Source: a virus (taxonomy: Duplodnaviria; Caudoviricetes). Taken from it: 33,941 nucleotides of DNA. Both the position numbers and the translations under genes were made by a program. The notes beneath the pieces are model-generated. The model did not search any database, was not told where the DNA came from, and worked only from the letters and a program-made list of their open reading frames with translations. Numbering within the stretch: position 1 is the first letter of the stretch; each line of letters begins with the position of its first letter. The DNA lies in IMG/VR virus record IMGVR_UViG_3300017761_003935, positions 1 through 33,941 of that record; one strand, given 5' to 3'. This document shows positions 1 through 33,941 of the stretch, piece after piece.

Positions 1-51
1 GAAGAGCGCCTCGAAGCCGAGGCCGGGGTCCCGGCGCACCGCGTCCCATGA
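1..51 (+). CDS. 3' end of an upstream hypothetical gene (partial)
   Basis: Frame 1 is open from the window start (EERLEAEAGVPAHRVP*); its TGA overlaps the next ATG (ATGA at 48-51). Confidence 0.5.
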   Translation, partial: EERLEAEAGVPAHRVP

Positions 52-275
52 CCACGCCACACGAGGAAGTGCTCGCCCTCATGCACACGCGGGCGTTCCT
101 GTTCGACCTGCTAGACACCACCGCGACGCCGAGGGTCCCGCGCCCGGTGCGCGAGCGCGCCCGCGCCTGCCTGCGCCACTTCCCGCTGCTGCCAGGCCAA
201 GAGCACGCCTCCGCCCTGCTAGAGCGCGCTTGGGCTCGTGGCGGGGCTGGTGGGCGCAAGGCCGGGGACGCATGA
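48..275 (+). CDS. small phage protein, BPSL0761-like
   Basis: 75 aa; MTxPxE...FL..L...TPRVP..VR..A...LRHFP pattern recalled for this family; ATGA overlaps at both ends (48-51, 272-275). Confidence 0.7.
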   Translation: MTTPHEEVLALMHTRAFLFDLLDTTATPRVPRPVRERARACLRHFPLLPGQEHASALLERAWARGGAGGRKAGDA

Positions 276-1984
276 CCGACGCGGTCCTCGCCCTTCGCCG
301 GGCCGTTCTCGACGCCAAGGATGCCGACCGGGCCGACCTGCGCGCGGCGTTTGCGGGCTCATTCGCCGCGTGGTGCGAAGCCTGCGCGTGGACCTACCGG
401 GTGAAGGAACTCGACGAGACGGGCCGCGAGCGCCCGGCGCGGATGCCGAACGTCCCCTTCACCTTGTGGCCGTGCCAGGTCGAGGCAGCCGACGCCGTCA
501 TCGAGAGCGTGACGAACGGCCGCGACGTCGTGATCAAGAAGTCCCGCGATATGGGCGCGTCGTGGCTCATGTGCGCGATCGCCACGTGGGGGTGGATGTT
601 CCACGGGTGGCAGACGTTGCTCGTGAGCCGCGTCGAGGACCTCGTGGACCGCACAGGCGACCCCGACTCGCTGTTTTGGAAGATCGACTACCTCGTGACC
701 GCGCAGCCCTCGTGGCTGTTGCCCTGCCCGTCGGGGGACCTTGAGAAGGGCAAGAAGTGGCGGCAGCACCTGATGCTGCGCCACCCGACCACGGGCGCGA
801 CGATCGCCGGGCAGGCGAGCACCGAGCACATCGGCCGAGGTGGCCGTCGCACCATGGTCGTGTTCGACGAGTTCGCGGCGCTCGACAACGCGGCAGCAGC
901 GTGGCGCAGCGCGGCCGACTGCACCTCGTGCCGCATCGCCAACAGCACGCCCATCGGCGCAGGCACGGAGTACGCGCGCCTCGTCAGCCAGGCGAGGCTG
1001 CATGGCGAGCCGACCCTCGTCGAACTCATGTACCACGCGCACCCCGAGAAGGGCCGAGGGGCCGAGGTGCGGATCGACGACGATGGCGAGGTCACCGGGT
1101 TCGCCGGGGCCGAGTACACGTGGACCCCGTGGCTTCAGGACCAACTCCGGCGTCGCGACCGGATCGACCTGTGTCAGAACGTCTTCGCCGAGAGCGTCGG
1201 CAGCGGCGCGTCGTTCTTCAGCGCCCACGTGGTCAGCACCCACCGGGGAGCGCATGGCCGGGAGCCGAGGCGCTGCGAGGTGCTTCGGGGCCGCTTGGAA
1301 CAGCACCCCGAGGGACGGTGGCGCGTGTTCACCGAGCCGACGCGCACGACGGAGTACGTGGTGTTCCTCGACCCGTCATACGGTACGGGCAACGCGAACG
1401 CGGCCGCCTGCATCATGGACGCCGAGAACCGGGAGGTGGTCGCCGAGTTCGTGGACCCGAACATCAGCACCTACGACCTGGCGCTTGAGATCGCGCAGAT
1501 CTGCCGCAAGGTCTACAAGGGGCGGAGGGAGCCGCTTGTGGGGTGGGAGATCAACGGACCGGGCGCGAACCTCCAGCACGACTTCGAGCGCGCGCAGTAC
1601 CGGACTGTGTACAGAGAGCGTCAGACGGGCACGAAGACCGAGAGTCGTACACGTCGAGTGGGGTGGAACTCGACCAAGCGCACCAAGCGGGTGCTTCTCG
1701 GCGGGTTGGCTCGTGCCATGGCGCAGGGGGAATGCTGTATCCCGAGCGAGGACACACTCGACGAGATGCTCGAATACGTGGTGCTTGAGGACGGCAGCAT
1801 CGAGGCGGGCAGTCGGCGTGACGAACAGTCGGGTGCGCGAGAGGCTCACGGCGACCGGGTGATCGCGACCGCCGGGGCGCTGATGCTCTGCGACGAGGCC
1901 GGGTACACGGCCGAAACACCCCCCGCATACGAACGTGAGACCTTGGGGGCTATTCTGAAGCACGATGAGATCCAAGATGGCTAA
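272..1984 (+). CDS. terL: terminase large subunit
   Basis: Start placed at ATG 272 (ATGA overlap). Walker A-like KKSRDMGASW, Walker B VVFDEFA, coupling motif NSTP, RNase H-type nuclease motifs FLDPSYGTG, WEING and HGDRVIA; lies upstream of portal. Confidence 0.93.
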   Translation: MTDAVLALRRAVLDAKDADRADLRAAFAGSFAAWCEACAWTYRVKELDETGRERPARMPNVPFTLWPCQVEAADAVIESVTNGRDVVIKKSRDMGASWLMCAIATWGWMFHGWQTLLVSRVEDLVDRTGDPDSLFWKIDYLVTAQPSWLLPCPSGDLEKGKKWRQHLMLRHPTTGATIAGQASTEHIGRGGRRTMVVFDEFAALDNAAAAWRSAADCTSCRIANSTPIGAGTEYARLVSQARLHGEPTLVELMYHAHPEKGRGAEVRIDDDGEVTGFAGAEYTWTPWLQDQLRRRDRIDLCQNVFAESVGSGASFFSAHVVSTHRGAHGREPRRCEVLRGRLEQHPEGRWRVFTEPTRTTEYVVFLDPSYGTGNANAAACIMDAENREVVAEFVDPNISTYDLALEIAQICRKVYKGRREPLVGWEINGPGANLQHDFERAQYRTVYRERQTGTKTESRTRRVGWNSTKRTKRVLLGGLARAMAQGECCIPSEDTLDEMLEYVVLEDGSIEAGSRRDEQSGAREAHGDRVIATAGALMLCDEAGYTAETPPAYERETLGAILKHDEIQDG

Positions 1985-2213
1985 ACGCAAGCGCGGCCCA
2001 TCCCTGTCAGTTGGGCGAGCAGAAAAACTTTCGGTCAAGGCGGGCGGCGGGCTGACGGCGAAGGGACGTGCCAAGTACAACCGGGCGACCGGATCGAACC
2101 TCAAGGCTCCGACCAAGGACAAGTCGAGCGGCCGTCACAAGTCATTCTGCGCTCGATCGAGGTCCTGGAAGGGCGAGCGCGGACTCGCAGCACGCAGAAG
2201 GTGGGGATGCTGA
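1977..2213 (+). CDS. small basic phage protein (DUF6321-like)
   Basis: 78 aa MAKRKR...GGLTAKGRAKYNRATGSNLKAP...RHKSFCAR...RRWGC; overlaps the terL stop; family name from memory. Confidence 0.8.
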   Translation: MAKRKRGPSLSVGRAEKLSVKAGGGLTAKGRAKYNRATGSNLKAPTKDKSSGRHKSFCARSRSWKGERGLAARRRWGC

Positions 2214-2214
2214 T

Positions 2215-2349
2215 ATGGCGAAGAGGAACTCGCTCGTCGGAAACATCAATCGTCGCAAGCGACTGGGCATCTCGCGCCCCAAGTCGCAGTCAACGGTCAG
2301 CGCGAAGTCATATTCCGCCATGAAGCGCGGATGGAAGAAGAGGAAGTGA
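2215..2349 (+). CDS. 44-aa Lys/Arg-rich protein
   Basis: MAKRNSLVGNINRRKRLGISRPKSQSTVSAKSYSAMKRGWKKRK; ATG 1 nt after the previous TGA; TGATG overlap with the next gene. Confidence 0.75.
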   Translation: MAKRNSLVGNINRRKRLGISRPKSQSTVSAKSYSAMKRGWKKRK

Positions 2350-2459
2350 TGCCGAAGGTAGGAAAGAAGAAGTTCCCGTACACCGCAAAGGGCAAGGCCG
2401 CAGCCAAGTCCTACGCGAAGAAGACTGGCAAGAAGATGTCGAAGAAGATGGGCTACTGA
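2349..2459 (+). CDS. 36-aa Lys-rich protein (not in ORF track)
   Basis: MPKVGKKKFPYTAKGKAAAKSYAKKTGKKMSKKMGY; TGATG overlaps at both ends; Lys always AAG, matching neighbouring codon usage. Confidence 0.75.
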   Translation: MPKVGKKKFPYTAKGKAAAKSYAKKTGKKMSKKMGY

Positions 2460-2593
2460 TGCCGTTCAAGAGCAAGGCACAGCAGGGCTTCATGTTCGCC
2501 ACCATGCCGAAGACGGCCAAGAAGTGGGCGAAGAAGACCAAGTCCATGAAGAGCCTCCCGGCTCGCGCGAAGAAGAAGGGAGGTCGCAAGTGA
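2459..2593 (+). CDS. 44-aa Lys-rich protein (not in ORF track)
   Basis: MPFKSKAQQGFMFATMPKTAKKWAKKTKSMKSLPARAKKKGGRK; MPFKSxAQ...AKKW pattern recurrent in small phage proteins; TGATG coupling. Confidence 0.75.
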   Translation: MPFKSKAQQGFMFATMPKTAKKWAKKTKSMKSLPARAKKKGGRK

Positions 2594-2628
2594 AGAAGGG
2601 CAAGAAGAAGGGCGGCAAGAAGTGTTGA
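2590..2628 (+). CDS. 12-aa micro-peptide MKKGKKKGGKKC (not in ORF track)
   Basis: GTGA overlap with the previous stop; GGAGGT Shine-Dalgarno at 2579-2584, 5 nt before GTG; its TGA overlaps the next gene start. Confidence 0.55.
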   Translation: MKKGKKKGGKKC

Positions 2629-2837
2629 TTCGCACCTCCAAAGGCGACTATGTTCCGATCTCATCTGTTCATCACATCTCTCCGGTCGGTGGCGACTTGG
2701 TTCTCTACACGACTTTGTCGCAGACATTCCACGTTTCGGGCGCAGACGCGGAAGCCGTGCGCTCCCTCATCATCACTCGGCCGGCAAAGCCCGGCAGGAA
2801 GGCCACGCATGTACGGCAAGAAGAAGAAGGCGGGTAA
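2622..2837 (+). CDS. hypothetical protein, ~70 aa
   Basis: Globular-looking beta-rich sequence (GDYVPISSVHHISPVGGDLVLYT); start GTG 2622 or TTG 2625 (TTGA overlap). Confidence 0.65.
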   Translation: MLIRTSKGDYVPISSVHHISPVGGDLVLYTTLSQTFHVSGADAEAVRSLIITRPAKPGRKATHVRQEEEGG

Positions 2838-2943
2838 GAAGGTCGGCGGATCCGCCGGAAACCGTCGCGGCATGCACGGCCACGACAGGGGCGGCAAGGG
2901 CGGCGGCTTCGGTGGTGGCAAGGGCGGCGGCTTCAAGAAGTGA
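2809..2943 (+). CDS. 44-aa Lys/Gly-rich protein
   Basis: MYGKKKKAGKKVGGSAGNRRGMHGHDRGGKGGGFGGGKGGGFKK; purine-rich AGGAAGG upstream; ends 3 nt before the portal ATG. Confidence 0.65.
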   Translation: MYGKKKKAGKKVGGSAGNRRGMHGHDRGGKGGGFGGGKGGGFKK

Positions 2944-2946
2944 TCG

Positions 2947-4689
2947 ATGCTTTCATTCGACCTAGCATCCCTTCAGCGTGAGATTGACGCGGCGGAAGAC
3001 TTCCGCGATCGCCACATCACCGAGTGGCGGCGTCTGATCGAGCGTTACCACGGTCCTGCCTTCAAGCCAGGAAACGAATCCGAAGACGATCCGGAGAACT
3101 TCGTGCATGAGTACGTGGCTTTGCTGTTGCCACGCATCATCCACGACAGCCCGAAGATTCGCGTGAAGAGTGCTCGCCCTGTCACGCAGGGCCAAACGGC
3201 CCCGCTGATGCAGGTCGCCATGAATCGCTGGGTCAAGATGACCAAGTTGCGGCGCACGCTTGAGCGGATCGCGGTGGACATGCTTCTCGGCTTTGGCATC
3301 GGGATGGTGGTCAACGAGCCGCGCAAGGGATACCGGGCATCGGACGATGCAGATCCGTTCCTGCCTCGCCTGTACCGCATCAGCCCGGATCGGTTCTTCA
3401 TCGATCCGGCAGCGACAAACACGGAAGATGCCCGGTATATGGGGCATTGTTGGACGATCGACAAGGAAGACCTCCTTGCGATGGCGGATGCACAGGATGG
3501 TTGGAACGTCGAGATCATCGAGGGCATGGGAGCCAACAGCGGCCTCGACGAACTGCGTGATGACCTGGACACGCGGCGCGAAATCCCTGATCGCAAGGAA
3601 CTTGTGTTGTACGAGGTGTGGGTTCCTGAAGTGCGAGATGCTTCGGTCGAGGCCCTCGACATGGCAGCCGGCGGAGGTCTGTTCAACGGCACGATCTACA
3701 CGGTGCTGAAGGGACAGTCCTCGACCGGAAAGGCGACCTACGAGTTCGCTCGTGAGCCTCGCCCATACTGGGGCCCGCGATCCGGCCCGTACACCATGTT
3801 CGGCGTCTACACGGTTCCGGATGACCCGTATCCCCTGTCTCCGATCTTGGCCCTCGTGCCGCAGATGGATGACGTAAACGCCCACCTGCGGGCCATGCGG
3901 TACAGCGCGAGTGCATACAAGCGCATCGTCGCGGTGGACAGCCGTAACCCCAAGTTGGCACAGGACATACGTGACAAGGATGACCTCTTTGTGGTCATGG
4001 TGGATGGTCTGGATCCGACCAACGTCGTGCCGCTCGAGGTGGGTGGCATCACGCAGCAGCAGGTGGCGTATTCGCAGCAGGCGCAGGATCGCCTCGACCG
4101 GGTGTCAGGCATCCACGATGCCATGCGCGGCAACGTGACCGGGCAGCCCACGGCAACCGAAATCGCCATTGCCGAGAGCAGCAGCGGCCTTCGCATGGCT
4201 CATCTCAAGAAGCAGTATCAGGAAGCAGTCAATGACGCCCTGCTGACGGCTGCGTGGTACTTGTTCCACGATCAGAAGGTCATGTTCCCGCTCGGCCAGG
4301 ATGGCGTGGCTGTCATGGGTGAGGCGGAACCAATCTTCAGCCCGATGGTTCTTCAGGGAATGTTCGACGATCTCGAACTTGAAATCGAGGCCATGAGCAT
4401 GGAGCGCGTGAGCGAGGCCGTCATGCAGCGCCGCGCGATCGAACTTCTGCAAGTCATTGGGAACATCAGCCAGTCGGTGATGGCCGCGCCGCACGTCAAG
4501 TGGCGAGAGGTGATGAGCCTCGTCGGAGATGCGCTCAACATCCCAACTCTCGGAGATCTGATCGACGTGAGCATGGCAAATCAGATGCGCGCCGGCGCGG
4601 CGCAAGGCGCTGCAATGCAGTCATCGCAGCAGCGACAGGGCGAGAGTCCGCAGGCCATGATGCAGAAGTCCATGAACCGCACTTCGTAA
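2947..4689 (+). CDS. portal protein
   Basis: 580 aa between terL and scaffold/capsid; podovirus-portal-like motifs RISPDRFFIDPAA, LYEVW, SGIHDAMRG...TATEIAI; Gln-rich C-terminus. Confidence 0.9.
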   Translation: MLSFDLASLQREIDAAEDFRDRHITEWRRLIERYHGPAFKPGNESEDDPENFVHEYVALLLPRIIHDSPKIRVKSARPVTQGQTAPLMQVAMNRWVKMTKLRRTLERIAVDMLLGFGIGMVVNEPRKGYRASDDADPFLPRLYRISPDRFFIDPAATNTEDARYMGHCWTIDKEDLLAMADAQDGWNVEIIEGMGANSGLDELRDDLDTRREIPDRKELVLYEVWVPEVRDASVEALDMAAGGGLFNGTIYTVLKGQSSTGKATYEFAREPRPYWGPRSGPYTMFGVYTVPDDPYPLSPILALVPQMDDVNAHLRAMRYSASAYKRIVAVDSRNPKLAQDIRDKDDLFVVMVDGLDPTNVVPLEVGGITQQQVAYSQQAQDRLDRVSGIHDAMRGNVTGQPTATEIAIAESSSGLRMAHLKKQYQEAVNDALLTAAWYLFHDQKVMFPLGQDGVAVMGEAEPIFSPMVLQGMFDDLELEIEAMSMERVSEAVMQRRAIELLQVIGNISQSVMAAPHVKWREVMSLVGDALNIPTLGDLIDVSMANQMRAGAAQGAAMQSSQQRQGESPQAMMQKSMNRTS

Positions 4690-4696
4690 ATCGACC

Positions 4697-4990
4697 ATGC
4701 CACTGTATCCTTTCATCAATGCCGATGGCTCGTGCGCTGAATTCGTGTTCAGCATGAAAGACGCACCGTCAATCGGAATGACTGTCACTATCGATGGGAC
4801 GGACTGGGTTCGCGTCGCGAGCGACTTCACGGTCGATCCTGGCTCGAACAGATACCAGTACCCCTATGTGTCGAACGCACTTCCTCGCAACCTCGAGGGG
4901 TGTCCGAAGACCAAGCAGGGGAAACCCGTCGTCATGTCGCGGCGACATGAACGCAACATCGCCGCACGTCACGGATACGCCAAGGACTAG
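4697..4990 (+). CDS. small protein, degenerate FmdB-like (MPLY start, CxxC pairs absent)
   Basis: 97 aa MPLYPFINADGSCAEFVFSM...; sits after the portal, where FmdB-like genes often occur. Confidence 0.6.
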   Translation: MPLYPFINADGSCAEFVFSMKDAPSIGMTVTIDGTDWVRVASDFTVDPGSNRYQYPYVSNALPRNLEGCPKTKQGKPVVMSRRHERNIAARHGYAKD

Positions 4991-4996
4991 GACACG

Positions 4997-5935
4997 ATGA
5001 GTGAACCCGAAAGCCAGGTTGTAGAGGTCGAGCAGGACAACAAGCCTGCCGACGCTGTCACTTCGTCAAAGCAGACCGACACCGCAGAGGAAGACGCAAT
5101 CCTCGATCGGCTCATGTCCAGCAACGATGATGTTGCTGAACCGGAGCCTGTGCCGGCCAAGGCCGAGACACCAGAACCAACCGCCGCACCGAACCCGGAT
5201 CGCGAGCGGGCAATCGCCGCCCTCAAGAGGGATGGCGTTCCCCAGTCCATCATCAGCCAGACGAGCAACGAAGATCTGCTCGCATGGGGGCTCAAGGCCG
5301 CCAAGCGACAGGCCGACGTCGATGAGTTCGGCAACAAGATGAAGGAACTGGAGAAGAAGGTTTCCAAGTCAAGCGATACAGCGAAGAAGGAAGACGCGGC
5401 AGAGCAGGAGGACGGCAATGACGCCGAACCTTCCAGCGATGTCGAAGAGTCGGCTTCAGACGCCAACGATCCGCTTCGCGACGTGGAAGAACTTCTCGGA
5501 AAGGACGCTGCCAAGCCGTTGCGGGCCATGGCTGACGAACTTTCCAAACTGAAGCAGTCCCAACAGGATCTGGTTCAGCAAGCGTATGCGGTTCAAGCGG
5601 AGTCTGCCGAGTTCAGGTTGCGAGGTCTATATGGCGACAAGTCGCCAACCACCGAGCAACTGCACGCGGAAGTCGCCCGACTTGGATCCGCCAAACCAGG
5701 AGCATTCACCTCGGTGTTGCAGATGGTGACGGAGGCTTTCTCCAATCTGACCGGAGTCAGCCCAGAGGAGGCGAGTCGCGCCCCCGCGAAGCGATCGAAC
5801 GTGCAGCCAACCCCGGCAAAGGGCGTGTCCCGAGCCGAACGGCCTGTCTCGAAAGCGGATGCAGAAGACGCGATCCTCGAAGCCCTGCTTGATGGCAAGC
5901 CCGCCGCCGAAGCACGCCGATTGACCAGAAAGTGA
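4997..5935 (+). CDS. capsid scaffolding protein
   Basis: 312 aa, acidic, helical/coiled-coil, low complexity; immediately upstream of the major capsid gene. Confidence 0.75.
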   Translation: MSEPESQVVEVEQDNKPADAVTSSKQTDTAEEDAILDRLMSSNDDVAEPEPVPAKAETPEPTAAPNPDRERAIAALKRDGVPQSIISQTSNEDLLAWGLKAAKRQADVDEFGNKMKELEKKVSKSSDTAKKEDAAEQEDGNDAEPSSDVEESASDANDPLRDVEELLGKDAAKPLRAMADELSKLKQSQQDLVQQAYAVQAESAEFRLRGLYGDKSPTTEQLHAEVARLGSAKPGAFTSVLQMVTEAFSNLTGVSPEEASRAPAKRSNVQPTPAKGVSRAERPVSKADAEDAILEALLDGKPAAEARRLTRK

Positions 5936-5942
5936 GCAAACC

Positions 5943-7220
5943 ATGGCTGGTACCCCCATCCAAACCTTCAATGACTTTATGAACGCAACGGGTCCGACGT
6001 ACATCACGTCGGCGGACGCAGTGATCAACGAGGCCTTCAAGAACACCTACGCCTTCAGCCGTCTTCTCAAGGAGAAGACCAGCGAAGCAACGGTGCAGGG
6101 CGGCAACGAAATTCGCGACGTCATCATGTTTGATGACTCCTCGACCTACGATCACTACCTTCCCAATGACACCTTCAACTGGCGCAACGCGCAGACTCTC
6201 GACACCATTCGAGTGCCGTGGCGCTTCAGCATCGACCACATGGCGTGGACTGACCACGAGGTCGAACTGAACGGTGGCGAAGGCGCTGGCCGCGATTACG
6301 TGAAGTCGCAGTACAAGCGACTGAAGCGGACGAAGGAACAGCGCATGTGGACGAGCCTGATCAACGGCTTCGAGAACGATCTGTGGGCCACCACGTTCGG
6401 CAACTACACGAACATGGAGTCGTCCGGCGGTCGTCTGCCCTACAGCCTGCCTGCGTTCATCACCGAAGTTCCTGACGCCGGCAACACGCTCGGCCTGCGC
6501 GGTGGCAAGCCCATCGGCTGGACGAACGTGATGAACATCGACGTCAGCACCGAGGACCGTTGGACCAACCAGATCTCGTACTACGACCCCGACATGGCAT
6601 ACAACGCTGCCAAGGTCGAGGCGACGAGCGTCCAGAACGTCGGAACTGGAGCGAACGATTATTCCACCACGATCTTCAATCTGATCGCGGCGTTCGATGA
6701 CATGTTCCTCAAGTGCGACTTCCAGCCCCCGAGCACCAAGCAGGAGTACTTCGAGAAGCCGGTTCTGAATCGGCAGATGATTCTGTGCTCGCGTCTCGGC
6801 CTGAACCAGTACAAGTCTGCTCTCCGTAGCAGCAACGACACGCTGGTTTCGTATCAGGATGCTGCGTACAACAATCCCGCGTATAGCGGCATTGAACTGA
6901 TGTACTGCTCGAATCTGGACACCGCTGCCATCTTCCCAGGTGGAACGAATCGCACCACGTACAATCAGAACATCGACGCAAGCACGACTGGCGCAACTGA
7001 AAGTGCGGCTGTCGATGAGGGTGCTCGCTACTTCTGGGTGAACGGTAACTACCTGACCCCCATCTATCACGCTCGTCGCTACTTCGAGAAGCACGACGTG
7101 CTGCGTCACCCCAACCAGCCCTTCACCTATGTGCAGGTGGTGGATTGCTGGTGGAACCTGTTCTGCAACAGCCGTCAGCGTCAGGGCATCGTCGCCCCGC
7201 TGGACTCCACTGCCACCTGA
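5943..7220 (+). CDS. major capsid protein
   Basis: 425 aa; VQGGNEIRDVIMF resembles podovirus HK97-fold capsid motifs; C-terminal NLFCNSRQRQG; strongly biased codons; synteny. Confidence 0.9.
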   Translation: MAGTPIQTFNDFMNATGPTYITSADAVINEAFKNTYAFSRLLKEKTSEATVQGGNEIRDVIMFDDSSTYDHYLPNDTFNWRNAQTLDTIRVPWRFSIDHMAWTDHEVELNGGEGAGRDYVKSQYKRLKRTKEQRMWTSLINGFENDLWATTFGNYTNMESSGGRLPYSLPAFITEVPDAGNTLGLRGGKPIGWTNVMNIDVSTEDRWTNQISYYDPDMAYNAAKVEATSVQNVGTGANDYSTTIFNLIAAFDDMFLKCDFQPPSTKQEYFEKPVLNRQMILCSRLGLNQYKSALRSSNDTLVSYQDAAYNNPAYSGIELMYCSNLDTAAIFPGGTNRTTYNQNIDASTTGATESAAVDEGARYFWVNGNYLTPIYHARRYFEKHDVLRHPNQPFTYVQVVDCWWNLFCNSRQRQGIVAPLDSTAT

Positions 7221-7228
7221 ACCTGAAG

Positions 7229-7257
7229 GGGGGCGGTCGGTAACCCCGGCCGCCCCC
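7229..7257 (+). terminator. GC-rich hairpin after the capsid gene (no U-tract; pause, stability element or weak terminator)
   Basis: GGGGGCGGTCGG / loop TAACC / CCGGCCGCCCCC, 12 bp with one G-U pair. Confidence 0.55.
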
Positions 7258-7282
7258 ATCACCACACAGAAAGGAATCAAAC

Positions 7283-7831
7283 ATGATTCTCGCTCCTACC
7301 TCTGGTCCGATCGGCATTTGGCCGCACGGACACGTCGCACGAATGATCAACCGCTCCGGCGGCGCTCTTGTCCTCGGCGATGTCGTGATCAATTCGTTCA
7401 ACCACACCAGCGCCGCATATAGCGCGGCTCCGGAAAATGATGCGGCACTTCGACTCTCTCCATTCGCGTCCGTCAAGAAGGCTGATGGAAATGCTGCTGC
7501 GTCTGCTGGCGATGGCACGCACTCGCAGGCCGGATACATCGGCGTCGTGGTTGGTCTCGGTAACTTCGTCGGCGCTGATAGCACCGAGGTCGATGTGCAG
7601 TTTGGCGGAATTTGTGCTGCGACTGTGTTCGCAAACACAAACAACGTCGTTCTCGGCTCAAAGTTGTTCTTGAGCGATACGGCCGGTCGGCTCGGTAACG
7701 AGGGCGACTCGGCAAATCCCGACACGACCGTCGCGATTTCTCTTGGTGCCGTGACTGCCGCTGCAAGCGGATCGATCAACGTTCTGCTGTTCAACGGCCC
7801 GATCGACGGCACGGCGACTGCCCTGACGTGA
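7283..7831 (+). CDS. capsid decoration/cement protein (DUF2190-like)
   Basis: 182 aa Gly/Ala/Val-rich; NRSGGALVLGDVV...IGVVV...VQFGGIC pattern; AAAGGA RBS; follows the capsid gene. Confidence 0.7.
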   Translation: MILAPTSGPIGIWPHGHVARMINRSGGALVLGDVVINSFNHTSAAYSAAPENDAALRLSPFASVKKADGNAAASAGDGTHSQAGYIGVVVGLGNFVGADSTEVDVQFGGICAATVFANTNNVVLGSKLFLSDTAGRLGNEGDSANPDTTVAISLGAVTAAASGSINVLLFNGPIDGTATALT

Positions 7832-7852
7832 TCTGACTTCAGAAAGCAACAC

Positions 7853-7885
7853 CCGCTTGGGGGGGAAACCCCCCAGGCGGCTTTC
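7853..7885 (+). terminator. intrinsic terminator-like hairpin with GAAA tetraloop
   Basis: CCGCTTGGGGGG-GAAA-CCCCCCAGGCGG followed by CTTTC. Confidence 0.65.
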
Positions 7886-7886
7886 A

Positions 7887-8630
7887 ATGCCTACGTTCAT
7901 CGAAGCCAAGAGACATGCGATCCTTGCAGTTGGCGGATATCCGTCGCTGGCTCCTGGGCAGACGCAATCTGCGCGCCTTGCGGAGATCGTGAATCAGGCT
8001 GGACAGCACCTATTCTCGAGGCCGTGGCGCTTCCGTGAACGCACCACGAAGTTCATCAGCCTGGTAGCGGATCAGTCGTATGTGGCACTGCCATCCGACT
8101 GCGAAGAATTGCTGTCGATCATTTCGACGCAGTCTTTGGGATACCTGATCGAGATGGTCACCCCAGACCACCTCGAGCAACTCCGCCAACTTGGACTGAC
8201 CATGACGGGCCCTGGCGTGACCCATGCATGCTTCACCCGTCCACCGCCAACAACTGCCGGAGATGCGCTCCCAGCGGCACGCATGGATATCTATCCGACG
8301 CCAACCGCTGCCGTAGCGGACGCCATTGCCGTGCGATACCGCGCTGCGTGGGAAGAGATCTCGTCCGGAGCAGCGGATACCTATGTGATTCCGATTCCGA
8401 AGTACGCCGATGCCCTGTTCCTCTCGTATTTGCGAGCGTTTGCACAGGCATATGAAGACGAAGGTCTTTCGATGAAGATTGCAGAAATTGAGGCAGGACC
8501 GCTACTTGCAACTTCACTGACCAAGGATGGATTGTTGCAGCGCGACATGGGTCGCATTCGACCGACACGTCCAGCAAACAGTTCCAATTGGACTAGGCCC
8601 GACTACGGATACGTCCAGAACCCCAACTAA
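7887..8630 (+). CDS. head-tail adaptor / tail tubular protein A-like
   Basis: 247 aa from ATG 7887; IVNQAGQHLFSRPWRF...YVALPSDC...IYPTP...IPIPKY pattern typical of podovirus adaptors. Confidence 0.75.
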   Translation: MPTFIEAKRHAILAVGGYPSLAPGQTQSARLAEIVNQAGQHLFSRPWRFRERTTKFISLVADQSYVALPSDCEELLSIISTQSLGYLIEMVTPDHLEQLRQLGLTMTGPGVTHACFTRPPPTTAGDALPAARMDIYPTPTAAVADAIAVRYRAAWEEISSGAADTYVIPIPKYADALFLSYLRAFAQAYEDEGLSMKIAEIEAGPLLATSLTKDGLLQRDMGRIRPTRPANSSNWTRPDYGYVQNPN

Positions 8631-8633
8631 CCA

Positions 8634-9491
8634 ATGCGATTTCGCGGCTCATACAACCCATCATTTGTCTACATGACGAACGACATCGTGTATCACGATG
8701 GCTCCTCGTACATCGCCAGCAAGGTCGTGACCATCAATACGCCACCCCCGGCAGACGGATGGCTTGTGCTTGCGTTGGGAGGTCGAGATGGCAAGCCAGG
8801 ACTTCTCGGTTCAGCCGGCGCAAATGGTCAGCCAGGCCGAGGAATTCCGGATGGCGGGGCTGTCGGTCAGGTTCTGTGCAAGACCGGAAATGACTTCTGC
8901 GACGCCCAGTGGCGCACTCTGGAGGCCAGTTCGGTTGGTGCGGCTGCTGCCAAGCATCGGCATTCGATTGCAGAGATCGACGGCCTTGAGGCAAGCCTTG
9001 GAATGAAGGCCAAGGCGTGGCACGAACACGACATGGATGAGGTGCATGGGCTTCGCACGGAATTGAATTTGCGCGCAGCGGTCAGGCACTCGCACACAAG
9101 TGAAGACATCTCCCCAGGCAACATGAGGTGCACTGCGCTGTCGATCCGCTCCAACGCGAATGCGACCATCGCCATGAGTGGGGCAGATGGATCGTCTGGT
9201 GCGATCATCACGCATGACACGTATGAGACGTCGATCGATTCGACCGTTCCCGTCAAGATCGATGTGCAGGGACAGGAAGCCGCCGTGTTCCACGCCGGAA
9301 AGGTGATGACGCCTCTTCCGGTGTTCTGCCGCAAGATCAACACGACCGAAGGAATCAACCTTGGTAATGCATCCACTCCGAAGAGTGGCAGCGACACCGG
9401 CCAGCCCGGAGACGTGCGCTGGGACACGAACTACATCTACGTATGCGTTGCGCGAAACACATGGCGCAGGACAGCACTTGAAACCTGGTGA
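8634..9491 (+). CDS. fibre-like virion protein
   Basis: N-terminal carbohydrate-binding-like motif (RGSY...Y..NDIVYHDGSSYIA...W), short Gly-X-Y run, three HxH fibre repeats (HRH, HEH, HSH), C-terminal GDVRWDTNYIYVCVARNTWRR. Confidence 0.75.
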   Translation: MRFRGSYNPSFVYMTNDIVYHDGSSYIASKVVTINTPPPADGWLVLALGGRDGKPGLLGSAGANGQPGRGIPDGGAVGQVLCKTGNDFCDAQWRTLEASSVGAAAAKHRHSIAEIDGLEASLGMKAKAWHEHDMDEVHGLRTELNLRAAVRHSHTSEDISPGNMRCTALSIRSNANATIAMSGADGSSGAIITHDTYETSIDSTVPVKIDVQGQEAAVFHAGKVMTPLPVFCRKINTTEGINLGNASTPKSGSDTGQPGDVRWDTNYIYVCVARNTWRRTALETW

Positions 9492-9499
9492 GGTAAGAC

Positions 9500-10039
9500 A
9501 TGCCAAAGGGTGATTTCTACAACACGCTGAATGTGCTCGCGCAACTCAAGACAGAGCCGCGCGCGTTGCAATTGGCTTCGACAACCAATGCGACAGTGAC
9601 CGCAAGTGCAGTGGCAATTTATGCGACCACGACTGTTCCTACGGCGTCTGGACGCACTGCGTCGCATTGGATTCGCACAGAAGGCATGACATACATGAAG
9701 ATCATGCCGTTCATCGCATCAACGGCTACAAGCCCAGCCATTCGCATAATTGGATGGGATCAGCATACCTCCAGCGGCCTGTATGTACCGCAAATTCTGT
9801 GCGATCTTTCGATCACGCTCACTGCCAACGACAACACGATCAACAGCGCATCATTGCGCCAGGCGCGGTCGTTCACCAAGAACAATGGCGACGCAAAATT
9901 GTTCAACAGTGATGCAACGCACCTGTCCGGCGCGTTTGCTCTCATCGATACCTGCGGGTGTGGACTGATTGAAATCCACTATCGCGCAGCGAGTGTGTCT
10001 TCATCGCCGGCTGCGAACATGTTCTATTCAAGCCTCTGA
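9500..10039 (+). CDS. virion protein, possible head-spike base
   Basis: 179 aa, beta-rich; GAGGT RBS; TGATG-coupled to the head-spike-like fibre gene. Confidence 0.6.
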   Translation: MPKGDFYNTLNVLAQLKTEPRALQLASTTNATVTASAVAIYATTTVPTASGRTASHWIRTEGMTYMKIMPFIASTATSPAIRIIGWDQHTSSGLYVPQILCDLSITLTANDNTINSASLRQARSFTKNNGDAKLFNSDATHLSGAFALIDTCGCGLIEIHYRAASVSSSPAANMFYSSL

Positions 10040-11259
10040 TGCATAGGACGCGCACATGGGAAATGGTCCTGCCAGAGTTGCGAGTTCGCAACAGAATTCT
10101 TCCCGTTACTGGAGGCGACGGCTCCACGCTGTCGCTCGACTTCACATCAGGTGTGCTTGACCCGCGATTCACCTTCACGCGCAGCACCACGGCCACCTTC
10201 ATCAACAGCAACGGATATGTGGAGTCGATGGGTGCTGCTGCATCAAACGATCCAACCAAGGCGCGCTTTGACTATAACCCAACCACGCTGACTGCTCGTG
10301 GACTGCTGATCGAAGGTAGTTCTACGAATGAACTAACCAATAACGAGACATTTGGAACTGGCTGGACAGATTCAAACATCACACGCGATAGCACGAATAA
10401 CACCAGTCCACGAAATGATGCGACTGCTCTGCGTGTGACAGCATCTTCGGCGAATGCGACCATCATTCGTAGTGCTGCAATTGGAACCAGCGCACAAAGA
10501 ACTCTTTCGGTGTGGCTGCGAAGGGTGAGCGGTACAGGCAACATCCAATTCACGACAAACAACGGCACGGCGTGGACAACGCAAGCCATTACATCATCGT
10601 GGGTTCGATATACATTTACTGCCACGACCGAGGCGCAGCGGGTCGGATTTCGCATCGTGACAAGCGGTGACAGCATTGAACTTTGGGGCGCACAACTTGA
10701 AGCAGGCTCCGGCGCATCGTCGTACATCCCAACAACTTCATCGACCGTACAACGGGCGGTAGATATTTGCACGATGAGCGATATTGCTGCGATCAACTAC
10801 AACGCAAACGGCGGAACGCTCTTCGCGCACTTCAGCAATAACACCGAGAACGGAAACTTCGCAGGGTCAATTGCGTTCAACAATGGTGGAAACTACGCGC
10901 AGCGATTCCGTTGGGGCAGCGGTGTGTTGCTTGCGTCGTACTTCCAGACCAACGGAACATCTGCACTTGGGTCCAATTTGAATGGCAGTCGGACATCACT
11001 TGGAAGCGCAAAGGCGGCTACTTCTTACTCATTTGACGGAACAACAACCAGCACCGCTATGAGTATCAACGGAGCACAGGCAACGACAACGCCTACGAGT
11101 TCTGCTACATCTGGGATCTCTATTGCTACGGCTTTAGGGTTGAACAACGATAACAGTAGCGCAGGAACTGGCTATCCAAGCATTGCAATTCGGTCAATCA
11201 AGTTCTGGCCGACTGGACTGACAATGGCACAAATGAACGCACTAACGGTGAATCCATGA
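10039..11259 (+). CDS. head-spike/fibre protein resembling the RcGTA head fibre
   Basis: LDF...FTRSTTAT...RFDY...LLIEGSSTN and LWGAQLEAG..ASSYIPT...V.RA.D motifs; lectin/LamG-like C-terminal region. Confidence 0.7.
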   Translation: MHRTRTWEMVLPELRVRNRILPVTGGDGSTLSLDFTSGVLDPRFTFTRSTTATFINSNGYVESMGAAASNDPTKARFDYNPTTLTARGLLIEGSSTNELTNNETFGTGWTDSNITRDSTNNTSPRNDATALRVTASSANATIIRSAAIGTSAQRTLSVWLRRVSGTGNIQFTTNNGTAWTTQAITSSWVRYTFTATTEAQRVGFRIVTSGDSIELWGAQLEAGSGASSYIPTTSSTVQRAVDICTMSDIAAINYNANGGTLFAHFSNNTENGNFAGSIAFNNGGNYAQRFRWGSGVLLASYFQTNGTSALGSNLNGSRTSLGSAKAATSYSFDGTTTSTAMSINGAQATTTPTSSATSGISIATALGLNNDNSSAGTGYPSIAIRSIKFWPTGLTMAQMNALTVNP

Positions 11260-11543
11260 CCGACTACTTTCTTCGCACAAACACGGAAGCGCGGATGGTT
11301 GAGGCCTTTGCGGCCATCGGCGTTACAGTCCAGCGCATTGATGGAGAGTGCCACGAACTTGACGGGCAGCGCATCGACATCGGCTGGATCGGCCCAGTCA
11401 CCCGCATTGTGGATGGAGAGCCGGTTACCGATGCTCGCTTCCATGCGAACCTGCGCGTAGCCGGGGAACTCACTCCGGAACAGATTGAGGCCCTTCCCAT
11501 TCTCGATCCACCTCCATCAAGTCCGATGAGGGTCTGGGCCTAA
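11256..11543 (+). CDS. small fibre-associated protein
   Basis: 95 aa; ATGA-coupled; IGP...D.RFHANLR...P.RVWA pattern often seen after such fibres. Confidence 0.65.
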   Translation: MTDYFLRTNTEARMVEAFAAIGVTVQRIDGECHELDGQRIDIGWIGPVTRIVDGEPVTDARFHANLRVAGELTPEQIEALPILDPPPSSPMRVWA

Positions 11544-11555
11544 CCAGGCTGCGAC

Positions 11556-11762
11556 ATGACCCTAGAAACAAACAACGCAACCGTACACCTGTCCTTCCGA
11601 GATTGGATCGCCATTGGCGCAATCGCGGTCACGATCCTTATCTCCCTTTTGGCGTCATACCTACACCACGATAGATTGCTGGTGCAGGTATCTACGCAAC
11701 AGCAAGCCATGTCACACCGCCTCGACCGTATTGAGGCCAACCTTGATAGGAGCAAACCATGA
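11556..11762 (+). CDS. single-TM protein with coiled-coil tail (holin/antiholin-like)
   Basis: 68 aa; hydrophobic WIAIGAIAVTILISLLASYL, then heptads ending RLDRIEANLD. Confidence 0.6.
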   Translation: MTLETNNATVHLSFRDWIAIGAIAVTILISLLASYLHHDRLLVQVSTQQQAMSHRLDRIEANLDRSKP

Positions 11763-11968
11763 AGTTCTTTGAAACCAACAGTTGGAAGACCACGGGCGCT
11801 GGTTTGAGCGCGATCCTCATTGCCGTCGGCTCGGCCATCAAGGCCCTGACCGACAACGATCCAGCCACGACCATCGACGTCGGCTCGCTGGCGGCAGCCC
11901 TGATGGCCGGCATCGGCCTGATCTTCGCTCGAGACAACGACAAGACCAGCAAGCAGGTCAAGGCTTGA
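11759..11968 (+). CDS. holin-like two-TM protein
   Basis: 69 aa; SWKTT-TM1...TM2-GIGLIFARD, charged C-terminus; AGGAG RBS, ATGA overlap. Confidence 0.7.
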   Translation: MKFFETNSWKTTGAGLSAILIAVGSAIKALTDNDPATTIDVGSLAAALMAGIGLIFARDNDKTSKQVKA

Positions 11969-12174
11969 CCTGGCTGGGAGACGTCATACGTGGCATCTTT
12001 GAAGCAATCCTGCGGCTCTACGGCGGTTCGATCGGAAAGACGGTCGCCAAGGACGCTGTTCGCGACGAGGCTGCTCTGCGCCGCGCTGGCTCTCGCATTC
12101 GTTCATGGATGCAGTCGCGTGACCTTGGTCAGCGAGGGGGCTCCGATCAGGGTCGGCCCGGAGACCAAGGCTAG
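11965..12174 (+). CDS. possible i-spanin-like protein (TTG start)
   Basis: TTGA overlap with the holin stop; MTWLGDVIRGIFEAILRLYGG amphipathic helix; overlapped by a lipoprotein ORF in another frame. Confidence 0.5.
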   Translation: MTWLGDVIRGIFEAILRLYGGSIGKTVAKDAVRDEAALRRAGSRIRSWMQSRDLGQRGGSDQGRPGDQG

Positions 12175-12277
12175 GGTTTATGTCTACGAAGACGGGCAAT
12201 GGGTCCTGTCATCTCACCAGGTGATCGTTCCAGAGGGCTGGTACTGCGTGCCGCCCTCCTACGTGGAGAACAAGTAA
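12053..12277 (+). CDS. lipoprotein, possible o-spanin (start uncertain: GTG 11990, ACG 12053 or CTG 12056)
   Basis: Signal-like LFATRLLCAALALAFVHG-C with Cys at 12110; stop overlaps the tail fibre ATG (TAATG). Confidence 0.6.
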   Translation, partial: TLFATRLLCAALALAFVHGCSRVTLVSEGAPIRVGPETKARVYVYEDGQWVLSSHQVIVPEGWYCVPPSYVENK

Positions 12278-13530
12278 TGCCGACAACGATTCAGATCCGA
12301 AGAAGCACACAGGGTGAATGGAACACCAATAGCAGCGTTGTTCTTCTCGCGGGAGAGGCTGGCTACGAAACCGATACCGGCAACGTCAAGATCGGTGATG
12401 GATCGACTACGTGGGCGAACCTGAAGTATCAGTTGCCATACAACACCGGAGCGCGTACTTCGGTACTCACTGACACATTGACCATCGACAACGCCAACGA
12501 TCGCGTTGGAATTGGCGCTGGTTCTCCGACAGAGAAACTGTCTGTTGGTGGCAACGCAGCCGTCAGCGGGAACATCACTGCTGGTGGAACGCTCGCAGTT
12601 ACTGGAAACACCACGCTCACCGGAGATCTGGCTGTCAATGGTGGTGACATCACGACTAGCGCATCAACTTTGAATGTCGCAACTACCACGACATCAACGC
12701 AAACCGTCAATATCGCTACTGGTGCAACTGCAAACGGTGTCACGAAACAAGTGAATATCGGAACTAATGGCGTAACTGGATCGACGACAAATGTCGAACT
12801 CGGAAGTGCTGGTGGTGGAAGCACATTTGTTAGAGGCAATGCTTCTGTTGATGGAACGCTAACTGTCCAAGGATCCACGACGCTGGGTGGAGCCACGACG
12901 CTGGGTGGAGACCTTGCGGTGAATGGGTCAACCAGTGCAGATATCACAACGACCACAACCACCGCATCGGTATTCAATACCACGGCAACAACGCTAAATG
13001 TCGGTCAGGCCGCTACTGCATTGTCGCTTGGAGCAACGACTGGTACTGCAACCATTCGCAATACAACGACGAATATCAATGGTTCGGCAAATGTCGGCGG
13101 AACTCTTGCTGTTGTTAGCACTACCGAATTTACTGGCGCTCCGTCTTACGCAGCAGATCCAGCATCAGGCAATGTTCTGGCACGCAAATCGTATGTGGAT
13201 TCGCAACTGCGAGTTGGTTCTGTGGTGATACTTACAGCATCAAGCAGAACTGATTTTCCAGACAATTCTGGTGGCACTTTCACGCCCGGGATTGCAGATC
13301 CCGGAATGGACACTGCTGGAATTGCAGGAAAACCAAGCAGTTGGACTGCGTCCATTAGTGGAACAAATATGTCTGTTCAGGCAAGCGGAGGAACTTGGTT
13401 TGGCGTTTATATGGTTTTTGATTCAGATGGCAATTCTGCTCTGCGATATGCATATCAAAACGGGACAGACACTACGGTTTATGGAATTGCAAATACCGGA
13501 ATTACCGTGATTCTCGTCCGAACCGCCTGA
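12277..13530 (+). CDS. tail fibre with Mtd/hyaluronidase-type N-terminal domain
   Basis: 417 aa; IQIRR....W......L.GE.GYETDTG..KIGDG.T.W..L.Y, then Thr/Gly-rich beta repeats (GDLAVNG twice) and ARKSYVD. Confidence 0.85.
   Translation: MPTTIQIRRSTQGEWNTNSSVVLLAGEAGYETDTGNVKIGDGSTTWANLKYQLPYNTGARTSVLTDTLTIDNANDRVGIGAGSPTEKLSVGGNAAVSGNITAGGTLAVTGNTTLTGDLAVNGGDITTSASTLNVATTTTSTQTVNIATGATANGVTKQVNIGTNGVTGSTTNVELGSAGGGSTFVRGNASVDGTLTVQGSTTLGGATTLGGDLAVNGSTSADITTTTTTASVFNTTATTLNVGQAATALSLGATTGTATIRNTTTNINGSANVGGTLAVVSTTEFTGAPSYAADPASGNVLARKSYVDSQLRVGSVVILTASSRTDFPDNSGGTFTPGIADPGMDTAGIAGKPSSWTASISGTNMSVQASGGTWFGVYMVFDSDGNSALRYAYQNGTDTTVYGIANTGITVILVRTA
12875..12910 (+). repeat. perfect 18-bp tandem duplication in the tail fibre gene
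   Basis: CCACGACGCTGGGTGGAG x2 (encodes TTLGGA/TTLGGD). Confidence 0.9.
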
Positions 13531-15869
13531 TGCCATACCTCCCCGGCAAACTTCCCTACCGTGGCTGGATCACGGATTGCCCGTACACGAGTGTGCCGGA
13601 TGGGTATAGCGTTGACATGCTGAACATCCTCCCGGCGGATCCATTCCGCAGGAGGGTTCGCCTCGGCACCAGGCCGGCGATCAATCGCATCTTCAAGTTC
13701 GCTGGCGGAGCGCAGATCCAATGTTTGGTGCGCTGCATCTCCTACAACGGAGATCCCCCAGTTCGCAAGGATCGCGTATTCATCATTGCTGGCGGCAAGG
13801 CGTACTACATGGATGCCAACGCCACGGCTCCGACGCAGATCACGAGAGTGAATGGAACCAGCAATGTCACTGCCGCGCAGTTGAATACGACCGGCAGGGT
13901 TTCTGCCACGCAGCGCGGGCAGTATCTGTACCTACTCGACACTACGTATTTTGGCACGGCGCCAAATACGCGCAGTGCATACTGGAAGATCGATCTTCTC
14001 GATTCCAACTTGGAACTTTCCCACTGGCACCATGATGGAAATGGTCCAGAAGACAGGATCCGAAAGCAGATCGGGTCAAACTATTACTTTGCACAAGCAA
14101 TCCATCGCTTTGGCGCGCGCATCATGCTCGCGGGAGTCAAGGGTCTTGAGAACGTATGGTTTGGATCGAGAATCGATGATCCAGACATTTGGCTTGCCGA
14201 TGCGACTCCGACCACTGGGCACGCGATTGCAGGAAATGTTGCCGAAACGACCATTGGTCCTGCCGGAGACGAGATCATTGCGATCATTCCGCTTGGCGAA
14301 CAGTCGCTGTTGTTTGCCGGCAAGCGAAGTCTGACATACCTGACTGGCGATCCGTCGGTCGATCCGGCAAACACGAGACTCGCTGTCCTGTCAAACACGA
14401 TCGGAATTGTGGGTCCAAAGGCATGGTGCGAAGGTCCCGAGAAGAGCGTCTACATGCTCGGACAAGATGGCCTGTATCGCCTGCGGCCCAACGACTTCAG
14501 CGTGGATCGAGCAAACTTGGTGAGCCTGAACAAGTTGGATTCGTGGTTCAACCAACTGCGATTCGATCTGCTGGATCCGGTGCTCCATTATGACGTAGAA
14601 AGGCGTGGAGTTTGGATCTTCCTGACACGAACAGACGGACCAGCCAACTCAACGCATCTGTTCTATAGCGAACAGACGGATGGCTTCTTCCCCATCAAAC
14701 TCTATGACCCAGAGATGCCCGGCGTGACGAATGCGTGCCAGGCTCCGACATCTGATGGACGCAACCAAATTATGATGTGCGCCTATGGATCGATGCTTGG
14801 GTTCTTCGATCAGAGGCTCGTGTCTGGTGTAGACGGATTCCCGGGTAGCGGGTATTCGGATCCCAGTGCTGCTGGACCAACGACCGATGCCGCGCGCACT
14901 GCCCAATTTATTCGCGCGCAAGTGAGCATCGGTCCGATGATCGCAACACAGCCAAGCCTGGTGATGATCAAGGAAATTCAGGTCGAACTTGGAATTGATG
15001 ACTATCTAGAAGTTGAAGAAATCGAAGGTCTCGCTGATCGCCCATACGCAGAACTGCATTGCGCCGAAACTGCAATGGAGTCGATCGCGGCAGATACCTC
15101 ATCTGTGCTGTTTCAGGATTTAGATGAAGTATTCGACGGCAACGAGCCTGGCACTGGAATCGATGGCAATGGTGCTAGTGGAGCGTATGACTGCCACTAC
15201 GCCCTGCGAGCAGCAGGGACATACGCTTCTCAAGACTCGTTTGTCGCGCTTGTGGATCGCAAGTACTACAGCCTTGGGAACTTCTATGTGCTCGAGCGCA
15301 TCGGCCTTGAAACCGTGCAGGATGAAAGCCTGGTAGTTGGAAATTGGTACGAGATTGCCACGGCTGGAACTACGACATGGACCGCGATAGGCGCATCTGC
15401 AAATACCGCCGGCACGAAGTTTCAGGCTACCGGGGTTGGTTCTGGCACAGGAACTGCCAAGACTCTTCGATGGATCATTCGATTTGTGAATGCAACAACC
15501 GCGAATGGCGCATCCTCGCAGGTCGTACTGTTTGCCCAGAATGCTGGAAGCACTGGCATCGTGAGTGACGATGTCGAGGTCGGCTTGTACAACATGCTGA
15601 CAAATAACACTTGGAGCGCATCCGCGACCGTTACTGCGACCGCTGACATCAGCGACTTCGGTTCGGCTGATATCACGAACCTCGGCAATCTGCGCGAGGG
15701 AATCAATAACCGAATGCGAGTTCGCAAGCGAACTGGTGCTGCTTATCTCCGGATCTTGACGGAGGGATACCCATTCGCCATTGAGCGAGTCGCTGCATAT
15801 GTGGATCCGACAAGCGCACGGCGCGAGGTTGTCGCAGAATCAGACGCGCCGCTATGGAGGCCAACCTAA
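13530..15869 (+). CDS. tail nozzle / DNA stabilisation protein (P22 gp10 or T7 gp12-like role)
   Basis: 779 aa, beta-propeller-like (VWFGSRIDDP.W, DEIIAIIPLGEQSLLF, IGIVGPKAW, VYMLGQDGLY); lies before the ejection genes. Confidence 0.75.
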   Translation: MPYLPGKLPYRGWITDCPYTSVPDGYSVDMLNILPADPFRRRVRLGTRPAINRIFKFAGGAQIQCLVRCISYNGDPPVRKDRVFIIAGGKAYYMDANATAPTQITRVNGTSNVTAAQLNTTGRVSATQRGQYLYLLDTTYFGTAPNTRSAYWKIDLLDSNLELSHWHHDGNGPEDRIRKQIGSNYYFAQAIHRFGARIMLAGVKGLENVWFGSRIDDPDIWLADATPTTGHAIAGNVAETTIGPAGDEIIAIIPLGEQSLLFAGKRSLTYLTGDPSVDPANTRLAVLSNTIGIVGPKAWCEGPEKSVYMLGQDGLYRLRPNDFSVDRANLVSLNKLDSWFNQLRFDLLDPVLHYDVERRGVWIFLTRTDGPANSTHLFYSEQTDGFFPIKLYDPEMPGVTNACQAPTSDGRNQIMMCAYGSMLGFFDQRLVSGVDGFPGSGYSDPSAAGPTTDAARTAQFIRAQVSIGPMIATQPSLVMIKEIQVELGIDDYLEVEEIEGLADRPYAELHCAETAMESIAADTSSVLFQDLDEVFDGNEPGTGIDGNGASGAYDCHYALRAAGTYASQDSFVALVDRKYYSLGNFYVLERIGLETVQDESLVVGNWYEIATAGTTTWTAIGASANTAGTKFQATGVGSGTGTAKTLRWIIRFVNATTANGASSQVVLFAQNAGSTGIVSDDVEVGLYNMLTNNTWSASATVTATADISDFGSADITNLGNLREGINNRMRVRKRTGAAYLRILTEGYPFAIERVAAYVDPTSARREVVAESDAPLWRPT

Positions 15870-16846
15870 TGGAACCAATCACAGCACTCGCAATTGGCGG
15901 CGCAGTCATGGGTGGCGGGAGCATCCTTGGCGGAATCTTTGGCAAGAAATCAGCCGATGCCCAGCAGAAGCGGCTTGAGCAGTTGCGCGCACAAGCAAAC
16001 AAGGAATACTCCGCACTCGGCAAATACAGCACTGCTGAAGGGCAGAAGATCCTTGATCAGTTTCTGACAGAGAGGTCTGCGAATATCGCGCAATACAAGC
16101 CAGAGTACGAGTCGCTCATCGCTGACTTTGATTCTCGGTACAAGGAACTGTCAACGGCGTATTCCGCAGGAATGCGAGATGTGTACTCGCAGTTTGGTGG
16201 CGGAATGGGCGAGATAGAGCGGCGCTATGAGTCCGGGATGGGAACTGCATACCAAACCATGGCCGGAGGTCGTGAAGCAACGCTTGCGACGATTCGTAGA
16301 GCGACACAATCATCTGTTGCTAGGGCAACCCAATCGCAGGCATTGACCGGACTTGGCGGTACGACGTTCGGCCAGGCTGCCTTGTCCGCACTGGAACAAG
16401 AGGGTGCTCTTCGAGAAGGCGTGGTGCAGGAGCAGTATGCGTCACAACTGGCACAGATGCAGGCGCAGACCACTGCGGGACTGACCGGACTGGCGCAGCA
16501 GCGCGTTGGTGGTCTGACCAATTTGGAAAGGGAACGAATCTCTGGAGAGCGCCAGATGGGTATTGCTGGGTTGACTGGCAAGGTCGGTATGCAAGAGTCT
16601 TTCTTGAATCAGATGCTCGGCCAAGCACAACAGACAACCGCTTCAGCCGCCGGAATGCGGCAAGACATTCTCGGCAAATATACGAGCATCGAGGGCCAGC
16701 GCATTGGAGCGAGCCTTGGAATTGGTCAGCAACAGGCCGCACAATCCGGAGCGGGTTGGGCCGCCGCAAGCGGAGCCATGGGTGGAATTGCAAGCGGACT
16801 TGGTGGCGGCCTGATGATGGGCGGCCTCCTTGGCGCATTCGGATAA
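15869..16846 (+). CDS. internal virion/ejection protein 1
   Basis: 325 aa; GGAGG RBS and TAATG overlap; Gly/Ala hydrophobic termini around a Gln-rich helical core. Confidence 0.75.
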   Translation: MEPITALAIGGAVMGGGSILGGIFGKKSADAQQKRLEQLRAQANKEYSALGKYSTAEGQKILDQFLTERSANIAQYKPEYESLIADFDSRYKELSTAYSAGMRDVYSQFGGGMGEIERRYESGMGTAYQTMAGGREATLATIRRATQSSVARATQSQALTGLGGTTFGQAALSALEQEGALREGVVQEQYASQLAQMQAQTTAGLTGLAQQRVGGLTNLERERISGERQMGIAGLTGKVGMQESFLNQMLGQAQQTTASAAGMRQDILGKYTSIEGQRIGASLGIGQQQAAQSGAGWAAASGAMGGIASGLGGGLMMGGLLGAFG

Positions 16847-16860
16847 TTCAAGGAGCAATC

Positions 16861-17373
16861 ATGTACAAGCCAGAACCAAGAACAAGTCCATTTCCGCCAG
16901 CCGATCAAAGCCAATCATCTGGCATGGGAAACCGCGCTCTTGCGTTGGCAATCATGTCTGGGTTGGCAGGAGCCGGCGCAGGCATTGCAGCATCTGATCC
17001 GCGTCGCCCATATGCAGGTTTCGGAACTGGCATGGCAGCAGGCGCGGCTGCGCCACTGTCATTCGCCACGGCGGGATTGCAGCAGGCATTCAAGCAGCAG
17101 GCCCAGTTGGAGAACCTTGCGCTCGATGAACAGACTGCCGCGCAGCGTGGTCGAATTCAGGGCATTTCGGAGGGCGAGCGTGCTCGTGCTCGGGCTGGTT
17201 CTCGACGTCAGCAGGAGCGCGAAGAGTCGCAGGAGGACGTCGAGGACTTTGTTTCAGGCGTGTCGTTTATGACTCCGGACAACAAGGTATTCCTTGGCTC
17301 AATCGCGCAGGGTATGGCGCAGCAGTCTGCCACCCAGCGCGCCGCACAGTACTTCCAGCGCGGGGGTCAGTAA
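16861..17373 (+). CDS. internal virion/ejection protein 2
   Basis: 170 aa from ATG 16861 with AAGGAG RBS; Gly/Ala hydrophobic segment followed by coiled coil. Confidence 0.65.
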   Translation: MYKPEPRTSPFPPADQSQSSGMGNRALALAIMSGLAGAGAGIAASDPRRPYAGFGTGMAAGAAAPLSFATAGLQQAFKQQAQLENLALDEQTAAQRGRIQGISEGERARARAGSRRQQEREESQEDVEDFVSGVSFMTPDNKVFLGSIAQGMAQQSATQRAAQYFQRGGQ

Positions 17374-17374
17374 T

Positions 17375-18745
17375 ATGAACCTTCCAGAATACATTCAGAA
17401 TGGTCTACAGGCTGGTGTTGCCATGGCCGGCCAGATGCCGCAGTCCAGTATGGGAGCACTGTCTGGCATCGAAGAAGGCGACATCCCGCCAGAGACGAAG
17501 AAGTTCGTAGAGCGCGCAGATCAAGATTCGTCCATTTATGAACCAAGCCCGATGGTTTCCGGACCAACCTCGTTTCAGCGCGCTATTGCGGGCATTGAAA
17601 CGGGCGACTATCAGGGTCTCGAGATGCTGGAATTTGGGTCTGCTCGAGGCCAGCCGGCGGTAGCGTTCAAGGACGAGGATGGACAGCGGCAGGTGATCAA
17701 GGTCACCATGCCGCAATGGATGGCAATGATGGAGATGCGTTCTCGTGGCCGCAAGCAATTGCAGGACGCCGTGAAACTCGATGCCACCAAGAAGGCGCTG
17801 AAGCCGCAGTTCGACAGTCTGTCCCGAATGGCCCCTGGCTATGAGGATCCAGTGGTCAAGCAGGCATACTCCGACCTGTATGAATTGGCTCCACAAGACG
17901 CCATCAAGATTCTTGGAGGAAGCGTCGGAAAGACTGCTGGCGACGCGATTTATCGCGGCCGCGCAGTTACTGACGCCGAGGGCAAGGCGTTTACTGCGCT
18001 CGACAAGCGCATGTACGACAATCGCGCTGCGCGCCTAGATGGGCTGGTCCAATCGACCAACGACACCGCAACTCGCCAAGGCGTCGGCATGCTTCGGAAT
18101 CTGATTCGTCCTCCGGAAGCATCGTCGATGCCCCCGGATATGACCGTGCTCGATTGGATTCAGCAGAGCGGAATGGGTCCGCTGTCCGTCGCCAATCTGA
18201 TCCAGCAAATGACCATGGTCAACGGGATGCCGAGCGTGTCAAAGCCGGTCATCCCGCCAGTTCGAGATGCGTCTGGTGAGTACAACCCGAATCAGTTGAT
18301 GCAGTTCTCGTCGCAGTTCAACAACGTGGTTGCCAACGATTTGGGCTGGGCTCCGATCGATCTCCGAAACGAAATGCACCTAGACTCGATGATCCGTGCA
18401 TTGGATCAGTACAACGGTCAGCCTCCTGCCGCTCGGGCTGGGATCCAGCCGACCGTGCAGCCGCGACCGCAGGTGGACCGATATGCGATGCCGGAATCGC
18501 AGTCCAGAGCCACGGCTGCTGGAGATGATGCCGCAATGATTCTTGAGCGGTATATGGGTGATGCGGTAAAAGGTCAGCAGTTCGACTCTCCAGACGAAAG
18601 GCAGTACCAAATGGGCCGCATGATGATTGCCGCATACAAGGAAAATCAGCGCCGCCAAAAGGCGAATGAGCCGCCACTCGACTACCCGCCAAAGGAGGTC
18701 GTTGATCGCTTCTACGCCCTGCTCCAGGCGGGGTCCGCCAAGTGA
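17375..18745 (+). CDS. internal virion/ejection protein 3 (hypothetical)
   Basis: 456 aa from ATG 17375, 1 nt after the previous stop; GTGA overlap with the giant gene. Confidence 0.65.
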   Translation: MNLPEYIQNGLQAGVAMAGQMPQSSMGALSGIEEGDIPPETKKFVERADQDSSIYEPSPMVSGPTSFQRAIAGIETGDYQGLEMLEFGSARGQPAVAFKDEDGQRQVIKVTMPQWMAMMEMRSRGRKQLQDAVKLDATKKALKPQFDSLSRMAPGYEDPVVKQAYSDLYELAPQDAIKILGGSVGKTAGDAIYRGRAVTDAEGKAFTALDKRMYDNRAARLDGLVQSTNDTATRQGVGMLRNLIRPPEASSMPPDMTVLDWIQQSGMGPLSVANLIQQMTMVNGMPSVSKPVIPPVRDASGEYNPNQLMQFSSQFNNVVANDLGWAPIDLRNEMHLDSMIRALDQYNGQPPAARAGIQPTVQPRPQVDRYAMPESQSRATAAGDDAAMILERYMGDAVKGQQFDSPDERQYQMGRMMIAAYKENQRRQKANEPPLDYPPKEVVDRFYALLQAGSAK

Positions 18746-21700
18746 GCCAGTTCTCAAACGCATTCGATCGCCTGCGATCGGAGTTGGATGTTGAGCCGAA
18801 GAGCGATCCGATGGAGCGCCTGCGTCGCGATATGCGCCTAGAAGAGTCGCCTGGCTATCGGTCTGAAACCGAACAGTCTGCCAGATCCGTCGGTGCATTG
18901 GGCATGGCATCGTTGCAGGAACTGGCGTCCATGGCCTTTACTGGTCCGGGGCGTGTCGGCACGCCGCCGATTGCCACCGCGACCATTCTCACGGAGACGT
19001 TTGGCAAGGAAGATCTGACTCCGGAGCAGCGATCAGAGCGCGCGCAAATGTCTGAAGGCATGATGGCTCGCGCTGCGGAAGAGGGCGGGACGCTGGAGCA
19101 ATTGAAGTATGGTGCCATCAAGGCCGGCGCTGGAAAGGTTGCTTCGACGGCTCGCGGCGTTGCGCTGCTGACGCCACTTCCATTCGGCGCGCGAGATACG
19201 TTCGAGGCTGCCGCAGTCGGTATGCAGGAGGCCGCGACGCCAACCCTTGACACTGTGCCAGTCAAGATAGCGGAAGCCACCACGCAGGGCGTCATAAGTC
19301 TCGGAACCTTTATTGCTGCACCTTGGCTGATGGGCGGGCAGATGTTCCTTGAAGGCGCTGGCGGAGGCGTGGCGCAGTACGAGGCGCAGAGAATCGAAGA
19401 AGGCGGCGCTCGCACGGAAGCCGGCCGAATCATGTACGGCCTGGCTGCTGGTGGCGTAGAGGCTGCTACCGAAACTCTTGGAAACGTGGTTGGTGCGAAG
19501 ATCGCGAAGTCCACGGTTGGAAAACTGCTGGATCCACGGACGTATTACCGCGAGGCATTGGCGGCGAAGAAGATCACCGCAGCGCAGTTCGCACAGGAAA
19601 TGCAAAGGCTTGGACCGGAGGCCCCGCTGTGGCAGGTCGGAAAGGGCTTGGCCGCAGCGTATTCGACAGAGTTCGCGGAGGAGGCTGGTGCGGAACTGGG
19701 CGGCGAAGGCATTGCTCGCATCAGCGGGTTCCGGGGACGCGATGCCGCGACGCTTGCTCTCGACACAATTGAGTCGGGCGTGTACGGCGGTCTTGGTGGT
19801 CTTGGCGGACAGGGCGTTGCGATGCCCGTGTTTGCGCTACAGGCTGCTGGAGAACGTGGGGACAAGCGCGCGAAGATCGTCTCCTACCTGAAGAACACGG
19901 AATACGAAGATCCCGAAATCTGGACAAAGATCGCCCCATCCAAGATTGCGGCGATGCGTTCAATGACTCCAGACGAACAGGTTGCCGAAGTTGAATCGAG
20001 TCGCCAGGCTGCACTGACTGCGCGAGCCGACCTTGGAATGTCTCTGGCACAGCGCGCAGACATGGAGCGCAAGCGTGTTGAGTTGGCACAAAAACTCGCA
20101 GCAGCACGCAAGCGAAAGTCTGCGGATGCTGTCACGAAACTGGAATCACAGATCGGAGAAGTGCAGACGCGACTGGATGCGCTCGAGCAAGCCACATCAG
20201 TCTTGGCCGCAGACGCCACTGCTGCTGAAACTGCGTACCTTGCTGCCGCCGCCTTCGGCGCTAGCAATGCGCCACAGGCTGCACCGTTGCCGCTTGATGA
20301 TGTGCTTGCAAACCACAACGCGACGTCGGTCAATCCGTCCACGGAATCTGATAAGGCTGCCCTTACCGAACTGACGAATCTTGGATACAACGTCGTGTTC
20401 TACACGGGCGGAGATTCGGATCAGCAGGATGCGTTCTACGATCCGACATCTCCAAACACACTGTTCATTCGCGCCGGGCAGACGTCTGCGGCGAGGGCGA
20501 TCAGCCTCGGATACGAAGAAGCGATTCACGCTATCCAGTTCACCGACGCGGCATTGTGGTCGAAGTTGCGAAAGATGTTCGACGAGCAATCGGTGATCGA
20601 TGCGGCCGTCGAATACTTCCAAGATCAGACATCGGCTGTTGACGTCGCAGCGCAACGCGCAGCCATGCAGGCCATGGCTCGTCCAGAGGGTCCACAGCAG
20701 CCCGCCGCGCTCGCGCAGTTGCGAGCCGGCCAGGCACTTGTCGAGGCCGAAGGTACGGCGAACGAACTGCGCGCTGGCGTGCAGGCGATGTTCCAGACGG
20801 GAAAGGCTCCTGGCCTACTTGGAAGGATCATTACCCGCATGGGTCTGCGGGGCCAGCAAGCGGCCACGGCATTGCGAGTGCGTTCAGAAATTATCGCGTC
20901 GGCCAAGCGTCGATCGACGCCGCAGCAAACGGAACTTGGGCAGCGAGTGCGCGAGGCGTTCGCAGTCATCCGATCTCGCGAACAACTTGACGCGGATGCA
21001 AAGGCCGCAGTGCAGGCAAAGCAGGCCGCACAGGCTGCTGCACAGGCAGCGCCGGCAGCGCCGGCAGCGACGGCAGCCGCACCAGCAGCAACTACGACAG
21101 CACCAGCACCCGCTACGGCGACCGCGACCACTACGACCACGGCCCCGGCTCCGGCACCATCCGCCGCGCCTGCGCCGGCCACGCCTGCACGCTCCGCGAA
21201 TTTCCTCGAGAGCGTCAATGACGCGCTGGGTCAGATCCGCAGTAAGTCTCCAGACTTTGCACTGGGAGTAGACGCCTACTCCATCGTTGAGAAATTGCAA
21301 AAGCCCGAGACCGCGCAGACTCTGACCCAGCGAGAACGAAAGATCGGCGAGCGCATTCAGCGCATGCTGGTCAAGAGGTTTGGTGAGGACGTCACGAGCC
21401 TTTGGGCCAAGCGGCCGCCGCGCCTGTATCCGGAATTGGCGGCACTGAATAACCGATATGAATCGGGTATTGGTGGCGACTACATGACGGCGGAAGATCT
21501 CGCGGATGAGATCGAGGGCCTTGACGATTCTGGTGCAGCCATTCCTCCGGCTGTCCTAGACGCCGTCAAGGCGTATCGCACGGCTCGTGGTGAAGAGTCT
21601 GGTGAGTTCGGTGAACGTGGCGGAACGGATGTGGATGCGGCGGACGCCCTCGAGCAGGCGGTAGCCGAGGCATCTAGCGAGCGCGCGGAGCCAATTGAAC

Positions 21701-24700
21701 CACCAGCACCAGCGACCGCCGTGACGCTAGAGGCACGAAAGCCACGTCAGCAGAAGACCGTAGACCTCATGGAGGCGGATCCTGTTTCAGCACGCGAATC
21801 CCTAGGTCTCGTCGGACAAATTCCACTGACGAAGTCCGGGACTCCGACCAAGGCTGGCGCGAATAAGACTCGAGATGTGGGACTCGCATTGTCCCGCCGC
21901 ACGGTTCGTGCCGGCATGCAAATTGGTCGCAAGGATTATTCGGATCGCGCTGCTAACACACTGGCTTCATCTCTTGCAAGTGAAGTCGAATATCACCTGA
22001 CCAACTCTGCCGAATCTGGAACTGGCGAAGGGTGGTACAGCACCAACTGGCCGAATGCGGTCTCGCGCTTGGCCGCATATTTCCCAGAACTTGTCGCGGC
22101 AAATAAGGCGCGAAAGGCACAGGCTTCAGCCAGGCAGTATCGCGCAGTCTTGACGGCCTTCATTGCCATCTACTCGAATGGCGAAAAGGTGTCGATCAAC
22201 CTAAACAACGCCATTGCTGCATATGGCAAGTGGCGGTCTGGTAAAGCGCCAAGTTCGATCAACATTGGTTCGCGCCGGGATATGGAGTCCGGGCTTGCTG
22301 CAATCGAGGAAGTGCTCTCGCAGTTCGGAATGGAAGGATTTGAATCCCACTTGCGTGAGACGATGACCGTCCGAGAGATCAACAAGGCGCTTCGCGAAAA
22401 GGGCGAAGATGCCATGTCCGACTACCCGGCAGACGCCACGCTTCCGCTCGCCGCGTTCTATTTCGGAGCAAAACTTGGCGCGTTCTATGCCAACCTGATG
22501 GGCGACGCCGGCTATCTGACCATGGATCTGTGGTGGTGCAGAACCTTCAACCGTATGCGTGGGCAGTTGAAGACCACCATTTCGCCGCAGCAACTCGAAG
22601 CCTATCGAAAGAAGATGGGTCTCCCATCGGCCATGTCTCGCGCGGCGATTTTGAAGCGATCGGACGAAGCGCGGAAGCCGTATGAGGCTCGCAATTTCCA
22701 GTCTCGACTCGAACAGATCATGGGTCGCAAGGCGGGCAAGAATGCCAAGGAACGCGCCAAATTCGAGAAGGATGCAAAGGCCAAACTCGGATCGAAGTTT
22801 GTCGCGCTATTCCGCGAGCATTCACGAGAGAAGGCAAGCAACACGATTGCGAAGAATGCTTTCGACCAAATGGAAGAAGCGCCGTTCGGTGCTGCCGACC
22901 GGGCATTTATGATCGACGTGGTTCGCCGCGTTCAGGGTATTCTTGAAGAGCGCGGACTGGAACTGACCATTGCCGACATTCAGGCAGCAGCCTGGTACTA
23001 CGAAAAGGATCTCTATGCAAAACTCACAGGCAAGTCAGGCGAGCGAATCGGATATGCAGAAGGAGTCGATGCGTGGATTGCCGAGCGCAAGCGTCACGGA
23101 AATCGTCCCTTCGGACGGCTTGTTCGCGGCATGGCGCAGGGCGTTCAGCAACCTTCCGCCAAAGGAGCGAGCGAAGCAGATGGTCGAGTTGATGAAGGGC
23201 GCTCTGTCCGCCCGGAACAGCGCCGCACCCTCCTCGCCCTCGACGCCCGCCGAGTAAGTCACGAGGCACGTCCACAACTCCCAGTCGGCTTCTACTCCGC
23301 CCTGATTCGCGGCGTCGATTCTCTCGTTGCCAATTCGATGTCTGCTGATGGATGGAAGCAGCAGATCAAAATGCTGACGAATAGGGGGCTCGTGAAGCAG
23401 ACTGAAGTCGAATGGTCTGGCATCAATGAGTGGCTAGACACCCAGCCTGGAAAGGTCGAGAAGGCCACGGTCGCAGAATGGCTTGCGGAGAATGGGGTGT
23501 CGGTTCAGGTTCTTCGATTCACGGACAAGGCTCGGAGACCAAACCTCGTAAAACGATATTCCGAATACGTTCGCGAGACTTACGTAGATGAGGATGGTGT
23601 TGAGCAAGAGGGAACCCTCGAACATGTAACAACACTGTACGACGAGAACACAGACCATCAGTTTGAAATCTTCCATGACGAGGATGCTGGCAATGTCCGT
23701 GTTGTTGTTGACGGAGTTGAGCACCTTGAAGTCAAGGCGAAACTGAACAACCAGCGGTATGAAGACGCCATGATGGCGATCACGGAATTCCTTACAAAAA
23801 CACCGAAGGGATTCGATGGCAGGGCCGGCTTTGAGGAGTACAGAATTCGTGGGGCTGGAAGTATTCAGAAGGCCAACTACAGAGAACTTACTGCCTCACT
23901 TCCAGATGTCTACGCAAATCGCGCTGTGGTAGAGCCCTATATCTACGAGCAGCATATGCTGTATAAGCGCGATGCAGATATCAATCGCCTGTATCACATC
24001 CGAATGGAAGACCGTCAATCCACTGACGGCAAGAAGATTCTGTTCGTGATCGAGATTCAAAGCGACTGGGCGCAGAACATCAGGCGTGGCGAACGAATGG
24101 AAGGTGGCGCGCGCGCCGACGTCTACGATCGATTCCGAATTGTCGATATTGACACGAAGCAGGTCGTGTCTCGGCATGCGACTGACAAAGACGCTCAAGA
24201 AGAATTCGCCCGTAGGGGTTACGGCGAGTTGGATAATCTGAAATATCGCGTTGAAGAATTCCCGCCCGATGCTCCGTTTGTCGGAACAACCGATGCCTGG
24301 CTTGCGCTTGCACTCAAGCAGATTCTGCTGGAGGCCAAGGACGGTGGCTATGACATGATTGCATTTGCCAAGGGCAATCAGGTCAACAACATGTTTGGCA
24401 GCGTTATGTCTGGCGCTCGAGGCAATGGAAACCTCAAGTTCTATGACGAGATTTTGCCAGCCGCCATCTCCAAGTTGATGAAGAAGATGGGTGGACCAGC
24501 GTTGTCAAAGGTCCAGATCAAGGGCGCGAAGGGAACGCAGGACGTTCGCTTTGACTTCAATGATCCAATCGATGTCGAGGACTTTCTTACAAATGTTGGG
24601 GCAGAGGGCCTGGAAGATCGCGACTATGGAAGAGATGTTGAAGATCGTGATGGCACGCGCGTTATCGCAACACTCGACTATGTGGATGTTGGACTGTTCA

Positions 24701-27700
24701 AGGAGTTGGCAGAAGACGCCAACGGAGAGTTGACGGTTGTGAAAACATATCCGAGTGAGGCCACCCAACCATCTCTGGAACTGACTCCAAAGTTGCAAGA
24801 GACATTGCAGGCCCCCATTGCACTGTTTGCTCGCAAGCCAAAGCGCCAGGAATCCATGGCGTATGGGATTGGACGCCGCTCCGGCCAAGTCGCCGGCGTG
24901 ATGCGCGGCCGCAAGGAAGGCATGCGCGAGCAGCAGGATCGCGAGCGCGTGAAGCAGGTATCGGAACGACGGAACATGCGTGCCAAATTCAAGCAACGGC
25001 TTGAAGATGTCATGGAGCGCATTCGCCGCGACGCCGATCGAATCGGTGATCTTCGCGACAGGCTCGACGCGGCAGATCGCGCGGCTCGTGCGGACAAGGT
25101 TGAACTCGCGGAGCGCATGGATCAGCAGACCCTGCTGGCATGGTTCTCCGGCATGCAGAAGGGCAATGTCGCCGGCTACAACCAAGCCAAGAAGGACATG
25201 GAGCAGATTCGACGCGAGGTCGTTTCGATCATCGCCATGCTGCCACAGAGCATGCGCGGCTCCTACAACCTAGCGATTGCGACAATGAAGCAGTCGGATG
25301 CTGGAGTTCTCAAGATCTCCCAGCAGGTTGTGCGCGACCTGGCTACAGCCGATGCGATTGATGTCGTGAATCAGATCGTCCGAACTCGCAAGCGAGTCAA
25401 GAAGGCTGGCATGCGAAACGAGACGCGAGCATCCATCGATGCGAATCTTGATGCGGCACAGGCAATGCTGACGAGCGCGGGTCGCCGGCTGAAAGAATTC
25501 ACCACGTCCGCAGATCTTGTGCAGCGGACCAATGCAGCCAACGCATTGCTCGAGCAGGCATTCGATGACTATGACATCGAGCGTCGTGAGTACCGCGAAG
25601 GACGAACGGAGATGGCGGAAGTCGCCGCGCAGGATGCTGCCCAGTTTGCCGACACGATGGATGGGGTGGCTGGCCTTCCCGCCGAGCCGCTTGCAGAGCG
25701 TGCTCCGCAGCGCACGATTCCGCAGCAGGTAGCGATCCGCAACGCCGATGCATACACCCTCATGGAGAAACTTGAGGGATCGCAATCCGGGATCATGGGA
25801 AAGATCTGGGACACCTTGGCAGCAGCCAAGGACACCATGTTCAAGGCCCGCAGAGAGATCGACCGATCGATCGAGGCGGCCCTTCGTGCCGCTGGATATG
25901 CAGGGTATGACGGGTATGCGGCTCGCGCCGCCGGCCTGTATGGTGATGCGTCAGCCGAGACCACGGTTGTCCGCATGGCTGGTCAGGACGTGACCATGTC
26001 GGTGGACAAGATGCTCAACTTGGCGGCGCTTGATCCGGATACGGTTTCGACGTTGACCGACGAGCAGAATCCCGATCAGCCAGGCAGCGGGATCGTGTTC
26101 GATACGAACCGCCAGGCGACGCCGATCAAGTTTACCCAGCAGGAACACGCCGCCTTGGTGGCAAGCCTGACTCCGCAGCAAAAGCAACTGATCGACGAGA
26201 TGAAGAACATCCTCGAACAGCGCATCCGACCGGATGTGTTCGAGATTCATTTCCAGCAGCACGGACGTCAGCCCCCGATCGTCGATCGGTACTTCCCACG
26301 ATATCGCCTCGGAACCGAGGTGCAGGAACTGGGGATCGATTCGGTCAACATGCAGCCGGGGCAGGTGGTACAGACCATGCTGTCCAATGCGGGGTTCCTG
26401 AACAAGCGCGTGCAGTCACGCGCATCGCTGGTCATCAGCGGACTGATTCGCGTGATGGACTCGCACGTGGATGAATCGCTTCGCGTCATCCATCTGTCGC
26501 TCGCACTTCGGTACGCGCTGACGGTGATGCGATCTGCTGGCGTGCGCGCGAATATCGAACGGATCCTTGGAGACAAGGGAACAGACCTCATCCGCAAGAT
26601 GCTCTTGAATGGAGTCGGCCTATCAGGCAAGCCGGTCGGAGACATCGTCGAGAACATCAACGCAAACATCGCGGGTGCGAACCTGACGATCAACCCGAAG
26701 ACTTGGCTGCGGCAGTTGGGTGGCATCGCTCGCCTGTACACCGAGATGAGTACTGCGGCCTTCGCGGCCGGGATGGCTTCGGTCACCACCATGACTCCCG
26801 GGACACGGGCGGAGATGGCGCGTCGGGTCGAGGAAGCGAATGGTTACTTCTACGAACGCCACCGTCGCAGCCAGGTCGGTATTTTCGCGAACGTACTTGG
26901 CGATCCTCGCCAAGGAACGGAGCAGTGGTCGAATGCTTTGGCTGCTGTGGGCCGCGCATTCGCTACAGCCGGCAACGATCTCGCGGCTGGGCGATTCGCT
27001 CGAGCGTCTCGAGACGCACGCCAGGGCGCAAGCGCATTCACGCGAATCATCCGAAGTGCGGACATGTTCCTGCGGACCGTTGACAGGCAGGTGATGTTGG
27101 CTGCATTCGCTGGATACCGTTCGGAACTGTCGCGCACGAATCCGAGCATGACCAGTGACGAGTTGGATATGGCTGCGGCGAAGATGGCCGAGGCCGCATT
27201 CCGCAGAACACAGAACGTGTCCGATCCGTTGGATGACACAGTTCTTGCAGCCGAAGGAAAGTTCGATAGGGGGATCACGCGCTTCCTGTTCCCATACTCG
27301 AGCGATCCACTGAAGGGGCACAACCAATTGCGTCGCGCTTTCTCGAGCCGCGACCCAGAGAAGATTGCGAAGGCGACCGCCGGCGTCGGCATGAACATGC
27401 TGTGGAGTGCCGCCGTCAATCCGGCGTGGGCTGCTGCATTCGCAGGATTGTCTGCCCTGCTGGGCGGAGACGATGACGAGGATGAGAAGGCGATCGCGGC
27501 GATCCTCACCGAGCGCGAAATGAAGCGCATCGTTGCGCGCATCAGTGCAGAAACAGCAGCCCAGGCTTTGGGGTATCCCGGCACGTTCGCGAACGAGGTG
27601 TTGAATGCGGCGCTGCTTGGATTCAGTGGGGCAGCAGAAGGAGTCGGCGAGCCCTTGGTGATTGCATCGATGGGTGAATTGGCACGCAGCCTGGTCGAGG

Positions 27701-27927
27701 GCAAGTTCCTTGAGGCGGCTACGACTGCGGCGACCATGTCCGGCATTCCCGTTGCCGCGCCGGCTCGGGCTATTGCGGGCGCGCTGCCGAGCAACGTCGC
27801 ACCAGAGGCAAAGTTGCTGACCTACTACCGCAAACTCCGCAAGGATCGGAAGTTGACGCCTTCGCAGGCACAGCGGCTACAGGTTCTTGAGGCACGCAAC
27901 AGACTCCGGAAACTTCAAGAGTCTTGA
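18742..27927 (+). CDS. giant multidomain (polyvalent) ejection protein, 3061 aa
   Basis: Last gene of the virion module; Gly/Ala-rich N-terminal region, zincin-like domain (~aa 540-720), Ala/Pro/Thr linker, HhH glycosylase-like domain (~aa 1000-1450), FYS...EIQSDW domain (~aa 1510-2025), helical C-terminal region with hydrophobic helices. Confidence 0.85.
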   Translation: MSQFSNAFDRLRSELDVEPKSDPMERLRRDMRLEESPGYRSETEQSARSVGALGMASLQELASMAFTGPGRVGTPPIATATILTETFGKEDLTPEQRSERAQMSEGMMARAAEEGGTLEQLKYGAIKAGAGKVASTARGVALLTPLPFGARDTFEAAAVGMQEAATPTLDTVPVKIAEATTQGVISLGTFIAAPWLMGGQMFLEGAGGGVAQYEAQRIEEGGARTEAGRIMYGLAAGGVEAATETLGNVVGAKIAKSTVGKLLDPRTYYREALAAKKITAAQFAQEMQRLGPEAPLWQVGKGLAAAYSTEFAEEAGAELGGEGIARISGFRGRDAATLALDTIESGVYGGLGGLGGQGVAMPVFALQAAGERGDKRAKIVSYLKNTEYEDPEIWTKIAPSKIAAMRSMTPDEQVAEVESSRQAALTARADLGMSLAQRADMERKRVELAQKLAAARKRKSADAVTKLESQIGEVQTRLDALEQATSVLAADATAAETAYLAAAAFGASNAPQAAPLPLDDVLANHNATSVNPSTESDKAALTELTNLGYNVVFYTGGDSDQQDAFYDPTSPNTLFIRAGQTSAARAISLGYEEAIHAIQFTDAALWSKLRKMFDEQSVIDAAVEYFQDQTSAVDVAAQRAAMQAMARPEGPQQPAALAQLRAGQALVEAEGTANELRAGVQAMFQTGKAPGLLGRIITRMGLRGQQAATALRVRSEIIASAKRRSTPQQTELGQRVREAFAVIRSREQLDADAKAAVQAKQAAQAAAQAAPAAPAATAAAPAATTTAPAPATATATTTTTAPAPAPSAAPAPATPARSANFLESVNDALGQIRSKSPDFALGVDAYSIVEKLQKPETAQTLTQRERKIGERIQRMLVKRFGEDVTSLWAKRPPRLYPELAALNNRYESGIGGDYMTAEDLADEIEGLDDSGAAIPPAVLDAVKAYRTARGEESGEFGERGGTDVDAADALEQAVAEASSERAEPIEPPAPATAVTLEARKPRQQKTVDLMEADPVSARESLGLVGQIPLTKSGTPTKAGANKTRDVGLALSRRTVRAGMQIGRKDYSDRAANTLASSLASEVEYHLTNSAESGTGEGWYSTNWPNAVSRLAAYFPELVAANKARKAQASARQYRAVLTAFIAIYSNGEKVSINLNNAIAAYGKWRSGKAPSSINIGSRRDMESGLAAIEEVLSQFGMEGFESHLRETMTVREINKALREKGEDAMSDYPADATLPLAAFYFGAKLGAFYANLMGDAGYLTMDLWWCRTFNRMRGQLKTTISPQQLEAYRKKMGLPSAMSRAAILKRSDEARKPYEARNFQSRLEQIMGRKAGKNAKERAKFEKDAKAKLGSKFVALFREHSREKASNTIAKNAFDQMEEAPFGAADRAFMIDVVRRVQGILEERGLELTIADIQAAAWYYEKDLYAKLTGKSGERIGYAEGVDAWIAERKRHGNRPFGRLVRGMAQGVQQPSAKGASEADGRVDEGRSVRPEQRRTLLALDARRVSHEARPQLPVGFYSALIRGVDSLVANSMSADGWKQQIKMLTNRGLVKQTEVEWSGINEWLDTQPGKVEKATVAEWLAENGVSVQVLRFTDKARRPNLVKRYSEYVRETYVDEDGVEQEGTLEHVTTLYDENTDHQFEIFHDEDAGNVRVVVDGVEHLEVKAKLNNQRYEDAMMAITEFLTKTPKGFDGRAGFEEYRIRGAGSIQKANYRELTASLPDVYANRAVVEPYIYEQHMLYKRDADINRLYHIRMEDRQSTDGKKILFVIEIQSDWAQNIRRGERMEGGARADVYDRFRIVDIDTKQVVSRHATDKDAQEEFARRGYGELDNLKYRVEEFPPDAPFVGTTDAWLALALKQILLEAKDGGYDMIAFAKGNQVNNMFGSVMSGARGNGNLKFYDEILPAAISKLMKKMGGPALSKVQIKGAKGTQDVRFDFNDPIDVEDFLTNVGAEGLEDRDYGRDVEDRDGTRVIATLDYVDVGLFKELAEDANGELTVVKTYPSEATQPSLELTPKLQETLQAPIALFARKPKRQESMAYGIGRRSGQVAGVMRGRKEGMREQQDRERVKQVSERRNMRAKFKQRLEDVMERIRRDADRIGDLRDRLDAADRAARADKVELAERMDQQTLLAWFSGMQKGNVAGYNQAKKDMEQIRREVVSIIAMLPQSMRGSYNLAIATMKQSDAGVLKISQQVVRDLATADAIDVVNQIVRTRKRVKKAGMRNETRASIDANLDAAQAMLTSAGRRLKEFTTSADLVQRTNAANALLEQAFDDYDIERREYREGRTEMAEVAAQDAAQFADTMDGVAGLPAEPLAERAPQRTIPQQVAIRNADAYTLMEKLEGSQSGIMGKIWDTLAAAKDTMFKARREIDRSIEAALRAAGYAGYDGYAARAAGLYGDASAETTVVRMAGQDVTMSVDKMLNLAALDPDTVSTLTDEQNPDQPGSGIVFDTNRQATPIKFTQQEHAALVASLTPQQKQLIDEMKNILEQRIRPDVFEIHFQQHGRQPPIVDRYFPRYRLGTEVQELGIDSVNMQPGQVVQTMLSNAGFLNKRVQSRASLVISGLIRVMDSHVDESLRVIHLSLALRYALTVMRSAGVRANIERILGDKGTDLIRKMLLNGVGLSGKPVGDIVENINANIAGANLTINPKTWLRQLGGIARLYTEMSTAAFAAGMASVTTMTPGTRAEMARRVEEANGYFYERHRRSQVGIFANVLGDPRQGTEQWSNALAAVGRAFATAGNDLAAGRFARASRDARQGASAFTRIIRSADMFLRTVDRQVMLAAFAGYRSELSRTNPSMTSDELDMAAAKMAEAAFRRTQNVSDPLDDTVLAAEGKFDRGITRFLFPYSSDPLKGHNQLRRAFSSRDPEKIAKATAGVGMNMLWSAAVNPAWAAAFAGLSALLGGDDDEDEKAIAAILTEREMKRIVARISAETAAQALGYPGTFANEVLNAALLGFSGAAEGVGEPLVIASMGELARSLVEGKFLEAATTAATMSGIPVAAPARAIAGALPSNVAPEAKLLTYYRKLRKDRKLTPSQAQRLQVLEARNRLRKLQES
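23069..23257 (+). CDS. candidate nested +1-frame mini-gene inside the giant gene (start uncertain)
   Basis: ...EIVPSDGLFAAWRRAFSNLPPKERAKQMVELMKGALSARNSAAPSSPSTPAE*; AAGGAG at 23060-23065; overlies an Arg/Gly-rich linker of the main frame. Confidence 0.45.
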   Translation: MRGLPSASVTEIVPSDGLFAAWRRAFSNLPPKERAKQMVELMKGALSARNSAAPSSPSTPAE

Positions 27928-27955
27928 ATAATTGCGAATCTTCTCATGTTCGTAC

Positions 27956-27984
27956 TGTACAGCATCCGATGCATGCTGTATGGT
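27956..27984 (+). promoter_or_regulatory. putative sigma70-type promoter overlapped by a palindromic operator
   Basis: TGTACA-17 nt-TATGGT; inverted repeat TACAGCAT-N7-ATGCTGTA at 27958-27980. Confidence 0.5.
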
Positions 27985-27991
27985 TCACCGC

Positions 27992-28207
27992 ATGAGTACG
28001 AGCAAGCGTTACACCGCATTGATGATCCTCACGCCGATCGCGAATCGCCTGCGTGCGCTGGCGAAGAAGCGCGGCGAGACGATCTCGAAGTGTCTCGAAT
28101 GTGTCCTTGGAAATGAGGAATACTCAAGCATGGACAAGGCGAACGAGCCATTGGTTCGCACTGGTCAGGGTGACTACGAAACGGTGATTCGACCCACCGA
28201 CATCTAA
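27992..28207 (+). CDS. small DNA-binding regulator (ribbon-helix-helix-like)
   Basis: 71 aa; strand YTALMI, helix PIANRLRALAKKRG, then ETISKCLECVL. Confidence 0.6.
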   Translation: MSTSKRYTALMILTPIANRLRALAKKRGETISKCLECVLGNEEYSSMDKANEPLVRTGQGDYETVIRPTDI

Positions 28208-28243
28208 AAATAGCCCGCCGTCCGATTGGTCGAAACGGCGGGC
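28206..28243 (-). terminator. minus-strand intrinsic terminator
   Basis: 9-bp perfect stem GCCCGCCGT/ACGGCGGGC (28213-28243); on the minus strand it is followed by TATTTTT. Confidence 0.55.
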
Positions 28244-28260
28244 CTGAATTGGAGTTTCAA

Positions 28261-29118
28261 ATGTTTGAGCCACAGGAGTGGCCGAGCGTCGAGTACGACT
28301 TGGCCGAGTCAGTATACCACAGCCTCAACTACATGAGTGCATCGAGGTTGAAGGTGTTGAGTTCAGGGACATCCCTGCACCTTGATCACGAGATCCGGAA
28401 CCCGCGCGAAGACAGTGATGATCTGATGATCGGGCGCGCGCTTCACACGTTTGTCCTGCGGCGTCTCGCCTTCGACTCGGAGTTTGCAGTGATGCCGAAG
28501 GTCGATGGTCGCACCAAGGAAGGCAAGGCAGCCAAGGAACAGTTTGCGCTCGAGGCTGCGGGCAAGTCCGTCCTGACAACCGATCAGGCCGCGCAGGTCG
28601 AGGCTATGGCCTTGTCCATCGCTGCACATCCGGAGGCGTACAACCTGCTTCGCAACCTCCCTGGACGCGAAGAGGTCAGCGTGTTCGCAGAGATCTACGG
28701 CATCCAGTCGAAGTCGCGAATGGATCGCATCTTGGATATCGATGGATCGCGCGTGATCTGTGATCTCAAGACGGTGCGAGACGGAGCCGGCAGGCGCGAC
28801 TTCGAGCGCACCGTGTGGACGTATAACTATGGTCTTCAGGCTCTCATGTATTCGCGGATGGCGAACGCGGCGGGGCTGGGTCCGATCTCTGACTTCGTGT
28901 TTGTGGCGGTGGAGAAAAAGGCTCCGTATGCGGTCGCCTGCTATCGCCTTCGAGACGAGGTGCTTCAGGCATTCGGACCTCGACTCGATTCGCTGATCGC
29001 GAAGTACAACGACTACCTCGAAGCCGGGCCCGTGGGCTACACGGGCATCGAAGACTTGGCCGTGCCCGCGTGGGCGCTGCGTGAACTGGAATCTGAAATT
29101 GGAGAAAGCAATGTCTGA
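28261..29118 (+). CDS. PD-(D/E)XK exonuclease, RecE/exonuclease VIII (DUF3799)-like
   Basis: YH....SAS.LK, G.A.H..VL, KSRMDRI, DLKT and Y..Q...Y motifs, FVFVAVEKKAPY; GGAG RBS. Confidence 0.88.
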   Translation: MFEPQEWPSVEYDLAESVYHSLNYMSASRLKVLSSGTSLHLDHEIRNPREDSDDLMIGRALHTFVLRRLAFDSEFAVMPKVDGRTKEGKAAKEQFALEAAGKSVLTTDQAAQVEAMALSIAAHPEAYNLLRNLPGREEVSVFAEIYGIQSKSRMDRILDIDGSRVICDLKTVRDGAGRRDFERTVWTYNYGLQALMYSRMANAAGLGPISDFVFVAVEKKAPYAVACYRLRDEVLQAFGPRLDSLIAKYNDYLEAGPVGYTGIEDLAVPAWALRELESEIGESNV

Positions 29119-30094
29119 CATCGTGAAGAAGAACATGGCAAACGCGATTGAACAGGTCGTGATCGGTGGCGACCTGTCGAAACTGACCGCAGAGCAGCGC
29201 GTCGCATACGTCCGCACCGTGTGCGATTCGCTCGGCGTGAACCCGGCAACAACCCCGTTTCAGTACATCGTGTTGAACGGCAAGTTGACCCTGTACGCAA
29301 CCCGCTCGGCGAGCGAGCAGTTGCGGAAGATCCACGGCGTGTCGATCGCTCCTTTGGAGCGTTCGATGATGGCGGAGGCGGGCCTGTATCAGGTGGTGGC
29401 TCGAGGCAAGGATGCGACTGGTAGAGAGGATGAGGCGAGTGGAGTCGTGACGATCTCCGGGCTGAAGGGCGAGAATTTGGCAAACGCCATGCTGAAGTGC
29501 GAGACGAAGGCCAAGCGCCGCCTGACCCTCTCGATCTGCGGGCTCGGCTTCCTCGACGAGACCGAGGTCTCTGACATCCCCGGGGCGACCATGCCAACGG
29601 CCGCTCCGGTGTCGGTCGCCAAGCCCGCGCTTGAGAGCGCGCCTGGCCCAGTTGCCAAGTCTGTCGGAAGCGGTCTCGCAAAGTTGCGCGAGAAGGTCGC
29701 TTCGGCTACCGTAGTCGAGCAGGACACTCCATCCACGAGCCCCCGGAAAGGCGGGGGTGCCCCGGTTTCAATGCCGGCGAGCGCCCCCGCTTCCGAGGAT
29801 GAATCGGATGATGAGGGCGATGAGTACATCTCGGTGACGTTCAGGTACGTCGATCGCAAGCAGACCAAGAAGGGCAACGACTACGTCGCGGCGAAGACCG
29901 CCGACGGGTCGCGCTACGTCTGCTTCGATGAGAACCTCCTCGACACGATCGAGGAGACCAAGGGTCAGGCGATCCGGGTTCTCGTGGAGCCCGGCGATGG
30001 CGGGAATCCTGACCGGATCCTTGAGATCCGATCCGGCGCGGCGGCTGCGGAGCAGCGGCACGTCGAGGTGCCAGTGGATCACATCCCGTTCTAA
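29111..30094 (+). CDS. single-strand annealing recombinase (RecT/Red-beta/Rad52 superfamily) with C-terminal OB-like domain
   Basis: GDLSKL...R..Y....C.SLG.NP.T.PF and NA.LKCETKAKRR.TLSICGLG motifs; paired with the exonuclease; ends DHIPF. Confidence 0.78.
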   Translation: MSDIVKKNMANAIEQVVIGGDLSKLTAEQRVAYVRTVCDSLGVNPATTPFQYIVLNGKLTLYATRSASEQLRKIHGVSIAPLERSMMAEAGLYQVVARGKDATGREDEASGVVTISGLKGENLANAMLKCETKAKRRLTLSICGLGFLDETEVSDIPGATMPTAAPVSVAKPALESAPGPVAKSVGSGLAKLREKVASATVVEQDTPSTSPRKGGGAPVSMPASAPASEDESDDEGDEYISVTFRYVDRKQTKKGNDYVAAKTADGSRYVCFDENLLDTIEETKGQAIRVLVEPGDGGNPDRILEIRSGAAAAEQRHVEVPVDHIPF

Positions 30095-30100
30095 TGCCTT

Positions 30101-30148
30101 GCGGGGGTCGCCGGCGCGACGGAGCCGGCGGCCCCTGCTTTCCACTTT
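30101..30148 (+). terminator. intrinsic terminator after the recombination genes
   Basis: 15-bp stem (30101-30115/30124-30138) with two G-U pairs favouring the + strand, followed by TTTCCACTTT. Confidence 0.65.
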
Positions 30149-30158
30149 GGAGGAGCAC

Positions 30159-30986
30159 ATGAATGAGTTGGCACTTTTCGCAGGCGCTGGTGGCGGAATC
30201 CTTGGCGGCCACCTGCTCGGATGGCGCTGTGTCTGCGCCGTTGAGTATGACCACTATGCACGCAGCGTTCTCATGGCACGACAGAACGACGGGTGCCTCC
30301 CGCCGTTTCCGATATGGGATGATGTCAGAACCTTTGATGGACGCCCATGGAGAGGTTGTATTGACGTGGTGTCTGGAGGCTTCCCGTGCCAGGACATCAG
30401 CGCCGCTGGCAAGGGTGCAGGAATCAATGGAAAGCGATCCGGATTATGGTCCGAGATGGCGCGCATTGTCGGTGAGGTTCAACCCAGATACGTGTGGGTG
30501 GAGAACAGCCCACTGCTTATTGGAAGAGGACTTGGACTGGTCCTTGCTGACCTTGCCGCGATGGGGTTCTCTGCAAGATGGGGAGTTGTTGGAGCGCATC
30601 ACACTGGAGCGCCGCACAAAAGAGACAGAATTTGGTTGTTGGCCTACTCCGAAAGCGAGCGCGGCGGGACCGGACTTTGCAGCGGTGAAGAGAAAAAAAT
30701 CAATCAGCCTGCAAACTGCGGTAGCCATGTTTCCGACACCGTGTGCAAGCGAAGGAAGACAGGGATATCAGAATCGAAACAACGGGAAGAAGGGATCACA
30801 GAAGAGTCTGACCACGATTGTTCAGGCCGGACCATCCGACCTGGTTGGTGGGAGTCTGAACCCAACGTGGGTCGAGTGGCTAATGGGGTGGCCGCTCGGG
30901 TGGACCGATTGCGGTGCATCGGCAACGGTCAGGTTCCGAGAGTGGTGCAGCGCGCATGGAATGACTTGAGTAAGGGTTATAAATGA
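30159..30986 (+). CDS. DNA cytosine-5 methyltransferase, alpha chain (motifs I-VIII and X)
   Basis: LFAGAGG (I), GGFPCQD (IV), VENS (VI), PHKRDRIW (VIII), RLRCIGNGQVP (X); no motif IX in this frame; GGAGG RBS. Confidence 0.92.
   Translation: MNELALFAGAGGGILGGHLLGWRCVCAVEYDHYARSVLMARQNDGCLPPFPIWDDVRTFDGRPWRGCIDVVSGGFPCQDISAAGKGAGINGKRSGLWSEMARIVGEVQPRYVWVENSPLLIGRGLGLVLADLAAMGFSARWGVVGAHHTGAPHKRDRIWLLAYSESERGGTGLCSGEEKKINQPANCGSHVSDTVCKRRKTGISESKQREEGITEESDHDCSGRTIRPGWWESEPNVGRVANGVAARVDRLRCIGNGQVPRVVQRAWNDLSKGYK
30163..30969 (+). CDS. methyltransferase beta chain in the +1 frame (motif IX and TRD-like repeats); true start may be internal
   Basis: 268-codon open frame nested in the MTase gene; WPTPKAS and FPTPCAS repeats; LNPTWVEWLMGWPLGWT matches motif IX. 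Confidence 0.75.
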   Translation: MSWHFSQALVAESLAATCSDGAVSAPLSMTTMHAAFSWHDRTTGASRRFRYGMMSEPLMDAHGEVVLTWCLEASRARTSAPLARVQESMESDPDYGPRWRALSVRFNPDTCGWRTAHCLLEEDLDWSLLTLPRWGSLQDGELLERITLERRTKETEFGCWPTPKASAAGPDFAAVKRKKSISLQTAVAMFPTPCASEGRQGYQNRNNGKKGSQKSLTTIVQAGPSDLVGGSLNPTWVEWLMGWPLGWTDCGASATVRFREWCSAHGMT

Positions 30987-31297
30987 TCTGCCAATCCATC
31001 ATTTCAATTGCGCTCGGCGCAGACTCGTTCTTCAACTACGGCACATATTCGATCCTCAACAACAGACAGGTGGTGTCCATCCCCGCTGCTCGAACGATCA
31101 TGTGGGATCGAGGGCAAGCGACGCACCTCGCGCCAGGGGTGTGGATCGGTTACGGCTGGGAGGAGTTCCCCGCCGGAGCGCCTGCGTTGTTCCTGCTTGC
31201 CGCGACCGAGTCGGCTCCTGCTCACGATACGAAGGACGTATCGAACCCCTTTGGATTCCTTGAGGCACACCGGCCGATAGGCGATCCCCAAGAATAA
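30983..31297 (+). CDS. hypothetical protein
   Basis: 104 aa; ATGA overlap with the MTase stop. Confidence 0.55.
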   Translation: MICQSIISIALGADSFFNYGTYSILNNRQVVSIPAARTIMWDRGQATHLAPGVWIGYGWEEFPAGAPALFLLAATESAPAHDTKDVSNPFGFLEAHRPIGDPQE

Positions 31298-31325
31298 AAC
31301 AGGGGGGCGGCCGAAGCCGCCCCCC
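31293..31325 (-). terminator. minus-strand intrinsic terminator with cUUCGg tetraloop
   Basis: Minus strand reads GGGGGGCGGC-TTCG-GCCGCCCCCC-TGTTTTATT; perfect 10-bp stem. Confidence 0.7.
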
Positions 31326-31367
31326 AAACCCTTGAATCAGCCCCGCGTCATGCACGGGAGACCCAAT

Positions 31368-32105
31368 ATGAGTATATCAAAAGCCCGTGGCAGCCTGCCA
31401 TGGTTCTCGTTCTATCCTGCCGATTTCCTGTCGAGCACCGCAGATATGGACCCTGCCTGCGTGGGTGCATACATACGCATGCTGTCGTGGCAGTGGGTTC
31501 GGGGCGTAATCCCGGACGATAGTGCCATACTTGCAAGGATCTGTGGTGGATTCGATCCACAGTGGTGGGCCCTGATTCGACCGCGATTAGTCGAGGTGTC
31601 AGGCGGACTTGCACACCCTCGCCTGCTAGCCGAACGGGAGAAGGGCGAGGCTGTGGCTGCCAAGCGACGCGCCAACATTCAACGCATCAATGATCGTGCC
31701 ATTCATCGTCCCATTGATCGTGCCATTGAATGCCCCACAACCACAACCACATCCACAACCACAACCCCTCCGGGGGGTGGAGGGGGGCAGGTGGTCATTT
31801 CAGAGGCATGCATGCAGGCGATCTGCCGGCGGGAGCGCAAGCCTGAATCCGAGGTGCAGCCAATCGTGGAGGCTGTCCACAGGGTCCTGATCAGGAACCT
31901 TGAGAAGGCAGGAGCATCTCCATCCATCACCAATTCCGCATGGCTAGCAGCCATCGATTGGTGGGCGACCACTGGGGTTCGGCCAACCGATTTCATCAAG
32001 CAACTGACAGATAACATGGAAGACGCCAATGATGTCGATCGGATCATCGCGTACAGGATTACCAATCGCCACACCAAGCGCACAGGAAAGCGCCAGGCTA
32101 GATAG
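31368..32105 (+). CDS. replication initiator-like protein (DUF1376/YdaU family)
   Basis: LPWFSFYPADFLSST..M.....GAYIRML..QW..G.IP.D...LARI...HPRL..E; GGGAG RBS; internal iterons. Confidence 0.82.
   Translation: MSISKARGSLPWFSFYPADFLSSTADMDPACVGAYIRMLSWQWVRGVIPDDSAILARICGGFDPQWWALIRPRLVEVSGGLAHPRLLAEREKGEAVAAKRRANIQRINDRAIHRPIDRAIECPTTTTTSTTTTPPGGGGGQVVISEACMQAICRRERKPESEVQPIVEAVHRVLIRNLEKAGASPSITNSAWLAAIDWWATTGVRPTDFIKQLTDNMEDANDVDRIIAYRITNRHTKRTGKRQAR
31691..31785. repeat. iteron-like repeats; putative replication origin
   Basis: 12-bp tandem units TGATCGTGCCAT/TCATCGTCCCAT/TGATCGTGCCAT, about five CCACAA units, then a CCCCTCC/GGAGGGG inverted repeat. Confidence 0.65.
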
Positions 32106-32131
32106 GAAGACCTATGGGTGGGCGGAGAGAC

Positions 32132-32539
32132 CTACCCGTATGCAGGATCGATCTCAATCAATCGTAGGGCCTGATCCATGGGTCGTGCCGTAATCACCAC
32201 CCGCGCCTTGAACCCAGCCCCCTCGCCGGGAAACCATCGCCGGATCGTGGTCGCGCGGATGTCCCTGTCATCGCGCCACCACCCAGCGGAGGTCAGGCCA
32301 TCGATGAAGTACTTGCATTTGCCATGGGCATTGTCGGTATCGATCATGCGGCGCGTCGCGCAGTACCAGTCGATGACCAGGGATACCACCTTGATCGGTT
32401 GTTCGGGTCCGACAATTGCTCCATACAACGACGCAAGTTGTTTGTCAGACTTGGCTTGCGTGTTCCTAGCACGCCAATGACTGCGCCCGTTTGGCCCCTC
32501 GTACTTGGGCATCGGCAGGATGACTCGGAATTCATTCAT
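32132..32539 (-). CDS. rusA: RusA-like Holliday junction resolvase
   Basis: DTDN...K..IDGL..AG.W.DD catalytic pattern; start overlaps the upstream gene's stop. Confidence 0.78.
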   Translation of the reverse strand: MNEFRVILPMPKYEGPNGRSHWRARNTQAKSDKQLASLYGAIVGPEQPIKVVSLVIDWYCATRRMIDTDNAHGKCKYFIDGLTSAGWWRDDRDIRATTIRRWFPGEGAGFKARVVITARPMDQALRLIEIDPAYG

Positions 32540-32873
32540 CTTCAATCCTGCTCGAGAACATGATCGTGTTCACGTTCCCCCCAGTAATGTCCGCCCACGT
32601 CTTCACCAAGTACGCGAGCGCCTGCGCCATTCGTGCTTTAGCAGGGTCGCGGCGCTGGGATTCGATGTCCGATACTCGGTTGCAATGCGCGCGCAGAAGA
32701 TCGTCCAGTTTAGCGACCATACAAGCGCGAACGGATTCTCGCTCATGCGCTTTCTCCACCTCTCGCATCGCCCATTTGATGATCTCCTCCTGGCTCATAG
32801 CCTTTAGGTCCGCGACTCGTTCGGTCTGGCTCTTTGCCCTGCGTTCGTTCCATCCAGTCAGTCTTGCTCGCAT
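32532..32873 (-). CDS. hypothetical helical protein, 113 aa
   Basis: MRARLTGWNERRAK...; GGAG RBS 7 nt before ATG; the ORF track's extension to 33563 is antisense shadow of the phosphoesterase. Confidence 0.65.
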   Translation of the reverse strand: MRARLTGWNERRAKSQTERVADLKAMSQEEIIKWAMREVEKAHERESVRACMVAKLDDLLRAHCNRVSDIESQRRDPAKARMAQALAYLVKTWADITGGNVNTIMFSSRIEDE

Positions 32874-32984
32874 GTTGGGTCTCCGTCCTGAAGATTGAAG
32901 GGTGTGTTTGCAGTTCCACAAAATGAGAGTACCAAACGCCTGCAACTCTTGATCGTGGCTGGATCTGGGTCGCATCATGTACTC

Positions 32985-33941
32985 GTGCCAAAGGAAATCA
33001 TCACCCAACCGAAGAAGATCCCGATGCGGAAGCGCGGCTGGAAGGTTGAACATCATGGCTCCAACATCCACGTCGTGAAGATCGAGCGCCCTCGATGCAG
33101 CCTCGACTTCGAGCACTGGATCCTGCTGATGGCTGACAACCACGTCGATTCGACCGCAAGCCGGCTGGACATCGAACGCAAACTGCTCGACGAGGCGATC
33201 AAGCGCGACGCCACCATCTGTTTCATCGGCGATACGCTCGACTTGATGTCTCACAAAAACGATCCGCGCCACACCAAGGGCGGGCTTCGTCGAGAACTGT
33301 TGAGCGACGGGTACTTCGACAAGATCATCGACATGGCGGCCGACCACTATGCCCCGTATGCCAGCCACGTGGTCATGTGGGGCGTGGGAAATCACGAGTC
33401 CAACTATCTGAAGAGGATGGAGGTTGACCCTACCGCCAACCTGGTTCGCGCGATCAAGTGCCGCGCTGAAACAGATGCTATCGCTGGGGGATACGGCGGC
33501 TGGATCAAGTTCCAGATCAAACTGGGCAACAACTGTAGCGGATACACAGTGAAGTACATGCACGGTGGCGGCGGATCCGCTGCCATGACCGGCGGGACAT
33601 TGGACTCGAAACGTGTGTACTCCTGGCTCGAGGGAGTCGATTCACTTGTCTACTCACACCTGCACACCTCGAACGTCGTCGGCCTCCAGCGCCTGTACTT
33701 GAGTGACCACAAGGGCCACTACGAGGAGAAATCCAGGTACTGCGATTGCATCCGAATCGGCACGACCAAGGATGCGTGGGGCAAGACTGGCGGCGCATAT
33801 GGGTTCGAGGTTGAGCGACAGTTCGGACCGGCTCCGTTGCGTCAGAAGTGGATTCGATTGAGGATTGAATGGGAGACAAAGCGAGACGGCACACAGATCC
33901 GCAGCACCCCGAAGTTGGTGTGGGATGTGATGGATGCCTAC
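32985..33941 (+). CDS. calcineurin-like metallophosphoesterase (3'-truncated; absent from ORF track)
   Basis: Open frame from GTG 32985 (or ATG 33024) to the window end; motifs ADNH, FIGDTLD, GNHE, YMHG, SHLH. Confidence 0.85.
   Translation, partial: MPKEIITQPKKIPMRKRGWKVEHHGSNIHVVKIERPRCSLDFEHWILLMADNHVDSTASRLDIERKLLDEAIKRDATICFIGDTLDLMSHKNDPRHTKGGLRRELLSDGYFDKIIDMAADHYAPYASHVVMWGVGNHESNYLKRMEVDPTANLVRAIKCRAETDAIAGGYGGWIKFQIKLGNNCSGYTVKYMHGGGGSAAMTGGTLDSKRVYSWLEGVDSLVYSHLHTSNVVGLQRLYLSDHKGHYEEKSRYCDCIRIGTTKDAWGKTGGAYGFEVERQFGPAPLRQKWIRLRIEWETKRDGTQIRSTPKLVWDVMDAY

What the first reader, a model, noticed from the sequence alone, without database searches (positions are those of the whole stretch)
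23015..23257. Nested out-of-frame mini-gene directly after the glycosylase domain: candidate built-in inhibitor
Seen: after the glycosylase-like domain the main frame becomes an Arg/Gly-rich linker (HGNRPFGRLVRGMAQGVQQ...GRVDEGRSVRPEQRR). The +1 frame there reads as an amphipathic helical hairpin (DGLFAAWRRAFSNLPPKERAKQMVELMKGAL) and stops at 23255-23257, exactly between the LDARR and HEARP boundary motifs. Candidate starts: ATG 23015 (AAGGA 5 nt before), ATG 23054, ATG 23069 (AAGGAG 3 nt before), or ACG 23096. Inference: an effector-immunity pair in which the antidote is overprinted on the linker, so it travels with the cassette without interrupting the giant ORF. It could protect the producing cell while the injected enzyme arrives uninhibited. 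This may be an undescribed arrangement.
Basis: inference. Interest (0 to 1): 0.75.

Follow-up and report, generated by a model that had tools for sequence, protein, structure and literature searches.

The report
Hidden glycosylase-blocker gene inside phage gene
A small reading frame written one base out of step inside the linker of a giant phage gene is conserved in dozens of related phages, and its product is predicted to bind the likely active-site face of the DNA-glycosylase-like domain encoded just before it, so it is likely a built-in antidote to that enzyme.

Summary
The +1 frame is not a shadow ORF. It is stop-free in 78 of 83 non-redundant loci (about 56 expected). Over its core, selection acts on the +1 frame (dN/dS 0.37), not the main frame (1.31), yet the main frame stays open in 78 of 78 (about 15 expected). 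Relatives show selected SD-ATG starts; the window's own start is unresolved. The upstream domain has an HhH-GPD glycosylase fold with an invariant Lys-Asp pair. All 30 of 30 peptide-first loci carry it directly upstream. The predicted complex scores 0.83 against a best control of 0.22, with contacts on the putative DNA-binding hairpin and catalytic residues. Best reading: a nested cognate inhibitor (about 0.68). Translation, toxicity and inhibition are untested, and 4 of 83 intact-looking enzymes lack the peptide. This scan already noted nested genes in giant phage genes on other DNA, once after an HhH-like domain. A nested antidote is in print for Synechocystis slr0489. My searches found no phage effector case.

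The parts
18742..27927 (+). Giant 3061-aa multi-domain ORF at the end of a podovirus-like structural module; likely a virion-delivered polyvalent protein (inferred from position)
   Evidence: neighbours portal, major head, SU10 adaptor and tail genes
21862..23088 (+). HhH-GPD-fold DNA-glycosylase-like domain, aa 1041-1449 (DUF7178-related)
   Evidence: AlphaFold2 pLDDT 89.3; VIA-align best Z 10.1, with DNA glycosylases or their fold relatives in all 24 rows at Z>=5; weak DUF7178 hits
22471..22473 (+). Invariant Lys (domain residue 204, aa 1244), putative HhH catalytic lysine; in the predicted interface
   Evidence: invariant in 75 of 75; 18 residues before the Asp, as in the fetched Nth proteins
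22525..22527 (+). Invariant Asp (domain residue 222, aa 1262), putative catalytic aspartate; in the predicted interface
23005..23017 (+). Candidate start 1: AAGGA, 5-nt spacer, ATG 23015 (80-aa product)
   Evidence: SD -5.4 kcal/mol; the same ATG position is connected to the core in 26 of 79 loci, window included
23054..23056 (+). Candidate start 2: ATG 23054 (67 aa), weak SD
   Evidence: SD -3.5 kcal/mol; may be a by-product of the conserved main-frame Tyr codon (TAT in 34 of 77)
23060..23071 (+). Candidate start 3: AAGGAG, 3-nt spacer, ATG 23069 (62 aa); strongest SD but a short spacer
   Evidence: SD -7.6 kcal/mol, against 6% of the 86 +1 ATGs of the gene at <=-7
23069..23257 (+). Nested +1-frame ORF, shortest form. 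Core under selection about 23084-23188; predicted interface residues 8-46 = 23090-23206; stop TAA 23255-23257
23089..23277 (+). Main-frame Gly/Arg-rich linker that reads through the nested ORF; free to drift but kept stop-free
   Evidence: main-frame dN/dS 1.31; open in 78 of 78 against 14.9 expected; Gly 18% in main against 3% in +1

Best explanation
The +1 frame is a conserved nested reading frame, very probably translated, whose roughly 45-residue core is predicted to bind the adjacent HhH-GPD-fold domain across its putative DNA-binding hairpin and catalytic Lys-Asp pair, and so likely acts as that enzyme's cognate inhibitor. Shown here: frame-specific selection, start signals in relatives, linkage to the domain, the fold and the modelled interface. 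Inferred: the giant protein is made late and packaged; its glycosylase/AP-lyase would damage DNA in the producing cell, including phage DNA; ribosomes initiating inside the giant mRNA make the peptide, which blocks the enzyme; the non-covalent peptide would be left behind or stripped at ejection, so the enzyme acts in the next host. Writing the antidote in the linker's +1 frame keeps enzyme and antidote on one mobile cassette without breaking the polyprotein.
For: +1 open in 78 of 83 against 55.9 expected; +2 open in 5 of 83. In 36 disjoint pairs, core dN/dS is 0.37 [0.29-0.45] in +1 and 1.31 [1.05-1.63] in main, while the domain gives main 0.11. Main frame open in 78 of 78 against 14.9 expected. 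SD-forming synonymous codons: Gly GGA/GGG 27 of 29 against 25%, Arg AGA/AGG 22 of 25 against 18%, ATG-forming GAT 30 of 34 against 59%. A connected ATG with SD <=-5 in 57 of 79 against 2-5 in four control windows. L042: main frame closes after the domain, which there ends a portal fusion, and the peptide opens the next ORF. Peptide-first search: 30 of 30 loci have the glycosylase upstream; the ORF persists before at least six kinds of downstream domain. Complex 0.83, best control 0.22, runs agree in at least 88% of contacts, partner pLDDT at least 82; the mark was reached by 116 of 157 solved and 2 of 215 mismatched pairs. The interface includes residues 198-200, 202-204 and 217-222; in AfNth1 the HhH residues G118-S123 around K122 grip the DNA backbone (PMC13490550, passages).
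Against: No translation, toxicity, activity or inhibition data exist. Four of 83 loci (L045, L048, L052, L117) lack a recognisable peptide yet keep the G-x-K...D motif. The window is in none of the 36 dN/dS pairs; against 82 relatives its ungapped identity favours +1 in 36, main in 29, ties 17, and the leave-one-out HMM gives only E 0.0034, or 0.037 without L002. The window has Val where 56 of 75 peptides have Asp (position 13), and its best SD has a 3-nt spacer. The peptide is not acidic (8 K/R against 5 D/E in the 62-aa form; median net charge 0 in 75), unlike classic DNA mimics. Many contacts fall on residues 142-196, away from the catalytic motif, which a stabilising subunit would also give. 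In L042 the peptide is fused to a multi-domain ORF that may itself be packaged. No coordinates were returned, so overlap with the DNA path rests on motif mapping.
Confidence: 0.68

Rival explanations
1. The peptide is real and binds, but as a stabilising, folding or activating subunit, or a packaging chaperone, rather than an inhibitor.
For: Large interface (127-154 contacts) with backbone-like pairing of peptide residues 10-14 to 218-221, and packing on the 142-196 insert. Not acidic.
Against: The domain folds alone at pLDDT 89. Four of 83 intact-looking enzymes lack the peptide. Contacts include the invariant G202, K204, T220 and D222.
Confidence: 0.15
2. A real nested gene that hitchhikes in the linker and has nothing to do with the glycosylase.
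For: Linkers hold other +1 ORF families, one of mixed context (9 loci). Physical linkage alone makes neighbours travel together.
Against: 30 of 30 peptide-first loci follow the glycosylase, whatever the downstream domain, and also in a portal-fusion chassis. Complex 0.83, against 0.00 when the domain is replaced.
Confidence: 0.08
3. A programmed +1 frameshift at the domain's end makes a short, self-inhibited enzyme-peptide fusion instead of a separate peptide.
For: The peptide starts right at the domain's C-terminus and is predicted to fold back on it. Start positions vary among clades.
Against: Selected SD and ATG codons. In 30 of 79 loci a +1 stop lies shortly before the core, limiting where a shift could occur. 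No slippery site was looked for systematically.
Confidence: 0.06
4. A shadow ORF produced by a Gly/Arg-rich linker at 55-60% GC.
For: The synonymous null leaves 56 of 83 open, and one domain control window is open in 53 of 83. The window has 13 such +1 stretches.
Against: dN/dS and positional variability flip to the +1 frame. The peptide survives where the main frame is closed (L042). Both strain variants inside the ORF are silent in +1 and change the main frame.
Confidence: 0.03

Closest known systems
Synechocystis slr0489/slr1079/slr1082 genes-in-genes (bioRxiv 10.64898/2025.12.20.695498; passages and sections 18 and 22 read)
   Same: An out-of-frame internal ORF whose product binds the host-gene product and, for Slr0489, neutralises its growth toxicity.
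   Different: Chromosomal spanin-like membrane proteins of about 150 aa with a 112-aa nested protein. Here a roughly 60-aa peptide lies in one linker of a 3061-aa phage polyprotein and is predicted to bind one enzyme domain. No sequence comparison was made.
Lambda Rz/Rz1 embedded spanins (described in section 22 of the same preprint)
   Same: A phage gene wholly embedded out of frame, with interacting products.
   Different: Two structural halves of a lysis machine, not an enzyme and its regulator.
Polyvalent proteins of phages (Iyer et al. 2017, PMC5512222; abstract, outline and term passages)
   Same: Giant multi-enzyme proteins with swappable domains, predicted to be injected with the DNA.
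   Different: The main text has 0 occurrences of 'glycosylase', 'overlap' or 'linker'; no nested inhibitor appears in the passages seen. Supplements not read.
Phage glycosylase inhibitors Ugi, p56, SAUGI (search listing and abstract starts)
   Same: Small proteins that block a glycosylase's DNA-binding surface.
   Different: DNA mimics aimed at the host's uracil-DNA glycosylase, in stand-alone genes (their acidity is recalled). This peptide is near neutral, nested, and aimed at the phage's own HhH-GPD-fold enzyme.
Polymorphic-toxin and MuF effector-immunity pairs, type II toxin-antitoxins (recalled)
   Same: A small cognate antidote encoded immediately downstream of a variable toxic domain.
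   Different: There the toxin ends the gene and immunity follows as a separate gene, much as in L042. Here the effector is internal and the antidote is overprinted, so read-through is kept.

Membership tests
Nested (overprinted) protein-coding gene | Purifying selection on the alternative frame | tested here: met
   +1 dN/dS 0.37, main 1.31, in 36 disjoint pairs of relatives; the window is in no pair
Nested (overprinted) protein-coding gene | Own start and ribosome-binding site, family level | tested here: met
Nested (overprinted) protein-coding gene | Identified start in the window itself | tested here: inconclusive
   three ATGs with SD -5.4, -3.5 and -7.6; spacers short; the clade-typical ATG is absent
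Nested (overprinted) protein-coding gene | Host frame reads through | tested here: met
   78 of 78 against 14.9 expected; 1 of 123 unique loci (L042) stops
Nested (overprinted) protein-coding gene | Translation shown | not testable with these tools
   only contigs could be laid
HhH-GPD DNA glycosylase superfamily | Fold | tested here: met
   best Z 10.1, rmsd 4.5, 198 aligned (3n0u); glycosylases or fold relatives in all 24 rows with Z>=5. Foldseek had no match at E<=0.001, and Z under 13 can be weak for helical models
HhH-GPD DNA glycosylase superfamily | Catalytic Lys-Asp dyad | tested here: met
   invariant K204 and D222, 18 apart, as in 5 fetched Nth proteins; AfOgg1 K122/D140. Assignment by motif and spacing
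HhH-GPD DNA glycosylase superfamily | Sequence-profile match to Nth/MutY | tested here: inconclusive
   hhalign probability 0.07 against 9 proteins; no Pfam HhH-GPD hit
HhH-GPD DNA glycosylase superfamily | Base-excision activity and substrate | not testable with these tools
   the fold list also holds a queuine-salvage hydrolase (Z 9.3) and a phage glycinyltransferase (Z 6.6)
DUF7178 (PF23802) | Score over the curated cut-off | tested here: inconclusive
   31 of 37 members hit weakly, best E 3.6e-5, the window not among them; L042 15.4 bits against cut-off 27; Atlas feature score 0.96
Effector-immunity / type II toxin-antitoxin pair | Antidote gene tightly linked to the effector | tested here: met
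   30 of 30 peptide-first loci; 79 of 83 domain-first loci keep an open +1 ORF there, some too diverged to prove homology
Effector-immunity / type II toxin-antitoxin pair | Direct binding (structure prediction only) | tested here: met
   0.83 against best control 0.22; a model, not a measurement
Effector-immunity / type II toxin-antitoxin pair | Toxicity and neutralisation | not testable with these tools
   bench test needed
DNA-mimic glycosylase inhibitors (Ugi/p56/SAUGI type) | Strongly acidic protein | tested here: not met
   net +3 in the window, median 0 in 75; two Asp positions are each kept in 56 of 75
Phage polyvalent proteins | Large multi-domain ORF in the virion module, with mobile domains | tested here: met
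   different downstream domains among relatives
Phage polyvalent proteins | Named polyvalent-protein domains | tested here: inconclusive
   no Pfam or PHROG family over cut-off in the whole protein or six pieces
Phage polyvalent proteins | Packaged and injected | not testable with these tools
   inferred from gene position

The most novel reading that the evidence does not exclude
Phage polyvalent proteins are effector-immunity arrays in disguise: each toxic domain travels with its own antidote overprinted in the +1 frame of an adjoining linker, which is why these linkers are Gly/Arg-rich. This peptide would be a protein inhibitor of an HhH-GPD glycosylase, a class for which my searches found none, and linker frames would be a mineable source of unannotated inhibitors. 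Two further +1 families here track their own downstream domains (11 of 12 and 7 of 15 loci, none elsewhere among 119).
Probability: 0.5. Interest if true: 0.9.

Novelty: new variant of a known kind. Interest (0 to 1): 0.78.

Why it matters
It offers a testable answer to how phages make and package multi-enzyme injected proteins without harming the producing cell or their own DNA. It points to a family of small genes that annotation misses: three GenBank phage records show only the giant CDS over the matching stretch, where SD-led +1 ORFs lie. The domain has 1570 representatives at 50% identity. A named enzyme-peptide pair with a predicted interface makes the immunity idea directly testable, and Limnohabitans phage DC33, with a named host, offers an in vivo system. 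An inhibitor of an HhH-GPD enzyme would also be a useful reagent.

Tried and rejected
No Pfam or PHROG family over cut-off for the giant protein, domain or peptide. No PDB sequence match and no Foldseek match at E<=0.001; only VIA-align found the fold. Profile alignment to Nth/MutY was not significant. The Atlas gave no usable hit for the peptide. The search of the window's own genome with A3 is circular and was replaced by a leave-one-out test. The full peptide alignment was too variable for a DNA-pattern scan, so 19 close sequences were used; that scan sees one clade only, and 19 of 49 pattern matches were not confirmed or examined. Ten database proteins match the peptide profile, but their DNA context could not be fetched, so they are no evidence of stand-alone genes. 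One RNA-library contig covers 22974-23161 at depth 3: not evidence of transcription or translation. One search's variant table was cut (39 rows hidden) and was not counted. ACG 23096 rejected as a start (no SD). Local mRNA folding did not separate the three ATGs. Tree congruence and inter-chain covariation were not tried, because linkage and 75 rows would not make them informative. Literature searches (CC-licensed PMC and bioRxiv only) listed no paper on nested inhibitors in phage polyvalent proteins and none naming DUF7178; most subscription journals are not covered.

Full report
Setting. The window is a 33,941-base virus record with terminase, portal, major head, SU10-type adaptor and tail genes, followed by a 3061-codon ORF at 18742-27927. 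Near-identical DNA lies mostly in freshwater and lake metagenomes. The giant ORF has no Pfam or PHROG family over cut-off. That it is a packaged, injected polyvalent protein is inferred from size and position.

Observation. All coordinates check. Alone the ORF proves nothing: this gene has 13 stop-free +1 stretches of 60 codons or more, and redrawing synonymous codons leaves the window's core open 78% of the time.

Relatives. The upstream domain was used to fetch 52 and 80 viral loci (overlapping sets), 80 metagenome loci, 9 genome loci and 3 GenBank phage regions. Of 225 records, 223 were anchored on the conserved Trp of the QAxxW motif; removing 4 short ones and duplicates left 123. Four were set aside for the frame tests (L042, whose main frame stops; L053-L055, which have a longer C-terminus), leaving 119, or 83 at under 85% identity, window included.

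Frame tests. Over codons +28 to +62 the +1 frame is stop-free in 78 of 83, against 55.9 under a synonymous null, 5 of 83 in +2, 15, 53 and 31 of 83 in three domain windows, and 29 of 83 and 30 of 82 downstream. In 36 disjoint pairs, dN/dS in the domain is 0.11 (main) and 1.54 (+1); in the core it is 1.31 [1.05-1.63] (main) and 0.37 [0.29-0.45] (+1), and the most variable position moves from main position 3 to main position 1, the +1 wobble. Between them (+14 to +30) the main frame still rules (0.17) but dS falls from 0.85 to 0.28, so the N-terminal extension of the nested ORF is not itself conserved as protein. The main frame stays open in 78 of 78 where 14.9 would if only the peptide mattered. 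Both frames are therefore maintained: one as protein, one as a stop-free linker. The Gly/Arg richness (Gly 18% main, 3% in +1) is largely the shadow of the nested gene.

Start signals. In 34 loci with main-frame D-D at +16/+17, synonymous choices build an SD and an ATG: Gly GGA/GGG 27 of 29 (background 25%), Arg AGA/AGG 22 of 25 (18%), GAT 30 of 34 (59%), while the next Asp is GAT in 3 of 34. These loci are related, so the nominal P values overstate. A connected ATG with SD <=-5 kcal/mol exists in 57 of 79 loci against 2-5 in four control windows (controls are also less often open). Starts turn over: L041, L051, L216 and L224 have other ATGs with SD -9.5 to -11.8. The window lacks the +16 ATG. 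ATG 23069 has the best SD (-7.6) but a 3-nt spacer, which I recall to be poor; 23015 has -5.4 and 5 nt. The start is unresolved.

The window's own copy. It is in none of the 36 pairs. A profile built without it ranks its +1 ORF first among all six-frame segments (E 0.0034; 0.037 without its closest relative L002). Against L002 the core is 16 of 34 identical in +1 and 11 of 34 in main, but over all 82 relatives the ungapped comparison is undecided (36, 29, 17 ties). Among 14 strain-variant sites in four runs, the 2 inside 23069-23254 are silent in +1 and change the main frame; 9 of the 12 outside are silent in main, including 23052, which would change the peptide if it started at 23015. Small numbers, same direction.

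The enzyme. AlphaFold2 gives pLDDT 89.3. Foldseek found nothing at E<=0.001. VIA-align lists DNA glycosylases or their fold relatives in all 24 rows with Z>=5, best 10.1 (rmsd 4.5, 198 aligned); that the queuine-salvage enzyme and PaMx11 gp46 belong to this fold is recalled. K204 and D222 are invariant in 75 and 18 apart, as in five fetched Nth proteins and AfOgg1 K122/D140 (PMC13490550, passages), which suggests a bifunctional glycosylase/AP-lyase. The profile match to Nth/MutY is not significant, and the substrate is unknown.

Linkage. A peptide-first scan returned 30 loci, all with the glycosylase motifs directly upstream (one clade only). The ORF persists before at least six kinds of downstream domain. 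In L042 the domain ends a portal-fusion protein, the main frame carries several stops, and the peptide begins the next 854-codon ORF. Against this, L045, L048, L052 and L117 lack a recognisable peptide (judged by eye) but keep the catalytic motif, so it is not obligatory at this place.

Complex. Domain (409 aa) plus peptide (49 aa), each with a 75-row alignment: score 0.83 (0.83, 0.87, 0.83), best of 3 controls 0.22, contacts agreeing in at least 88%, partner pLDDT at least 82. The mark was reached by 116 of 157 solved complexes and 2 of 215 mismatched pairs; the counts hold only roughly with my own alignments. Neither chain has a PDB sequence relative for the domain or a family hit for the peptide, so a pass from memory is less likely. 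The tightest contacts are peptide I12-P14 with 218-221 and 203, and its helices with 146-151 and 198-200. In AfNth1, HhH residues G118-S123 engage the DNA backbone and D139/H141 sit at the lesion; the hairpin binds two phosphates across the superfamily (PMC3397491, passages). Mapping K204 to K122 puts the peptide on that surface. This is inference: coordinates were not returned, and much of the interface (142-196) lies on an insert.

Mechanism and odds. Translated gene about 0.93; binds the domain about 0.85; inhibits it about 0.68 overall. Rivals: stabilising or activating subunit 0.15, unrelated hitchhiker 0.08, frameshift fusion 0.06, shadow 0.03.

Known and new. A nested protein that binds and neutralises its host-gene product is reported for Synechocystis slr0489 (sections 18 and 22 read; its supplements are closed, including the heterodimer model). 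Rz/Rz1 is the phage precedent for embedding. Iyer et al. 2017 has no 'glycosylase' or 'overlap' in its main text; its supplements were not read and may list such domains. Ten searches found no phage effector with a nested inhibitor. This scan noted nested +1 genes in giant phage genes in eight findings on other genomes and once after an HhH-like domain; none matched this sequence. Those notes are unchecked and are not counted as support. What this case adds is a defined enzyme fold, reciprocal linkage and a controlled, high-scoring interface at the putative active site. Verdict: new variant of a known kind, interest 0.78.

Noticed in passing
L007, L012, L017, L019, L021, L027, L028, L039, L144, L147, L156 (+1 frame, after the glycosylase peptide); also L053:5070-5285: A second +1 family (motif DPIE.AM, ending in FG[FY] before the stop) occurs in 11 of 12 loci whose next main-frame domain has an RVLG motif, and in none of the other 107; often fused to the glycosylase peptide. 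Candidate antidote of the downstream domain.
   Followed up: partly
L119, L125, L140, L180, L183, L184, L220: A third +1 family (motif PETE.D) overlaps the start of a GPDP-motif domain in 7 of 15 such loci and nowhere else; by eye, several of the other 8 carry variants.
   Followed up: partly
L018, L027, L039, L043, L142, L146, L156, L160, L217: A fourth +1 family (motif LP[FV]DPA), sometimes with its own ATG right after the first stop, in mixed downstream contexts: possibly an orphan antidote.
   Followed up: partly
L042:407-7724: HK97-like portal fused to effector domains ending in the glycosylase; the next ORF starts with the peptide and holds a Zeta_toxin-like kinase and a DUF3626 hit. A Gly/Arg-rich stretch after the kinase may hide another nested ORF.
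   Followed up: partly
L053:5070-5285 (Limnohabitans phage DC33), L054:5286-5474, L055:5127-5315: Distant GenBank relatives carry unannotated +1 ORFs of 71, 62 and 62 aa after the domain, each with AGGAG(G) shortly before the ATG; homology to the window's peptide was not shown.
   Followed up: partly
window about 21730, 23239 and 24820; LSLR-type motifs in relatives: Short recurring motifs at domain boundaries (LEARK, LDARR, LFARK in the window; K-L/Y/F-S-L-R in relatives), which by eye often supply the +1 stop codon; possible processing sites.
   Followed up: no
L044, L045, L051, L132, L189, L200, L207: In one subgroup the main frame repeats a GPDG motif (DRM in +1); L045 keeps a GPEG variant after losing the +1 ORF, a possible decay intermediate.
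   Followed up: no
window 23278-24600: The next domain of the giant protein has an EIQSDW motif suggestive of a PD-(D/E)xK-like nuclease (label recalled); no Pfam hit; no nested partner was looked for.
   Followed up: no
window 28249-30986: Exonuclease VIII-like and C5 cytosine methyltransferase genes follow the giant ORF; self-methylation could bear on the glycosylase's substrate.
   Followed up: no
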